From the IMG/VR virus record IMGVR_UViG_3300042485_001768: a DNA stretch of 64,000 nt. One strand, given 5' to 3'. Positions 1 to 64,000 of the stretch are shown here, piece after piece; positions within the stretch are counted from its first letter, which is position 1, and each line of letters opens with the position of its first letter. The stretch comes from a virus (taxonomy: Duplodnaviria > Heunggongvirae > Uroviricota > Caudoviricetes). Under the pieces are notes generated by a model that did not search any database, had not been told where the DNA came from, and saw nothing but the letters and a program-made list of their open reading frames with translations. The position numbers were made by a program, and so were the translations under genes.

Positions 1-82
1 CTCCAGCAAGGTGCTTGCTAGGATATAAAAGACTGACGCCTCCCTCTTCAGAAAGAGTACCCAGCAGGTCAGCGTCCATTTT

Positions 83-154
83 GGCAGTGTAGTTCAGTGG
101 TAGAACAAGAGATTCATACCCTCTATGTCGGTAGTTCAATTCTACCCACTGCCT
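83..154 (+). tRNA. tRNA with CAT anticodon (Met or Ile2)
   Basis: Cloverleaf: acceptor GGCAGTG/CACTGCC, anticodon loop TT-CAT-AC (CAT at 115-117), T-loop TTCAATT. Confidence 0.85.
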
Positions 155-155
155 T

Positions 156-226
156 GTGTCGTTAGCCTAGTGGTAAGGCAGTGGTTTGTGGAACCACCTA
201 GATGGGTTCAATTCCCATACGACACC
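156..226 (+). tRNA. tRNA-His(GTG)
   Basis: Acceptor GTGTCGT/ACGACAC, anticodon stem GTGGT/ACCAC around TT-GTG-GA, C73 discriminator. Confidence 0.9.
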
Positions 227-228
227 CC

Positions 229-307
229 GTTCAGGTGGCAGAGTGGTCGAATGCGGAAGTCTGCAAAACTTCTATTACCGTGGGTTCGAATCCCACCCTG
301 AACTCCA
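229..307 (+). tRNA. tRNA-Cys(GCA)
   Basis: Acceptor GTTCAGG/CCTGAAC, anticodon CT-GCA-AA, U73, encoded CCA. Confidence 0.93.
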
Positions 308-311
308 AAAA

Positions 312-382
312 GTTGGATTGGTGTAACGGTAGCACGACGGTCTCCAAAACCGTTAGTGGGAGTTCAAATCTCTCATCCTTCG
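312..382 (+). tRNA. tRNA-Trp(CCA)
   Basis: Anticodon stem ACGGT/ACCGT around CT-CCA-AA; T-arm GGGAG-TTCAAAT-CTCTC; acceptor has two T-T mismatches. Confidence 0.8.
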
Positions 383-387
383 CCTAT

Positions 388-460
388 GCCCTCGTAACTC
401 AGTGGCTAGAGTATCCGCCTTCTAAGCGGTTAGTCGTAGGTTCGAATCCTACCGAGGGTG
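388..460 (+). tRNA. tRNA-Arg(TCT)
   Basis: Acceptor GCCCTCG/CGAGGGT, anticodon CT-TCT-AA, GGTTCGAATCC T-arm. Confidence 0.93.
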
Positions 461-464
461 CTTT

Positions 465-538
465 GTCCTCTTAACTCAGTGGACCAGAGTGCTTGGCTAC
501 GAACCAAGAAGTCGCAAGTTCAAATCTTGCAGAGGACG
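465..538 (+). tRNA. tRNA-Arg(ACG)
   Basis: Acceptor GTCCTCT/AGAGGAC, anticodon stem CTTGG/CCAAG around CT-ACG-AA. Confidence 0.92.
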
Positions 539-539
539 C

Positions 540-568
540 TTGACAAACTTACAAAAGTTTGTTACTAT
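540..568 (+). promoter_or_regulatory. sigma70-like early promoter
   Basis: TTGACA(540-545)-17 nt-TACTAT(563-568). Confidence 0.65.
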
Positions 569-633
569 ATAATAGTGATAGAGGTTGAGTCCCTGTTACA
601 TCCTTATGAGGTGTATCACACTCAATCCATCAA

Positions 634-708
634 AGTGGGGAAGTGTAACGGTTGCACAGAAGTCTCATAAGCTTCAAGAAGGAGGTTCAATTCCTCCCCC
701 CGCCACCA
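634..708 (+). tRNA. tRNA-Met(CAT), initiator-like 1:72 mismatch
   Basis: Anticodon stem GAAGT/GCTTC around CT-CAT-AA, T-arm GGAGG/CCTCC, A1xC72 unpaired, encoded ACCA. Confidence 0.82.
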
Positions 709-711
709 CAT

Positions 712-784
712 TCCCTTATAGCTCAATTGGCAGAGCACGGAGCTGTTAACTCTGGGGTTCCTGGTTCGAGTCCAGGTGGGGGAG
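712..784 (+). tRNA. tRNA-Asn(GTT)
   Basis: Anticodon CT-GTT-AA, T-arm CCTGG-TTCGAGT-CCAGG, G73. Confidence 0.92.
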
Positions 785-916
785 TTTTAATCTAGGAATA
801 AAATGATTAATATTTTTAAAAAAATCTATTTTAATATAAAAGCATATATTGAATTTAAAAAAGTATCTAAAAAATGTAGAGAAGAAGACCCATACATCTA
901 TAAATAAAACTAAAAA

Positions 917-1687
917 ATGACTAATAATATATTAGTTACATTTGGATGTAGTTGGACTTTTGGTGAAGGATCTGGATATGTTGATGGAATGGATCAAAAT
1001 GAATATGAAGAAATTCAACAGGATGAAAAAATATGTTATGATAATTCTTGGAGAAAAATCATAGTAGATCATTATAATCTTAGACACATAAACTTTTCTG
1101 TTCCAGGAAGTAGCAATCAAAGACAGTTTAAAACTGCTAGGGAATATTTTGTAACAGAAGAATGGAAAAAATTAATTAGTGAACGCAGAAATAATGTTGT
1201 TGTTTTGTGGGGAATTACCAGTACATATAGAAATTATTTTTGGTGTAAAGATACTAATAGATACCAAAACATTTTTTATTCTAAATCTAAATATGATAGA
1301 TACCAAGACAAATTGGCAAAAGCAATGATGTCATGGTCCTATGTTAAAGAGGTTGAGGAAGAAGTTGTAAAAAATGAAATATTATTTTTTAATCAATATT
1401 TTAAATTGGTTGGTGTAAAAAATATGTGGTTTGATACTTTTAATTCTTTAGATTATAAAGAAAAATTTGATAATTTTTTAGATCAATATAAAGAACAGAG
1501 AGATCTTTTATCGATGCTTTGTTATGAACATGCTAGAAAATTAAATGGCAGATTAGTTTTGAATAATAATTTTAAATATGCTGAAGAAAATGGATTAATA
1601 AATTTAATTAGTTTTCATCCTAAAAAAGAACAATATAAAATTATTGGTGAATATTTTATTAGAAAATTGAAAAAATACTTCAAATAA
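917..1687 (+). CDS. SGNH/GDSL-hydrolase-like hypothetical protein
   Basis: FGCSWTFG (block I), PGSSN (block II) and a C-terminal HP motif; paralog at 61329-62201. Confidence 0.55.
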   Translation: MTNNILVTFGCSWTFGEGSGYVDGMDQNEYEEIQQDEKICYDNSWRKIIVDHYNLRHINFSVPGSSNQRQFKTAREYFVTEEWKKLISERRNNVVVLWGITSTYRNYFWCKDTNRYQNIFYSKSKYDRYQDKLAKAMMSWSYVKEVEEEVVKNEILFFNQYFKLVGVKNMWFDTFNSLDYKEKFDNFLDQYKEQRDLLSMLCYEHARKLNGRLVLNNNFKYAEENGLINLISFHPKKEQYKIIGEYFIRKLKKYFK

Positions 1688-1699
1688 ATCAATAAATAG

Positions 1700-1728
1700 T
1701 TGACAAAATAATTTGTCTCTGTTAAAAT
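1700..1728 (+). promoter_or_regulatory. sigma70-like promoter for tRNA-Val
   Basis: TTGACA-17 nt-TAAAAT. Confidence 0.6.
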
Positions 1729-1737
1729 AAAATCATC

Positions 1738-1809
1738 GGGCGATTAACTCAGCGGTAGAGTGGCCTCCTTACAAGTGGTAAGTCACTGGTTCGATTCCAG
1801 TATCGCCCA
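1738..1809 (+). tRNA. tRNA-Val(TAC)
   Basis: Acceptor GGGCGAT/ATCGCCC, anticodon CT-TAC-AA, A73. Confidence 0.9.
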
Positions 1810-1835
1810 TATATAAAATGAAGCATATATAACTT

Positions 1836-2012
1836 ATGAAAGATAAAAAATTCAAAAAATTAATTCAAAAACCTTTAAGATTTCATCATCAAGATATCCA
1901 TGAAGAACTTGATAGTATTAAATTATCATTAGCAGATATTAGGAGATTAATGGAAAATGTTAGTAGTGAGATGCAAAGATTGCAACAAAGAGTTGACAAG
2001 TCATCCATCTAA
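1836..2012 (+). CDS. small hypothetical protein (58 aa)
   Basis: ATG-TAA ORF MKDKKFKKLIQKPLRFHHQDIHEEL..., read directly from the sequence. Confidence 0.5.
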   Translation: MKDKKFKKLIQKPLRFHHQDIHEELDSIKLSLADIRRLMENVSSEMQRLQQRVDKSSI

Positions 2013-2214
2013 AACTCAGTGTTGTGGATGTTCTAATATGATGACTGTCTGTGCTGATAACATATCAGCCATTGATTTAACTAAAGTAATTATTATTAAT
2101 TCAAATAATAAAAAACCTCATAAAAAAACAAGTTTATTTTCTCCAGAAGAACTTGAGTATCAAGAATCTAGAAGAAAAAGAAAAGTTCGCAAATTAGATT
2201 TTGAAATACGTTAA
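1957..2214 (+). CDS. hypothetical protein with Zn-ribbon-like Cys pairs
   Basis: CKDC...CCGC motif, basic C-terminus. Confidence 0.65.
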   Translation: MLVVRCKDCNKELTSHPSKTQCCGCSNMMTVCADNISAIDLTKVIIINSNNKKPHKKTSLFSPEELEYQESRRKRKVRKLDFEIR

Positions 2215-2254
2215 ATCTTAACTAAATAAGAAAATAAAGTTTTCTTATTAACTT

Positions 2255-2341
2255 GGAAGGGCAATCCGATTGGCGACGGAACCTGTCTTGAAAACAGTTG
2301 AGGTGTTAAAGCCCTTGGGGGTTCGACTCCCCCTCCTTCCG
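2255..2341 (+). tRNA. tRNA-Ser(TGA)
   Basis: Long variable arm, anticodon CT-TGA-AA, acceptor GGAAGGG/TCCTTCC, G73. Confidence 0.92.
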
Positions 2342-2440
2342 TTTAACAATTTTTTAATTTGTGTTATAAAATGAACACAATACATTGACGTTTAAAAATT
2401 AAAAACTATTATATAGTAGTACAACTACTTATAAACCCCA

Positions 2441-2596
2441 ATGGATGATCATACTTACCAAAATTGGGTGAAGATTAAAGAAACCTTTGAGTCTTCTGGT
2501 AATACAAATAACATGTTTTATCGTAGGGCCTGTGAAATAGTAAAAACTAAAAGAGACCCTTTAGCAAAGTTTTTTGGTGATACTAATAATGGATAA
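2441..2596 (+). CDS. small hypothetical protein (51 aa)
   Basis: ORF MDDHTYQNWVKIKETFESSGNTNNMFYRRACEIV... downstream of a TTGACG/TATTAT promoter-like pair. Confidence 0.55.
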   Translation: MDDHTYQNWVKIKETFESSGNTNNMFYRRACEIVKTKRDPLAKFFGDTNNG

Positions 2597-2675
2597 AACA
2601 ATTATATCTGCAATAATAATTTTTACATTAATTGGTTTATTCATCAGATGGGGACTTACAAACGCATATGCGTAA
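2589..2675 (+). CDS. 28-aa single-TM peptide
   Basis: MDKTIISAIIIFTLIGLFIRWGLTNAYA; overlaps the previous stop codon. Confidence 0.4.
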   Translation: MDKTIISAIIIFTLIGLFIRWGLTNAYA

Positions 2676-2702
2676 GTAAAGATAATTTAAATGGAGAGAA
2701 AG

Positions 2703-2819
2703 ATGATTTTTCATATTGTAGAGACTCTTGCAGCGAGTCCAGTTTGGTTGTTCTTTTGCGGTTTTGGCTTGACAGTTGTTCCTTTTATGGGTATAATGAT
2801 TATACACCGAGATAAATAA
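2703..2819 (+). CDS. 38-aa hydrophobic peptide
   Basis: MIFHIVETLAASPVWLFFCGFGLTVVPFMGIMIIHRDK. Confidence 0.45.
   Translation: MIFHIVETLAASPVWLFFCGFGLTVVPFMGIMIIHRDK
2769..2797 (+). promoter_or_regulatory. perfect-consensus sigma70 promoter for tRNA-Pro
   Basis: TTGACA-17 nt-TATAAT. Confidence 0.8.
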
Positions 2820-2827
2820 TCTTATTA

Positions 2828-2901
2828 CGGGGTGTAGCTCAGTTTGGTAGAGCACTGCTTTTGGGAAGCAGGGGCCGTAGGTTCGAATCCTATCACCCCG
2901 A
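2828..2901 (+). tRNA. tRNA-Pro(TGG)
   Basis: CGGGGTG/CACCCCG acceptor, anticodon TT-TGG-GA. Confidence 0.93.
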
Positions 2902-3105
2902 TTAGTAAAATCTTTGTAATTTTACTATTTAAATTTTAGTTAATGATTTTTTTAAATGGAATCACAACAGGAAATTTCTAAAATTGAATCTATAGATTTT
3001 ACTAATGAGTCAAGTAAAGATGCATCAGAGACAGATATCAAAGAGTTGATAGAGGTCTTGACAAACCACAACGATGCATGTTAACTTTGATTTGTTGAAA
3101 CACAC

Positions 3106-3180
3106 GGGACTGTCGCCTATTGGTTAAGGCCCACTGCTTATAACGGTGTGAACTGAGTTCAATTCTCAGCAGTCCTACCA
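3106..3180 (+). tRNA. tRNA-Ile(TAT), copy 1
   Basis: Anticodon stem CACTG/CGGTG around CT-TAT-AA; encoded ACCA. Confidence 0.88.
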
Positions 3181-3181
3181 A

Positions 3182-3253
3182 GGGAGTATAGCTTAATGGT
3201 TAGAGCGGCCTGCTTATAACGGGTTAGTCTGGGTTCAACTCCCAGTATTCCTA
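3182..3253 (+). tRNA. tRNA-Ile(TAT), copy 2
   Basis: Anticodon stem GCCTG/CGGGT around CT-TAT-AA; T-arm CTGGG/CCCAG. Confidence 0.88.
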
Positions 3254-3282
3254 TTGCTATTCGCTATTTGCGAATAACGAAT

Positions 3283-3355
3283 GCTCGTTTAGCCATCTGG
3301 TGAAGGCAGCGAACTCATAATTCGCCTCAGGAGAGTTCGATCCTCTCAACGAGCA
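3283..3355 (+). tRNA. tRNA-Met(CAT), third CAT tRNA
   Basis: Acceptor GCTCGTT/AACGAGC, anticodon stem GCGAA/TTCGC around CT-CAT-AA. Confidence 0.88.
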
Positions 3356-3381
3356 CTCGGACAGAATTTAATCTGTCCATC

Positions 3382-3410
3382 TTGACTTCTCCAAGTCAAC
3401 CCCTTATAAT
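3382..3410 (+). promoter_or_regulatory. sigma70-like promoter
   Basis: TTGACT-17 nt-TATAAT, preceded by hairpin GGACAGA/TCTGTCC. Confidence 0.72.
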
Positions 3411-3432
3411 ATTAAGGTCAACATTCAAAACA

Positions 3433-3648
3433 ATGACTCTTACAACTAAATTCAAGAAAGACATTCAAACTCTTCGCGGTGCTGCAAACGGAGATTTTTA
3501 TCTCGATGTAAAGAATCCGAAACTTTATAAAAAAGTTCGCAGATATTATGAAGGTGAAGGTGTAGTGTTCTCTGGTGATCCTTTGGATGATTATGAAATG
3601 CTAATGGAATATCTCTATCAAGATCTTGAAACTGTAGAAGTTGCCTAG
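3433..3648 (+). CDS. hypothetical protein (71 aa) of the type seen in cyanomyoviruses
   Basis: MTLTTKFKKDIQTLRGAANGDFYLDVKNPKLYKKV...; ATG at 3433 follows the promoter. Confidence 0.7.
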   Translation: MTLTTKFKKDIQTLRGAANGDFYLDVKNPKLYKKVRRYYEGEGVVFSGDPLDDYEMLMEYLYQDLETVEVA

Positions 3649-4055
3649 TCATGGAGAGACTATAAAAACCCTGGTCGGGAGCAACCCCTTATGGATAAAA
3701 CAACTATACTTAGGTATGTTGGTAATGCACTCCTCATAATTGGATATTACATTCTTTTATGGGGAGATGAAAAAATTGGATTAATTGTTAAATTTCTTGC
3801 TGGAATCTTGTTACTTCCTTCATTTGTTTATTTAAAAATGTGGGATTCTGTAACAATATGTGGATTTTATGCTTTTATTGAAATTACTAGATTAATCCAT
3901 CTTTTCGCCACGGATGGGCGTTAACAGTACTGGTGGAGTCAAATGACCCTCATTTTGGTTTCTTGCTTTTCCATTAAAAAGCAAGTGGTGCGGATGGGGA
4001 ATTCTTTCTCCGCCTGGTTTCTTGCCTCCAGTTAAAGGGCAAGTGGCGAGCCTGA
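3646..4055 (+). ncRNA. modular structured RNA, probably related to the cyanophage manA/wcaG motifs; encloses ORF 3691-3924
   Basis: Two copies of a stem-AYGGANR-stem-TAAnnnnnCTGGT-hairpin unit (3646-3689, 3906-3950) and two copies of a TGGTTTCTTGC..CCA..GCAAGTGGYG unit (3956-3990, 4014-4048) with compensatory stem changes; the family name is from recall and is unverified. Confidence 0.6.
3691..3924 (+). CDS. small multi-TM membrane protein (77 aa)
   Basis: Three hydrophobic stretches; the stop codon lies inside the second RNA unit. Confidence 0.65.
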   Translation: MDKTTILRYVGNALLIIGYYILLWGDEKIGLIVKFLAGILLLPSFVYLKMWDSVTICGFYAFIEITRLIHLFATDGR

Positions 4056-4063
4056 ATTTACTA

Positions 4064-4088
4064 AGATGGGTAAATCCCATCTTTTTTT
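4064..4088 (+). terminator. intrinsic terminator
   Basis: AGATGGG-TAAAT-CCCATCT followed by a T-run. Confidence 0.75.
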
Positions 4089-4122
4089 ATACCATAAAAT
4101 AAATACATTTTTAATTCTTATT

Positions 4123-4935
4123 ATGGTAGAAGTATCTCACTTAGAATGGCATATAACACATTCATGTAATTTTATGTGTCAGGGGTGTGGGCATTTTACT
4201 AATGATGGATATAATGAGCATATATCAATTGATGATTTAAAAAAATGGTATTCACTTTGGAAAAATAAAATAAAACCCAAAGAATTATCAATACTCGGTG
4301 GAGAACCTTTATTACACAAAGATTTAATTGATATAATTTACATGACAAAAGAGGAATGGAATATTCAAGAAGACCAATATTATGAGATAGTTACTAATGG
4401 TGTTTTAATTGATAGGCATCCAGAATTACCAAAAGCTTTATATGATACTAATTGTGTCATGACAGTATCAATGCATTCTTATGATAAAGAATACTTAAAA
4501 GTGTTTTTAAAATCTTTATCTAAAATAAATGAATGGGTTGAATTATATGGTATTAATGTAGTATTAAATGATTCTGCTAATCATTGGATAAAAACCTATC
4601 ATGGTAGTGGTAAAAACATACTTCCTTTTGAAGACAATGATCCACAAATGAGTTGGGATAGATGCCCATCAGGACAACAGAATTTTCAATTATATAATGG
4701 AAAAATGTATAAATGTTCGCCACTTGCATATCTACAACTTAAAAAAAGAAAATATGGAGATCAATTATCACCAAAATGGGATCCATATTTAAAATACAAA
4801 CCATTATCACCAGATTCTACTGAAGAAGAAATATATGAATTTTTTAATAGAGGATCAGAATCTGTCTGTAGCATGTGTCCTAAGAACCCTCAAAAATTTA
4901 TAAAGTCTAATCCGATGAAAAAATTCATTGACTGA
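4123..4935 (+). CDS. radical SAM protein with extra C-terminal Cys (SPASM/twitch-like)
   Basis: CNFMCQGC (CxxxCxxC), ILGGEPLL, VTNG, C-terminal CSMC; late-promoter-like ATAAATA at 4099-4105. Confidence 0.85.
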   Translation: MVEVSHLEWHITHSCNFMCQGCGHFTNDGYNEHISIDDLKKWYSLWKNKIKPKELSILGGEPLLHKDLIDIIYMTKEEWNIQEDQYYEIVTNGVLIDRHPELPKALYDTNCVMTVSMHSYDKEYLKVFLKSLSKINEWVELYGINVVLNDSANHWIKTYHGSGKNILPFEDNDPQMSWDRCPSGQQNFQLYNGKMYKCSPLAYLQLKKRKYGDQLSPKWDPYLKYKPLSPDSTEEEIYEFFNRGSESVCSMCPKNPQKFIKSNPMKKFID

Positions 4936-4980
4936 ATTTTGTTTTAATGTTAGGATGCAATCCATATCATAATTTAACAT

Positions 4981-5982
4981 ATGAAAGTTGCCCTTATCAC
5001 TGGAATAACAGGACAGGATGGATCGTATCTTGCAGAATTGCTTCTTCAAAAAGGTTATGAAGTTCATGGCATTGTTAGAAGAGCATCCCTTATCAATACT
5101 CATCGTATTGACCATATCTTTGATTCTATTAATCTCCATTACGGTGATCTTACTGATTCTACCAATCTTGTAAGAGTTATTCAGCAGGTTCAACCAGATG
5201 AAATTTATAACTTGGGTGCCCAAAGTCATGTAAAAGTGTCTTTTGAGATGCCAGAATATACTGGTATGGTTGATGGTCTTGGAACTCTTCGTATTCTTGA
5301 AGCAGTTCGTCTTTTAGGAATGGAGAAAAAAACAAGAATTTATCAAGCATCTACTTCTGAACTATATGGTCTCGTTCAAGAAGTACCACAAAAAGAAACA
5401 ACCCCTTTTTATCCTCGTTCACCTTATGGAGTCGCTAAACTTTATGGATACTGGATTATTAAAAACTACCGAGAATCGTATGGATTACACGCAAGTTCTG
5501 GAATTCTTTTCAATCACGAATCCCCTCGCAGAGGAGAAACTTTTGTCACAAGAAAAATCACTCGCGGATTATCACGAATTTCAACTGGGGAACAGGACGT
5601 ATTATATCTCGGAAATTTGAATGCAAAGCGTGATTGGGGACATGCTAAAGACTTTGTTGAAGCAATGTGGTTAATGCTTCAACAAGATAACCCAGATGAC
5701 TATGTAATCGCTACAGGAAAACAATACTCGGTACGCGAGTTTGTTGAAGAAGCATCACCTTATTTTGGAATGAAAATTGCTTGGGAAGGTGAAGGTTTAG
5801 ATGAAGTTGGTATTGATAGACTTACTAAAAAAGTAATAATTAGAGTTAATCCAAAATATTTTAGACCAGCAGAAGTTGAATCTTTGTTGGGAGACCCATC
5901 AAAAGCGAAAGAAAAACTAGGATGGGAACCAAAAATTACATTTGAACAATTAGTTGAGGACATGTGTTTATATGGACAATAA
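4981..5982 (+). CDS. gmd: GDP-mannose 4,6-dehydratase
   Basis: [55 protein letters not shown]. Confidence 0.97.
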
Positions 5983-6910
5983 TTCTAAAATCTTTGTTGC
6001 TGGTCATAATGGTTTAGTTGGATCTGCAATTGTTAGAAATTTAAAGTCAAAAGGGTATAATAATATTATTACTGCAAATAGAAAACAACTAGATCTTACC
6101 GATCAATGTCAAGTTGATTTATTCTTCATTGAAAATAAACCAGATTATGTATTTCTTGCTGCAGCAAAAGTAGGTGGTATCGTTGCTAATCGAGATTATC
6201 CAGCAGATTTTATTCGAGACAATCTTTTAATTCAAACAAATGTAATTGATGCCTCTTACCGATATGGTGTAAAAAAACTGGTATTTTTAGGGTCTTCTTG
6301 TATATATCCTAAACATCCAACTATTCCGATTACAGAAGATCAATTCCTTACTGGACCATTAGAACCCACAAATGATGCCTACGCAGTTGCAAAAATTGCT
6401 GGAATTAAAATGTGCCAAGCGTATAATAAACAGTATGGATTTAATGCAGTCTCATTAATGCCAACTAATCTTTATGGACCTAATGATAATTTTGACCCAG
6501 AAAGTAGTCACGTTATTCCAGGTATAATGGGGAGAGTTCATAAGGCAAAAATTAATAATGAACCTTTTATAGAGTGTTGGGGAGATGGATCTGCATTACG
6601 TGAATTTTTATTCATTGATGATTTTGCTGAAGCATGTTATACTTGCATGATTAAATATAATAACCCTGAAATTATTAATATCGGTAGTGGCAAGGATATT
6701 ACAATTAAAAATCTAACAGAATTAATTTGTAATGTTTTAGATTACACTGGTGAAATTAAATGGGATACTTCTAAACCCAATGGAACCCCAAGAAAAGTGA
6801 TGAATGTTGATAAAATTAAATCTCTTGGATGGGATACTAAAACTGGGATTAGACAAGGTTTATACGAAACATACGAATGGTTTAAAAACAATGTCAATGA
6901 TCGGATTTAA
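5972..6910 (+). CDS. fcl: GDP-L-fucose synthase
   Basis: [41 protein letters not shown]. Confidence 0.96.
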
Positions 6911-7688
6911 TTCTTTAGGAAAACTTGGTAGACTTGGAAATCAAATGTTCCAACTTGCGTCTTTAAAAGGTATTGCAAGAAAAAATGATTACAATTATTG
7001 TCTCCCTCCATCTACTAATGTTAATGAATGGGAAGATCACCAATTGTTTGTTCCATTTAAGCTTCATAACGTTATGCTGCTTAATATCCAATATCTTGAT
7101 GGTAAAAGACCTACCATTGTAGAAAATGAATTTGGATTTAATGAGGAATTATATAACAATTGCCCAAAGTGGGTGAATCTTCAAGGATACTTTCAATCAG
7201 AAAAATATTTTAAAGATATTGAAGATGAAATTAGAGAAGATTTTGAATTTCATGACCATATTTTTAATCCAGCAAAGGAAATGATTGAAACTATAGATGA
7301 TCCAATTTCTCTTCATATTAGAAGGACTGATTATCTACAACTATCACATCAACATAACAATCTCGATTTAGATTATTATGAAAAGGCATTAGAGCATTTT
7401 GATACTGATAGAACTGTTGTTATTTTTTCTGATGACCCAGAATGGTGCAAATCACAGACATTATTTGAAAGTGATAGATTTTTAATTGCGGAAGGAAACT
7501 CTAATTATGTTGACCTTTGTTTGATGACTCTATGTAAATCGCATATTATTGCAAACTCTTCATTCTCTTGGTGGGGTGCATGGTTGGCAAAGAGTGATAA
7601 GGTTATTGCACCAAGTAAATGGTTTGGACCTGATAATCAACACCTAGATACTAAAGATCTTTATTGCCCAGATTGGACTGTAATTTAA
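6891..7688 (+). CDS. alpha-1,2-fucosyltransferase (GT11)
   Basis: GRLGNQMFQ, GYFQSEKYF, HIRRTDY, VIFSDD, IIANSSFSWW. Confidence 0.92.
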   Translation: MSMIGFNSLGKLGRLGNQMFQLASLKGIARKNDYNYCLPPSTNVNEWEDHQLFVPFKLHNVMLLNIQYLDGKRPTIVENEFGFNEELYNNCPKWVNLQGYFQSEKYFKDIEDEIREDFEFHDHIFNPAKEMIETIDDPISLHIRRTDYLQLSHQHNNLDLDYYEKALEHFDTDRTVVIFSDDPEWCKSQTLFESDRFLIAEGNSNYVDLCLMTLCKSHIIANSSFSWWGAWLAKSDKVIAPSKWFGPDNQHLDTKDLYCPDWTVI

Positions 7689-8407
7689 TGAAAGTTGCTG
7701 TTATTTTTATTGGAACGGAGAAGTACCTTAACTTCCTTCCCTCATGGTATGAGAGTTGTGAGCAATTCTTATTGCCAAGCACCGAAAAAAAGTATATAAT
7801 TTTTACTGATGGTGAGGTTCCAGAATCTCCAGAAAATGCTATTGTATATAATCAAGAGCATTTAGAGTGGCCATATATCACCCTGTATCGTTTTAAAATG
7901 ATCCAGAAATGTTTTGAAGATATTCAAGACTGTGATTGGTTACTTTTTCTAGATGCAGATATGCGAGTAGTAGATACTGTTATTGCAGAAGACTTGTTTG
8001 ATGATTCTAAAAAATATATTGGGGTTCATCATCCATGTCATTATTTGAACATGCCACCACACAATGAACTTCCTGGAGCATTTGATGTAACTCCACTATC
8101 TAATGCATGTGTTTCCGAATCTGATGATTTGTCAATTTATTTTCAAGGATGTTTATGGGGTGGTAAACTTCCTTATGTTCTTGATATGATTCAAGAACTT
8201 GACCAAAAAACAACTGAAGATGAAAAAAATAATATAATTGCTACTTGGCATGATGAAAGTCATTTGAATAAGTTTTATATTGAACATCGGGATGAAGTAT
8301 TTGTAGCGTCACCAAGTCTTGCATACCCAGAAGTATTCGCTAAAGTATGTACATTTGAACCAAAAATTGTCCATCTATCTAAAGATAATAGTAAGTATCA
8401 TGTCTAA
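7688..8407 (+). CDS. GT6 family alpha-1,3-Gal/GalNAc transferase (ABO-like)
   Basis: WPYITLYRF, FLDADM (DxD), CLWGG, ATWHDESHLNK. Confidence 0.88.
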   Translation: MKVAVIFIGTEKYLNFLPSWYESCEQFLLPSTEKKYIIFTDGEVPESPENAIVYNQEHLEWPYITLYRFKMIQKCFEDIQDCDWLLFLDADMRVVDTVIAEDLFDDSKKYIGVHHPCHYLNMPPHNELPGAFDVTPLSNACVSESDDLSIYFQGCLWGGKLPYVLDMIQELDQKTTEDEKNNIIATWHDESHLNKFYIEHRDEVFVASPSLAYPEVFAKVCTFEPKIVHLSKDNSKYHV

Positions 8408-9104
8408 AATTGCTATGATTTACTCGGGTCAACCGAGACACTTAAAAGAATGTTATGAAAATCATCGTCAAACTTTTTGGGATGCAAATCCAGATTGTGA
8501 AATTGATGTGTTTGCTCATATTTGGTATGACGAGGCATGGGTAGGAACTTATTTTTGGGACCAATATAAAGACCGTGGGCGTTGGGAAGCAGACCTTAAA
8601 GATTTTATGGTTGATAACTGGCAACCCAAAGGTCTTGTTTTTGAAGAACCAAAAGAGTTTGAAGCGGAAGATATTTATCCTGATCCTAGATTTCCTCATC
8701 CAGTCAACAACATTATCTCAATGTTTTATAGCTTGAATGAAGCAAATAATCTCAAGAAAAAGTATGAAGATGATAATGGGTTTAAGTATGATTGTGTTAT
8801 TCGTTTAAGAACTGATGAATATTTTAAAACTCCTATTGGTCCCATATCAAACTATGATTTAAATACAGTTAATGTATTGAATGAATGGGCACACATTGAA
8901 CATGGAATCAATGACCACTTTGCATTTGGGTCATCTGAATTGATGGATAAATATCTTGACGTATTTGACAATTTTGTTAAAATATGTGAAATGGGTGCGG
9001 AAATCAATCCAGAATGTCTTATTGGGTTTAATGCACAAAAAAGACACAATCTTCCCATTACTAAAAACAACTGGAACTATGTACTTTGGAGAGATAAAAA
9101 ATAA
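8400..9104 (+). CDS. hypothetical glycan-related protein (GT-A-like)
   Basis: IYSGQPRH...VFAHIW...YDCVIRLRTD; paralog at 10477-11223. Confidence 0.6.
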   Translation: MSKIAMIYSGQPRHLKECYENHRQTFWDANPDCEIDVFAHIWYDEAWVGTYFWDQYKDRGRWEADLKDFMVDNWQPKGLVFEEPKEFEAEDIYPDPRFPHPVNNIISMFYSLNEANNLKKKYEDDNGFKYDCVIRLRTDEYFKTPIGPISNYDLNTVNVLNEWAHIEHGINDHFAFGSSELMDKYLDVFDNFVKICEMGAEINPECLIGFNAQKRHNLPITKNNWNYVLWRDKK

Positions 9105-10477
9105 TGACTAAACTTGTTATCTTTGATTTGGATGGCGTCTTAATTGATAGTAAAGATTATCATTACGAAGCATTAAACCAAGCACTTGGGGAAGAATATG
9201 CTATCAGCAGAGAAGAGCATGTTAGCATTTATGATGGTCTTCCCACTAAAGCAAAACTAGAACTTTTGACTAAAAATAAGGGTCTTCCTGTAGACCTTTA
9301 CGACCAGATTTGGAGAGATAAGCAAGAGGCAACTCTCAAAATCTTTAATGATTGTGTTGCAAAAGATTATGAGTTAATGGGTTATTTCCAGCAACTTGTA
9401 GATGCAGGATATAAAATCGCCGTAGCATCTAACAGTATTCGCAATACTGTAAAGATTATTCTTCTGCGTCTTGGTCTTCTTGAGTTTGTTGATATGTACG
9501 TCTCTAATGAAGACGTTGTTCGCAATAAACCATTCCCAGCAATGTACTGGAAGTGCATGACTGCTCTTGGAGCACTTCCTGCAGATACTGTAATTGTTGA
9601 GGATAGTCATATTGGTCGTCAAGGTGCTCTTGATAGTAAGGCACACTTGGTTCCTGTTGAAGACCGTAAGGATCTTAATCAGGTAAAGATTGACCGCATC
9701 AAAAAAATTCTAAATGGTACTAAACAAAAAGTTGCGTGGGAGAGCAAGACTATGAATGTTCTTATTCCTATGGCAGGTGCTGGCAGCAGATTTGCTAGTC
9801 AGGGTTACACCTTCCCCAAACCTTTGATTGAAGTTAAAGGTAAACCAATGATTCAAGTGGTTGTTGAGAACCTGAACATCAAAGCAAATTATACTTTTAT
9901 TGTTCAGAAGGAGCATTATGAGAAGTATAATCTCAACTATCTGCTTCCTCTGATTGCTCCTGGATGTAATATTGTCCAAGTTGATGGTCTTACTGAAGGT
10001 GCTTGTTGCACTACTTTACTTGCAAAAGAGTTTATCGATAATGATGAACCCCTTGTAATGGCAAATTCGGACCAGTTTGTTGAATGGGATAGCAACGAAA
10101 CCCTTTATGCATTCCAAAATGGTGAAGTTGATGGCGGTATCGTAACCTTCCCCGCAACCCATCCTAAGTGGTCTTATGCTAAACTTGGTGAAGAAGGTTA
10201 TGTTGAGGAAGTTGCTGAGAAGAAACCAATCTCTGAACATGCCACTGTAGGTATTTACTACTGGAAAAAAGGTTCTGATTATGTTAAGTATGCTGAACAA
10301 ATGATTGAAAAGAACATTCGGGTTAATAATGAGTTCTATGTTTGTCCAGTATTTAATGAAGCAATCGGTGATGGTAAAAAAATCCGCATCAAAGAGATTG
10401 ATAGGAATGGTATGTGGGGTATTGGAACTCCAGAAGATTTAAATTATTTCCTCGAACATTATAATGGAGAAGTGTGA
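9104..10477 (+). CDS. HAD phosphatase fused to a sugar nucleotidyltransferase
   Basis: N-terminal FDLDGVL, KP, VEDS; C-terminal IPMAGAGSRF, PKPLI, NSDQ, GTPEDL. Confidence 0.88.
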   Translation: MTKLVIFDLDGVLIDSKDYHYEALNQALGEEYAISREEHVSIYDGLPTKAKLELLTKNKGLPVDLYDQIWRDKQEATLKIFNDCVAKDYELMGYFQQLVDAGYKIAVASNSIRNTVKIILLRLGLLEFVDMYVSNEDVVRNKPFPAMYWKCMTALGALPADTVIVEDSHIGRQGALDSKAHLVPVEDRKDLNQVKIDRIKKILNGTKQKVAWESKTMNVLIPMAGAGSRFASQGYTFPKPLIEVKGKPMIQVVVENLNIKANYTFIVQKEHYEKYNLNYLLPLIAPGCNIVQVDGLTEGACCTTLLAKEFIDNDEPLVMANSDQFVEWDSNETLYAFQNGEVDGGIVTFPATHPKWSYAKLGEEGYVEEVAEKKPISEHATVGIYYWKKGSDYVKYAEQMIEKNIRVNNEFYVCPVFNEAIGDGKKIRIKEIDRNGMWGIGTPEDLNYFLEHYNGEV

Positions 10478-11223
10478 TGAAAGTAGCATTAGCATTTTTT
10501 GGGCAACCTAGATTTGTTGATAATCTAGAAATTATCAACACATACAAAGAAGTAATTCTTAATCGATATGATACTGATGTATTCGGTCACATGTGGTGGC
10601 AAGAAAATGGTGGAGAATATGATTACTCTTCTTGGTCTAAGATAAACAAATGCCCTGTTTCTGAGGATGCCCCAGAAATTATTACCAATAATTATTCTCC
10701 TTTAATTTTAGGTATTGAAGATCCAAAGACTTTTGAATTGCCACCTAAAGCTAAAAAATTTATTGATGAGAAGTTTACTGATAAGCATCCTGCTAGACAA
10801 ATATATGGAGAAAGTGGCAACCATTGGAATCCTAAAAACTATAGCAATGTAATGTCACAATTGTATTCTATTAAATCTGTTGCTAATATTGTTAAATCAT
10901 ACGCAGAAGATACAAATACCAGTTACGATTTTATTGTACTAGCAAGGTATGATACCGTACTTCTTAATTTCCCAGATCTTAATACTTGTGATAAGTATAA
11001 GTTTTATCTTCCAGGACATCATCCTAGATTCCCTGATACAATCCAATTCTTTGGTCCAAAATATTTGACTTGGGCACTTAATGCTTTTGATGATATTGAA
11101 GATGTATATGAAGATATTTGGGAACCTTCTCCCGAAGCATTTAAAATGGGTTCATTTTTAAAGTGGTTTGAACACTCTGATCTTGCTCCTTGTTCTATGG
11201 ATGCTGCTTGTATCCGAGGTTAA
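10477..11223 (+). CDS. hypothetical glycan-related protein, paralog of 8400-9104
   Basis: AFFGQPRF...VFGHMW...YDFIVLARYD. Confidence 0.6.
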   Translation: MKVALAFFGQPRFVDNLEIINTYKEVILNRYDTDVFGHMWWQENGGEYDYSSWSKINKCPVSEDAPEIITNNYSPLILGIEDPKTFELPPKAKKFIDEKFTDKHPARQIYGESGNHWNPKNYSNVMSQLYSIKSVANIVKSYAEDTNTSYDFIVLARYDTVLLNFPDLNTCDKYKFYLPGHHPRFPDTIQFFGPKYLTWALNAFDDIEDVYEDIWEPSPEAFKMGSFLKWFEHSDLAPCSMDAACIRG

Positions 11224-11225
11224 TT

Positions 11226-11693
11226 ATGAAAATCATTGCACATAGAGGAAATATTGATGGTCCCAATCCTTTAACGGAAAACCATCCAGATACTATTGAT
11301 AATGCAATATCAATGGGATTTGATGTTGAAATTGATATTAGATATGATACATTTGATAATAAATTTTATCTAGGTCATGATGATCCACAATATGTGGTTA
11401 CTCCATATTGGTTAGCTGAACGTATGGAAAACCTGTGGATTCATTGTAAAAATATTGAAGCACTTTATCATTTTGTTCATAAAACTGGTGGATATAATTA
11501 TTTTTGGCATCAAACAGATGATTTTACGCTAACCAGTAAAAACTATATTTGGACATATCCTGGACAAACCTATACACCATCTAGTATAATTGTTATGCCA
11601 GAAAATTATATTAAACGAGAAGAATTAAATACTTTGATTGCTTATGATTGTTATGGTGTTTGTACAGATTATCCTCAAAAAATAAAAAAATGA
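11226..11693 (+). CDS. glycerophosphodiester-phosphodiesterase-like protein
   Basis: IIAHRGN, DVEIDI, GHD, VCTDYP. Confidence 0.75.
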   Translation: MKIIAHRGNIDGPNPLTENHPDTIDNAISMGFDVEIDIRYDTFDNKFYLGHDDPQYVVTPYWLAERMENLWIHCKNIEALYHFVHKTGGYNYFWHQTDDFTLTSKNYIWTYPGQTYTPSSIIVMPENYIKREELNTLIAYDCYGVCTDYPQKIKK

Positions 11694-12640
11694 AAATTAC
11701 ATTAGTTGGACCAGGCATTATGCCTATTCCCCCTACTGGGTGGGGTGCAGTAGAAATATTAATTTGGGATACTAAACTTGCCTTAGAAGAACTGGGGCAT
11801 GAAGTTCAAATTGTAAATACTAAAGATTACAGGCAAATTATTAATGAAATAAATGCATTTGTACCTGATTTTGTGCATGTGCATTATGATGAATTTATTA
11901 ATCTTTGTCCATACATCCAATATCCATCTGCAATTACAAGTCATTTTGGATATTTAGAGAGACCTCAAATGTTTAATGGTTATGCAAATGTTGCCAATCA
12001 ATTTGCTTCTATTAAACCAAATATTTTTTGTTTATCTGAAGGAATCTCTAAGGTATATCAAATAATGTTTAATATTCCTAAAGAGAATCTTTTTATTACT
12101 CCAAACGGAGTTAATATTAATCAATTTAAAGTCTCAGAATCTCCAAAATACCCAGACAGATCAATCTATCTTGCAAAGATTGATTATAGAAAACGTCAAC
12201 ATCTATTCCAGTCTATTGATAGTCTTTGGTTTGCTGGAAATCTTGCTGATAGTAGATTTAATACTAACAAGAACTATTTGGGTGAATGGTCTAAAGAAAC
12301 TCTATACAATGAACTCACCGATTATGGTAACCTTGTTCTTCTATCTGATGGGGAGGCACATCCATTAGTTTGTATGGAAGCTCTTGCCGCAGGTCTTGGT
12401 GTAGTAGTATGTGAATGGGGCAAAGCAAATCTCGATCAATCTAAACCATTTATTACTATTATTCCAGAAGACAAAATTGATGATTTAGAATACATTGAAG
12501 AAAAAATTGTAAAAAATAGAGAGTATTCAATTTCTCATCGGGAAGAAATTTTAGAATATTCTAAAAACTTTGATTGGAAAGAAATCTTACAAAAATATTA
12601 TATTCCTAGTATAGTTAAAGTTATTGAAAATCATGGATAA
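11690..12640 (+). CDS. GT4-like glycosyltransferase
   Basis: IPPTGWGAVE, ITPNGVN, SDGEAHPLVCMEALAAG. Confidence 0.8.
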   Translation: MKITLVGPGIMPIPPTGWGAVEILIWDTKLALEELGHEVQIVNTKDYRQIINEINAFVPDFVHVHYDEFINLCPYIQYPSAITSHFGYLERPQMFNGYANVANQFASIKPNIFCLSEGISKVYQIMFNIPKENLFITPNGVNINQFKVSESPKYPDRSIYLAKIDYRKRQHLFQSIDSLWFAGNLADSRFNTNKNYLGEWSKETLYNELTDYGNLVLLSDGEAHPLVCMEALAAGLGVVVCEWGKANLDQSKPFITIIPEDKIDDLEYIEEKIVKNREYSISHREEILEYSKNFDWKEILQKYYIPSIVKVIENHG

Positions 12641-13424
12641 AAATAAATCAATAAGTAAATTGAAAAACTTTGGACCTGTTTATTATTTGAATTTGGATGG
12701 TCAACCAGAAAGAAAACAGTATATGGAGGAACAGTTTTCTTACTGGGAAATTGAAAATTATACTAGAATTTCTGCCTATGATGGTAGAGATGACGATTTA
12801 AGTGATATCATAAAAGGAAGGTATCCAGAAAATATGTCATCTGGTGAGGTTGGATGTGTAACCTCACATCTTAAAGCAATTGAACATTGGTATAATAATT
12901 CTGATAGTCCTTATGCAATTATCATGGAAGATGATTGCAATTTAGATATTGCTAGATTTTGGACATTTACCTGGGAAGACTTTATTTCTAGGGTTCCCTA
13001 TGATTGGGATGTTGTTCAATTGGCAATTATTTGTACTGGTGATATTCATGTGAAAATTCATAAACGATTTGTGAATGAATTTTCCACTGCATGTTACGCA
13101 ATCACTAGACACCATGCAGAAAAATTAATTAAACTCCACATTAGAGATGGTAAGTATAAACTGGACAATGGGGTAAAACCAAGGCCAGTTGCAGATGATT
13201 TATTGTATAATTCTGGAAATACTTATTCAGTACCATTATTATTGTATAAAATTGAGTTAGGTTCTTCTATTCATCCTGATCATATTGATATTTTTCACAG
13301 AAACAGTCATGATGGAATATTTAATTTCTGGTCTCAAGCAGGGGCTCAATTGACAATTGATCAACTTACCGACTATGATCCTTATCTAGGGAGAGTCACT
13401 GATCCATCTGGTGGACAGCGGTAA
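12633..13424 (+). CDS. GT25 family glycosyltransferase
   Basis: YLNLDGQPERK, GEVGCVTSH, IMEDD. Confidence 0.85.
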   Translation: MDKNKSISKLKNFGPVYYLNLDGQPERKQYMEEQFSYWEIENYTRISAYDGRDDDLSDIIKGRYPENMSSGEVGCVTSHLKAIEHWYNNSDSPYAIIMEDDCNLDIARFWTFTWEDFISRVPYDWDVVQLAIICTGDIHVKIHKRFVNEFSTACYAITRHHAEKLIKLHIRDGKYKLDNGVKPRPVADDLLYNSGNTYSVPLLLYKIELGSSIHPDHIDIFHRNSHDGIFNFWSQAGAQLTIDQLTDYDPYLGRVTDPSGGQR

Positions 13425-13435
13425 ACCCTATACAC

Positions 13436-13469
13436 TTGACAAACATAATTCTTAAACCTATACTAAATA
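13436..13469 (+). promoter_or_regulatory. overlapping sigma70-like and T4-late-like promoters
   Basis: TTGACA-17 nt-TATACT plus TAAATA at 13464-13469. Confidence 0.65.
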
Positions 13470-13531
13470 GGTACTTAAGAATTATGTTGTAATTCTTAAC
13501 ATTTGTCGTTTAGATCTAAAACAAATTAACT

Positions 13532-14407
13532 ATGATTATTCGTTCTATTCTTGCCGCCGCTGTTGCTGCTACTGCTGCTCCCGCCATGGCACAAGTCACC
13601 AGTGTTAAGCAACTGAGTGATGTTCAACCTACCCAGTGGTCGTATCAAGCGATTACTAATCTGGTAGAGCGTTATGGTTGTGTTGCTGGTTATCCCAATG
13701 GCACCTTCCAGCCTGGTCAACCTGCTACTCGTGCTGAACTTGCTGCCCTGACTAATGCTTGTTTGGATCGCATTACTGAGTTCCAAAGTGCTGCTGATGC
13801 TGCCCTGGCTGCTGCTCTCCGTGCTGAGTTCGCCAAAGAAATCGGTGCTACCAATGCCCGTGTAAGTGCTCTTGAACTTGCTGCCGCTCAGAAGGCACAA
13901 GGCGTGGGTAATTACCTGGGTGCTGGTGTACTGCTGAACAAGCAAGGCACCGCTGGTAACGGTTATACCGAGAACCGTACTATCTCTGGTGCTACTATCC
14001 AAGGTCGTTATGCTGTGAAGACCTTCAGCAATCAAAATGCTGTTGCTGTTCGTCCTTATACTAACCTTGTTGGTACTCCTGCTGGTCAGATCGGTGCTGC
14101 TGGTGGTGCCCTCCTCTCCTACGATTGGAGTCTCGCCCGTGCCGCTTCTGGTGTGAGCAAGGCTAACATCTACACTGGTGTTGGTTATCAAATCCCCTTC
14201 GTGAATAACACTGCTGCTAACTTCCAGTCCGCTGTGGGTGATCGTGGTCAAGTTGTTCTCGCTCTGGGTATCGAAGGTCGTCTGACCAACTCTCTGGTTG
14301 GTTTTGCTGATCTGAAGTTCCCCACCACCAACGCTGCTAACAGCTACGGTGCAACTAACGGAACCTATTCTCCTGTGTTCACCACGGGTCTGGGATTCAA
14401 GTTCTGA
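13532..14407 (+). CDS. SLH-domain outer-membrane protein (cyanobacterial porin-type N-terminus, short beta-barrel)
   Basis: Signal peptide, SDVQPTQWSYQAITNLVERYGCVAGYPNGTF...TRAELAA SLH region, coiled coil, amphipathic strands, terminal Phe. Confidence 0.85.
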   Translation: MIIRSILAAAVAATAAPAMAQVTSVKQLSDVQPTQWSYQAITNLVERYGCVAGYPNGTFQPGQPATRAELAALTNACLDRITEFQSAADAALAAALRAEFAKEIGATNARVSALELAAAQKAQGVGNYLGAGVLLNKQGTAGNGYTENRTISGATIQGRYAVKTFSNQNAVAVRPYTNLVGTPAGQIGAAGGALLSYDWSLARAASGVSKANIYTGVGYQIPFVNNTAANFQSAVGDRGQVVLALGIEGRLTNSLVGFADLKFPTTNAANSYGATNGTYSPVFTTGLGFKF

Positions 14408-14432
14408 TTTAAAAATAAAATCTAATTGATTT

Positions 14433-14468
14433 AGTCAAGGGTCGGATTTCCCCCCTTGACTTTTTTTT
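14433..14468 (+). terminator. intrinsic terminator that contains the hli -35 box
   Basis: AGTCAAGGG/CCCTTGACT stem plus T8. Confidence 0.75.
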
Positions 14469-14505
14469 ATAATTACTATATAATTTTGTTGTAAATCGTT
14501 ACAAA
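14456..14505 (+). promoter_or_regulatory. hli promoter with an HLR1-like box
   Basis: TTGACT-17 nt-TATAAT; GTTGTAAA-TC-GTTACAAA at 14488-14505. Confidence 0.65.
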
Positions 14506-14509
14506 ATCA

Positions 14510-14704
14510 ATGACAGTTACCACTAATGAACGTGGGCAGCAAAATATGTTTGCTAAAGAACCCACTATGTATTATGAAAATTATGGGATGTATTCCCCTA
14601 ATGAAATTAAGGAGATGACGAATGGACGCTGGGCTATGGTCGGTATTGTTGCTGGGTTCATTTCTTATGCTATCACTGGTAAGTTCTTCTTCTGCATCTT
14701 CTGA
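14510..14704 (+). CDS. hli: high-light-inducible protein
   Basis: MTVTTNERGQQNMFAKEP N-terminus and E..NGRWAM chlorophyll-binding helix. Confidence 0.92.
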   Translation: MTVTTNERGQQNMFAKEPTMYYENYGMYSPNEIKEMTNGRWAMVGIVAGFISYAITGKFFFCIF

Positions 14705-14717
14705 CAATTGATTGACA

Positions 14718-14804
14718 ATGACTGAGATTCTATTTACAATGACTTCAGTTGCCTTCTTCGTATTGTTGGCAGCATCTGTAGAAAAACTTTGTGAGACTTA
14801 TTAA
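14718..14804 (+). CDS. 28-aa hydrophobic peptide
   Basis: [28 protein letters not shown]; stop overlaps the petF start. Confidence 0.45.
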
Positions 14805-15094
14805 TGACTTACACTATTACTCTTCAAAACCCAGATGGCACTGAGAATACAATTCAATGTGCTAGTGATCAGTATATTTTAGAAGCGGCTGAAGAAGCAG
14901 GACTTGATATGCTTTATTCTTGTCGTGCTGGTGCATGTAGTTCTTGTGCAGGTAAACTTATTAGTGGAACTGTCGATAATGAAGAACAATCATTTCTTGA
15001 TGATGACCAAATTGCACAAGGATACATTCTTACATGTGTCGCATATCCAACTAGTGATTGCGTCATTCTAACTGAACAGGAAGAAAACCTGTGA
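14804..15094 (+). CDS. petF: plant-type [2Fe-2S] ferredoxin
   Basis: [14 protein letters not shown]...ILTCVAYP. Confidence 0.96.
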
Positions 15095-15303
15095 GTGCTG
15101 GAATGCTTGGGAAATTCAATCTTGCCCTCCAAGAATTAGTTGACAGTGGTGTTTGGGATCGAGATGTAAAACTAGAAGTCAAGATCGCTGGCACACTCAA
15201 GAATGATAAGTTTATTGTTATCAAACCTGTCAAAGAAAAAATGGTTTGCAATACAAACCCAGATCTTAAACAAAAACACATTTATCAAGGAGAAACAAAA
15301 TGA
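15091..15303 (+). CDS. hypothetical protein
   Basis: GTG start overlapping the petF stop; stop overlaps the next ATG. Confidence 0.6.
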
Positions 15304-15419
15304 AATTCGGATTCACCCCTGAAGCAGAAATTCTTAATGCTCGTCTCGCCATGCTTGGTTTTGTAATTGCTGTTGGCACTTACATGACCACGGGACAAAT
15401 TATTCCTGGTGTATGGTGA
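15300..15419 (+). CDS. hli: second high-light-inducible protein (39 aa, missing from the ORF track)
   Basis: [39 protein letters not shown]. Confidence 0.92.
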   Translation: MKFGFTPEAEILNARLAMLGFVIAVGTYMTTGQIIPGVW

Positions 15420-15487
15420 TTATGATTAAAATTTTCGCTAAAAAAATTTACAACAAATATAAAGAAAAAATTAGTATGGAGGTGCCT

Positions 15488-16015
15488 ATGCGTAAAGAAG
15501 GATATCAAATTCCACAAGTAGAATTTGTATTTCGTGAGAATGGTGAATTTGTAAATCGTACATCTTCTGAACTTTTCGATGGAAAGCGTGTGGTCATTTT
15601 TAGCTTGCCTGGTGCTTTCACTCCTACTTGCAGTGCCTATCAGTTACCTGGATTCGAAGAGAAATACGACGACTTTATTGGTAGTGGCATCGACGCTATT
15701 TACTGCGTCTCTGTTAATGATGGGTTTGTAATGAATGCTTGGGCACAAGATCAAAACATCAAGAACGTCACTCTTATCCCTGACGGCAATGCATATTTCA
15801 CACGTTCTATGGGAATGCTTGTCAATAAGTCTAACCTTGGTTTCGGTGATCGCTCTTGGCGTTATGCTGCGGTCGTGGATAACGGAATCATCGAGAAACT
15901 ATTCGTTGAAGATGGGCAACGGGACAATGCAGAAACCGACCCTTACGAAGCGACTACTCCAGAAGTTGTTTTGGAATATGTGAAATCTACTGTTCGTGAA
16001 GTAGCAACAGTTTGA
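15488..16015 (+). CDS. type II (Prx5-like) peroxiredoxin
   Basis: FSLPGAFTPTCS, SVNDGFVM, RSWRYA; GGAGG RBS before 15488. Confidence 0.92.
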   Translation: MRKEGYQIPQVEFVFRENGEFVNRTSSELFDGKRVVIFSLPGAFTPTCSAYQLPGFEEKYDDFIGSGIDAIYCVSVNDGFVMNAWAQDQNIKNVTLIPDGNAYFTRSMGMLVNKSNLGFGDRSWRYAAVVDNGIIEKLFVEDGQRDNAETDPYEATTPEVVLEYVKSTVREVATV

Positions 16016-16018
16016 ACG

Positions 16019-16043
16019 AAGGAGGGTTTATCCCTCCTTTTTT
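16019..16043 (+). terminator. intrinsic terminator followed by late-promoter-like ATAAATA
   Basis: AGGAGGG/CCCTCCT stem plus T-run. Confidence 0.7.
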
Positions 16044-16074
16044 AATAAATATAATGCAGGGTTTGGATACTATA

Positions 16075-16773
16075 ATGCTCATCGATCTTCACAATTTTTT
16101 TAAACACTTTGATGAAAATAATCCAAAGCATGTTGCTGCGGTAGAACAATTTGAAAAAGATTTGCTTTTAAAGGCACACGAATTGATGCAAGACGAAGCA
16201 AATTGGGTAAGGATTTTTAGAACAAAAGAGAACAAACCCCAAGCAACTATTTTACCAGTTCCTTTTTATCCACAAACAGATAACTATAGAGATGCAAATA
16301 GAACCTGCAACTCTTCTGCTTGTGCAATGTGTCTTGAGTATTTCAAACCTGGCACACTAAAAGGACCTAAGGGCGATGACGCCTATGTACAAAAAGTTTT
16401 TTCAATTGGTGACACAACTGATCACCTGGTTCAAACCAAAGTTCTTGCGTCATACGGTATTAAATCCAGTTTTTCCTACAGCCTTACTTTTGCTGATCTT
16501 GATAGAGAGCTTGCCGCTGGTAGACCTGTTGTTATTGGCATTCTTCATCGCGGGACTTTATCTAATCCCACAGGAGGACACATGGTAGTGGTGATTGGTA
16601 AGACACCTTCTGGTGATTATGTCGTTAATGACCCTTATGGATCATTAAATGATGGATATACTGGTTCCGTGAACAATGGTAAGGGTGCTGTTTACAAACG
16701 TTCCGAATTATCTCGTAGATGGTGCCCTAAAGGTAATGATGGTTGGGGTAGAATTTTTGATGTAAAAAAGTAG
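16075..16773 (+). CDS. peptidase C39-like protein (zero-frame product of the lysis gene)
   Basis: QTDN...TCNSSACAM, GGHMVVVIG, VNDPYG (Cys/His/Asp). Confidence 0.85.
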   Translation: MLIDLHNFFKHFDENNPKHVAAVEQFEKDLLLKAHELMQDEANWVRIFRTKENKPQATILPVPFYPQTDNYRDANRTCNSSACAMCLEYFKPGTLKGPKGDDAYVQKVFSIGDTTDHLVQTKVLASYGIKSSFSYSLTFADLDRELAAGRPVVIGILHRGTLSNPTGGHMVVVIGKTPSGDYVVNDPYGSLNDGYTGSVNNGKGAVYKRSELSRRWCPKGNDGWGRIFDVKK

Positions 16774-16836
16774 AATCAACATCACAATCAAAAATCCCTC
16801 AATGTGGTGTTGATTTAATTAGAGAGTTTGAGGGAT
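16764..16836 (+). promoter_or_regulatory. candidate -1 programmed ribosomal frameshift signal (A_AAA_AAG plus H-type pseudoknot)
   Basis: In-frame heptamer at 16764-16770; stem1 16774-16786/16803-16815 (13 bp, one G-U); stem2 16794-16802/16828-16836 (9 bp). Confidence 0.85.
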
Positions 16837-17252
16837 GTCACTTGAATGCTTATCCAGACCCACTAACTGGTGGACTTCCAATTACAATTGGTTGGGGTTC
16901 TACTAAAGATTTTGATGGTAAATCTTTTAAATTGGGTAGAAAAATTACTCAAGAATATGCAGATAAATTATTGTTATTTGACCTTGAACAAAGATTTCTT
17001 CCTTCATTGCAAAAAATACCTTATTGGAGCGAAATGAATGACAACCAACGTGGAGCACTTCTCAGCTTTGCTTATAATCTCGGTGCTGGCTTCTATGGTA
17101 ACAGCAATTTCAATACTATTACCCGCAATCTACGTGAGAAGAATTGGAAAGCAATCCCAAAAACATTAGAGATGTATCGTAATCCTGGTAGTAAAGTTGA
17201 AGCAGGATTACTTAGAAGAAGAAAAGCGGAGGGTAAACTCTGGGTTTCTTAA
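16770..17252 (+). CDS. GH24 (phage-type) lysozyme domain, -1 frame continuation with no start codon of its own
   Basis: Frame opens at 16761: ...KIPQCGVDLIREFEGCHLNAYPDP...TIGWG...LLSFAYNLG...GLLRRRKAE; the catalytic Glu lies upstream of the track's TTG start. Confidence 0.88.
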   Translation, partial: VESTSQSKIPQCGVDLIREFEGCHLNAYPDPLTGGLPITIGWGSTKDFDGKSFKLGRKITQEYADKLLLFDLEQRFLPSLQKIPYWSEMNDNQRGALLSFAYNLGAGFYGNSNFNTITRNLREKNWKAIPKTLEMYRNPGSKVEAGLLRRRKAEGKLWVS

Positions 17253-17485
17253 TCTTCTACCTTTGTTCGTAGAGCGATTACTGTAGTTAGAATTGCTAAT
17301 AGAGTTTCATATCCTCTTCTCTCAGATTCTTTACAATCTAAGGGAGGAGGATTTTTTAGTTTTCCTAATGCATTTGCAGCATTGATTGACCCTGGAAACA
17401 TAAAGTTACATGAAATAAAATTAATTCCAACAAATCCAATAGCGGAGAAACAAACTATAAAGATAAGTTTGGTTAGATTAAGTTT
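17249..17485 (-). CDS. two-TM small membrane protein (holin candidate)
   Basis: MKLNLTKLIFIVCFSAIGFVGINF...LLAILTTVIALRTKVED; converges on the lysozyme. Confidence 0.55.
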   Translation of the reverse strand, partial: KLNLTKLIFIVCFSAIGFVGINFISCNFMFPGSINAANALGKLKNPPPLDCKESERRGYETLLAILTTVIALRTKVED

Positions 17486-17676
17486 CATCTTCCTTCTTGA
17501 CGATGAATCCAGGTTTTGAGTTCGTGTAAATATGTTCTTAATATTTGTGCTTGTTCTTGATGCCAAAAATCACCCGTCTCCAACCAGAGACGGGTGTGAT
17601 TATCTATTGCCTTAAGTATTTGGTGGATAGGAGCATTCCAACACTCCCTTTTTGGAGTGTTCCACTCTCTGGGCAT
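17485..17676 (-). CDS. hypothetical protein
   Basis: MPREWNTPKRECWNAPIHQILKAIDNH...; stop overlaps the next start. Confidence 0.65.
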   Translation of the reverse strand: MPREWNTPKRECWNAPIHQILKAIDNHTRLWLETGDFWHQEQAQILRTYLHELKTWIHRQEGR

Positions 17677-17679
17677 ACA

Positions 17680-17871
17680 TTAAACTTCAGTGGTGTCTTC
17701 TTGGTCTTTTGCTGGAATAAACAAATCAACTTTCTTTAATAAAGATTCTGCTTCTTCATCATGAATGGCATTTTTTTGTGCCCAAGATAAATCAAAGTCA
17801 GAAACTTTTTGCTTTTTAGAAAGTTTTGTGCAGATTGCTAAAAGTCTCTTGCGAGTAGGTTCGTTTAACAT
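17680..17871 (-). CDS. hypothetical protein
   Basis: 63-aa ORF in the same minus-strand run. Confidence 0.5.
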   Translation of the reverse strand: MLNEPTRKRLLAICTKLSKKQKVSDFDLSWAQKNAIHDEEAESLLKKVDLFIPAKDQEDTTEV

Positions 17872-17984
17872 CTTTTTAAATAAATCTACTTTATTTTATT
17901 TAGCAATACTATATCTTAATTATTATACGGTTATCAATATATCAACCCTTTATTTAGGATGTGCCAGTTGAGCAATTGTACCTA

Positions 17985-18042
17985 TTGACAGGGTTTGCTG
18001 ACAATGTTATTATAAATACATCAAAACGTTAAGGAATGTAAC
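17985..18042 (+). promoter_or_regulatory. psbA promoter: sigma70-like plus T4-late-like, with an HLR1-like box
   Basis: TTGACA-17 nt-TATTAT, TATAAATA at 18011-18018, reverse-strand GTTACATT-CC-TTAACGTT at 18025-18042. Confidence 0.7.
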
Positions 18043-18059
18043 ACTTCTTTAATGTTTGT

Positions 18060-18160
18060 GACTCCCGTTAACCGAGACCTATGGGAGTATAAATTACGTC
18101 TCTCATGCCCACACTGGGGGTGGTGTGGGGAATAACGTAACATCCAGTTCCCCCTGGACT
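18060..18160 (+). ncRNA. PhotoRC-II-like structured leader upstream of psbA
   Basis: ACTCCC/GGGAGT stem whose loop GAGAC can pair with GTCTC (18098-18102); CCCACAC/GTGTGGG and TCCAG/CTGGA hairpins; matches my recollection of the cyanophage PhotoRC-II motif. Confidence 0.7.
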
Positions 18161-18183
18161 TTTTACTTACCCTTTTAAACAAA

Positions 18184-19263
18184 ATGACTGCTACACTTTC
18201 ACAACAACGACAATCAAATACTTGGGAACAATTCTGCAACTGGGTTACTTCAACCGACAACCGCCTCTATGTGGGTTGGTTCGGAGTCCTGATGATCCCT
18301 TGTCTGCTTGCTGCTACAACTTGTTTTATCATCGCATTCATCGGTGCTCCTCCTGTGGACATTGATGGTATCCGCGAACCTGTTGCTGGTTCACTCATGT
18401 ACGGAAACAACATCATCTCTGGTGCTGTTATCCCTTCGTCCAATGCAATTGGACTGCACTTTTACCCCATCTGGGAAGCTGCTTCCCTAGATGAGTGGCT
18501 CTACAACGGTGGTCCTTTCCAACTCGTTGTCTTCCACTTCCTGATTGGTATCTATGCTTATATGGGTCGTGAGTGGGAACTTTCTTATCGTCTAGGTATG
18601 CGTCCTTGGATCTGCGTTGCATACTCTGCTCCTGTTGCTGCTGCTTCTGCAGTGTTCCTGGTCTATCCTTTCGGTCAAGGTTCTTTCTCTGATGCGATGC
18701 CTCTGGGTATCTCTGGCACCTTCAACTACATGCTGGTGTTCCAGGCTGAGCACAACATCCTGATGCACCCCTTCCACATGCTCGGTGTTGCTGGTGTATT
18801 TGGTGGTTCTCTGTTCAGTGCGATGCACGGTTCGCTTGTAACCTCTTCGCTTGTTCGTGAAACCACTGAAAACGAGTCGCAGAACTACGGTTACAAGTTC
18901 GGTCAAGAAGAAGAGACTTATAACATCGTTGCTGCTCACGGTTATTTTGGTCGCCTTATTTTCCAATATGCTTCCTTTAATAACTCCCGTTCTCTGCACT
19001 TCTTCCTTGCTGCTTGGCCTGTTGTAGGCATCTGGTTCACTGCTCTTGGTGTTTCTACGATGGCCTTCAATTTGAATGGCTTCAACTTTAATCAGAGCAT
19101 TATGAGTTCTGAAGGTAAAGTTGTTAACACTTGGGCAGATGTGCTCAACCGTGCTGGTCTTGGTATGGAAGTTATGCACGAAAGGAACGCACACAACTTC
19201 CCTCTGGATCTTGCTGCTGCTGAGAACACTCCTGTTGCTCTCACTGCTCCTAGTATCGGTTGA
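18184..19263 (+). CDS. psbA: photosystem II D1 protein (Glu130, high-light type), no intron
   Basis: [48 protein letters not shown]. Confidence 0.99.
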
Positions 19264-19288
19264 TAAAAACTGAATAACTGATATAATT

Positions 19289-19315
19289 AAGAGGGTATAA
19301 CAACCCTCTTTTTTT
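19289..19315 (+). terminator. intrinsic terminator
   Basis: AGAGGGT/ACCCTCT stem plus T-run. Confidence 0.75.
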
Positions 19316-19438
19316 ATGTCTCATAATACTCAACACGAACCTGTACCTAACTGGGTAATCTGGGCAGGTGTAGGTATGATGGTATTCACAGTTCTTGTAT
19401 TTGTTTTATTCACTCTTGGGGTAATTTATTGGGGATAG
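19316..19438 (+). CDS. 40-aa single-TM peptide
   Basis: MSHNTQHEPVPNWVIWAGVGMMVFTVLVFVLFTLGVIYWG. Confidence 0.5.
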   Translation: MSHNTQHEPVPNWVIWAGVGMMVFTVLVFVLFTLGVIYWG

Positions 19439-19444
19439 AAATTT

Positions 19445-19648
19445 ATGTTTATTTTTAAAGTAGGTGATATTTGTAGAATTGATAATCCAAATCAAAGAAG
19501 GTATGGAAGAGAATTTGAAATTCTAGGTTTCATGTATGATAAAGATGATGAGCATTTTCCTCCAATCGCAATGAAAGTTAGATACTTAGACACCAATCGT
19601 AAAGGAACATATGACTGCTCATTTGATTCTCTTGTTGTAATTGGATAA
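19445..19648 (+). CDS. hypothetical protein
   Basis: 67-aa ORF with a beta-rich SH3-like pattern. Confidence 0.5.
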   Translation: MFIFKVGDICRIDNPNQRRYGREFEILGFMYDKDDEHFPPIAMKVRYLDTNRKGTYDCSFDSLVVIG

Positions 19649-19661
19649 GCACAAACACTCA

Positions 19662-19695
19662 TTGACCTCTTTGTTAAGGAATGTTAAGATAAATA
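19662..19695 (+). promoter_or_regulatory. psbD promoter with an HLR1-like box
   Basis: TTGACC-17 nt-TAAGAT, ATAAATA; reverse-strand TTAACATT-CC-TTAACAAA at 19670-19687. Confidence 0.65.
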
Positions 19696-19715
19696 TGAGA
19701 AATACATAGGAGGTT

Positions 19716-20777
19716 ATGACTTCTTCAACACTTTCACAACCAATTTCACAAAGAGGATGGTTCGATGTCCTGGATGACTGGCTTAAACGAGATCGCTTTG
19801 TCTTTGTGGGTTGGTCTGGATTACTTCTTTTTCCCACTGCTTATTTGGCCCTTGGTGGCTGGCTTACTGGCACAACGTTTGTTACCAGTTGGTACACCCA
19901 CGGGTTGGCGTCTTCTTATCTTGAAGGTGCTAATTTCCTCACGGCAGCTGTGTCTACGCCTGCAGATGCTATGGGTCATTCTCTTCTTCTACTTTGGGGT
20001 CCTGAATCTCAAGGAGATATTGTCAGGTGGTTCCAACTTGGGGGACTCTGGCCTTTTGTGGCACTACACGGGGCTTTCGCTCTAATTGGATTTATGCTTC
20101 GCCAGTTTGAGATTGCCCGTCTGGTTGGCATCCGTCCTTATAACGCAATCGCATTCTCTGGTCCTATCGCTGTATTCGTCAGCGTCTTCCTGATGTATCC
20201 TCTGGGTCAATCCAGTTGGTTCTTTGCTCCATCGTTTGGTGTGGCAGCAATCTTCAGATTTCTTCTATTTCTTCAAGGTTTCCACAACTGGACTCTTAAT
20301 CCTTTCCATATGATGGGAGTTGCTGGTATACTGGGAGGTGCTCTACTCTGTGCTATTCATGGTGCAACAGTTGAAAACACCCTCTATGAAGACGGTGAAC
20401 AATCAAATACCTTCAAGGCATTTGAACCCACCCAAGAAGAAGAAACCTATTCTATGGTTACAGCGAATAGGTACTGGTCTCAAATTTTTGGAATCGCTTT
20501 TAGTAATAAGCGTTGGCTCCATTTCTTTATGTTGTTTGTACCTGTTATGGGTCTCTGGACATCTAGTATTGGAATTATTGGGCTCGCTCTTAACCTTCGA
20601 GCATACGATTTCGTCTCGCAGGAAATTCGTGCAGCAGAAGATCCAGAATTTGAAACGTTCTACACGAAAAATATCCTTCTAAACGAAGGTCTTCGTGCTT
20701 GGATGGCTCCAGTAGATCAGATTCATGAGAATTTTGTCTTTCCAGATGAGGTTCTCCCGAGGGGCAACGCACTTTGA
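19716..20777 (+). CDS. psbD: photosystem II D2 protein
   Basis: [36 protein letters not shown]. Confidence 0.99.
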
Positions 20778-20783
20778 TTTTAT

Positions 20784-20805
20784 AAGACCCTTCGGGGTCT
20801 TTTTT
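20784..20805 (+). terminator. intrinsic terminator with a cUUCGg loop
   Basis: AAGACCC-TTCG-GGGTCTT plus T-run. Confidence 0.85.
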
Positions 20806-20882
20806 ATTATGTCTTTAATTCATAACAAAATTTAATATCTTATCAAGAACCCGTTATAATTATAATGAGTTCTTATTTTTAT

Positions 20883-21542
20883 ATGAAGATCTTTTTAGAT
20901 ACCGCAGATGTTTCAATGATTAGTCCAGCATATGAGACTGGACTATTGGATGGAGTTACTACAAATCCCACTTTGATTCTTAAAAGTGGTAGACAACTTC
21001 AAGAAGTTATTAACGAAATTTCGGATATATTTCCAAATTTAGACAGCATTTCTGCTGAGGTAGTTGCAGACACTGCTGACGAAATGATTTCGCAAGCACA
21101 ACAATATTACACAATCGCTCCTGCTGTTACAATCAAAGTCCCTTGTACTGTAGAAGGACTTAAAGTTTGCAAGTTTCTTTCCGATAAAGGAATTCAAGTT
21201 AATGTAACACTTGTGTTCTCAGTGGCACAAGCAATTCTTGCATCAAAGGCAGGAGCAACATTCATCTCCCCATTCGTTGGACGTTGGATGGATAATTCAA
21301 TTGATGGAATTGAACTTATCAAAAACATCCGTAAGGCATTTGATTACTCAGGAACATCTACACAAATTCTTGCAGCATCTCTTCGTGACGTAAGACAGGT
21401 AGAACAATCTGCTCTTAATGGTGCAGATGTAGTTACAATTCCTCCCATTGTATTCTGGGCAATGTATAAGAACATTATGACTGATAAGGGTTTGGAACTC
21501 TTCCAGAAAGATTGGGACTCTGTTTTAGATAATAAAAAATGA
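20883..21542 (+). CDS. talC: transaldolase C
   Basis: FLDTAD, GVTTNPTL, TIKVP, NVTLVFS, SPFVGR, ILAASLR. Confidence 0.96.
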   Translation: MKIFLDTADVSMISPAYETGLLDGVTTNPTLILKSGRQLQEVINEISDIFPNLDSISAEVVADTADEMISQAQQYYTIAPAVTIKVPCTVEGLKVCKFLSDKGIQVNVTLVFSVAQAILASKAGATFISPFVGRWMDNSIDGIELIKNIRKAFDYSGTSTQILAASLRDVRQVEQSALNGADVVTIPPIVFWAMYKNIMTDKGLELFQKDWDSVLDNKK

Positions 21543-22870
21543 AATCAATAGTAATATTTGGGGCAACTGGTGACCTTTGTAAAAGGAAACTCATACCAGC
21601 ACTTTATTCTCTTCACAAGAAAAATCTTTTACCAAAAGGATTTAAAATTATTGGTGCTTCTAGAACTAAACATAGTAAGGAGAGTTGGGTTGAGATTTTA
21701 GGACACTATTCTCAAGAGTTTATTAAACGACTTGATTATGTTCCTTGTGACTTAAGCGATTTAGAATCTTTAAAACTGATAGATTCTTGCGATGACACCA
21801 CTTATTTTCTATCAGTTCCTCCAGAAAGATATGTTGATGCAATTACTAATCTAAAAGAGGCAGGTAAATTAGATGACGCAGAAAAATCTAGAGTCATTAT
21901 TGAGAAACCTTTTGGCACCGATATTCAATCTGCTAATCATTTACAATCTGTGGTGGCTGGATATTTACGCGAGAAACAAGTATATCGCATTGACCATTAT
22001 CTGGGTAAAGATACTGTTAATAATATTCTTGCCACCCGCTTTAGCAATATTTTACTTGAACCACTTTGGAACAGGAACTTTATAGAAGAAGTTCAGATCT
22101 TTGCAACTGAAACGATTGGTTGTGAAGGTCGTGCCCAGTATTATGATACTGCTGGTGCCGTAAGAGATATGCTTCAAAACCATATGCTTCAGGTGCTTGC
22201 ATTAATTGCAATGGAACCTCCTTGTAAAAATGATGCTAAAGAAATTCGCAGAGAGAAGGTTAAGGTTCTTGCTGCAACTAGACTTGGTGATAATGTAGTT
22301 CTTGGACAATATGATGAATATAAAAATGAGGAAGGAGTAACTCAAGGTTCTCAAACTCCAACTTTTGTTGCTGGTGATCTTTATATTGATAACTGGAGAT
22401 GGAAAGGAGTTCCATTTCACTTTATGACAGGTAAAAAAATGCCCGTGAATTGTGTTGAGGTTGTGATTAAATTTAAATCTCCACCACAACAATTATTTGA
22501 TGGGCACGAATGCAACGATAGAATTGTAATGAGATTACAACCAGATCCACATTTGGATATGCGTATTGACATCAAATCTCCTGGACTAAATGATAATGTA
22601 GAATCAGCAATTCTTCAGTATCATTATCCAGTAGAAAAAGCAATTGATGGTTATGTAAAACTTTTTTATGATGCAATAAATGAAGATCAGTCACACTTTG
22701 TTCATGCTGATGAGGTATTAGAATCTTGGAGAATTGTTGATGATCTTTTATGTACTGGAGATCATTGTCGCATTATGACAATGCCATATCTTTATAATGA
22801 AGGTGTTTGGGGACCTTGGCAAAAAACAGAACTTATTACTAAGTGGGATTATCCACTCAAATTAAAATAG
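21539..22870 (+). CDS. zwf: glucose-6-phosphate dehydrogenase
   Basis: FGATGDL, IEKPFG, RIDHYLGK, RDMLQNH, NWRWKGVPF. Confidence 0.97.
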   Translation: MKSIVIFGATGDLCKRKLIPALYSLHKKNLLPKGFKIIGASRTKHSKESWVEILGHYSQEFIKRLDYVPCDLSDLESLKLIDSCDDTTYFLSVPPERYVDAITNLKEAGKLDDAEKSRVIIEKPFGTDIQSANHLQSVVAGYLREKQVYRIDHYLGKDTVNNILATRFSNILLEPLWNRNFIEEVQIFATETIGCEGRAQYYDTAGAVRDMLQNHMLQVLALIAMEPPCKNDAKEIRREKVKVLAATRLGDNVVLGQYDEYKNEEGVTQGSQTPTFVAGDLYIDNWRWKGVPFHFMTGKKMPVNCVEVVIKFKSPPQQLFDGHECNDRIVMRLQPDPHLDMRIDIKSPGLNDNVESAILQYHYPVEKAIDGYVKLFYDAINEDQSHFVHADEVLESWRIVDDLLCTGDHCRIMTMPYLYNEGVWGPWQKTELITKWDYPLKLK

Positions 22871-22879
22871 GAGTAAAAA

Positions 22880-23905
22880 ATGAAAGTAGGAATGATTGGA
22901 TTAGGGAGAATGGGTGAAGGAATGTCTCGTCGTATGATGAAGGCAGGAATAGAAGTCTGGGGTTATCGTAGAAATTATGAAAAAGCACAGGAAGCATATG
23001 AGAAAGGATATGTGAATGGAGTTGCAACTACTATTGAAAATCTTGTTAAAGTAGTAAAAAAGGATGGGCAACAACCAGGCATTTTTCAAATGGTTGTGCC
23101 AGCAGAAACAGTAGAGGAAACGATTAATGAGTTACTACGATATTGTGGTGAGGGAGATATTATTATTGATCATGGCAATAGCAATTTTAAGGACAGTCGG
23201 AAGAGAGCAGAACGCTTGGCAAAACTTGGTATCCAATATATTGATTGTGGCACTAGCGGTGGTGTTTATGGTCTGGATCGTGGATACTGTCTTATGGTTG
23301 GTGGCGGAGATACTGCGGTCTCCACTTGTTCAAGCATTTTTAATGCCCTCTCCCCAGGAATTGACGCTGCCCCCAGGACTCAATTTGACTCAGACATAAC
23401 TTCTGCTGAATACGGTTGGTTGCATTGTGGTGGTCCAGGTGCTGGACACTTTGTGAAGATGGTTCATAATGGTATTGAGTATGGCATTATGCAGGCATAT
23501 GCAGAAGGATTCAACATCATTAAGAACGCCAATTCAGGTGCTCAGTATGTTAGAGAAGGTGATGCGGAAGTTGCCCCAATGGCAGATCCAGAATCCTATT
23601 GCTATGATATTGATGTTGCTGAGGTTGCTGAGTTATGGCGTCGTGGTAGCGTGGTTGGGTCTTGGTTACTTGACCTTACTGCTGATGTGCTACGCAGGGA
23701 TGGTAGCCTTAAACAGTTCTCTGGAGGTGTATCCGACAGCGGTGAGGGTCGTTGGACTGTTTCTACCGCTGTGGATCTGGGGGTTCCCGCTCCTGTTATT
23801 ACTACTGCCCTTTTTGAAAGATTTAACTCACGCAATCTCGGATCGTTCGGAGCAAAAATCTTGAACGGAATGCGGTATATGTTTGGAGGACACCACGTTA
23901 GGTAA
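22880..23905 (+). CDS. gnd: 6-phosphogluconate dehydrogenase (short type)
   Basis: IGLGRMG, IDHGNS, GTSGG, GHFVKMVHNGIEYG, DSGEGRW. Confidence 0.97.
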   Translation: MKVGMIGLGRMGEGMSRRMMKAGIEVWGYRRNYEKAQEAYEKGYVNGVATTIENLVKVVKKDGQQPGIFQMVVPAETVEETINELLRYCGEGDIIIDHGNSNFKDSRKRAERLAKLGIQYIDCGTSGGVYGLDRGYCLMVGGGDTAVSTCSSIFNALSPGIDAAPRTQFDSDITSAEYGWLHCGGPGAGHFVKMVHNGIEYGIMQAYAEGFNIIKNANSGAQYVREGDAEVAPMADPESYCYDIDVAEVAELWRRGSVVGSWLLDLTADVLRRDGSLKQFSGGVSDSGEGRWTVSTAVDLGVPAPVITTALFERFNSRNLGSFGAKILNGMRYMFGGHHVR

Positions 23906-23969
23906 ATCGTTATCGATAACAAGTGCTTGTAACAAATTTAAAATAAATATTCATAAGTTGCAAGCACTT

Positions 23970-24341
23970 ATGAGACCTCTCCAATCGCCTCAAGAATACT
24001 TGTTCAATCTTCAAACAACAAGTCAATCTGAAGCAAAACGATTATGGAGAAAAGAAATAAAAGAAAGTTGGAATCATAAATGTGCTTATTGTGGTTCAGA
24101 AGAAGATTTAACTCTTGACCATGTTATTCCACAATCAAAAGGTGGATTAGATATTACAAGAAATGTAGTATGTTGCTGCAAGTCTTGCAATCAATCCAAA
24201 GGACATGACCACTGGAAATTGTGGTATGTTCAGCAAGATTTTTATTGTGAAGAAAAATTTGATATAATAGAGGAGTGGATGAAACCACCTAAACCAACGA
24301 ATCTTTATTCTTATCGTCCAAGGAAAAATAATGCATCATGA
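23970..24341 (+). CDS. HNH endonuclease
   Basis: CAYC...TLDHVIPQSKGG...NVVCCCKSCNQSKG. Confidence 0.9.
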   Translation: MRPLQSPQEYLFNLQTTSQSEAKRLWRKEIKESWNHKCAYCGSEEDLTLDHVIPQSKGGLDITRNVVCCCKSCNQSKGHDHWKLWYVQQDFYCEEKFDIIEEWMKPPKPTNLYSYRPRKNNAS

Positions 24342-24451
24342 TTAATTCAACAACTCCATATAAACTTGCTGAAATTATTAGAGATACATGGCCAAATTTG
24401 TATCGACCACCTAAAAATTTTAATCCACCTTCAATAAAAAAATCTAAATAA
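24338..24451 (+). CDS. 37-aa hypothetical peptide
   Basis: MINSTTPYKLAEIIRDTWPNLYRPPK...; start overlaps the HNH stop. Confidence 0.5.
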   Translation: MINSTTPYKLAEIIRDTWPNLYRPPKNFNPPSIKKSK

Positions 24452-24473
24452 GAAAAATATTGTAATTTTTAAA

Positions 24474-25310
24474 ATGGATACATCAATAGAAACCTTGATT
24501 AATAAATTAGAATCTATAGAAAAAAGATTAGATAATATAGAAAAAGAAGTATTTTTAGACTATGATAAACCAAAGTGGGTTTTGAATGATAATCTTCCAT
24601 ATCCATTTTACCCACAAAAGGTAGAAAAAAATACCAAGATTGTTAGAGTAAAGGATAATTATTTTTATACTGCATACAATCTTTTTGATAAAGTGACTAT
24701 CAATAGTATGCGTGAAGATTGTGATAGACAATTTAATAAGACAAATCAGACTCCATTAAGAGGAAAACAAAATAGTGGGTGTATCATAGACTGTCACGGG
24801 CATCATTTGTCTAATAGTCCAGAATATCCATATAAAGAAAATTGCTGGAATACATTTTGTATGGCAGCAAAAAAACATGTAGTTAATTATTGTATTCATG
24901 CTGGAATTGATCCAGAAAAAATAATTCCGCATTCTTGCTGGTCTTCTAGAATGGTAGATTATGAAGATCCAAATAATTACCTAACTTTAGAATGGAATCA
25001 CAGTACAGATAATGTAATTAGTAAACATCTAATTGGTATTATATACTATTTGTCAAATCCAGATCCAAAATATGGAACTTATGTTTCTATAGAAAAACCA
25101 AAAATAAAAGGATTATTTAATTCTAAAAATACTTATTATAATGAAGGTATTGAAAATTCATTTTTTATTTTTGATGCTGGTAAGTCATATCATTCTGATA
25201 TGATTCCCAAACTAGAGGATTTGAGAAAAAAACCAAAATATGTTATTAGATTTGATTGGTATATAAATTTTCCATACAATAAACCCTCTTGGGAACTACC
25301 AAAAGTATAA
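24474..25310 (+). CDS. hypothetical protein, possibly with a 2OG-Fe(II)-like fold
   Basis: WNH...IIYYL...YHSD...VIRFD pattern. Confidence 0.5.
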   Translation: MDTSIETLINKLESIEKRLDNIEKEVFLDYDKPKWVLNDNLPYPFYPQKVEKNTKIVRVKDNYFYTAYNLFDKVTINSMREDCDRQFNKTNQTPLRGKQNSGCIIDCHGHHLSNSPEYPYKENCWNTFCMAAKKHVVNYCIHAGIDPEKIIPHSCWSSRMVDYEDPNNYLTLEWNHSTDNVISKHLIGIIYYLSNPDPKYGTYVSIEKPKIKGLFNSKNTYYNEGIENSFFIFDAGKSYHSDMIPKLEDLRKKPKYVIRFDWYINFPYNKPSWELPKV

Positions 25311-25314
25311 AAAA

Positions 25315-25929
25315 TTAATATCCTAAAATTTCATAATCTTCAAAATAGTAATTCTTAATTAAGGATTCTATTTTTTTATTTTCTTTTATTTTATTTTCTT
25401 TTAATTCTGCTGGATCTCCATAATAGGAATACTCTTTTATTTCTACATTATCATTAAAGTTTTCATTAAACCATGTAATAAAATTTTTAGTCAATCCATC
25501 TTCAAACTTATAGACTAAGGTTTTATCACTTAAAAATTCATTTTGTGGTCTCATCCAGTTTGAATTATATCTTTTAGTAATTGCGTGGTATTCAATGAAA
25601 TGTTTTAACCCTTCTTCAGTTTCCAATGAAGAAATTACTTGGTCTTCCATATCAGAGTACCATTCATTAATCATACAGTGTGCTGAAGAAGCAAATCTGG
25701 TAAATGGATCTCTAACAATTGCAAACTGTTTAGAATTCTCAACGTCTTCTAGCATTTCATATAATGGATAATGTAAATGCATTATACTGATGCCATAAAT
25801 TGATTGCTCATAATCAGTGTGATAAAGATCATACCCATTATTAGACAAAACTTCTTTAATATACCTACCACCAGTTCTGGGAATGTGAATATGAAAAGCT
25901 TTAATATCTTCTTTTACGAATAACGTCAT
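25315..25929 (-). CDS. sulfotransferase family protein
   Basis: HIHIPRTGG (5'-PSB-like), IVRDPFTRFASS (3'-PB), RPQ. Confidence 0.8.
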   Translation of the reverse strand: MTLFVKEDIKAFHIHIPRTGGRYIKEVLSNNGYDLYHTDYEQSIYGISIMHLHYPLYEMLEDVENSKQFAIVRDPFTRFASSAHCMINEWYSDMEDQVISSLETEEGLKHFIEYHAITKRYNSNWMRPQNEFLSDKTLVYKFEDGLTKNFITWFNENFNDNVEIKEYSYYGDPAELKENKIKENKKIESLIKNYYFEDYEILGY

Positions 25930-26042
25930 TTTTATTTTTACCGCTCATCCTATTATACCGTATATATCGAAATTTGACACCACCCCAAAATATCGATAAA
26001 ATACCTTTGTTGGGTTTGAATAAATATAGCTCTTTATAATAC

Positions 26043-26050
26043 TATAAATA
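26043..26050 (+). promoter_or_regulatory. T4-like late promoter (also at 27138, 37389, 44490)
   Basis: TATAAATA 25-45 nt upstream of structural gene starts. Confidence 0.75.
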
Positions 26051-26074
26051 TTTGAAACCCTCAGAAGAAGTGTA

Positions 26075-26410
26075 ATGGCAGCAATACCCTTAAATCTTAC
26101 TATTGAACAGGGTGCAGATTTCCAAATAAATTTAACTGTTAGAAATAAAGATGGTACTCCATTGAATCTGTTGGGATATACTGCTTCGAGTAATTTAAGA
26201 AAGCATCATACATCAACAACTACATATCCTTTTATTCTTACTTTTGTTGATAGAATTAATGGAAGAATATCTTTAGAAATGTCAGATGCTGTAACGGCAA
26301 CTTTGACTGAGGGGAGATATGTATATGATATTTTTATTGAATCATCTAATGGTAAAAAGACAAAAGTAGTTTATGGAATGGCATTAGTGTCTCCAGGAGT
26401 TAGCTTCTAA
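26075..26410 (+). CDS. virion structural/adaptor-like protein
   Basis: LTIEQGADF...GRYVYDI pattern; late promoter. Confidence 0.65.
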   Translation: MAAIPLNLTIEQGADFQINLTVRNKDGTPLNLLGYTASSNLRKHHTSTTTYPFILTFVDRINGRISLEMSDAVTATLTEGRYVYDIFIESSNGKKTKVVYGMALVSPGVSF

Positions 26411-27120
26411 TGTCTGATTTTATAGTAACAGTTGATGATGGTTTATATGATGTTACGATTGATCCAGGATTACAACGATATAATCTTGGAGTCAATTATG
26501 AGATACCATCAAAATCAACACAATATAGTAATTTACTTTTAGATAATATATCATCATCTTTTAATGGAACTTCTCAAACATTTCCATTAACTGTCAATGG
26601 TGAACCATATTTTCCTTTAAATGAACAACAGTTAATAATTTCTGTTAACGATGTTGTTTTAAATCCTGGTGTAGATTATCAAATATCTGGAAGTAATATC
26701 CATTTCACAATACCTCCATCTAATGGAGATGTATTTTTTGGGGTTGCGATGGCAACCACTGCAGATCTTACAAGGACTATTAATTTTGTTCTTGATAGTG
26801 GGTCTGAAGATATATCACCAGGGTCTAAAGGACAACTTGGTATTGATGTAACTGGAAGAATAGAATCCTGGGTTTTAGTTTCTGAGGATGTTGGATCAAT
26901 AGTCATTGATATTCAAAAGGATAGATATGACACATTCCCAGATAACCTTACATCTATTGTTGGAACTGAATACCCAAGATTAAGTAATCAACTTAAAAAT
27001 AGAGATGAAGATCTTACAACTTGGAGCACAATTATTACTGCTGGGGACATTTTAGACTTCAGTGTAATATCTTGTTCTGGAATTAAAAAGTGTTCTTTAT
27101 TCCTTAGACTTTTACTTTGA
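26410..27120 (+). CDS. tail/baseplate-associated structural protein
   Basis: FNGTSQTFPL...LIISVNDVVLNPGVDY...IHFTIPP fibre-type domain. Confidence 0.65.
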   Translation: MSDFIVTVDDGLYDVTIDPGLQRYNLGVNYEIPSKSTQYSNLLLDNISSSFNGTSQTFPLTVNGEPYFPLNEQQLIISVNDVVLNPGVDYQISGSNIHFTIPPSNGDVFFGVAMATTADLTRTINFVLDSGSEDISPGSKGQLGIDVTGRIESWVLVSEDVGSIVIDIQKDRYDTFPDNLTSIVGTEYPRLSNQLKNRDEDLTTWSTIITAGDILDFSVISCSGIKKCSLFLRLLL

Positions 27121-27181
27121 TACAATTATTAAAATCTTATAAATAAAAACATAACGGACAACTGTAACGGAGACCTTTCAA

Positions 27182-28561
27182 ATGGCTTTATTAGTATCAG
27201 ACAGTGGTGAATTACAGTCATTGAGATATCTGGTAAATAGCAATCGCAATATTCCAAGAAATTTAATTCTGAAGCTTTTTACTAGCAACACCACTCCAGC
27301 TGAGAGTGATGTTCCAACTCAATTGAAGTATTATGAACCATATGACGCATCTGGATCTGTTGGTTATGGAACCGCAGCAAGCACTGGATATCCTTTAGTA
27401 ATTAATAATAGAAACGACGAAGATTATTCAAGACAATACGGTATTCTTCTGAATGGTAGTCAGTGGAATGTAAGAACAATTGTTACCCCAATTGCAACTC
27501 CAACTGGAAGTGGTAACATCAACGAATATACCATTACCGTATCTTCAACAACCAATATTGCTGTTGGTCATTATGTATCTGGTGGTGGTGTAGGTTCTAA
27601 TGCAACTGTTGCTGCAATTGACGGTAACGTAATTGTCCTTACTGTTAAGAACGCATCTACATTCAGCAACCAAGCACTAGAGTTTGGTAGAGGAACAACA
27701 ACTGCTTCTTATGCTGAGCAGACCTTTACCTTTACTTCTGCTGCTAATAACTGCTATGGTTACTACCTAGTTAGAGCAAACAACATGCCTGTTGCTCTAA
27801 ATGGTGTTCTTCACGCTGCTTCAGTAGGTATCGGTTCAACAATTTCTAAGGCACAGACTAGTGGAACCATCGGACAGTCATTTGTAACTCTATTCCCATT
27901 CAAGTCTGAACCAACTGCAACTGGTATTGGATCTGAATTTACAATCACAGTATCTACAAATGCAGGTATTACCACTAACCAAAGAGTTATTGGTGTAGGT
28001 ATTGCTTCTGGTGCAACAGTTGTTGGTATCATGAATACCACTACTATTGTTCTTAGTAAGAAAAATACAGGATCTGTAAGCGGTGTTACAACATTCTTTA
28101 GAAATGTTACTGAAGATCTCTGTGTAGGTATGGGTGTTACCCATGGATTCCTTGCTGGAGAAACTGACGCTATTCCTGCTGGAACTGTTGTCACTGGTAT
28201 TGATGAAAAAACTGGTATTGTATATCTGAGTAATGAACTCGATAACAACATTCAGTCTGCGACTGGTAACATCGTTTACTTTAACTTCAGTCAAGTTACT
28301 GCTACTGATCACGGATTAGTTCCTGGTGATGTAATTTATATTGCTGCTGGTGCTGCAAACACAACTACAACATCCGCAACTTATACAATCTTTGAGACTC
28401 CAAATACTAATACCTTTAGAACTGTTCCTGCCCTATCTGGTATTGGAAGTGCTACTCTTTATAGCAGCATCTTCTTCGCAGAAAGATTCACAAACGGTCC
28501 TTACAACATTCAGAACAACGGTGACCAAATCAAGGTTACTCTGAATATCAGCCTCGACTGA
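27182..28561 (+). CDS. virion structural protein (Gly/Thr-rich beta protein)
   Basis: 459 aa, late promoter, LKLFTSNTTP...GDQIKVT pattern. Confidence 0.7.
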   Translation: MALLVSDSGELQSLRYLVNSNRNIPRNLILKLFTSNTTPAESDVPTQLKYYEPYDASGSVGYGTAASTGYPLVINNRNDEDYSRQYGILLNGSQWNVRTIVTPIATPTGSGNINEYTITVSSTTNIAVGHYVSGGGVGSNATVAAIDGNVIVLTVKNASTFSNQALEFGRGTTTASYAEQTFTFTSAANNCYGYYLVRANNMPVALNGVLHAASVGIGSTISKAQTSGTIGQSFVTLFPFKSEPTATGIGSEFTITVSTNAGITTNQRVIGVGIASGATVVGIMNTTTIVLSKKNTGSVSGVTTFFRNVTEDLCVGMGVTHGFLAGETDAIPAGTVVTGIDEKTGIVYLSNELDNNIQSATGNIVYFNFSQVTATDHGLVPGDVIYIAAGAANTTTTSATYTIFETPNTNTFRTVPALSGIGSATLYSSIFFAERFTNGPYNIQNNGDQIKVTLNISLD

Positions 28562-28642
28562 TTTACACTGCTTGATATCTTTGTTATGGGGGGATTGCCA
28601 AAGCGATCCCTCCTATTTTTTTATCGGAGATAAGGGAATACT

Positions 28643-31204
28643 ATGCCAGCACGTAATGTAGGTATAAATTCAACGTTTGAACAGCAACGACAAGTCATCA
28701 ATTCAATTGCTGAGGATGTTTTTACTTTAACATCCTCTATTGTTGGATTTGGTAGTACTGGAATAACTGTTGATGTTGATTATGCACCAAATGCTGGTGT
28801 CGCAACTTATTCGCAAACCTCTGGTATTGCTACTTATGCTGCTACTGCAGGAATAGTTTCTTATGCTAATTTAGCTGGAGTTGCAACATATGCATCAACT
28901 TCTGGATCTGCTGTTCAAGCACAAACTGCAGCATTTGCTGATGTTGTTGGTGTAGCGTCTTATTCATCAATTTCTGGTATTGCAACGTATGCTGTAGTTT
29001 CTGGCGTTGCTACTTATGCTTCTGTTTCTGGAATATCAACATATTCCTCATTATCTGGATCTGCTTCTATAGCGAGTTATTCTCCTGTTGCTGGATTTGC
29101 CACTGTTGCTGCTAATCTAACAGGAGTACCAAATCTTAATGTTGGTATTCTTACTGCTAGTAAATTTGTTGCTGATGATGCAGAGTTTACTGGAATATTA
29201 ACAGCACAAAGTCTTAAGTCGAGTTCTGGTTATATTCTTTCTCCAGATAATCAACAATCAATAAGAATTTTTAGTAGTAGTGGATCTGTAACATTTCCAT
29301 TAGGAATTGGGTCCGATATAAATGTTGCTGGTATCATAACTGGAACAAAGTTATATGGTGATGCTTCTAATGTAACTGGAATCGTTACTGATGGCATCTC
29401 ATCTATTGTTGCTGGTGGTAATATAATTGTTCAGCAAACAGGGAATGTTGCTATTGTAACTGCTGTATTGGCAGGTGGTGGAGGAGGATTTTTTGAAGGC
29501 GGAACTGCTGGAATTGGAACAACATCTGCAGTTGGAATTGGAACAACTATACCAACAGAAAAATTAACAGTTAAAGGTAATGTTTCTGTTACTGGTAATA
29601 TTATTCTTACTGGAGAAATAAGTTCTCCAACTAGAATTAAGTTTGGTAGTGGTGGGGAAAATATAAAAATTGGAGATTTAACTGGTGGTTTTGGTTCTGC
29701 AAACGTTGCGATTGGAGATCAGGCATTAGGACTAAACAATGGTGGTCTTGGTCATAATATTGCTATTGGACAACTTTCCTATTATGCAGTAACTTCTGGA
29801 CAATATAACATTGGACTTGGAGATCGTGCTGGACAAAATTTAACTACGGGATCTTATAATGTAATCATTGGTTCTTATAATGGACAGACTGGATTAGATA
29901 TTAGAACATCATCAAATAATGTAGTCATTGCTGATGGTGCGGGTAATATTCGTCAGTATATTAATTCAAGTGGTAATGTTGGATTTGGTACAATCGATCC
30001 ATCAGATAGATTAACTGTTTCTGGTAGAATACAGATACAACAAGATTCTGGTTCCAATAATAGAATTGTTTTTAGAGGACAACCATCATCCTCTTATCGT
30101 TGGAGTATTGATAACTACTCATCCAATAATGAATTTAGAATTTTTAGAGAAGATGATGCAACTGCTGCAAATGGTTTTGTTGCTGTTAGTATAAGTACTA
30201 CTGGAACTTTAAATGCTACTAAATTTTCTGGAGATGGATCTTTATTAACTGGAATTACTGCTCTAGGGTCTGGAATTCAAATCAAAGATGATGATGTTCT
30301 TGTAGGAACTGCAGCAACAGTAAATTTTGGATCTAACTTAAATGTTACTCTTTCCTCTGGCATTGCTACTGTCTCTGGGAATGGATTGGCAACTTATGCA
30401 AATATATCTGGTATTGCAACTTATGCATCTACTGCTGGGATTTCTACAACTTCTTCTTATGCAACTTCATCAGGAATTTCTACTTATGCTAGTTCATCAG
30501 GAATCTCTACTTACGCAACTTCATCGGGAATATCTTCTAGTTTAATTGCTACAGCAAGTGTTAATACTTCTGGAATTATTACAGCATCTTCCTTCTCTGG
30601 ATCTGGTTCTGGACTTACAAATCTTCCAGCTGCACAACTTACAGGATCACTGCCAGCAATTGATGGTTCTGCTTTAATAAATGTAACTGCATCTGGAACT
30701 GGTATTGTAGTTGAAGATAATAATGTAAATGTTGGATCTGCAGTAACAGTCAATTTTGGAACTGGACTTGATGTTACATTCAGTTCTGGTATAGCAACTG
30801 TATCATCATCTGGTGGTTCACTACAATCTAGAATAACAGTTAGTGGAGTAACTACATCAATTCCTAATCTTGGGATTGGTAATACTGATATTACTGGATT
30901 TAAATCTTATTCATTAATGAAAGTTGGATTATCTACCGCAGGATGGATAAGACTATATACTGATAGTACATCTAGAACGAACGATGTGACCAGAAGTGTT
31001 GGAGAAGATCCAGCACCTGGAAGTGGAGTGATTGCTGAGGTTGTAACTACTGGAATATCAACTCAACAAATAATTACTCCTTTTGTTATGGGTGGCAATA
31101 TGGATACTCCCGTCACCGATAAAATTTATGTTGCTATAACCAATTTATCTGGTTCGACGCAAACAATCACCGCAAATCTCACCATTCTTCAACTGGAGGC
31201 ATAA
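28643..31204 (+). CDS. tail fibre protein
   Basis: 853 aa; GIATYA heptad-like repeats, GIGTT-P..KLTV fibre motifs, N.AIG..A repeats. Confidence 0.8.
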   Translation: MPARNVGINSTFEQQRQVINSIAEDVFTLTSSIVGFGSTGITVDVDYAPNAGVATYSQTSGIATYAATAGIVSYANLAGVATYASTSGSAVQAQTAAFADVVGVASYSSISGIATYAVVSGVATYASVSGISTYSSLSGSASIASYSPVAGFATVAANLTGVPNLNVGILTASKFVADDAEFTGILTAQSLKSSSGYILSPDNQQSIRIFSSSGSVTFPLGIGSDINVAGIITGTKLYGDASNVTGIVTDGISSIVAGGNIIVQQTGNVAIVTAVLAGGGGGFFEGGTAGIGTTSAVGIGTTIPTEKLTVKGNVSVTGNIILTGEISSPTRIKFGSGGENIKIGDLTGGFGSANVAIGDQALGLNNGGLGHNIAIGQLSYYAVTSGQYNIGLGDRAGQNLTTGSYNVIIGSYNGQTGLDIRTSSNNVVIADGAGNIRQYINSSGNVGFGTIDPSDRLTVSGRIQIQQDSGSNNRIVFRGQPSSSYRWSIDNYSSNNEFRIFREDDATAANGFVAVSISTTGTLNATKFSGDGSLLTGITALGSGIQIKDDDVLVGTAATVNFGSNLNVTLSSGIATVSGNGLATYANISGIATYASTAGISTTSSYATSSGISTYASSSGISTYATSSGISSSLIATASVNTSGIITASSFSGSGSGLTNLPAAQLTGSLPAIDGSALINVTASGTGIVVEDNNVNVGSAVTVNFGTGLDVTFSSGIATVSSSGGSLQSRITVSGVTTSIPNLGIGNTDITGFKSYSLMKVGLSTAGWIRLYTDSTSRTNDVTRSVGEDPAPGSGVIAEVVTTGISTQQIITPFVMGGNMDTPVTDKIYVAITNLSGSTQTITANLTILQLEA

Positions 31205-31210
31205 GGATAA

Positions 31211-33139
31211 ATGGCAATCTCTACAAATACTTTTAGAGTTAATCCAGGTTGGGCAAGATCTGATGTTATTAGTCAGATGGAGAGTGCTTTAACTTGGTTA
31301 GGTTGGCATTCTGGAACTGAAACTGGTCAAGTTGTTGGACTCAGTAGTTTTTGGGGTGGTGGTAATACTGGTGTTACCGAGTATTATTACGATGTCAGAC
31401 AAAAATCTACAAGTGGTGTTGGAACAAATGCTAGCTTTTTTGTTTATAGAGACACTATTGGGGTTAGATATGTTCTTGTAAATCGTCCTGGTGTTGGATA
31501 TACTGGTGGTGAATTAATTGTCCTTGATGGAAATAGCATCGGTGGAATTTCAAGTGGTGCAGCAGACTTATCGTTTAAAGTTTGTGTAAATGAAACAGTA
31601 ACGGGTGGAACTAATATTTCTATAGCAGTAACAAATATTGTTTATGGTGGAACTGATTATACGTGGAGATTTTCGGGTTCAGATAGAAATGGAGTAATTG
31701 GTTCAGGTCAAACTCATATTACCGTAAGAGAAGGTGATGTGGTAAGTATTGGTAATAGTTATACTAATTCATTTAATCCCGCTCTTGCAAATCCAACTCC
31801 ATATACGACAAGTAATACAAATACAAATAGAGATCGTGGAATGATTGCAGGTCAAAATTCTGGTGGTATTCCATATAATAATTTTATTGTTTTTAGACCT
31901 AAAATCGGACAAGCAGGAACATATACCTTTAGAGGTACAGGGAGTAATCTTGGACCAGAAATGGGTAGATTGATTGTTCAACCTTGGAGTGGAAATCCTG
32001 GTGATAGAACATTAGTTGGAATAGGATCAACAAATACTTTCTGGGATAAAGATTTATCAACAACTTATCCTTGGGCAGTTCAAAATCATAAGATACAAGA
32101 TAATAAACGGTATGGATCTACTTATCGTATTTTTAGAGAATATACTGCTGGGTATCTTGATATTGTAACATGTAGTGGATATAGTTCTTACTATGGTGGG
32201 GAATATTATGGTAACGTTGATAATAACAATACCGACACTTCCGATTATCATGGCGGAACAGCGTCTCCCAAAAGAGCTGCTGGATCTACTCTTTTAGATT
32301 ACCCATCTAATAATATAAGTGATATAAGGGACAGTGGAATGTCATTGGCAGAATATGCCACTTTGACGACCCAGATTATGCGTTTGGCAACTGTTAATCA
32401 CGGAACAAATTATGGATTTAATTTGGATTTAAATGTATTTAAATCTAACCTTGACCCTAGGTTTGCAGTATTTTCTTATAGAGCATCTAATTTATCATCA
32501 ACACATCTTACTACAAATACTTTTGATACTTGGTTTTTCCACAACTTTACTACTGATATTTGGGATTTGGATCATGTATTTCTTGGTGGAATGACTGTGA
32601 TTTATCCTACAACTGGGAATACAACAAATCCAACATTAACGTTTAGAACTTATTTGAGCTCCAAAGATCCAGATAATCTTAATTCTGGAGCAAAAAGAAC
32701 TGCAGAATTTCCTTATCAAGATAATAGGGGATACACTTCTGGTTCGGACAATTATGTTGATTGGATTATAGAATCGACTGCATATCCATTTGACATGACT
32801 CCGTATACCACAAGAATGTATTATAGGTCTAATGATTCTGTTCTTACTTATGGTGGTGGATATCCCAATACTGATGGTGGAAATGAAAGAGTGTCTCCAG
32901 ATGCAAACTTTAATGCCGTTATAAAAGGATTGCCGATTAGTGGATGCCTTCTTCCTATTCCATACTATTTGCCAGATGACTTTGTTTTGATTCAATTTTA
33001 TTACAATGCTGCAAGTGCAAATATTCAACAGGGAGATACAATTACAATAAGTCCCAGTGAAGTTTATACTGTAATTACTGGATCTTATAATCAAACAACA
33101 GTGACTCGTGGAATTTTATTCTGTGCGAGGACTGTTTGA
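31211..33139 (+). CDS. tail-fibre-associated structural protein
   Basis: 642 aa, Gly/Thr/Asn/Tyr-rich, in the late operon. Confidence 0.65.
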   Translation: MAISTNTFRVNPGWARSDVISQMESALTWLGWHSGTETGQVVGLSSFWGGGNTGVTEYYYDVRQKSTSGVGTNASFFVYRDTIGVRYVLVNRPGVGYTGGELIVLDGNSIGGISSGAADLSFKVCVNETVTGGTNISIAVTNIVYGGTDYTWRFSGSDRNGVIGSGQTHITVREGDVVSIGNSYTNSFNPALANPTPYTTSNTNTNRDRGMIAGQNSGGIPYNNFIVFRPKIGQAGTYTFRGTGSNLGPEMGRLIVQPWSGNPGDRTLVGIGSTNTFWDKDLSTTYPWAVQNHKIQDNKRYGSTYRIFREYTAGYLDIVTCSGYSSYYGGEYYGNVDNNNTDTSDYHGGTASPKRAAGSTLLDYPSNNISDIRDSGMSLAEYATLTTQIMRLATVNHGTNYGFNLDLNVFKSNLDPRFAVFSYRASNLSSTHLTTNTFDTWFFHNFTTDIWDLDHVFLGGMTVIYPTTGNTTNPTLTFRTYLSSKDPDNLNSGAKRTAEFPYQDNRGYTSGSDNYVDWIIESTAYPFDMTPYTTRMYYRSNDSVLTYGGGYPNTDGGNERVSPDANFNAVIKGLPISGCLLPIPYYLPDDFVLIQFYYNAASANIQQGDTITISPSEVYTVITGSYNQTTVTRGILFCARTV

Positions 33140-33369
33140 TGGCTAATTTTACTTTTGCATCAGTAACAACAGCAAGAGTTGGAATTGCATCAACAGAGAC
33201 AATTTATTCTAATATAGTTGGTGTTGCTTTATCTGTTACAACAACAAATGGGACAATTCCAATGGGGAATATATCAGGAATGATCATTGATAATTCTCGT
33301 CCTGGTACATTAACTGGAAGAAGACCTCAAACTGGTCAAGTATTCCCTCGTGGAATTTACAATAAATAA
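33136..33369 (+). CDS. small structural protein
   Basis: 77 aa ending in RRPQTGQVFPRG. Confidence 0.55.
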   Translation: MMANFTFASVTTARVGIASTETIYSNIVGVALSVTTTNGTIPMGNISGMIIDNSRPGTLTGRRPQTGQVFPRGIYNK

Positions 33370-33405
33370 AACATATAGATCTACAATTTAAGATTGTAGA
33401 ATTAA

Positions 33406-36400
33406 ATGGCAGTATACTCCTACACATCTTCTGCCACTTTAAATATTACAGACGGATATGATGGCGATTTACTAGGGTCATATCCAGGATATTTTGTATC
33501 TACATATAGCGAAGAAAAAACATCTTTCGATTATAATAAAGATTCTATAGTTACCTATGATGTATGGGACTATGGAAGTATATCTGATGCAATAACTGAA
33601 GATGAAGATTATGGAGAAATAACCGCTACCATTGAATTATGGTATCAAATACAAGATTATGGTACGTTAGAAGTTAATACTACAAGATCTCCTTATGGGG
33701 AAATTAATTTTGGTGATTTTGCAGATTCTCGTTTAATCCGAGTTAGTGTTGGGGGAGTTCAATTTGCTCTGTTTGGTAGGGCAGCAACTGAAGTAATATT
33801 TAATCCTGTTAATAGAGTCTTTGATATTGAAGGTGCTGCTACTGTTAGGGCTACGTTGGCTTCTGCTGGTAACGGCATTGTCAACTTCCCTCGCGTCAAA
33901 GCGACAGATTCTGTGGGATTTTCTTCTCCAGAGTCTGTCTTTTTGTTGAAAATTCAAGGAAGTGCTGTTACTTATCCAGTATTCTATGAAGGAGATAGAG
34001 TATTTGATATTGAAGGAACGGCAGATGAATCTATAACTTATGATTACAATGACTCTTCTAAACTTGATCTTAATAGTGATGATTATGGATTTATTACTGA
34101 AGCTCTTTCTAGAACAGAAGACTTTGGATTAATAACTGAAGGTCAAGATATTCAAAGATGGGACTCTGAAGCAGAAGATTGGGGTCTTATTACTGAAGAT
34201 ATTACCGTTAATCTTTACGGTAAATTTAAATTATTCGGTAAAGGTGAAGAGAGCTTTATATTTGCAAATTATGATGGATCTTGGGGTAATAAGCAACCAA
34301 GACTACTTGGTACTGCTAAAGATTATTCAACACCAAAAATTAATGGATCTGGAAAGATTACTCTTGAAGGAACTCCTCGCGTCCAAATTAGGATGCACTA
34401 CAAGGCGGATGGTGGATGGGATAGATATCCAGACAGATTCCGTGGTGGATCACTATTTGGATTTAGTAGTGCTACTCAAACTTCTACATTTACAGAATCT
34501 CCAACAGGAAAACTATTCTCAGTACAGAGTACAACTACATTTAGTGCAGTAAGAGATGAAGTTGGTATTAGTGATGAGGATATTTTAGTCAGAGGTAATG
34601 CAAATTATATTGTTATCTTTAATGAAGTTGATAGGGTACTTACCTTTAGCAACATTGAAGATAATAGCAGGGTATATTCATATAATGAAACTTCAATTGT
34701 TAATGTTGAAGGAATCGATTATGGATTTGTAAGTGAATCTCCAACATTATTTGAAGATTATCAAAATATAACTGGAGATGCTTATTATCCATGGGAAATT
34801 GATGACTATGGATTCTTAACACCAGATAGACCACTATTCCCATATGGTGTTGCAAGAATTATTAGCACTACTGCTGATAGTCAGACTAAGATTTATATTG
34901 GTGATGGGTTAACTTCCATCAATGGCAATGCTAAGGTATATGTATTACCTAAGCATAATGGATCTGGATTTATCAGAATTGCTGGTGAACTTATTGAGAA
35001 GAACACTGAAAATTATGTTGGTTCTGGATCACTGTTTGGATTCTCCAGCACATCTGAGTCTACTGCTGTTGTTGAAGAATCTAAGGAACTCTTCAAGTTC
35101 ATTGGTAATGCAGTTGAGAAGAATACTGAGAATTATGTTGGATCTGGATTATTCTCCACACTTGGTGGATCCGCAGAATCTTATGGTCCAAATCCAGAAG
35201 AACAAGGAGAACTTTTTACATTCTCTGGATCTGCTGTTGAAAGAAATGCAGAATCTTACGTTGGTTCTGGATCACTCTTCAGTATTAGTGGACATGCAGA
35301 AAGAGTTACATATCACTACAATGAATCTTCAATAGTTGATATTGAATCTTATGATTATGGATTTATTACTGAAACTCCACTATTTGAATCATCTTGTGAC
35401 ACTATTTCTGATTACTCTTCTGAACTGATTAGTACTTATGCTGATGAAATAGTATCTGAATTTGGATGTGTTGATGTTGGTGATGATTATGGATTAGTTG
35501 GTGATCAAACCATATATCCATGGCAGCGTGATGATTATGGATTTATTATTCCAGATGCTCCAAGAAGACCATATGGTAAGTTTGAGTTTATCAGTGGAAC
35601 TACTGATGCTCAAACTAAGGTATACATTGGATCTGGTTCACTATTTGGATTCTCCAGTACAACTGAAGCAACTGTTGTACAAGCAGAATCTAAAGGACTC
35701 TTTAGAATTTCTGGTAATGCTGCTGAGTCTACAACTCCTGCAACTGAAATTGGATCTGGATCCATATTTACATTTGTATCCTTTACTGAGACTGCTACTT
35801 ATAATCCACCAGAATCTACTGAACTATTCAAGATTTCTGGTGAAGCATATGTATTGATTGCACCAGATTATCCTGGTAGTGGAACTATTACCGTTAGCGG
35901 TGAGGCAAGAATTTATGTCTTACCTAAGCATAATGGTTCTGGATTCGTTCATATTTTTGGTAATGCTGCTGAATCAACAACTCCTGCAACTGAAATTGGT
36001 TCTGGATCCATATTTACATTTGTATCCTTTACTGAGACTGCAGTATTTAATCCTGCAGAATCTACAGAACTCTTCAAGATTACTGGTTCTGCAGTTGAGA
36101 AAAGTTCACCAGGACCAGATGGATCTGGAACTATTGAACTTAATGGTTCTGCAACAACCATCTTTAGACTTAAGGTTACTGAAACTGGAAGAGAACCAAT
36201 TAAGGTTACTGGTAATGCTACAGAATCTACAACACCAGCAACTGAGATTGGATCTGGTTCACTCTTTGGATTCTCTAGCACAACTGAATCTACTTCTAAT
36301 GCTGAGACTTCCAGAGAACTCTTCAGATTCTCTGGAACTGCAGTTGAGAAGAACACTGAGAATTACGTTGGTTCTGGTAATGTCAATATTGAAGGTAGTG

Positions 36401-37386
36401 CAACTACAATTTTTAGACTCAGAGTTACTGAGACTGGAAGAGAACCAATCAGAATTACTGGTAATGTAATTGAGAAGAATACAGAATCTTATCTTGGTTC
36501 TGGTTCACTCTTTGGATTCTCCAGTACAACAGAGTCTACATCTAATGCTGAGACCTCCAAAGAACTCTTCAAGTTCTCTGGAACTGCAACAGAACTTGTT
36601 TCTTATAATCCACCAGAAGTTGGTGAATTTATTAAACTTAGTGGAACTGCAGTTGAGAGAAATACTGAATCCTATCTTGGAACTGGTTCACTCTTCGGAT
36701 TCTCTGGTGCATCTGAGTCTATTTCTAATGCCGAGACTTCTAAAGAGCTCTTTAGATTCTCTGGTAAAGGTCAAGAATCTACAACTCCAGCACCACATAT
36801 TGGTTCTGGTTCTATCTTTACTTTCGTATCATTTACAGAATCCACTTCTGTATCTGAAGTATCAACTGAACTCTTCAGATTCTCTGGAACTGCTGAAGAG
36901 AAGAATACCGAATCTTATATTGGAACTGGTTCACTCTTCGGATTCTCTAGCACAACTGAAGCATCTGGTTCTAATCCTCCAGAATCAACAATTCTCTTTA
37001 GATTCGCTGGTAAAGGTGAGGAGTCTACAACTCCTGCTCCACATGTTGGATCTGGTTCCATCTTTACATTTGTATCCTTCACTGAAACTAGAACCGTATC
37101 TGAAGTATCAACTGAACTCTTCAGATTCTCTGGAACTGCTGAAGAGAAGAATACTGAAGCATATAAAGGAACAGGACTTATTACTTCTATCGGAAGTAAG
37201 AGCACCACAATCTTCAGAGTTAGAGTTATTTCCGATGGTTCTCTCCTCAGAATTAATGGAAATCTTCGTGAAGCATTTGCATATGGTTTATATAATGGAT
37301 ACGATGAAATTCAAATTAGTGGAGAATCTAGAGATAGAAAGATTAAGGCAGAACCTAAGAAGCCACCAAGAATATATGTAATCTAA
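33406..37386 (+). CDS. large acidic repeat protein (probable virion component)
   Basis: 1326 aa; recurring DYG-hydrophobic motifs and ~41-aa GSGSLF.F...ELF.FSG repeats. Confidence 0.8.
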   Translation: MAVYSYTSSATLNITDGYDGDLLGSYPGYFVSTYSEEKTSFDYNKDSIVTYDVWDYGSISDAITEDEDYGEITATIELWYQIQDYGTLEVNTTRSPYGEINFGDFADSRLIRVSVGGVQFALFGRAATEVIFNPVNRVFDIEGAATVRATLASAGNGIVNFPRVKATDSVGFSSPESVFLLKIQGSAVTYPVFYEGDRVFDIEGTADESITYDYNDSSKLDLNSDDYGFITEALSRTEDFGLITEGQDIQRWDSEAEDWGLITEDITVNLYGKFKLFGKGEESFIFANYDGSWGNKQPRLLGTAKDYSTPKINGSGKITLEGTPRVQIRMHYKADGGWDRYPDRFRGGSLFGFSSATQTSTFTESPTGKLFSVQSTTTFSAVRDEVGISDEDILVRGNANYIVIFNEVDRVLTFSNIEDNSRVYSYNETSIVNVEGIDYGFVSESPTLFEDYQNITGDAYYPWEIDDYGFLTPDRPLFPYGVARIISTTADSQTKIYIGDGLTSINGNAKVYVLPKHNGSGFIRIAGELIEKNTENYVGSGSLFGFSSTSESTAVVEESKELFKFIGNAVEKNTENYVGSGLFSTLGGSAESYGPNPEEQGELFTFSGSAVERNAESYVGSGSLFSISGHAERVTYHYNESSIVDIESYDYGFITETPLFESSCDTISDYSSELISTYADEIVSEFGCVDVGDDYGLVGDQTIYPWQRDDYGFIIPDAPRRPYGKFEFISGTTDAQTKVYIGSGSLFGFSSTTEATVVQAESKGLFRISGNAAESTTPATEIGSGSIFTFVSFTETATYNPPESTELFKISGEAYVLIAPDYPGSGTITVSGEARIYVLPKHNGSGFVHIFGNAAESTTPATEIGSGSIFTFVSFTETAVFNPAESTELFKITGSAVEKSSPGPDGSGTIELNGSATTIFRLKVTETGREPIKVTGNATESTTPATEIGSGSLFGFSSTTESTSNAETSRELFRFSGTAVEKNTENYVGSGNVNIEGSATTIFRLRVTETGREPIRITGNVIEKNTESYLGSGSLFGFSSTTESTSNAETSKELFKFSGTATELVSYNPPEVGEFIKLSGTAVERNTESYLGTGSLFGFSGASESISNAETSKELFRFSGKGQESTTPAPHIGSGSIFTFVSFTESTSVSEVSTELFRFSGTAEEKNTESYIGTGSLFGFSSTTEASGSNPPESTILFRFAGKGEESTTPAPHVGSGSIFTFVSFTETRTVSEVSTELFRFSGTAEEKNTEAYKGTGLITSIGSKSTTIFRVRVISDGSLLRINGNLREAFAYGLYNGYDEIQISGESRDRKIKAEPKKPPRIYVI
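36850..37154 (+). repeat. identical 59-nt direct repeats (36850-36908, 37096-37154), period 246 nt
   Basis: GTATCTGAAGTATCAACTGAACTCTTCAGATTCTCTGGAACTGCTGAAGAGAAGAATAC twice; a 41-nt exact pair at 35755-35795/36001-36041 has the same period. Confidence 0.9.
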
Positions 37387-37423
37387 AATATAAATAATCT
37401 TAAGAATATTTTTTCCCTTTTTA

Positions 37424-37873
37424 ATGGCAAATACCAAACGAGTACAACTTCGTAAAGGGACCGAAACAGAACATGCCTCATTTACTGGGGCATTAGCAGA
37501 AGTAACTTATGATACGACAAAAGGTGTCATAAGAATGCATGATGGATTGACAACATCTGGATTTGAAGTTCAAAAATCTAGATTGACTGAAATTAGTTCA
37601 ACAACCAATTTGGCAACTAATATTAAATACTTTACTGATACTTCTGGCGGTCCATTTACTGTAACATTACCAACATTAAAATATGTTGGTGATGTCATTC
37701 AATTAGCAGATTCCAAATACTATTGGGGTATAAATAATCTTACGGTGAATACTCAAAGTGGTGAACAAATAAAAGATAGTACTGGATATATTGATGCACC
37801 TTTGGTATGTGATGTATCTGGGGCTTATATAGAATTAATTTGGGAAGGAACTTATTGGAGACTGTTCTCATGA
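37424..37873 (+). CDS. tail fibre protein with an Mtd-N/hyaluronidase-N-like head
   Basis: RVQLRKGT...FTGALAEVTYDT...MHDG; DTSGGPFTVTLP module. Confidence 0.75.
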   Translation: MANTKRVQLRKGTETEHASFTGALAEVTYDTTKGVIRMHDGLTTSGFEVQKSRLTEISSTTNLATNIKYFTDTSGGPFTVTLPTLKYVGDVIQLADSKYYWGINNLTVNTQSGEQIKDSTGYIDAPLVCDVSGAYIELIWEGTYWRLFS

Positions 37874-38235
37874 CAATGCATCTAAGTAGATCAAATACAA
37901 CTGGAGAAAAGACAGTAACGCAGTCAAACGATTTTGTCGTTCATGCATTGCGTAGAGACTCTACTGGAATGCTTTATTATACTAGAGTTGGTTCCGCAAG
38001 TACTGAAGTTGCTGATTTTCATAGAACAGATGGAACTCAATACCCTGGATTTTTGGATGGTGTTGATTATGTAGATGAAACGACAGAAGAGAAATCTTAT
38101 ACGAATCATCCAACAGATAAATACCAACAGTATAGATTTGATTTTAGAGGATTAAATTATCTCATCGATGATGATGGATACCTCGTTGCCAGAATTAATG
38201 GCACCTATGATTATAATACCCAAGGACCTAAGTAA
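37870..38235 (+). CDS. hypothetical structural protein
   Basis: ATG overlaps the previous stop codon. Confidence 0.6.
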   Translation: MTMHLSRSNTTGEKTVTQSNDFVVHALRRDSTGMLYYTRVGSASTEVADFHRTDGTQYPGFLDGVDYVDETTEEKSYTNHPTDKYQQYRFDFRGLNYLIDDDGYLVARINGTYDYNTQGPK

Positions 38236-38254
38236 AGTAAGGAATTAAAACACA

Positions 38255-41200
38255 ATGGCTGATTTTAGATTAGGGAGACTAAAATTCAACTGGAGAGGCG
38301 AGTGGGCACCCAGTACTGCTTATGTTATTGACGACATTGTAAAATTTGGTGCAAATACTTATGTTTGTACTACAAACCATACTTCTTCTTCTTCAGAACA
38401 AGTATGGTATTCTGTAGACGTATCAAATTGGTCTTTACATACTGAAGGAGTACGAAATGTTGGTACTTATACTCCAGGGACTTTTTATAAAATTAACGAT
38501 GTAGTTCTTGATGGTAATACACAGCGTAGAGTTACCTCAGGAATTGCTACTAATGCTGGTATTGGAAGTACAAATACTACATTATATGTTTCTGGATTTA
38601 ACGGTGAGGGAACTTATGACCCAGGCGAGATTTACCAAAGTGGAGATGTTGTAGTATTTAATGGTATTAGCTACGTAGCTATTACTACTACAACTGCTGG
38701 AGTCGTACCTCCTGTTGAATTGGGAACAAAATGGAATGTTCTTGCTGATGGTATTAATGCTGCTGGAATTACTACCTATCAAGGAAATTCAATTTATTAT
38801 AAAGGAGATTTAGTAAGACTTGGTGGAAATACATATAGACTTAACGCGACTACTGCACAATATGTTAATCCTGCAATTGGTTCTACCATTGGAATTGGAT
38901 CTACTGTTGTTGGTGTTGCAGTAACTGCTTGGGATTTATTTAATACTGGATTAAGATACGCTGGAACATATTCATCAACTACTCAATATTTTGCAAATGA
39001 CGTTGTAGAATATTCTTCATCTGCATATGTTGGTATAGGTTCAACTTCATTCCAAGGAATTGTTCCTGGAACAAATGCTGCTATTTGGGGTGCCTTGGCA
39101 ATTGGAGATTCCAATGCCCTACTAACCACAAAAGGTGATATTTTAATTAGAGATTCTTCTGCCCCATCTAGACTTGGAATTTCTACAATTCCTTATAAGT
39201 CTCTTGGTGTAAGTACATCGGGTGTTCCACAATGGATGACCATTGGTGATTCTACTCGTATTTACTACGTTGATCCAGAACTTGGTTCTGATACTTATAA
39301 TGGTAGTACACCTGATATGGCATTCAGAACTCTGAAGTATGCCTGTGATAATGCTAGTGCTGTAACATCTATCACAAACTTTGTATATGATCCATTAACT
39401 GGTATCTCTACAATTACTGCTCCTTCGCACGGAATTCTATATCCAAATATTACCATTAGACTTGAGGATATTGAATTTGAATGTCTGAGTGGTGGTAGAA
39501 GTTATAACGTTACTGGATTTACTTATGATAGAACATCTGGTATTGGTACTGTAACTGTTGGAACTGGAGCAACAGGAATTTCTCCTGGTACAGTAGTTAG
39601 ACTTAAAGACTTAGAATTTACTTGTCCTGGTGGATCTGGAATTACAACTACAATATTCCCAGATGGTACAAGAGCTCAAGGACCTAATTTCACAGTAACT
39701 TCTGTTAATAGTTCAACATCATTTGCAGTAAACGTTGGTGTTTCTACAATCAACCACATTTATGTAAGTGGTGGTAATGCATTTGTTGGATTTGATACCA
39801 CAGTATTCCCAAGAAATGTAGTTGAATCTTATTTTACAGTAAGTGAAATTGTAGATAATAATACTATTAAAGTTAATGCTGGACTATCTACAATTTATCA
39901 CAATTATGTAAGTGGTGGTCACGTAATTAACCTTTCACCTGCAGTTGTTAAGTTATCTGCATCTGAATTTGCTGAGCAACTTCCAATTACTGTTCCAGCA
40001 TTTACAAGCATCGTTGGATCTACTCTTAGAGCGTCTAAGATTCGTCCTGCTGCTGGTTTATCAACTGATGGTACTACTCCAAATAATCGCCAGACAATGT
40101 TTAGATTGTCTGATGCAACAACAATTCAAGGTCTGAATGTATCTGGTCTTGTTGGATTTAATTATGACGTTAACCGTCCTTATGAATTAGAAGCAAGTAC
40201 AGTTAGAACTGGTGTTGGAACAACTGCTTGTGGTGTTTACTTTGCATTCAATCCAAGTTCACCAATTTTAAATAAATCACCTTACGTTAAGGATTGTACT
40301 TCATTTGGTGATCCAGATCCTAATGGTTATGGTGGTGCTGGCGTCGGTGTATTCATTGATGGAGGAGTGCATAATGAAGGTGCCAAGACAATGGTATTCG
40401 ATGCATATACCAATGTTCTGAGTGATGGTGCTGGATTCATTCTTGATAGGGATGCTGGTGCAGAAATTGTATCTTGCTTTACCTATTATTGTAGATGGGG
40501 TTACTATTCTGGTGGTGGATCTAGAATTCGTTCTGTCGCTGGTAACAACTCTTATGGTGATTATGGTGTTGTCTCTTCTGGATTCTCTACATCAGAAACT
40601 CCAAGAACTGGTAGAGTCTTTGGTGATAGAGCAGATACCGTTGTTGGAACTATAAGTGGAACTATCGGCGTCGGTATGACAATGATTGGTGAAACCTCTG
40701 GTGCAAGAGCAACCTTCATTAATGATCAAACCAGTGCAGATAGAATTTACTTCAAGTATTGGCCTGGTTATGGTGCTACAGGTATTGGTACAACATCATT
40801 TGTCAATGGTGAGTGGGTAACATTTATTGGAGCTGGTACAACTGGTGCTCTTAGAATCGCTACTGCTGCTGGTTCAGTATCTGGACAAAAGGGTGTTATT
40901 ATTGAACTTGATGAAGTTGATGGTAATAATTTACCATTAGTTGGTGATGCTATCGGATTTACTACAACTGGAATTGGTAGTGATAGAACGGGTGGGGAAG
41001 TAAGATACTATATTATTAATAATGTAACTGGATTTACTTCATCGTATACTCAGTACCGTGGTTCTAGTGGATTATCTTCAGTAACTTATAACAATAGAGT
41101 TACCATTACAATTTCTCCTGAAAAAGGTGGTGCTACTCCTGATACAAGATCTACTTATCTATCTGGTGTTGGTACTGCTTCTGGTGGTTCATTCGTAGAC

Positions 41201-42043
41201 ATTAGAACTAAGTTCTCTAATGCTCGTTTAACTGGTCACGACTTCTTATCTGTTGGTACTGGAAACAAAGCTGAAACAAATTATCCTAACGTTGACGAAT
41301 CAACTGTTCAACAGGGTAATGAGACAAATACATTTGGTCCAGGTAAAGTATTCTATGTATCTACTGACCAAGGTGGTAACTTCCGTGTAGGTGATCTCTT
41401 CTCGGTTAACCAGTTAACTGGTGCTGCAACTCTTGATGCTTCTGCATTCAACCTGTCTGGTCTTACAGAATTGAGACTCGGTTCTCTTGGTGGTCAGATT
41501 GGTGAAGCAATTAATGAATTCTCATCTGATGAGACAATGAGTGGTAATTCCAATACTGCTTGTCCTACTGAGTATGCAGTTCGTGGATATCTTACCAGAG
41601 ATAAGATGGGTAGTGAGGCTATGGTTCCTCCTACAGGAACTACTGCTGAAAGACCTGGTGTTGGCAACTTAATTGAAGGTCAATTCCGTTACAACACTGA
41701 TCTTAAAACTCCAGAATATTATGATGGAACTCAATGGATTCCTGCTGGAAGATGGTTAACTGTGGATGTATCTACAAATACTACTGCGTCATCTTGGAGA
41801 ACTTACTTCTGCAATACAAGTGGTGGTGCATTTACTTTAACACTTCCTGCTTCTCCAGTTAAGGGTGATGCAATTAGGGTATTTGACGTTAATAATACCT
41901 TTGATACTAATAACTTAACAATTGGTAGAAATGGAAAACCAATCGGTGGACTTGCTGAAAACATGACAGTAACTTCTGAAGGTGCGTCATTTGAATTAGT
42001 ATTCTTTGATAATACACAAGGTTGGAGAATCTTTACTGTTTAA
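38255..42043 (+). CDS. large tail fibre / receptor-binding protein
   Basis: 1262 aa; W.....Y..DDIV carbohydrate-binding-type repeats, YYVDP..GSD.....TPD.AFRTL, beta-helix-like middle region. Confidence 0.8.
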   Translation: MADFRLGRLKFNWRGEWAPSTAYVIDDIVKFGANTYVCTTNHTSSSSEQVWYSVDVSNWSLHTEGVRNVGTYTPGTFYKINDVVLDGNTQRRVTSGIATNAGIGSTNTTLYVSGFNGEGTYDPGEIYQSGDVVVFNGISYVAITTTTAGVVPPVELGTKWNVLADGINAAGITTYQGNSIYYKGDLVRLGGNTYRLNATTAQYVNPAIGSTIGIGSTVVGVAVTAWDLFNTGLRYAGTYSSTTQYFANDVVEYSSSAYVGIGSTSFQGIVPGTNAAIWGALAIGDSNALLTTKGDILIRDSSAPSRLGISTIPYKSLGVSTSGVPQWMTIGDSTRIYYVDPELGSDTYNGSTPDMAFRTLKYACDNASAVTSITNFVYDPLTGISTITAPSHGILYPNITIRLEDIEFECLSGGRSYNVTGFTYDRTSGIGTVTVGTGATGISPGTVVRLKDLEFTCPGGSGITTTIFPDGTRAQGPNFTVTSVNSSTSFAVNVGVSTINHIYVSGGNAFVGFDTTVFPRNVVESYFTVSEIVDNNTIKVNAGLSTIYHNYVSGGHVINLSPAVVKLSASEFAEQLPITVPAFTSIVGSTLRASKIRPAAGLSTDGTTPNNRQTMFRLSDATTIQGLNVSGLVGFNYDVNRPYELEASTVRTGVGTTACGVYFAFNPSSPILNKSPYVKDCTSFGDPDPNGYGGAGVGVFIDGGVHNEGAKTMVFDAYTNVLSDGAGFILDRDAGAEIVSCFTYYCRWGYYSGGGSRIRSVAGNNSYGDYGVVSSGFSTSETPRTGRVFGDRADTVVGTISGTIGVGMTMIGETSGARATFINDQTSADRIYFKYWPGYGATGIGTTSFVNGEWVTFIGAGTTGALRIATAAGSVSGQKGVIIELDEVDGNNLPLVGDAIGFTTTGIGSDRTGGEVRYYIINNVTGFTSSYTQYRGSSGLSSVTYNNRVTITISPEKGGATPDTRSTYLSGVGTASGGSFVDIRTKFSNARLTGHDFLSVGTGNKAETNYPNVDESTVQQGNETNTFGPGKVFYVSTDQGGNFRVGDLFSVNQLTGAATLDASAFNLSGLTELRLGSLGGQIGEAINEFSSDETMSGNSNTACPTEYAVRGYLTRDKMGSEAMVPPTGTTAERPGVGNLIEGQFRYNTDLKTPEYYDGTQWIPAGRWLTVDVSTNTTASSWRTYFCNTSGGAFTLTLPASPVKGDAIRVFDVNNTFDTNNLTIGRNGKPIGGLAENMTVTSEGASFELVFFDNTQGWRIFTV

Positions 42044-42048
42044 TAATA

Positions 42049-42078
42049 AAAGGGAGGAGAATTAAGTTCTCCTCCTTT
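42049..42078 (+). terminator. hairpin/terminator before the Cys-rich gene triplet
   Basis: AAAGGGAGGAGAA/TTCTCCTCCTTT; CTAAATA late-like box follows. Confidence 0.6.
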
Positions 42079-42109
42079 AGACTAAATAATAGTAATCCAA
42101 GTAATAAAA

Positions 42110-42892
42110 ATGGCATCATACTCAAGTTATAAAAAAATTTTAACAGAAAGTATAGTAGCAGGTTCTATTCCAGAATCTAAAATTAGTTCTACTGCTCTGA
42201 AAAATTACACTGTTCAGTGGATTCGTGGTGGATTAGGTGCAGCATCTGGTGGTTGCTGCTGTCTTTGGACAGTTCCTTCTGGTGTAAGAAGAGTTACATT
42301 TGAACTTTGGGGTGCTGGTGGTAATGGTAGTGGTGCTTGCTCTAATGGTAGGTGTCAACATTGGGCTGGTGCTCAGGGAGGATACTATAACTCAAGAACA
42401 ATTTCTGTTACTCCTGGATGGACATATACCGTATGTGCTGGTGGAGTATTTCCTTGTTGTCAATTTGATTGTGTTGGTTGTACTGGATGTGCTTCATTTA
42501 TTACTGGATGTAATTTAAGTAACTTTTGTGCTGCTGGTGGTGTTGGTGGATGTGCTAATGCTGATTGGTCAGAAAAATGTAATTCTGATTGGGGTGCATG
42601 TTGTCTAGTACCTGGTGGATGGGGCGGTGATTTTGGAATGGGTAACCATCGTGGAGCATTTACTGGTTCATTTGCTTGCCATTGCTATCGTCATAAGTTT
42701 TGTTCTAGTGGCGGACCATTCTTAGGAAGTCCTGGAGTAGTTGGTGGATTGACTGAATGTTGGATTCGATGCGGATGTTGGTCAGTTCCTTATAGTGCTG
42801 GTGGGCAGAGTGCTATGACCACTTATTGTGGTAATGCCTGTGGCCAAGGCGGAACGGGCGGTTCTGGTGTTGTTAAAATTACATATTTTTAA
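42110..42892 (+). CDS. Cys/Gly-rich putative tail fibre tip protein, paralog 1
   Basis: About 25 Cys in 260 aa; WTVP..V....ELWGAGG.G and GG.G.V.I..F Gly-rich domain motifs. Confidence 0.75.
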   Translation: MASYSSYKKILTESIVAGSIPESKISSTALKNYTVQWIRGGLGAASGGCCCLWTVPSGVRRVTFELWGAGGNGSGACSNGRCQHWAGAQGGYYNSRTISVTPGWTYTVCAGGVFPCCQFDCVGCTGCASFITGCNLSNFCAAGGVGGCANADWSEKCNSDWGACCLVPGGWGGDFGMGNHRGAFTGSFACHCYRHKFCSSGGPFLGSPGVVGGLTECWIRCGCWSVPYSAGGQSAMTTYCGNACGQGGTGGSGVVKITYF

Positions 42893-43748
42893 GGAGCAAA
42901 ATCAATGGCAACTTATGCAAGTTACAAAAAAGTAGATGCGGTATCTATACCAGAAAGATCCTTAACTAATGATAATTTTTCACCAACTACTAGAAAGACT
43001 TTTGGTGTAAAATGGTTTTTTGGACCACCAGAAGCTTGTTCTCAAGGTTGTTGCTGTCTCTGGACTGTACCAACTAATGTAACTAAACTTTTTATTGAAC
43101 TTTGGGGTTCTGGTGGAAGTGGACATGGAGCATGTTCTTGCAGTAGATGTCACCACTATAAAGGTGCTGGTGGTGGACAATACAATTCTAAAATGATTAC
43201 TACTGTCCCAGGATGTCAATATACAGTTTGTGCTGGTGGAAATGGAAACTGTTGCCGTTTTGAATGTATAGGATGCTGTGGATGTGTATCTTATATGAAT
43301 GGATTTAATTTAAGTAACTTCTGTGCCCTTGGTGGATCTCCTGGATGTGCTAATACCGATTGGACTACTGAATGTAATTCTGCATGGGAATGTTGTGTTC
43401 AAGGTGCCTATAACGGAGGAGATTTTGGATATGAAAATCATGCAGGAACTTTTGGTGGTGTTGAATGGTGGTTTACAGTTGGATTCTGCCATTGTCATAT
43501 TCAAGAAACACAACCAAGGTCTGCACCATTAATTGGAACTACCGTACAACAGTCAATTAATTATTGCTGGATGCGTTGTGGATGCTGGACTGTTCCTTAT
43601 GGGCATGGTGGACAAGGTGCAATGACTTCTTATTGTGGTACTAGTTGTTGTGGGCAAGGTGGTATGGGTGGCCCTGGTCTTGTTAGAATTACATATTTTT
43701 AAGGAGTAAATTCAATGGCAACTTATGCAAGTTACAAAAAAGTAGATG
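42877..43748 (+). repeat. 62-nt near-identical gene-junction repeats (42877-42938, 43687-43748)
   Basis: 60 of 62 positions identical; each copy spans stop codon, RBS and the next start. Confidence 0.9.
42905..43702 (+). CDS. Cys/Gly-rich putative tail fibre tip protein, paralog 2
   Basis: Same Cys spacing as paralog 1 (GCCCLWTVP, NLSNFCA, CW.RCGCW). Confidence 0.75.
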   Translation: MATYASYKKVDAVSIPERSLTNDNFSPTTRKTFGVKWFFGPPEACSQGCCCLWTVPTNVTKLFIELWGSGGSGHGACSCSRCHHYKGAGGGQYNSKMITTVPGCQYTVCAGGNGNCCRFECIGCCGCVSYMNGFNLSNFCALGGSPGCANTDWTTECNSAWECCVQGAYNGGDFGYENHAGTFGGVEWWFTVGFCHCHIQETQPRSAPLIGTTVQQSINYCWMRCGCWTVPYGHGGQGAMTSYCGTSCCGQGGMGGPGLVRITYF

Positions 43749-44494
43749 GTTCTTCTATCGTTGATGGTAGTATAAATGAAGATCGTATTTCATTGAGTTC
43801 TTTTGCTACATGGTCCGTCCAATGGATTTATGGGCAACCTTGTTTTTGTTCTACTGGTTGCTGCTGTCTTTGGACAGTTCCTTCTAATGTAAGAAGAGTC
43901 TATTTTGAACTATGGGGTGCTGGTGGAAACGGTCATGGTGCCTGCTCTAACGGAAGATGCCAACATTATGCTGGTGCAGGCGGCGGATATTATAACGCTA
44001 AGATGATAGATACTGTACCAGGATGTCAATATACTATTTGTGCTGCTGGAGTGTTTCCTTGCTTAACTAATGAATGTATTGGTTGTCAAGGATGTTCTTC
44101 TTATATAACTGGATTTAATTTAAGTAATTTTTGTGCCATTGGTGGTATTGGTGGTTGTGCCAATGGAAGTTGGCAGGAAGCTTGTTTTTCTGATTTTTCT
44201 TGTTGTTTAGGACCAACTTCAAATGGTGGTGATTTTGGAATGGGTAATCATAGAGGTGGATTTCATCTGCACAGCTCTAACTGCCATTGTCAATGTCGTG
44301 GAGAAACACCTACTCCAGCACCTTTTATTGGTACACAAGTACATCAAAGCACTCAAGAATGTTGGATTCGTTGTGGATGCTGGACTGTTCCTTATGGACA
44401 TGGGGGCCAAGGTGGAATGACTGCTTATTGTGGTGGTTGTTGTGGGCAAGGTGGAACTGGTGGTCCTGGATTAGTTAAGATTTCTTTCCTATAA
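43715..44494 (+). CDS. Cys/Gly-rich putative tail fibre tip protein, paralog 3
   Basis: Same motif set as paralogs 1 and 2. Confidence 0.75.
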   Translation: MATYASYKKVDGSSIVDGSINEDRISLSSFATWSVQWIYGQPCFCSTGCCCLWTVPSNVRRVYFELWGAGGNGHGACSNGRCQHYAGAGGGYYNAKMIDTVPGCQYTICAAGVFPCLTNECIGCQGCSSYITGFNLSNFCAIGGIGGCANGSWQEACFSDFSCCLGPTSNGGDFGMGNHRGGFHLHSSNCHCQCRGETPTPAPFIGTQVHQSTQECWIRCGCWTVPYGHGGQGGMTAYCGGCCGQGGTGGPGLVKISFL

Positions 44495-44532
44495 ATATAC
44501 ATATACGGCAAATTTAATTTAAAGATAAGACC

Positions 44533-45225
44533 ATGAAACAAATTTCAGTAGAATTTGATTTACCATTACCAAATGAATTTTTAGTAGATCATTCTTTTAG
44601 TGAGGGTAAAACTAGAAAATATACTTATCATGGACCAGATAAAATTTATCTTCAAATTGGCGAAGATGGAACTGAAAAATATGGTCCTTTAACAGAAGAT
44701 GAAATTGCAGATGGTAGACCAGTTCCTGCCGATGTTGTAGAATGGTTTGAAGTTGACTGTACAACTAATCCTTTAATTTGCCAATTGAGAGGACCTGTTG
44801 TTAATGAACTTCAGGAAGAATATACTGGAGAACAAGTTCATCCAGGGTCTCCAGTTGTAGAAGGATATCCACAGTATACTTATCAAACTCCATTAATGCC
44901 TGGTGATATATATCCCAAAACTGGTGTTAAAGTTGTTGATGGTAAACCAGTCGCTACTCCTTATAATGCAATTGAAAAACTTCATGATAAAGTAACTAAT
45001 TTGACTTGGGATGATATTAGAAAGCATAGGGCATTATTATTATCTAATAGTGATGGTCAAATCGCGGAAGATATGCCTCAATCAGTTAAAAATGAGTGGA
45101 TTGAATATCGTCAAAAATTAAGAGACCTTCCTGCAGTTTTAGAAGAATCTGGTGTTGAACCAAATATTGCTTATTACATGTTCCCTAATACTCCAGGATC
45201 AACTCCACCACCATCACAAGAGTAA
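44533..45225 (+). CDS. tail fibre assembly chaperone-like protein
   Basis: C-terminal WDDIRKHRALLLSNSD...WIEYRQKLRDLP. Confidence 0.8.
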   Translation: MKQISVEFDLPLPNEFLVDHSFSEGKTRKYTYHGPDKIYLQIGEDGTEKYGPLTEDEIADGRPVPADVVEWFEVDCTTNPLICQLRGPVVNELQEEYTGEQVHPGSPVVEGYPQYTYQTPLMPGDIYPKTGVKVVDGKPVATPYNAIEKLHDKVTNLTWDDIRKHRALLLSNSDGQIAEDMPQSVKNEWIEYRQKLRDLPAVLEESGVEPNIAYYMFPNTPGSTPPPSQE

Positions 45226-45234
45226 TAAATTTTT

Positions 45235-45768
45235 ATGAATTATAAATTATTTTATTTTGACTATATTAAAGAAAATCAAAAAGAAATAATAAAAGATTTA
45301 AAGACATCTCAAGATAATTTAGTTAAATATGGGGTTTTCGATACTACGAAATCCTATATCTACTATAATATCTTTGGGGTGTCTTCTCCATCTAAACATT
45401 TATACGTAATATATAAAAAAATTAGAGATATTGTAAGAGATAAATTTCCAAATGAAATAATTTGGATACAGTCTTGGTTAAACTATCATGATTATGATGA
45501 AGTCCTAGGTTGGCACAATCACTCTTCTAGTTGGCATGGATATGTATCAATAGAACCTCAAGATACAATTACTCAATTTGAAGATTGGTTTATTGAAAAT
45601 GAGTGTGGAAATATATATTTTGGTCCAGGGAAACATATTCATAGAGTTGTAAATAAATCAAATTATTCTGGTAAAAGAATTACAATTGGATTTGATATAA
45701 TGTTAGAAAGTGATTATACTGGAATGGTTTTACCAACTGAAAATTTTGGAGCAATTCCTTTATTATAA
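45235..45768 (+). CDS. putative 2OG-Fe(II) oxygenase
   Basis: SWLNYH...WHNHS...HGYV...HIHRV...RITIGFD. Confidence 0.7.
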   Translation: MNYKLFYFDYIKENQKEIIKDLKTSQDNLVKYGVFDTTKSYIYYNIFGVSSPSKHLYVIYKKIRDIVRDKFPNEIIWIQSWLNYHDYDEVLGWHNHSSSWHGYVSIEPQDTITQFEDWFIENECGNIYFGPGKHIHRVVNKSNYSGKRITIGFDIMLESDYTGMVLPTENFGAIPLL

Positions 45769-46472
45769 TGTTTGAAATAAATTCTGAATTAAAAGTAAAA
45801 ATAGAAAGAGTTCAAGATATATTTTGGACTTCAACTGATAGTGGATTAGTAAGTTTTGATTCTAGTGTAATAATAAAAAAACCAATTTTTATTATTGATG
45901 ATTTTTACAAAAATCCAGATGAAGTTAGAAAATTGGCAAAAGAATCAAAATTGCATACTGATAAAGATATTCTTGCTGGGGCAATAGGAAGAAGAGTATG
46001 GAGAGAAGAACCAGAAATAATGTTTGAAATGGCAAATAAAATGTGCCCTGTATTTGAGCAAATGTGTCAACATGAAGAATGGCATATTAAGTTTGATAAA
46101 ATTCATCATTATGAAAAATGGAATTCTATGAGATTTGTTGTTAATGTTACTAATGACAAAGAAATTATTGATTCTGGTAGAGATTGGGATACAATCTGTC
46201 ATATTGATGGCCCTTATAATAAATGGGCATCCTTGGTGTATTTAAATACTCCAGACGAATATGGATCTGAAGATTCTATTTCTGGAACTGGATTTTATTC
46301 TGTGGTTGAACCAGAAAAAAATGGATCAATTAATAAACCAAAGTTGCAATATACATGCTCAATGAAGTATAATAGGGCAATATTATATGACGCTAATCTG
46401 GTTCATGGTGCAATTTTAGAACCAAATATGTACAAAGATTATGATAGAATGACACAAATTATGTTTTTTTGA
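45768..46472 (+). CDS. 2OG-Fe(II)-oxygenase-like protein (DUF6445-type)
   Basis: IDDFYKNPDEVR...HID...SLVYLN...GTGFY...YNRAILY...HG...R.TQ; paralog at 60820. Confidence 0.7.
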   Translation: MFEINSELKVKIERVQDIFWTSTDSGLVSFDSSVIIKKPIFIIDDFYKNPDEVRKLAKESKLHTDKDILAGAIGRRVWREEPEIMFEMANKMCPVFEQMCQHEEWHIKFDKIHHYEKWNSMRFVVNVTNDKEIIDSGRDWDTICHIDGPYNKWASLVYLNTPDEYGSEDSISGTGFYSVVEPEKNGSINKPKLQYTCSMKYNRAILYDANLVHGAILEPNMYKDYDRMTQIMFF

Positions 46473-46540
46473 TTGGTCTAAATAATTCAAATTAAGCTAT
46501 TAAAATAGCAAATATTAGTTAATACTGGGGTTGAACACAA

Positions 46541-47677
46541 ATGAGATCAAAAGCATTTTTTATTAATGGTGGAGCTGGCAGAGTAATATGCTCTATCCCT
46601 GCATTTGAAAAATATGCAGAAACTCATGACGATTTTATAATCGTTTGTGAAGGAGGAACAGATTTCTATAAAGGTCATCCTATTTTACATAATAAAGTAT
46701 TTGATAGTTGGCATAAAGGATTGTTTGAAAAAGAAATTAAACATAGAGATTGTATAAGTCCAGAACCATATAGAATTTGGGAATATTACAATCAAAAATG
46801 TAATTTATCTCAAGCATTTGATATGATCATTAACAATCTTGAAGAACCTAGGGAACTTCAAGATCCAAAAATAATTTTAAATAAAATGGAACTTTTACAG
46901 GGATATAATTCTGTAGAAGAAATAAAGGCAGGAACTGGTAAAGATAAGGTTTTGGTTGTTCAACCATTTGGTAGAAGTGTAGAACAAGTTGGTAATGATT
47001 TTATTGCAGATTCCACTTCACGAAGTTTTTCTCTTAATAATATTGTTGAAATTATTAATGAACTTAAGAAAGATTATGCAGTAGTTATTATGAGTGAAAT
47101 TCATTTTCCTCTTGAGAAAAATGAAGACAAATCTAAATATCGTGTTGCAAGACCTCAAATTACTGATATGAGACTTTGGGCAAGTATTATTAATGCTGCC
47201 GATCACTTTTTGGGATGTGATAGTATGGGGCAACATATTGCTAAAGCATTTGGTAAAACTGCAACTGTTGTTCTAGGGTCTACATACCCCGAAAATATTT
47301 CTTATCCAAATTCAAAAGATTTTGATATTATTGATGCTGGACTTGATAGAAGAAAATATAGTCCTATTAGAATTTCAATAGATGAAGAAATTGATAGGTA
47401 TAATGATGAAGCAATGGAATTAGACACAAAAAAAGTTCAAGAAGTAATTGCTTCCGTTAAAAAAAGAATGGGTAAATCTGTAGCTTATACTGGTGATTGG
47501 GTGCAAACTTCTTCACAACAATCAACATGTTGCCCCAAACCCCAAGATAAAATGGCAATATCCCCTGATATGAAAATGCCATCAAATCCAGTGTTAATGC
47601 CAAAAGAAAATAAAGGTTTTAGTGGAAAAGAATCTTTAGATAAAGAAATTAATAATATTTTAAAAAAACTTAAGTGA
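46541..47677 (+). CDS. GT9-like glycosyltransferase (tentative)
   Basis: GGAGRVICS, VVQPFG, FLGCDSMGQHIAKAFGK. Confidence 0.6.
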   Translation: MRSKAFFINGGAGRVICSIPAFEKYAETHDDFIIVCEGGTDFYKGHPILHNKVFDSWHKGLFEKEIKHRDCISPEPYRIWEYYNQKCNLSQAFDMIINNLEEPRELQDPKIILNKMELLQGYNSVEEIKAGTGKDKVLVVQPFGRSVEQVGNDFIADSTSRSFSLNNIVEIINELKKDYAVVIMSEIHFPLEKNEDKSKYRVARPQITDMRLWASIINAADHFLGCDSMGQHIAKAFGKTATVVLGSTYPENISYPNSKDFDIIDAGLDRRKYSPIRISIDEEIDRYNDEAMELDTKKVQEVIASVKKRMGKSVAYTGDWVQTSSQQSTCCPKPQDKMAISPDMKMPSNPVLMPKENKGFSGKESLDKEINNILKKLK

Positions 47678-47686
47678 GGTAATTAA

Positions 47687-49480
47687 ATGACTCAATGGAT
47701 TGCTGCTATTGCTAGAGGTCACAATTCTGGCGTGTGTTTATTAAAAGATGGTGAATTAGTTTTTTCTATTGAAGAGGAAAGACTGTCTAGACATAAGTAT
47801 GATGGTGGACCATTGGCTTCAATGGTTAAAATATTAGAGTATACTAATCGCTTAGACTATCTTGTTATCGCTCATACACAACCATTATCTGATGCTGGTA
47901 AAATTGATTTTACTGGGGATGATATGTATACTGGTATGGCTAGAAAACTTGGGTTAATTGATAGAAAGGAAAATAACTATGATCATCCTCAAGTTATTGA
48001 TTTAAGTAAAATTCATCACAAGTTACATGCTTCTTGTGCTTTTTATCGTTCTGGTTTTGAGAGTGCTGTTGCTGTTATTGTTGATGGTGCAGGAACTTTT
48101 ATTCCAATGAATTTTGGAAGACAGCAAGAAATGACATGGGAATTAGAAACTATTTTTAGTTGTGAATATCCTGCAAATATCAAAACTCTTTATAAACATC
48201 AGGGGGGTAGAGGTCCATGGGCTTCTGTCAAAATTCCCGAAATGTATAATCAGGATGAGGAATCTAATTATGAATTGATTGTTGACGAAACTGCTGGTAT
48301 TACAAAAGCATATGAAGCAGTAACTCAATATTGTGGATGGCCTCCTATTGAAGCTGGTAAAACCATGGGATTGTTCCCTTATGGAAAATTAAATGATAAA
48401 GTCCCAGAAATTTATACTGATTGTGGTGGGGGAAAATGGAAGAGTGCTGATAGAAATGTTATTGTCCCTACCTATCCTAATGGTGCAATTGTTAATGAAG
48501 GAAGATTTGAATTTCTTGAAACTCCAGAAGAATTTGAAGATCTAACTCTTTTAGAAAATCGTCGTGACTTGGCGTATGCTATTCAAACACAATCACAACA
48601 GATGGTTCTTGATTTAATTCGTAAAGCAGTTCAAATGTCTGGAAATAATAATGTTGTTATTTCTGGTGGATATGGACTTAATTGTGTTGCAAACTATTGG
48701 TATCTTGAGCAACTTAAAGATGAAGGAATTAATCTTTATGTTGAACCAGTAAGTAATGATGCAGGAACTGCTATTGGTGCTGCATTGCTTGCTCATCATA
48801 GACTTAATGAAGATGGTATTGTCAAATCTAGAATTGATAATCTTTATACTGGATTAGAATATACTTACATTCAAACTGAAATTCAAAGTATTTGTGAAAA
48901 ATACAATGTAACATCAGTATCGAGTTCAAATTATAAAGATATTGTTGAATTAATTACCCAAAAAAATATCGTTGCATTGTTCCAGGGAAGATCGGAGGCT
49001 GGTCCTCGTGCTCTTGGTAATCGTTCTATTCTTTATGATCCTAGAGATCCAGATGGTAAGGATCATGTGAATAGAATTAAAAGAAGAGAATACTTTAGAC
49101 CTTTTGCAGGATCTATTTTGCAAGAGCACGTTCACGACTGGTTTGATCTAAGAGGAATGGAAGATTCTCCTTTTATGATGTATGCAGTAAACTGCAAGGA
49201 AGGGATTGAGGAAAAAATTCCAGCAATTATTCACGTTGATTGTACTTGTAGAATACAGACAGTAACAGAAGAGCAAAATAAACATTATTACAATCTCATT
49301 TCTGAGTTCTATAATCAAACTGGTTGCCCAATTATTTTTAATACCTCTTTTAATCTTGGTGGAGAACCTTTAGTTGAAACCTTGGACGATGCGATCAGAA
49401 CTCTTGCAAATAGTCTTATTGAATATTTGTATCTTCCAGAATATGAACTTTTAATTTATGTAAAAAATGAAAAAAATTAA
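47687..49480 (+). CDS. NodU/CmcH-family carbamoyltransferase
   Basis: EEERLSRHK, HHKLHA, IVDGAG, GKTMGL, SGGYGLNCVAN, EAGPRALGNRSIL, KRREYFRPFA, NTSFN. Confidence 0.93.
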   Translation: MTQWIAAIARGHNSGVCLLKDGELVFSIEEERLSRHKYDGGPLASMVKILEYTNRLDYLVIAHTQPLSDAGKIDFTGDDMYTGMARKLGLIDRKENNYDHPQVIDLSKIHHKLHASCAFYRSGFESAVAVIVDGAGTFIPMNFGRQQEMTWELETIFSCEYPANIKTLYKHQGGRGPWASVKIPEMYNQDEESNYELIVDETAGITKAYEAVTQYCGWPPIEAGKTMGLFPYGKLNDKVPEIYTDCGGGKWKSADRNVIVPTYPNGAIVNEGRFEFLETPEEFEDLTLLENRRDLAYAIQTQSQQMVLDLIRKAVQMSGNNNVVISGGYGLNCVANYWYLEQLKDEGINLYVEPVSNDAGTAIGAALLAHHRLNEDGIVKSRIDNLYTGLEYTYIQTEIQSICEKYNVTSVSSSNYKDIVELITQKNIVALFQGRSEAGPRALGNRSILYDPRDPDGKDHVNRIKRREYFRPFAGSILQEHVHDWFDLRGMEDSPFMMYAVNCKEGIEEKIPAIIHVDCTCRIQTVTEEQNKHYYNLISEFYNQTGCPIIFNTSFNLGGEPLVETLDDAIRTLANSLIEYLYLPEYELLIYVKNEKN

Positions 49481-50960
49481 TTCAGTAAAAAGAATAACTA
49501 TTGTTGGTGGAGGTACTTCTGCATGGTTGAGTGCCGCCTTCTTTTTAAAACAATCACAGTTTGGTACAGAAATTGTAGTTATTGATAAAGAAAAGGGAAA
49601 TCCTGTTGGAGTTGGTGAAGCAACATTACTTAGTTTTAAAACTTTTATGGATTTTTGTGGATTTCCTATTCAATCCTGGTTTGATGAAATTGATGCTACT
49701 TTTAAATCGGGAATTCTATTTACAAATTGGAATAGACAAAATGATGACATTTGGCATCCTTTTTGTTTTCCTCAATTTGATTTTTTAAAATCTTCTTTAC
49801 TCAACTTATGGTCAAAAACTAATTTTGGTCTTAAAACACATGGATCTGCTTTATATGAATGTTCTGTAAAAGAAAACAAAATAGATACCAATAATATTGG
49901 AGCATATGCATTCCATATTGACTGTGGAAAATTGGTAAAATTCATTCAATCTCAAATAAAAAATAATATTAATTTTATAAATTCTGAAGTTATTGATATT
50001 ATTAGGGATGATACTGGTGATATAAATCATTTATTATTGGTAAATGGTCAAAAAATAGAATCTGATTTGTATATTGATTGTACTGGATTCAAAAGATTTT
50101 TGGGATCCAAACCAAAAACTGTAAATCTTAGAGATAGACTATTTTGTGATACTGCAATTGCTGGGCATATTCCTTATAAAAATGAATCTGAGGAAATGCG
50201 TCCATATGTAATTTGTGATGCTGTAGAACATGGTTGGATTTGGAATATACCAGTTAGGTCTAGAATAGGTTCTGGTTTAGTTTTTAATAGATCTGTAACT
50301 GACATAGAAGAAGCAAAAGAGTATTTTGTAAATTATTGGGATAATAGAGTAGAAAAAGAATCGTTAAAAGTTATTGATTGGACTCCGTATTACCATGAAA
50401 ATTTTTGGGATAATAATGTGGTGTCTATTGGATTATCTGCTGGATTTATTGAACCATTAGAAAGCACTGGTGTTGGTCTTATTTGTGCGGGTATTTTAGA
50501 ACTCGGGGATAGATTGAAAAAAGCACATTATAATTATGATGATATTAATCTATACAATTGTAAGATGAAATGTTTTTTTGAATCTGCAGTTGATTTTGTT
50601 AATATGCATTATTCCAATACAAATAGATTTGGTAAATTTTGGGAATGGGTAAAAAGAGAACATACGGTTAATACTACACATCAATATTTTATTGATGAAT
50701 TTTTAAATAACCCATATAGTTTTCCTCATGGTGGAACAGAAATGTTTGATGGGAATAACTGGAGTATATGGCTTTGTCAATTAAATACATCTTTTATTCC
50801 AAAATTTGCAGATGGTGTTGATACCAAACATTCATATGAGTTAGTAAATAATTTTCATGATAATGAAATAGAAAAACATAAAAATTCTATTTTGCACTCG
50901 GAATTTGTTAAAACCTTTACTAAAGAATTAAATGGAAAAAATGGAAAAAATATTCGTTAA
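49467..50960 (+). CDS. tryptophan-halogenase-like flavoprotein
   Basis: VGGGTSAW, VGVGEAT, ATFKSGI, YIDCTGF, GWIWNIP, GFIEPLESTG. Confidence 0.9.
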   Translation: MKKINSVKRITIVGGGTSAWLSAAFFLKQSQFGTEIVVIDKEKGNPVGVGEATLLSFKTFMDFCGFPIQSWFDEIDATFKSGILFTNWNRQNDDIWHPFCFPQFDFLKSSLLNLWSKTNFGLKTHGSALYECSVKENKIDTNNIGAYAFHIDCGKLVKFIQSQIKNNINFINSEVIDIIRDDTGDINHLLLVNGQKIESDLYIDCTGFKRFLGSKPKTVNLRDRLFCDTAIAGHIPYKNESEEMRPYVICDAVEHGWIWNIPVRSRIGSGLVFNRSVTDIEEAKEYFVNYWDNRVEKESLKVIDWTPYYHENFWDNNVVSIGLSAGFIEPLESTGVGLICAGILELGDRLKKAHYNYDDINLYNCKMKCFFESAVDFVNMHYSNTNRFGKFWEWVKREHTVNTTHQYFIDEFLNNPYSFPHGGTEMFDGNNWSIWLCQLNTSFIPKFADGVDTKHSYELVNNFHDNEIEKHKNSILHSEFVKTFTKELNGKNGKNIR

Positions 50961-51348
50961 TGGTACTTTTGATATTTTGCATAAAGGACATTTAGAACTG
51001 TTAAATTATGCCAAATCAAAAGGAGATATTTTATATGTTGCCATTGATACTGATCAGAGAGTTAAAGAAAAAAAAGGAGAATCAAGACCAATTAATAATC
51101 AAAATGATAGGGCAGAATTTTTAATTAATTTAAAATCTGTAGATTATGTTGTTCTATTCAATACAGATGAAGAATTAGAATATTTGGTTAAAAGTATAGA
51201 ACCTGATATAATGGTTGTAGGTTCAGATTGGATTGGTAAAACAGTTATTGGATCTGAACATGCAAAAGAATTAAAATTTTTTAATAGATTAGATGGATAC
51301 TCAACTACAAACACAATTGAACGTATTGTTAATAGGGGAGAAGTGTGA
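50941..51348 (+). CDS. RfaE domain II/HldC-like nucleotidyltransferase
   Basis: NGTFDILHKGH, KGESRPIN, GSDW, YSTT. Confidence 0.88.
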   Translation: MEKIFVNGTFDILHKGHLELLNYAKSKGDILYVAIDTDQRVKEKKGESRPINNQNDRAEFLINLKSVDYVVLFNTDEELEYLVKSIEPDIMVVGSDWIGKTVIGSEHAKELKFFNRLDGYSTTNTIERIVNRGEV

Positions 51349-52099
51349 AGATGAATATCTTTATGGTGATGTAGAACGCATTAGTCCAGAAGCTCCAGTA
51401 CCAATACTTAAGTATATTTGTACTGAAACTCATTCTGGAATGTCTTCTAATGTTAAAAATAATCTAGAATCTTTTGGTATTAATGTAGTTCATATAACCA
51501 ATAAAGAAACTATTAAAAAAACTAGAGTAGTTCACAATGGTAGTAAACAACAACTTTTAAGAATTGATAAAGATGTAAAAGTATCTCCGATTAAACCCTC
51601 TGAGGTTCGGAGTGCTTTTTTGCATTTTTCTTATGATGCAGTTGTTGTATCTGATTATGATAAAGGTCTTCTTACAACTGACGACCTTAAAGTAATTTGT
51701 CAGAACTTTAATGGTCCTGTTTTTATTGATACTAAAAAACGGGATTTATTTACTGAAAAGAATGTAATTTTTAAAATAAATCAGAGAGAATATAATAATC
51801 TTATATCTTATCCAGAGGATGTACATTTAATTGTTACTATGGGTAGTGATGGAGTTAAATACTTGGGATATACATATCCATCGGAAAAAGTAAATGTATT
51901 TGATGTTGTTGGTGCTGGTGATACCTTCTTAGCAGCATTTGTATACTCTTACTTGACATGTAAAGAAGATAGATTTAGATTTTCTGAATCTATTAAATAT
52001 GCAAATAAAGCAGCAGCAATTGCTGTTCAACATTTTGGTACATATACATTATCAGAAGATGATATTAGGAGTTTAAATAATGGCAATATATTGTATTGA
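51293..52099 (+). CDS. RfaE domain I/HldA-like heptose kinase (PfkB family)
   Basis: ERISPEAPVP, QLLRID, VSDYDKG, DVVGAGDTF. Confidence 0.9.
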   Translation: MDTQLQTQLNVLLIGEKCEDEYLYGDVERISPEAPVPILKYICTETHSGMSSNVKNNLESFGINVVHITNKETIKKTRVVHNGSKQQLLRIDKDVKVSPIKPSEVRSAFLHFSYDAVVVSDYDKGLLTTDDLKVICQNFNGPVFIDTKKRDLFTEKNVIFKINQREYNNLISYPEDVHLIVTMGSDGVKYLGYTYPSEKVNVFDVVGAGDTFLAAFVYSYLTCKEDRFRFSESIKYANKAAAIAVQHFGTYTLSEDDIRSLNNGNILY

Positions 52100-52409
52100 T
52101 ATTGATGGTACAATTTGTGAAAATGGAGCATGTAAAGTATGTGCTTATGAGGGAAGTATGCCTCATTTAGAACGAATTGAAAAAATCAATCAACTTTATG
52201 AAGATGGGCATACAATAAAATATTTTACTGCTAGAGGAATGGGTAGATATAATGATGATGCTCAAAAAGCGAAAGATAAATTTTATAATTTAACTAAAAT
52301 GCAATTAGAATTATGGGGATGTAAATACCATGAATTGATAATGGGTAAACCATCAGCAGACTACTATATAGATGATAAAGCAATAAAAGACAATGACTTC
52401 TTCAATTGA
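52080..52409 (+). CDS. HAD-family phosphatase-like protein
   Basis: CIDIDGTI, FTARG, MGKP, YIDDK. Confidence 0.8.
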   Translation: MAIYCIDIDGTICENGACKVCAYEGSMPHLERIEKINQLYEDGHTIKYFTARGMGRYNDDAQKAKDKFYNLTKMQLELWGCKYHELIMGKPSADYYIDDKAIKDNDFFN

Positions 52410-52746
52410 ATTTGTTCCCAAAGGATGGGGATTTGAAAAGTGGATTGTAAATACAGAACAATATTGTGGTAAACTTTTATATTTTGTAAAAGGTAGAAAG
52501 TGTTCTTGGCATTATCATAAAATTAAAGATGAAACTTTCTATGTTCAATCTGGATTATTGATACTTCATTATGGGTATGATGATGATATTAATTTAGCAC
52601 AAAAAAGAACACTTAAAAAAGGAGAAAAATTCCATGTCCCAGTTGGACTTAGACATAGAATGTATGCCCTAGAAGATACTGAATTATTTGAATTTTCTAC
52701 TCAACATTTTGAAGAAGATAGTTACAGGGTTATTAAAGGAGATTAA
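52393..52746 (+). CDS. cupin (sugar isomerase-like)
   Basis: VPKGWG.E, SWHYHKIKDETF, HRMYA. Confidence 0.8.
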   Translation: MTSSIEFVPKGWGFEKWIVNTEQYCGKLLYFVKGRKCSWHYHKIKDETFYVQSGLLILHYGYDDDINLAQKRTLKKGEKFHVPVGLRHRMYALEDTELFEFSTQHFEEDSYRVIKGD

Positions 52747-52749
52747 ATT

Positions 52750-53331
52750 ATGGATATAAAAGATTTAGTTGTTGAATTTAATAATTTTATATCTGATCAA
52801 AAATGTGATGAGATGATAGAATGGTTTGAAACTAATTCTCATCTACAATTAGATGGAACTGTTTCTGGAACTTTAAATGGAAAAAATGATAATTATGTAA
52901 TGATGGATTTTAAAAAAGCGAAGCAATCTAATCCATTACCAGAGGATCCAGTGTCTCATTTAATGACTAATATTATATTTGATACATATAAAACTTATTC
53001 AGAAATAAGACCAGCACCTCAAACAAATATTTGTGCAAGAGATTATTCTATAAGAGTTTATAAAAAAAATGAAGGTTATTTTAAACCTCATGTTGATCAA
53101 GATGCTGGTGGTAATGTTACTAGGATTTTTGCAATTATAATGTATTTAAATGATGTTGTGGAAGGTGGGGAGACAGAATTTCCACATTATGATATAAAAG
53201 TTAAACCAGAAAAGGGTAAAGTATTAATATTTCCTTGTAATTATTTATTTCCACATCAAGGTAATATGCCAATATCTAATGACAAATACATTGCTACTTC
53301 ATTTATCAATTATACGGATATAAAATGTTAG
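52750..53331 (+). CDS. prolyl-4-hydroxylase-like 2OG-Fe(II) oxygenase
   Basis: HVD...YLND..EGGETEF...G.VLIFP....HQG....KY. Confidence 0.88.
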   Translation: MDIKDLVVEFNNFISDQKCDEMIEWFETNSHLQLDGTVSGTLNGKNDNYVMMDFKKAKQSNPLPEDPVSHLMTNIIFDTYKTYSEIRPAPQTNICARDYSIRVYKKNEGYFKPHVDQDAGGNVTRIFAIIMYLNDVVEGGETEFPHYDIKVKPEKGKVLIFPCNYLFPHQGNMPISNDKYIATSFINYTDIKC

Positions 53332-53939
53332 AATACAATGTAACTAAACCGTTTGGTCCTATCATTTTTGAATGTTTTTGCCCACAAAATGTGGTGGATA
53401 ATTTTAATAATTTCATTGATAATATGGATCAAGAAACAAAAGAACTATGTTCCTCTAAGCATAGTAAAGTTCAAGGATTTCCTGATCTATTATCAAGAGG
53501 ATTTGAGATTGTATATTTGACAAGTGATCAATTAGATACTATTGGATTTTCATCTTTTATTGCTAATGCTTCTGAAGAATATATGAAAGTTCATGGTGTG
53601 AATAGTGCGGATATATATTTTAACAATTCACATTTTTCAGAGTTATTTGTTGATGTTTGGGTTAATAGATATTTTCAAAATGACTATACACCACCACATG
53701 ATCATGCTGGACATATATCTGGAATAACGATATTGGATTTACCAGAAGATTCGGATTGGTATGATTTACATAATTTGGAATTTATTTGGAATAATGAGCA
53801 TCATAGACCTGAGCAGAAAATAGGAAAGACTTTTTTGTTTCCCAGTAACCTTATGCATTGGGTTACTAAACAAAAAAGTCTTTTAGAAAGAAGGACTATT
53901 AGTTTTAATTTACTTGTAAATACTCAGCAACAGACTTGA
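53325..53939 (+). CDS. putative 2OG-Fe(II) oxygenase
   Basis: WVN..F..DYTPPHDH..ISG...FPS.LMHWV....R.TISFN. Confidence 0.8.
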   Translation: MLEYNVTKPFGPIIFECFCPQNVVDNFNNFIDNMDQETKELCSSKHSKVQGFPDLLSRGFEIVYLTSDQLDTIGFSSFIANASEEYMKVHGVNSADIYFNNSHFSELFVDVWVNRYFQNDYTPPHDHAGHISGITILDLPEDSDWYDLHNLEFIWNNEHHRPEQKIGKTFLFPSNLMHWVTKQKSLLERRTISFNLLVNTQQQT

Positions 53940-54699
53940 AGTTATAATTTTTTAACCAACTCATATCTGCACAAGTATAAGTTTGATATTTACCAACTAA
54001 ATGATCTGGGAAGGGAATGGTATTAATTTTACCATTCTCTTTTTTTGCAACTAATTCTGCAACCTCTTGGAATGAAATTGGATTTCCTGTGCCAATGTCA
54101 TAAATTCCACTTGGTGCATCATTGTTTAAAACAATATCAACAATATCATCAACACAAACAAAGTCACGAAGAAATTTGTCTGATCCTTCAAATAAATTAA
54201 GTTCTCCAGTTTCTCTAATTTCTTTGGTGAATTTACTAACTGGACTTGCTTGATTTCCTTTATGATCTTCTCCATCACCGTACACATTAAAATAACGGAA
54301 TCCCTGAATCAATTGGAATTGGTCTAAGTTATCTAATACACAATAATCAATTTGAAGTTTTGAAATTGCGTATTGATTTAATGGATTAATCTGCCCATTA
54401 GTGTTTCCGTATACTGATGCTGAAGATGCATACTTTACTGGAATTTTATATTCGATTGCTTTATTAAATAAGGCACAAGAAAATGCTACATTATAATGCC
54501 ATAATTTTTGTAAGTTTTTTTCTGTAGTCGATGATATTGCACCTTGATGTATGATAAGACTTACTTTGTCCCAATCTTCAAATTCTCTTAATAATCTCCA
54601 AGAATCTTCTTGATCTATTAATAGTATGTCTTCATTTGTACTGATTTTATTTACAAAATGTTGACCAATAAAACCAGATGATCCTGTAAGTATAATCAT
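53905..54699 (-). CDS. hldD: ADP-L-glycero-D-manno-heptose 6-epimerase
   Basis: TGSSGFIG, IHQGAISST, YASSASVYG, Y..SK, FRYFNVYG..EDHKG, RDFVCV. Confidence 0.85.
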   Translation of the reverse strand: MIILTGSSGFIGQHFVNKISTNEDILLIDQEDSWRLLREFEDWDKVSLIIHQGAISSTTEKNLQKLWHYNVAFSCALFNKAIEYKIPVKYASSASVYGNTNGQINPLNQYAISKLQIDYCVLDNLDQFQLIQGFRYFNVYGDGEDHKGNQASPVSKFTKEIRETGELNLFEGSDKFLRDFVCVDDIVDIVLNNDAPSGIYDIGTGNPISFQEVAELVAKKENGKINTIPFPDHLVGKYQTYTCADMSWLKNYNFKSVAEYLQVN

Positions 54700-54750
54700 A
54701 ATTCTCCTATTATAATAAATAATAACATAAAAAAGACTAAAAGTATATCA

Positions 54751-55407
54751 ATGTCCTTTGGATCTCTAGCCTCATATTCTACAATAAATAACTTCCCACA
54801 AATATTATATACTTCGCCATCTTCAAATTTTTCTGAAGGTAGTGTATATGTGGTTAATATGAATTCTTTCCCCGTTAAAATTAGAGTTGCGGTTTTGGGG
54901 AGCAATGATATAAGTGATTTACTAATTTCAGATTACATTATATATAACCATACAATTCCAACTGGAGAAAAATTTGTCTCCGATAAAATATTTTTAAAAG
55001 ATGGTGAGTCTGTAGTTGTTAGAGCAGATTTGCCTAATGTTAAATTTACTTTCCGTGGTAGCGAAGTTGGGTTATCAACTTCAACTTGTGGAATTTTATC
55101 TGCCTTTAGTCCAGTAACTAATGTTAAAATTGGTGCTGGACAAACGGTATTCAATATTCCAGTATCTATACTTGAAACTGATGCTAATTTATACATAACT
55201 AATACATCGCCAGATTACGTAGAGGTTAGCGTTGGTATCGGTACAACCATTGGCTCAAATCATTATTTGGTATATAATGAGAGAGTTGATCCTGGAAATT
55301 ATTTTTGTCAGAACGACATTAAATTGGGTGCTGGAGAAATTATTTTTGCGAAGGCTACATCAACAGATATAAACATAGTCGCTTTAGGAAAAACCACGAA
55401 CAGATAA
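54751..55407 (+). CDS. hypothetical protein with two tandem beta domains
   Basis: Internal duplication (V.N......IRVAV...Y..YN..I..G / Y..N......V.V.....Y..YN..V..G). Confidence 0.65.
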   Translation: MSFGSLASYSTINNFPQILYTSPSSNFSEGSVYVVNMNSFPVKIRVAVLGSNDISDLLISDYIIYNHTIPTGEKFVSDKIFLKDGESVVVRADLPNVKFTFRGSEVGLSTSTCGILSAFSPVTNVKIGAGQTVFNIPVSILETDANLYITNTSPDYVEVSVGIGTTIGSNHYLVYNERVDPGNYFCQNDIKLGAGEIIFAKATSTDINIVALGKTTNR

Positions 55408-55649
55408 TGATGAAATTTACAGTTTATTCTAAATATGGTTGCCCATATTGTACCAAAGTTGAAGAAGTTTTAAAGTTGGCAAACCTTGAACATAAGGTTT
55501 ATAAGTTGGATGATGATTTTACCCGTAACCAATTTTATGCAGAATTTGGTGAAGGTGCTACATTCCCACAAGTATTGTTAAATGATCAACAACATCTTGG
55601 TGGTTGTACTGAAACAGTGAAGTATTTAAAAGAGCAGAATTTAGTGTAG
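55407..55649 (+). CDS. glutaredoxin
   Basis: CPYC, TFPQV, GG. Confidence 0.93.
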   Translation: MMKFTVYSKYGCPYCTKVEEVLKLANLEHKVYKLDDDFTRNQFYAEFGEGATFPQVLLNDQQHLGGCTETVKYLKEQNLV

Positions 55650-56288
55650 GTCGAATAAAAAATTGTAAATATATCTTTCGGCAAATTCTTTATTATAATG
55701 TGCTTTTAAAATTCCATAAGCTGGATCTGTAGAAGACAGATGGTAATCATATCCTTTTTGATAAAGGTATGATACTTCTGTCTTCTTTGAATTTTCTACA
55801 CATTTTTTATATTGAAATATATATTGTGTAAATTGATCTATGTATTCTTTATAAAAACATACATCAGAACTTTTAAGCCATAATTTTTTTGAAAAGTATT
55901 TGTTTAAATCATATATTTTAGATTGCTCTTTTTTTCTATCTGCAAAATCTGATAAGTATGAATCAATATACTTTGAATTATATTCTGAATCTGATTTCAA
56001 TGGATGGAAGTCTATAGTTCCAAAATATTTTTTACTTGAGGTTCCCAAATATTCAGTACCAAGAATCGGAAACTCGTAGTTGAAGTCTGGATATAATACC
56101 AAAGACTCTGCAAAAAATTTATTTTTTATATTTAATTCACACAACCTTATCCTTCTTATTTTATCAGTCTTCCAAATGTATGAAGTTATAGTAGATTCAT
56201 TTTCTGTAATATGATTGTTTAACCATGGAGGTAAATCTACTGGTTCTAAATTATTAAATGTGCCTAGTAAGATATCTTTTAAACTCAT
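55641..56288 (-). CDS. ferredoxin-dependent bilin reductase (PebA/PebS-like)
   Basis: RRIR, YP.F.Y..PILG, IDFHPL, YD...YFS, Q..YD....TDPA.GIL...Y..EF...Y....LF. Confidence 0.75.
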   Translation of the reverse strand: MSLKDILLGTFNNLEPVDLPPWLNNHITENESTITSYIWKTDKIRRIRLCELNIKNKFFAESLVLYPDFNYEFPILGTEYLGTSSKKYFGTIDFHPLKSDSEYNSKYIDSYLSDFADRKKEQSKIYDLNKYFSKKLWLKSSDVCFYKEYIDQFTQYIFQYKKCVENSKKTEVSYLYQKGYDYHLSSTDPAYGILKAHYNKEFAERYIYNFLFDLH

Positions 56289-56334
56289 GCACTTATAATA
56301 TAAATTATTATAACAATATTTATTTGTTACTTTT

Positions 56335-57927
56335 ATGAGAATTTTATCAATTTTTGATGGTCATGATGCATCGGCAACTGTTTTAAATAATGGTGTCATC
56401 GAACATTATTTAAAAGAAGAAAGATTCTCTAAAGTAAAGAAGGACAAAAAGATAGACAATATATTTAAAATTTGTTTAGAAAATTTTGTAGATAAGTGTG
56501 ACTATTTTATTTTTAGAACTAATGATACTAATGAAGTAAAGGATGATAAAAATAAAATAATTCAGCAAAAGAATAAAAATATAATATTAATAAATTCTAA
56601 TACTCATCATCACTTATATCATGCATCAATTGCTTTTTATAATAGTGGATTTGAAAGAAGCGTAGTGCTAGTAGTAGATTCTTCTGGAGCAATATTAAAA
56701 AATATGCATGAGTGTGAATCTGTTTATATTTTAGAATATCCAGATAAGATAACTCCAATTTATAAAAACCATCATAGTTCTATTCCACAAAATTTAGATA
56801 AAAGTATTGATGGGTGTCGATACATTTGTAAATCACAATATGGAATAGGTAATTTATATGATGGTGTTGCAATGATTATGGGGCAAACCATTGATGATTG
56901 TGGTAAGGCAATGGGGTTGTCATCATATGGGAATAGAATTCCAGATTTTATTAATTTTTTTGATAAGACAATAGATGAACCAATAGTATTATTAAATGAT
57001 GCTGAAGAAAGATTGTTTTTTAATTTAATTGACAATGGAAAGAATGTAAAAATTACAGAAGATAATTATCAGTTTTATGCTGATTATTGTCTTGAGGTTC
57101 AAGTTCAAACACAAGAAGCTATTTGTAAGTTAGTAAAAAATTCTATTGAAAAAACTGGTATAAAAAATGTCTGCATAAGTGGTGGATATGGAATGAATAT
57201 AATATCCAATCATTTATTAACTAAAAGATTTCCCAATATCAATTTTTATTTTGAACCTCTTTGTGATGATGGTGGGATATCTATAGGTGCAGCAATGTAT
57301 GCATATAGAAAGATAACCAAAGATTCACAAATAATTCCAATAAAAAATACATTTGTTCATGGTTTTAAATATGACATATCACAATATAAAGGAACTACTG
57401 TAGATATAAAACAACTTGCCAAAATTTTATATACCAATAAATCTGTTGCAATATATAATGATCTTGCTGAATCTGGGCAGCGGGCATTGGGCAATAGGTC
57501 TATTTTATTCAATGCGTTAAACCTTAATGCAAAAGAAATAGTTAATGGCATTAAAAAAAGAGAATGGTATAGACCTTTTGCTGCTATAGTTTTGGAAGAG
57601 GATGCTGACCAATATTTTGATATGAGAGATTTAAAATCGAATCCTTTTATGACAGTGTGCTTTCCAGTAAAAACTGATATAATTCCAGGTGTAACTCATG
57701 TCGATAAAACCTGTAGAGTCCAAACGGTTAATAGTGGACACTTGAAAGAACTTCTGCTAGAATTTAAAAAAATTAGCGGACATGGAATTCTTTTAAATAC
57801 TAGTTTTAATCTTGCTGGGGAACCATTAGTAGAAACTCCTGAAGATGCATTTAAAACATTAAACAACTCATCTTTAGATTATCTTTGGTTTTATGAATCA
57901 AAGCAACTGTTTAATTCTTATTATTAA
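56335..57927 (+). CDS. second NodU/CmcH-family carbamoyltransferase
   Basis: GHDAS, KEERFSK, HHHLYHA, GKAMGL, SGGYGMN, RALGNRSIL, KKREWYRPFA, NTSFN. Confidence 0.92.
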   Translation: MRILSIFDGHDASATVLNNGVIEHYLKEERFSKVKKDKKIDNIFKICLENFVDKCDYFIFRTNDTNEVKDDKNKIIQQKNKNIILINSNTHHHLYHASIAFYNSGFERSVVLVVDSSGAILKNMHECESVYILEYPDKITPIYKNHHSSIPQNLDKSIDGCRYICKSQYGIGNLYDGVAMIMGQTIDDCGKAMGLSSYGNRIPDFINFFDKTIDEPIVLLNDAEERLFFNLIDNGKNVKITEDNYQFYADYCLEVQVQTQEAICKLVKNSIEKTGIKNVCISGGYGMNIISNHLLTKRFPNINFYFEPLCDDGGISIGAAMYAYRKITKDSQIIPIKNTFVHGFKYDISQYKGTTVDIKQLAKILYTNKSVAIYNDLAESGQRALGNRSILFNALNLNAKEIVNGIKKREWYRPFAAIVLEEDADQYFDMRDLKSNPFMTVCFPVKTDIIPGVTHVDKTCRVQTVNSGHLKELLLEFKKISGHGILLNTSFNLAGEPLVETPEDAFKTLNNSSLDYLWFYESKQLFNSYY

Positions 57928-57950
57928 TATATAATTTAATCTGAGAGCAC

Positions 57951-58316
57951 ATGAATTTAATGACCGACAATCTTTTCGATGTTCATCATGATGTTGAAAA
58001 GGCTATTGACCTTGCTTTTAATGGAAAATTTGTTTTAAATTTTTATGATTATTTAAAAGTTAATAGTGCAAAAAGATATCAAGTTGAAACATTCATTGAG
58101 AGTAAAACCGCTAATAATATTAATAATATTATTATGGATTTAGATGAATATTTGGAGGGTGGTTCTGATAATGAACATAAACTTCTTAGGGAAGCATATG
58201 GACATATTCCTAAACCACAAGCAAGAAAAATTAGAAACTACCTTTATGGTATTTTAGAAGATGCCTGGAGATATAGTAATGATAGAAGACCAGGAAGAAA
58301 AAAGCAAACTAAATAA
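57951..58316 (+). CDS. hypothetical protein typical of cyanomyoviruses
   Basis: LREAYGHIPKPQARKIRNYL motif. Confidence 0.75.
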   Translation: MNLMTDNLFDVHHDVEKAIDLAFNGKFVLNFYDYLKVNSAKRYQVETFIESKTANNINNIIMDLDEYLEGGSDNEHKLLREAYGHIPKPQARKIRNYLYGILEDAWRYSNDRRPGRKKQTK

Positions 58317-58488
58317 TCATGAACCCGAAATTAATCGGGGATTTGAGTTAATGTTAAGACAGAATAATAGGAGGGAAAATTCATTAACGCCAAAAACATT
58401 TGAGATAATGTTTGGTAAAATGGTTTCTCTCTTCAAACGAGAGTTCCATATTCAGTTCCAATTTATCTTTGATGTAAAAAAGATTTAA
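58261..58488 (+). CDS. hypothetical protein (start uncertain)
   Basis: RGFELMLR...KREFH pattern. Confidence 0.5.
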   Translation: MPGDIVMIEDQEEKSKLNNHEPEINRGFELMLRQNNRRENSLTPKTFEIMFGKMVSLFKREFHIQFQFIFDVKKI

Positions 58489-58504
58489 CTCTCGGGAGAA
58501 AAAA

Positions 58505-58729
58505 ATGTTAGCAGTAACTCTTACTTTAGGAACATTAATTTCTATTATGTTCTTTTTTGTTGGTGGATTATGCGGATGGATGGTAAAACAGTATTTAATT
58601 GAAAGAAATTATACCGCATATACACATCCCGAAATGTTTGATGAAAACGGAAATGTTATTCCAGACGAAATTTTAGCAGTACGATTTGAAAACAGTTATG
58701 ACGACTACGAAGACGAAGAAGACGACTGA
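58505..58729 (+). CDS. small membrane protein
   Basis: N-terminal TM, HPEMFDENGN, acidic tail. Confidence 0.7.
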   Translation: MLAVTLTLGTLISIMFFFVGGLCGWMVKQYLIERNYTAYTHPEMFDENGNVIPDEILAVRFENSYDDYEDEEDD

Positions 58730-59276
58730 AAGAACTAGTAAATCTACAATTACGGAACTTCAACCTAATGCTTTTCAGTTTGAAATTTTAGAACTAGCAT
58801 CAAAACAAAGGTCGAATGCTAATAAGGTTGAAGTTCTAAAAAAATATAGAAATGATGCTTTGGTATCTATATTGATTTGGAATTTTGATGAATCTATTAT
58901 TTCACTTTTACCTGTAGGTGAAGTTCCATATTCTCGCGTAGAAGAGCAATCTTCTTTTAATGATACCTTGTCTGCGTCTCTATCTAAATCTGCAAAAGTG
59001 GAAGGTTTGAGTAGGGCAGATGAATTTATCAGAGAAAGACATACATCTATTCGAAATGAATATCAAAACTTTTATAATTATCTTCAAGGCGGAAATCCAG
59101 CACTTAGTTCTTTACGTAGAGAAACTATGTTCATTCAAATGCTGGAAGGACTTCATCCTCTTGAAGCAGAAATTATGTGCTTAGTCAAAGATAAAAAGTT
59201 AACTGATAGATATAAAATCACCTTTGACCTTGTTAAAGAAGCATATCCCGATGTTGTTTGGGGAGGTCGCTCTTAA
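58698..59276 (+). CDS. hypothetical protein typical of T4-like phages
   Basis: RRETMFIQMLEGLHP.EAE motif. Confidence 0.75.
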   Translation: MTTTKTKKTTERTSKSTITELQPNAFQFEILELASKQRSNANKVEVLKKYRNDALVSILIWNFDESIISLLPVGEVPYSRVEEQSSFNDTLSASLSKSAKVEGLSRADEFIRERHTSIRNEYQNFYNYLQGGNPALSSLRRETMFIQMLEGLHPLEAEIMCLVKDKKLTDRYKITFDLVKEAYPDVVWGGRS

Positions 59277-59533
59277 TGTGTAAAATTATTCATGAAAATT
59301 GTGATGTATCTTTGGCAAAGGACAAGACTTTGCCATTAAACTCCTATCTTGTAAAATATTACAAAGAAGATAATCTACAATATGATATTGTTATCTGTAA
59401 TAAACGTGCAGATATTTTTGATATTTATTGGGATAGGTATAGAGAAGGTTTAAAGTCTATAAAATGGACTGATGGTAGAGTTAATCCAAAACTTTGGGGA
59501 ATTGAACCTAAGGAGGGTAAAAAGAAAAAATGA
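59276..59533 (+). CDS. hypothetical protein
   Basis: Translationally coupled; WTDGRVNPKLWG. Confidence 0.7.
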   Translation: MCKIIHENCDVSLAKDKTLPLNSYLVKYYKEDNLQYDIVICNKRADIFDIYWDRYREGLKSIKWTDGRVNPKLWGIEPKEGKKKK

Positions 59534-59736
59534 CAACAGGATTTGGTGGAACTCCGAATAAAAAGAATAAAGCAACAGTAATAGTTAATGATGATGAAGT
59601 TACAAAATTAATTAAAGAGTATAAAAAAATAAAAAAATATATGAAGTCTTCATTATATAAAATTATGACACTTGATGGGACCGAAAAAAAAGTGTCTAGT
59701 TTATTAGAAGAATACGGTGAAGATGATATCTCCTAA
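59530..59736 (+). CDS. hypothetical protein
   Basis: Overlapping start/stop. Confidence 0.6.
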   Translation: MTTGFGGTPNKKNKATVIVNDDEVTKLIKEYKKIKKYMKSSLYKIMTLDGTEKKVSSLLEEYGEDDIS

Positions 59737-60454
59737 ATGGAAAGACCAAATACTTAATTTAGATTGGAAAAAATACAATGATACTGTTTATAATTCAGTA
59801 TCATTTAATTATTTTCCTAAAGAACAATTGGATATTGATGCTATCGGGGAAACCGATGTTTTTTATAAGTTGGATGAACTTAAAATAGCATATATTCCAA
59901 TATATAAAAATGCATCTACATCAATAAAAAATTCTTTAAACTTTGAACCAGTTTATATAAAACCAAAGAAAGAAGAAATATTTGATATTGATATACCAAA
60001 AGAATATAGAGATTATAAATTTTTTACTATTATTAGAGATCCAAAAACTAGATGGATTTCTGGAATTAATGAATTCATAAACATATATCAAGATCTTGGT
60101 GTAGATTTTGATGGTGATATAAAGGGATCTAGAAAAAAATTTTTGCTTGAGTTAAAAAGAAATAAATTTATATTTGATGGGCATACAAGACCTCAACTAT
60201 CATCTATTGATTTTTGCTTTAAGTATGACATTGATTTATCTCTTATAAAAATGGATGAGAAGTTAGAAGAAAAAATATCTGATTTTGTGGGAAAATATAT
60301 TAAATTGCGACATGATAATCCCATTGAAAAATATAAATTTAAATTGGAAAATTATAATTTTTGTTATCAAATATTAAACAGATATTGTATGAAGAATAGT
60401 TCATTCTTAGAGTTATATGATATGGATTTTTATCTGTACAATAACTCTTTTTAA
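59717..60454 (+). CDS. sulfotransferase family protein
   Basis: IPIYKNASTSI, IIRDPKTRWISG, HTRPQ. Confidence 0.75.
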   Translation: MKMISPKWKDQILNLDWKKYNDTVYNSVSFNYFPKEQLDIDAIGETDVFYKLDELKIAYIPIYKNASTSIKNSLNFEPVYIKPKKEEIFDIDIPKEYRDYKFFTIIRDPKTRWISGINEFINIYQDLGVDFDGDIKGSRKKFLLELKRNKFIFDGHTRPQLSSIDFCFKYDIDLSLIKMDEKLEEKISDFVGKYIKLRHDNPIEKYKFKLENYNFCYQILNRYCMKNSSFLELYDMDFYLYNNSF

Positions 60455-60496
60455 ATGAATCTAAATATAAAATAATCTTTTTTTTCGTTGTTTAGA

Positions 60497-60823
60497 ATGG
60501 GCAAGCATTATCTACTTAATTTGTATGGGTGTTCTTTTTCTTTATTGAACGATTCAGAATTTTTAATAGATCTTTTAGAAAATGCTGCATATGCTAGTGG
60601 AGCTACAGTATTGCAGACAGTTTATAAAAAGTTCGACCCTCAAGGGGTAACTGTTTTGTGTTTACTTTCTGAAAGTCACATTAGCATTCATACATGGCCA
60701 GAAGAGGGAAAGGCTGCTTGCGATGTTTATACGTGCGGAACATCTAACCCTAAAATAGGATGTGATATTATAATTGAACAATTAAAGTCTGAAAATCATA
60801 CATTAAGTTATATTGAGAGATGA
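60497..60823 (+). CDS. speD: pyruvoyl-dependent S-adenosylmethionine decarboxylase family proenzyme
   Basis: FDPQGVT..LLSESHISIHTWPE...CDVYTCG. Confidence 0.92.
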   Translation: MGKHYLLNLYGCSFSLLNDSEFLIDLLENAAYASGATVLQTVYKKFDPQGVTVLCLLSESHISIHTWPEEGKAACDVYTCGTSNPKIGCDIIIEQLKSENHTLSYIER

Positions 60824-61305
60824 ATATTGATACTATCATAGTAGATAAATTTTTAGATAATCCAAATTTAGTGAGAGAATCTGTATTAAAAATACCATTC
60901 ATACATTCTGGAACATTCCCTGGACTAAGGAGTGATGCTGCGGATAAAGATTATCAAAAAATGGTTAAAGATAAATTTACAAAAATTTTAGGAACAAGTA
61001 ATATTATCTTTAGAAAAGACCGCGATTGTTTTAGATTTCAACTATGCTTTGAAAATGATGATAGTTGGATACATAAAGATGATTCCGAATGGGCAGGAGT
61101 TTTGTATTTAACTCCAAATGCTGATGTAAATTCTGGGACAGGAATATATGATCAAAATCAAAATTTGGTCACTATAATTGGGAATGTTTATAATAGATTG
61201 GTATTATACCGAGGAGATTTATTTCATAGAAGTTTAGTTTCTGGTTTTGGTGATACTGTAGAAACTGGAAGACTTACTCAAGTATTCTTTTTTGATATAA
61301 ATTAA
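60820..61305 (+). CDS. 2OG-Fe(II)-oxygenase-like protein (DUF6445-type)
   Basis: DKFLDNP, FPG.RS, WIHKD, GVLYL, SGTG, YNRLVLY, HRS, RLTQVFF. Confidence 0.75.
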   Translation: MNIDTIIVDKFLDNPNLVRESVLKIPFIHSGTFPGLRSDAADKDYQKMVKDKFTKILGTSNIIFRKDRDCFRFQLCFENDDSWIHKDDSEWAGVLYLTPNADVNSGTGIYDQNQNLVTIIGNVYNRLVLYRGDLFHRSLVSGFGDTVETGRLTQVFFFDIN

Positions 61306-61328
61306 ATTTTTCTTATAGTATAAAAATA

Positions 61329-62201
61329 ATGAATAAAAAAAATCTTTATTCCAGTTCTCCAAAAAGATTATTTACTTTTGGGTGTAGTTTTACTGATTAT
61401 GCTTGGGCAACGTGGGCAAATATACTTGGATTTGAATTGAATAAAACTACTGGATGTGAATTTTATAATTTTGGTAAATGTGCATCTGGTAATACATACA
61501 TAGCAAATATTATTTCTCAGGTAGATCAACATTATAATTTTAATTCAGATGATCTTGTAATTGTTTGTTGGACAAGTATCACAAGAGAAGATAGGTGGAT
61601 AACCGATAGATGGGAATGCCACGGCAACATATACTCACCAAACACAATATACGATAAAGTTGTTGTTGAAAAAATAGCAGATATTTTTCATTTTTTAATG
61701 AGAGATTTGTCTAATATAAAACTTGTAGATTCTTTGTTGAAAGATAAAACACAATACCATTTTCTTTCGATAAAAAACTTATTAAATGATAAATTGCATA
61801 CTAATAAAAATTATTATAAATTAAAAAAAAATTATAAAAATATAATTGATAAAATATATCCTAGTTATTCTGAGGTTTTGTGGAAAAATGATATTAGAAT
61901 AAAAACTTATAATGACAAAAATATCTTCCATAAAAATTATGTAGAAGGACATCCATCTCCATTAGAGCATTTTAAATATTTGTGTAATATCTTTGATTAT
62001 AATTTTTCAGATGATACTAAAGATGTTGTGGAAAAAATCAACGATGAATATAGAAATTTAATTATAGATTTGTATTCTGACCAAGACAAAGAATGTCATC
62101 CAGCAGATTTGCCCGAAGAAAAGCTAAATGAATATCATTTAAGATGTCGAAATTTTTTAATATATAATTCTAAAAAGTTATCTGATCTAATAATTGTATA
62201 G
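61329..62201 (+). CDS. SGNH-like hypothetical protein
   Basis: FGCSFT, NFG..ASGN, GHPS; paralog of 917-1687. Confidence 0.55.
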   Translation: MNKKNLYSSSPKRLFTFGCSFTDYAWATWANILGFELNKTTGCEFYNFGKCASGNTYIANIISQVDQHYNFNSDDLVIVCWTSITREDRWITDRWECHGNIYSPNTIYDKVVVEKIADIFHFLMRDLSNIKLVDSLLKDKTQYHFLSIKNLLNDKLHTNKNYYKLKKNYKNIIDKIYPSYSEVLWKNDIRIKTYNDKNIFHKNYVEGHPSPLEHFKYLCNIFDYNFSDDTKDVVEKINDEYRNLIIDLYSDQDKECHPADLPEEKLNEYHLRCRNFLIYNSKKLSDLIIV

Positions 62202-62209
62202 TATTATAC
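62196..62209. promoter_or_regulatory. NtcA-consensus box
   Basis: tGTA-TAGTATTA-TACa is an exact GTA-N8-TAC with T/A flanks. Confidence 0.6.
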
Positions 62210-62217
62210 AAGACCTC

Positions 62218-62246
62218 TTGACTAAATACGTCAAGAGGTCTATGAT
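62218..62246 (+). promoter_or_regulatory. sigma70-like promoter with a late box, inside a 12-bp inverted repeat
   Basis: TTGACT-17 nt-TATGAT; TAAATA at 62223-62228 is the loop of AGACCTCTTGAC/GTCAAGAGGTCT. Confidence 0.7.
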
Positions 62247-62252
62247 GACCTT

Positions 62253-62349
62253 ACGTTCATCAGAGGAAACTCTGACGCAAGTAGGACGGCGGAACGGTAC
62301 GTTCATTCGCTATTCGCAAATAGCGAACGCAAACCGCCCGAAGGAACGG
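62253..62349 (+). ncRNA. glutamine riboswitch (glnA-type)
   Basis: P1 CGTTC/GAACG, P2 TCAGAG-GAAA-CTCTGA, E-loop strands CGCAAGTAGG and CCGAAGG, P3 GGCGG/CCGCC; upstream of a DUF4278-like ORF. Confidence 0.85.
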
Positions 62350-62384
62350 GACCTAAAAATCTCATTTCTTTGGAGGAAATTCTA

Positions 62385-62522
62385 ATGTCTAAAGTAGTAT
62401 ATCGCGGCGTTGAATATAATACCGAAAAGCGTATTCAATACCAACAGCAGATGATGCAGCAACCCCAACAGTATAACGAAACCTATCGTGGTGTTAAGTT
62501 TACTAAGGAGGGTCATAAGTGA
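62385..62522 (+). CDS. DUF4278-like peptide (45 aa)
   Basis: MSKVVYRGVEY...TYRGVKF (two YRG motifs); GGAGG RBS. Confidence 0.85.
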   Translation: MSKVVYRGVEYNTEKRIQYQQQMMQQPQQYNETYRGVKFTKEGHK

Positions 62523-62620
62523 TGAAAAAACTTAATGTACTTCAACTCATTAAAGAGCAGAAGCAAAAAGAGCAACGTCGTCATGAAGCATCACTTGCCC
62601 AACTAGTTGGCAATAGATAA
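62522..62620 (+). CDS. 32-aa basic helical peptide
   Basis: MKKLNVLQLIKEQKQKEQRRHEASLAQLVGNR; TGATG coupling. Confidence 0.65.
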   Translation: MKKLNVLQLIKEQKQKEQRRHEASLAQLVGNR

Positions 62621-62775
62621 TGAAAGATTACCATTATCACTATGATGATATGGATAAGGACAGTAGAAGTCCAGCTTGTTATCTTTTAACATATCGTGGG
62701 TGTCGATACTGGTCATGTTATCGTATTCATCTAGTGGAATGGTTTGAAAAAATGTTTAAATCTGAGGGGTCTTGA
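62620..62775 (+). CDS. 51-aa peptide with a YRG motif
   Basis: MKDYHYHYDDMDKDSR.PACYLLTYRGCRYWSCY...; TAATG coupling. Confidence 0.65.
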   Translation: MKDYHYHYDDMDKDSRSPACYLLTYRGCRYWSCYRIHLVEWFEKMFKSEGS

Positions 62776-62800
62776 CACCCCTCTTTTTTTTAACTATAAT
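62764..62800 (+). terminator. terminator fused to a perfect sigma70 promoter
   Basis: GAGGGGT/ACCCCTC stem plus T8; TTGACA(62772)-17 nt-TATAAT(62795). Confidence 0.8.
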
Positions 62801-62823
62801 TACCTTTGAAACGGTTGATAAAA

Positions 62824-62994
62824 ATGGATGTAGAAAAGGTTAAGCTAATTGTCAGAAACCTTGAGTCTCTGGTAGAATGCCTGAAGTCAGAAATTTATTC
62901 TGACACGACTCCATATCAAATGGATTACGAAGAATCTAACTTTCAAATTACAGATTACGACGAAGTATTTTATGACGGAGACGAAGATGAATAA
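62824..62994 (+). CDS. hypothetical protein
   Basis: MDVEKVKLIVRNLESLVECLKSEIYSD, acidic tail. Confidence 0.7.
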   Translation: MDVEKVKLIVRNLESLVECLKSEIYSDTTPYQMDYEESNFQITDYDEVFYDGDEDE

Positions 62995-63706
62995 TCAGAT
63001 TGATGAATTTGAGTTTATGAAACCAGAAGTAAAACTTATTAGTGTTACCCCAAATGCAGAAAAACACATGGCGTATTGTGCCCGTGTAAGTAATCCTGCT
63101 AATCAAGAGAATGAAAAGTTCTCTGGACTGCTCAAGTATTGTATTCAACATCAGCACTGGAGTATTTTTGAACAGGCAAGTATGACTGTTGAGATTAATA
63201 CTACTCGTGGACTGGCAGCACAAATTCTTCGTCACCGTTCATTTACATATCAAGAATTTTCACAACGGTATGCTGATACTAATCTCCTAAACAAGACTAT
63301 TCCTCTTCCTGAACTTCGTCGTCAGGATACAAAGAACCGTCAAAATAGCATTGATGACATTCCAGATTATCTGAAACTGGTTTTACTTGAAGACATTCGT
63401 GTTTTGTTTGAACACTCTCAAAAACTCTACAATCGTCTTCTAGAGAAGGGTGTGGCAAAGGAGTGTGCAAGGTTTGTATTGCCCTTGGCGACCCCTACAA
63501 GACTCTATATGACGGGCTCTGTGCGTTCTTGGATCCACTACATTGATTTGCGTTCAGCACACGGTACACAGAAGGAACACATGGAGATTGCTGAACTAGT
63601 TCGTTGCATCTTTACGTGTCAGTTCCCTGCAGTGTCTGAAGCACTTGGATGGACTCGTGAAGGTTGTTCTGAATGCGTGGATGCACCTTCTATTACGATC
63701 GAATAA
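62987..63706 (+). CDS. thyX: flavin-dependent thymidylate synthase
   Basis: HWSIFEQ, RHRSFTYQEFSQRY (RHRxxSxxxxS-type), KECARFVLP, HGTQKEH. Confidence 0.96.
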   Translation: MNNQIDEFEFMKPEVKLISVTPNAEKHMAYCARVSNPANQENEKFSGLLKYCIQHQHWSIFEQASMTVEINTTRGLAAQILRHRSFTYQEFSQRYADTNLLNKTIPLPELRRQDTKNRQNSIDDIPDYLKLVLLEDIRVLFEHSQKLYNRLLEKGVAKECARFVLPLATPTRLYMTGSVRSWIHYIDLRSAHGTQKEHMEIAELVRCIFTCQFPAVSEALGWTREGCSECVDAPSITIE

Positions 63707-63731
63707 ATATTGTTACAGTTTATGGTAATTT

Positions 63732-63974
63732 ATGGCAATTTATCCTATCATCAATAAAGAGACTGGGGAACAAAAAGTCATTGAGATGAGTGTTCATGAA
63801 ATCACTCAGTGGTATAAAGATAATCCAGAATGGCAACGAGATTGGTCTGAAGGATGTGCTTCTCTTGGAGAAGTTGGTGAATGGAAAGACCAACTCATCA
63901 AAAAACATCCTGGTTGGAATGAAGTTCTTGAAAAAGCGTCTAAAGCCCCTAAGTCCCTTGTTAAGAAAATCTAA
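63732..63974 (+). CDS. hypothetical protein typical of T4-like cyanophages
   Basis: YP..NKETGE...W..DNP.W...W. Confidence 0.7.
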   Translation: MAIYPIINKETGEQKVIEMSVHEITQWYKDNPEWQRDWSEGCASLGEVGEWKDQLIKKHPGWNEVLEKASKAPKSLVKKI

Positions 63975-64000
63975 TGGCAAGAAGAAGAAGAAGTGATGAG
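63974..64000 (+). CDS. 5' end of a truncated ORF (MARRRRSDE...), possibly phoH
   Basis: ATG coupled to the previous stop; the identity is inferred only from usual cyanophage synteny. Confidence 0.35.

Follow-up and report, generated by a model that had tools for sequence, protein, structure and literature searches.

A -1 ribosomal frameshift cassette of the dnaX/IS3 type is in all likelihood what joins the two halves of a two-enzyme cell-wall hydrolase gene in a T4-like (Kyanoviridae) freshwater cyanophage, represented here by a window of 64,000 nucleotides (the whole stretch of DNA that was analysed). Judging from comparative sequence analysis, the lysozymes of the window phage, of the model phage S-PM2 and of about 50 distinct relatives are very probably made only through a -1 slip at A_AAA_AAG. 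The frameshift is supported by the synonymous conservation of the heptamer, by the tie of heptamer and hairpin to lysozymes without a start codon, by intact -1 ORFs, by collinear in-frame fusions in other phages, and by independent assemblies in which the site is unchanged. The mechanism is of the known dnaX/IS3 type; the class of gene is new. A first-pass annotation had predicted two products, a 232-aa peptidase and a 392-aa peptidase-muramidase, and this prediction has gained strong comparative support, the TTG start at 16842 being a mis-call. All features described below lie on the + strand.

The peptidase and the lysozyme frames

The zero-frame ORF (16075..16773) encodes 232 aa, about 55 of them in an N-terminal module that precedes a C39_2-like cysteine peptidase, and ends with TAG. 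ATG 16075 is taken as its start rather than TTG 16012 because the peptidase homologs begin with M-x-I-D/E-L/F-x-N-F-F. The Pfam family Peptidase_C39_2 (PF13529) matches residues 60-188 with an E-value of 3.7e-13 and 50.7 bits against a curated cut-off of 24, and the motifs C-N-S-S-x-C-A-M and G-G-H are invariant in an alignment of 15 peptidase-lysozyme fusions. The catalytic residues and the substrate of the peptidase are putative. A sequence search of the zero-frame peptidase against solved structures returned no relatives, and an AlphaFold2 model of L107, which is a natural in-frame fusion, built from a 15-sequence alignment, reached a mean pLDDT of 56.7, too low to justify a fold search.

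The -1 frame is closed by TGA at 16758-16760 and is open from 16761 to the stop at 17250-17252, reading C-K-K-V-E-S-T-S-Q-S-K-I-P-Q-C-G-V-D-L-I-R-E-F-E-G at its beginning. The continuation beyond the slippery site (16770..17252) has 160 codons, for a linker and a GH24 lysozyme, followed by TAA, and lacks a start codon of its own. Phage_lysozyme (PF00959) is matched over profile positions 2-125 of 125 (E 1.4e-24), and solved GH24 lysozymes, with E-values down to 4e-15, are matched by the -1 product from its residue 12-14 onwards. Alignment to these solved lysozymes places the catalytic Glu of the E...D...T motif at the GAG codon 16830..16832. There is no ATG, GTG or TTG in the -1 frame 5' of this codon, and the first such triplet is the TTG at 16842..16844, which lies beyond the Glu codon, 6 nt past an SD-like GAGGGA formed by the E-G codons. 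This TTG is the likely start chosen by gene callers; since the solved enzymes align from residue 12-14, a product begun there would lose the catalytic Glu. The earlier claims that the frame opens at 16761, that no start precedes the Glu, and that the TTG would yield a dead enzyme are thus borne out by the sequence and by the GH24 alignment. The GenBank records of S-PM2 and S-CAM7 show the same problem, in that their 'lysin' is annotated as truncated ORFs from which the catalytic Glu is missing.

The comparative set is formed by 53 distinct junctions without a lysozyme start, 51 of them in complete loci, and many come from lake metagenomes. The -1 ORF is intact, with 158-174 codons, in all of the complete loci (51/51), and 52 of the 53 junction types have the E..D..T motif. 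The predicted 392-aa trans-frame product can be aligned collinearly with in-frame fusions that occur in nature, and the PHROG 3617 profile (405 positions) is matched by the zero frame over positions 1-235 and by the -1 frame over positions 241-404.

The slippery site and its conservation

The peptidase ORF ends in GAT GTA AAA AAG TAG, as first described, and reading the sequence directly places the heptamer A_AAA_AAG at 16764..16770, in the X_XXY_YYZ phase of the zero frame, with the zero-frame stop TAG (16771..16773) directly 3' of it. Among the 53 start-less junctions, A_AAA_AAG is found in 52 and U_UUU_UUU in one (S-CAM7), and the phase is kept in 53/53. S-PM2, known from two independent records, and S-CAM7 follow the same junction logic as the window, although the slippery run of S-CAM7 differs, being T8. 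The zero-frame stop follows the heptamer immediately in 47/53 junctions, after one codon in five and after two codons in one.

This conservation exceeds what the protein requires. The codon before the heptamer is GTA in 25, GCA in 23, ACA in three and GAA in one of the start-less junctions; its third base is invariably A although it may encode V, A, T or E, and Lys-Lys is always written AAA AAG, so that synonymous sites are fixed. Peptidase-only relatives, which have no lysozyme downstream, end in FQP*, FS*, FN* or FDVK* without the heptamer. No SD-like upstream stimulator, a feature of dnaX, is conserved: a TGGGG about 15 nt 5' of the heptamer is forced by the Trp-Gly of the protein, and third codon positions next to it are free to vary among relatives. 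A_AAA_AAG slips most efficiently where tRNA-Lys(UUU) is the sole Lys tRNA. There is no phage tRNA-Lys gene in the window or in the nearest record, G001. The one RNA-library contig aligned to the region (X19), from a relative, stops at 16679, upstream of the heptamer, and no RNA data set was listed as carrying the L107 junction.

The downstream hairpin and a candidate pseudoknot

The minimum free energy structure 3' of the heptamer is a hairpin, stem 1 (16773..16816), in which 16773-16786 pair with 16803-16816 over 14 bp around a 16-nt loop. The 13-bp stem proposed at first (16774-86 with 16803-15) is present as described, and a G-U pair, 16773-16816, extends it. Stem 1 starts 2-3 nt past the heptamer and its lowest pairs would therefore be melted during slippage, a point which counts against the frameshift reading; the core that contains G and C begins about 6 nt after the heptamer. 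In a single-sequence shuffle test the window hairpin alone is not significant (z -1.69), and the main weight lies on the comparison of relatives. Within the clade of the window, 97% of cells are paired in stem 1 and four pairs show double changes, a result reached by 0/500 shuffles. The alignment of homologs thus revealed both of the features looked for, a conserved heptamer (52/53) and covariation in stem 1 (four compensatory pairs).

The hairpin is also associated with the absence of a lysozyme start. For the 65 nt 3' of the heptamer, start-less junctions have a median folding z of -2.8, with 79% below -2; the z is about 0 in the six relatives with an ATGA/GTGA start, in nine in-frame fusions without the heptamer and in three loci that lack the heptamer and have their own start. 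Moreover, about 10 unrelated stem sequences occupy the same position after the heptamer in other clades. In a second hairpin class (A3, with a GCCAACTAA-type stem) covariation is not significant, as the stem barely varies among nine sequences. No meaningful Rfam match was found in 16600-17000.

A second helix, candidate stem 2 (16794..16836), could be formed by nine perfect base pairs between 16794-16802, in the loop of stem 1, and 16828-16836, leaving an L1 of 7 nt, an L2 of 0 nt and an L3 of 11-12 nt. Such loop lengths are sterically feasible by analogy with known pseudoknots. The loop-to-downstream duplex has a predicted energy of -14.6 kcal/mol (z -3.5), and 0.7% of loop shuffles are as low. 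Within the clade of the window 95.5% of cells are paired in stem 2, with no double compensatory change; four pairs vary one-sidedly to wobble, and three pairs cannot form in some of the sequences. Codon usage in the helix points to synonymous constraint, as GAG prevails 24:1 compared with GAA:GAG 76:44 at other Glu sites, and CCT also prevails 24:1. Where L1 has only 1 nt, in the relatives L139 and L144, stem 2 is imperfect, and no loop-to-downstream pairing of this kind above chance was found in the other hairpin classes, S-PM2 or S-CAM7. The conserved stimulator is therefore the stem-loop, since in the other frameshift clades the structure is a simple hairpin with a loop of 8-11 nt. Of the H-type pseudoknot first proposed, the geometry and the covariation of stem 1 stand, whereas stem 2 is confined to one clade and lacks compensatory double substitutions; a stem 2 pseudoknot is a plausible but tentative prediction, specific to the clade of the window, to which we would give somewhat less than an even chance.

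Predicted course of translation

According to these features, ribosomes would initiate at ATG 16075 and translate the N-terminal module and the C39_2-like peptidase, until the Lys tRNAs occupy AAA in the P site and AAG in the A site, with the stem 1 hairpin at the mRNA entrance. Some ribosomes would then slip back by one base, from A_AAA_AAG to AAA_AAA, continue with GTA GAA TCA, and append the linker and the GH24 lysozyme to give 392 aa; the 232-aa peptidase would come from the remaining ribosomes, which stop at TAG 16771. In the clade of the window, stem 2, in which the loop pairs with codons on either side of and including that of the catalytic Glu, might form a pseudoknot and raise the efficiency. 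The slippage itself, its efficiency and the formation of stem 2 are predictions from sequence. The proteins could serve as the endolysin or, alternatively, as a wall hydrolase carried by the virion, both putative roles; the control of endolysin dosage or timing suggested in the first-pass annotation exceeds the evidence. A fixed ratio of products may even be non-essential, since viable relatives range from separate genes, with no fusion, to in-frame fusions, in which all of the protein is fused.

Alternative explanations

An A missing from the assembly, or a recently frameshifted gene carrying the remnant of a dead lysozyme, would produce a similar picture, given that homopolymer indels are common in assemblies and that one added A restores a single ORF of the kind found in L107-L111. 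This explanation is effectively refuted. Contigs from three independent metagenome DNA studies (X7, X8 and X14) span 16764-16773 with no differences and no indels, so the A-run is identical base for base and sequencing error, a concern raised at the outset, is ruled out. More than 50 distinct sequences, diverging to about 60% protein identity, keep the frame layout, the lysozyme ORF and the catalytic motif, and elsewhere in the lysozyme the protein is conserved although its synonymous sites are well randomised, which does not suit a decaying gene. Slippage of RNA polymerase, which would add an A in the A6 run so that some mRNAs encode the fusion in frame, is a very improbable source of the product, even though the slip would take place in a homopolymer, which in S-CAM7 is a T8 run, and in-frame A7 variants occur naturally (L107-L111), from which it follows that the length of the A-run changes over evolution. 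Efficient transcriptional slippage in bacteria is known on runs of about 9 or more, and here the run has only six A. The seventh base is G in 52/52 of the A-type sites, although a longer A-run would favour slippage, and the X_XXY_YYZ phase, irrelevant to a polymerase, is always kept. Furthermore, the hairpin, which is kept only with start-less lysozymes, has not yet been transcribed when the polymerase is at the run and so could not influence it there.

The lysozyme might instead be translated independently, from a non-canonical start or by termination-reinitiation after the TAG, without any fusion. Close relatives, including L002, L048, L061, L072 and L082, do encode a separate lysozyme through an overlapping ATGA/GTGA stop-start, and a linker TTG, GTG or ATG occurs sporadically in some start-less relatives. 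Yet a true ATG or GTG start overlapping the stop is found in only six junctions, the sporadic start-like codons differ in position from one relative to another, many of them being only five codons before the catalytic Glu, and the window has no ATG, GTG or TTG before that residue. Independent translation would also leave heptamer and hairpin unexplained, and a 14-bp helix just 3' of the stop is unfavourable for initiation. It is accordingly given only a slight chance, and a -1 frameshift on the ribosome is preferred.

Comparison with known recoding systems

In E. coli dnaX, which encodes tau and gamma, A_AAA_AAG and a stem-loop a few nt downstream give two products that share their N-terminal part. 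The cassette described here resembles it in the heptamer, the nearby 3' stem-loop and the common N-terminal part of its two predicted products, but a slip here would add a whole catalytic domain, whereas in dnaX it truncates the protein. In addition, the SD-like stimulator located 10 nt upstream in dnaX has no conserved counterpart, and the zero-frame stop is directly adjacent. In IS3 family elements (IS911, IS150 and IS3), A_AAA_AAG close to the end of orfA, the upstream ORF, is followed by a hairpin or pseudoknot 3' and leads to an OrfAB fusion. The heptamer at the end of the upstream ORF, the 3' structure and a fusion beside a short product are shared features; the cassette differs in encoding cell-wall hydrolases of a lytic phage rather than a transposase, its sequence is unrelated, and its pseudoknot is a candidate only.

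In tailed phages a -1 shift likewise yields two forms of the tail-assembly chaperones, one short and one extended, such as G/GT of lambda and E/E+E' of P2 (the latter quoted in PMC3931495). Their ratio is set, and the position of the shift is conserved across phages of little sequence similarity. Unlike the cassette, the chaperone genes use G_GGA_AAG or T-runs, usually have no strong 3' structure, and encode structural chaperones, not enzymes. The only published slippery sequence found that involves a phage lysin gene comes from Alteromonas phage vB_AspP-H4/4 (PMC5658483), in which a putative -1 frameshift would link the endolysin gene with that of an internal virion protein. That case differs in that the phage is a podovirus, the partner is an internal virion protein, and the prediction occupies one sentence of a genome announcement, without comparative evidence. 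No published description of the present peptidase-lysozyme frameshift was found in the literature searched.

Alternative architectures of the locus

Both catalytic domains, together with the N-terminal module, are encoded as single ORFs in marine cyanophages, for example in ACG-2014f (AIX44838, 405 aa); S-CREM1 (UYA57466) has the reversed order, lysozyme-peptidase. These fusions are collinear with the predicted product and are made by ordinary translation, most of them without heptamer and hairpin. Simple in-frame fusions among the homologs had been named beforehand as evidence that would speak against recoding; they were found only in a distant marine clade and do not contradict a frameshift in the window. 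In ACG-2014f, L107, L111 and L112 the proteins are in-frame fusions with heptamer and hairpin retained and an immediate -1 stop, so that the ACG-2014f clade, L107, L111 and L112 seem to have a truncating layout like that of dnaX.

It is conceivable, but rather doubtful when all of its parts are taken jointly, that the locus has been selected for two isoforms, peptidase alone and peptidase-lysozyme, and that recoding has repeatedly re-solved this demand. Most freshwater lineages would then obtain the longer protein through a -1 shift at A_AAA_AAG, S-CAM7 would have adopted U_UUU_UUU independently from an in-frame ancestor, and a slip in ACG-2014f, L107, L111 and L112 would truncate the protein as in dnaX. 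A pseudoknot would have been added in the clade of the window and would tune the ratio, and stoichiometric control would suit a virion-borne complex that pierces the cell wall better than a soluble endolysin.

The genes for lysis and wall degradation in T4-like cyanophages are poorly characterised, and the frameshift corrects the gene model of a widespread family. It also adds a well-supported enzyme-fusing case to the few -1 recoding events of bacteria and phages, which are mostly dnaX, IS elements and tail chaperones. Separate genes, stop-start overlaps, frameshifts with a hairpin, frameshifts with a possible pseudoknot and in-frame fusions together form a natural series in which the origin and the tuning of frameshift signals can be followed. 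Predicted bifunctional enzymes of this kind would be overlooked by automated annotation and by endolysin mining.

Elements upstream of the gene

Two elements were read directly from the sequence before the start of the peptidase ORF. A terminator-like hairpin, GGAGGG / CCCTCC followed by a T-run (16021..16043), lies 3' of the upstream peroxiredoxin gene and might be a transcription terminator; it is absent from the listing of a consensus scan. It is followed by AATAAATA (16044..16051), 24 nt 5' of the ATG, which is similar to the T4-type late promoter TATAAATA and which, by analogy with T4-like phages, is a putative late promoter.

Organization of the peptidase-lysozyme junction

The peptidase and lysozyme encoded at this locus are very probably joined by −1 ribosomal frameshifting, the predicted products being a peptidase of 232 aa and a peptidase-lysozyme of 392 aa. 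On the plus strand, the zero-frame ORF extends from an ATG at 16075 to a TAG at 16771-16773 and ends in GAT GTA AAA AAG TAG, with the slippery heptamer A_AAA_AAG (16764-16770) in the X_XXY_YYZ phase. The −1 frame is shut by a TGA at 16758-16760, opens at 16761, reads C-K-K-V-E-S-T-S-Q-S-K-I-P-Q-C-G-V-D-L-I-R-E-F-E-G and continues to a TAA at 17250-17252; no ATG, GTG or TTG occurs in it between 16761 and the GAG codon of the catalytic Glu (16830-16832). Its earliest start-type codon is the TTG at 16842, given as the start by a mechanical ORF list. The zero-frame product matches Peptidase_C39_2 (Pfam, E 3.7e-13, residues 60-188), and the −1 product matches Phage_lysozyme (Pfam, E 1.4e-24, profile positions 2-125 of 125). 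Solved GH24 lysozymes begin to align at residue 12-14 of the −1 product, which places the catalytic-Glu helix upstream of TTG 16842, in agreement with the first-pass annotation, which held that a start there would yield an inactive enzyme; its coordinates and both of its product lengths were also exact. Within 16830-16844, the codons of the catalytic E-G form an SD-like GAGGGA 6 nt upstream of TTG 16842; this spacing is probably why gene callers begin the 'lysin' there, and the motif would be sequestered if stem 2, a candidate pseudoknot helix, formed. As envisaged here, two Lys tRNAs would slip −1 together at A_AAA_AAG, stimulated by a hairpin just 3′ of the heptamer and perhaps also by the adjacent stop.

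Conservation and architecture in related phages

The locus is present in 59 Synechococcus phage records (blastn against isolate phages), and 185 loci were recovered in three IMG/VR scans. For classification, identical junctions in the isolate records and in the first two of these scans were merged, which left 100 distinct sequences. Fifty-three are of the start-less type, and in these the heptamer proved to be conserved, a point that the first-pass annotation had proposed to check in homologues: AAAAAAG occurs in 52/53 and TTTTTTT in one (S-CAM7). The codon preceding AAA AAG is GTA (25), GCA (23), ACA (3) or GAA (1), its third base invariably A though the encoded residue differs, and the zero-frame stop follows the heptamer immediately in 47/53, after one codon in 5/53 and after two in 1/53. 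The −1 ORF is unbroken over 158-174 codons in all 51 start-less loci not clipped by a contig end, and the E...D...T motif is found in 52/53 junctions. In S-PM2, GCA AAA AAG TAA is followed by a start-less lysozyme in the −1 frame, where the GenBank annotation has just a 219-nt 'putative lysin'. The heptamer is absent from peptidase genes that have no downstream lysozyme, which end in FQP, FS, FN, FDIKP or FDVK directly before the stop.

Other architectures are also present. The lysozyme ATG/GTG overlaps the peptidase stop in six junctions, further relatives have a lysozyme with its own N-terminal domain and start, and a marine clade including ACG-2014f carries plain in-frame peptidase-lysozyme fusions. 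In alignment these fusions are collinear with the product predicted from the frameshift, and the PHROG 3617 profile (405 positions) is matched by the zero frame at 1-235 and by the −1 frame at 241-404; the fusion is thus a real and widespread protein type. S-CREM1 (L003 1497-2678) has a single 393-aa ORF, matching PHROG 10051, with the domains reversed: lysozyme, then N-module and peptidase. This N-terminal module of about 50 aa (M-x-I-D-L-H-N-F-F-K...W-x-x-I-Y/F-R), which has no Pfam family, heads the window peptidase (16075-16239) and, in DSL-LC03 (L004 1492-2163, 2265-2933), also a separately encoded lysozyme. The separately started lysozymes of L113, L125-L135 and L149 bear another N-terminal domain, about 60 aa long.

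The downstream hairpin

Stem 1, described in the first-pass annotation as 13 bp, is itself the minimum-free-energy structure and gains a G-U pair there, giving 14 bp (16773-16786 with 16803-16816, plus strand). By single-sequence shuffling the window hairpin is unremarkable (z −1.69), and no Rfam family matches the region. In the 53 start-less junctions, folding of the 65 nt 3′ of the heptamer gives a median of −17.2 kcal/mol and a median z of −2.8 (dinucleotide shuffles), z being below −2 in 79%; it is about 0 in the stop-overlap class, the own-start class and the in-frame fusions lacking the heptamer, so the hairpin accompanies reliance on the heptamer. The stem sequences differ wholly between clades, with G/C-rich cores starting about 5-8 nt after the heptamer: the arms (5′/3′) are AATCAACATCACA / TGTGGTGTTGATT in the window, AGCTCTACT / AGTAGAGCT in S-PM2, GTAGAACC / GGTTCTAC in S-CAM7, and AACGCCAACTAA / TTAGTTGGCGTT, CCCCACTAT / ATAGTGGGG and AGAGGCATCAC / GTGGTGTCTCT in examples from other clades. 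The 3′ arm lies within conserved lysozyme codons and the 5′ arm within a linker; since the amino acids of this linker are not conserved, selection in the 5′ arm fits an action on RNA rather than protein.

In the window-clade alignment (22 sequences), 97% of the stem 1 cells are paired, a share that falls to 35-47% when the 3′ partners are shifted by 1-3 columns. The covariation that the earlier annotation had suggested looking for was found, 4 of the 14 pairs changing on both sides, which 0/500 shuffles matched. In the second hairpin class, where the stem hardly varies, covariation is not significant. At L026 (~2700), the hairpin (AATGCC / GGCATT) has undergone a compensatory C-to-T change, through which an ATG has arisen in frame 5 nt past the heptamer; this ATG could be an incidental start.

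The possible pseudoknot

An H-type pseudoknot had been proposed in the first-pass annotation, and the complementarity behind it is real: stem 2 has nine perfect pairs (16794-16802 with 16828-16836, plus strand), and this loop-to-downstream duplex reaches −14.6 kcal/mol (z −3.5; equalled by 0.7% of shuffled loops). By analogy with known pseudoknots, loops of 7, 0 and 11-12 nt look feasible. However, while stem 2 is 95.5% paired in the clade alignment, no pair changes on both sides; four vary one-sidedly, to wobble, and three are broken in some sequences. Synonymous sites were examined in 25 distinct clade members because both arms are coding (I-P-Q, 5′; F-E-G, 3′). The catalytic Glu codon is GAG (24:1), against GAA 76 : GAG 44 at five other conserved Glu positions pooled, and Pro is encoded by CCT (24:1), with 0.24 bits where seven other Pro positions have 0.76-1.69 bits; the L-I-K-E codons between the stems vary at background level. 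Equal constraint is seen in a few other three-codon windows of the gene, and the result is therefore suggestive of stem 2 but not decisive. Outside the window clade, loop-to-downstream pairing does not exceed chance except in L41, and loops are just 8-11 nt in several other clades. We conclude that the conserved element predicted to stimulate slippage is the stem-loop; the pseudoknot would be a plausible clade-specific addition, to which we give somewhat less than an even chance.

Alternative explanations

The window derives from a phage in a lake-water metagenome, and a missing A at the junction had been raised as a possible artefact. Contigs of three other studies (runs X7, X8 and X14, dated 2020-2024) span 16764-16773 without any difference or reported indel. 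An assembly error or a pseudogene is extremely improbable, being excluded by these matching independent contigs together with the conserved junctions and the intact −1 ORFs and motif. Transcriptional slippage at the A-run could also join the two frames, but the conserved G at position 7 of the heptamer, its fixed phase and the position of the hairpin downstream of the run make this very unlikely. Equally slight is the likelihood that the lysozyme is initiated independently or by reinitiation: the window lysozyme has no start codon, the region after the stop is sequestered in a helix, and the heptamer and hairpin would be left unexplained.

Evolution of the junction

A quick IQ-TREE phylogeny of the peptidase domain (100 rows) divides into a mostly in-frame marine clade (support 99) and a large frameshift-dominated clade interleaved with peptidase-only, stop-overlap and separate-gene forms, and requires at least 28 changes of architecture. 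The resulting evolutionary picture is partly inference. In S-CAM7 (L087 1700-1760, NC_031927; also L177, L178) the peptidase ends GTT TTT TTT CCA CAG TAG, with U_UUU_UUU in phase, a start-less −1 lysozyme and an 8-bp hairpin 5 nt downstream; the arrangement is retained in a relative of 88% identity, and the GenBank 'lysin' is a truncated ORF. Because the tree places S-CAM7 among in-frame fusions, its U-run frameshift looks like an independent origin, although the branch is a long one.

In L107-L110 (2182-2202) and L111, A7 replaces A6, and in L112 an indel follows the heptamer; all are in frame, keep the hairpin and are nested inside frameshift clades, with support of 99 for L107 and 98 for L111. 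The L107 junction occurs at full share in 20 DNA runs from 16 studies (6 sampled words), all 20 flagged as possible sources of the L107 contig, and is thus probably a true variant and not an error. ACG-2014f (L086 ~1676-1720, KJ019155; also L089-L092) encodes a 405-aa in-frame fusion with GCA AAA AAG in phase, followed after 5 nt by a 6-bp hairpin rich in G/C (GGAGGG / CCCTCC), and with AAA AAA GTC TGA in the −1 frame; both heptamer and hairpin are missing from its sister in-frame fusions L093-L106. In L107, L111, L112 and the ACG-2014f clade, where both elements are kept, the −1 frame stops at once or soon after; hypothetically, slippage there would have a truncating effect, as in dnaX, and leave just the peptidase.

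Near-identical peptidases (91-95% identity) carry different hairpin classes and are joined to more divergent lysozymes (77-86%), for example in L018 vs L023, which suggests recombination at the domain junction. Slippery Lys-Lys codons occur without a hairpin in 5/6 stop-overlap junctions. A plausible path would lead from coupled genes through loss of the start to dependence on slippage and gain of the hairpin.

Precedent and genomic context

The −1 slippage mechanism is textbook. That it should link two peptidoglycan hydrolase domains seems not to have been published before, the lone match in a full-text literature search being a single line on an Alteromonas podovirus, for which a frameshift between endolysin and internal virion protein is predicted (PMC5658483).

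The peptidase-lysozyme gene appears to stand as a separate unit: read from the sequence, a terminator-like hairpin and a late-promoter-like AATAAATA precede it and a convergent ORF follows it. The proteins may act as endolysin or as virion-associated hydrolase; in the nearest relative (77% complete) this lysozyme is the sole PF00959 match, and PHROG labels related families endolysins. The window tRNA cluster (14 genes at 83-3356, including three tRNA-Met(CAT) and two tRNA-Ile(TAT)) has no tRNA-Lys, nor has the nearest record, G001. The convergent ORF (17249-17566, minus strand) has 105 codons, encodes a hydrophobic segment and overlaps the lysozyme stop; the minus strand also carries an 11-bp terminator-like hairpin at 17596-17571. 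The DNA immediately beyond the lysozyme stop is conserved with S-PM2.
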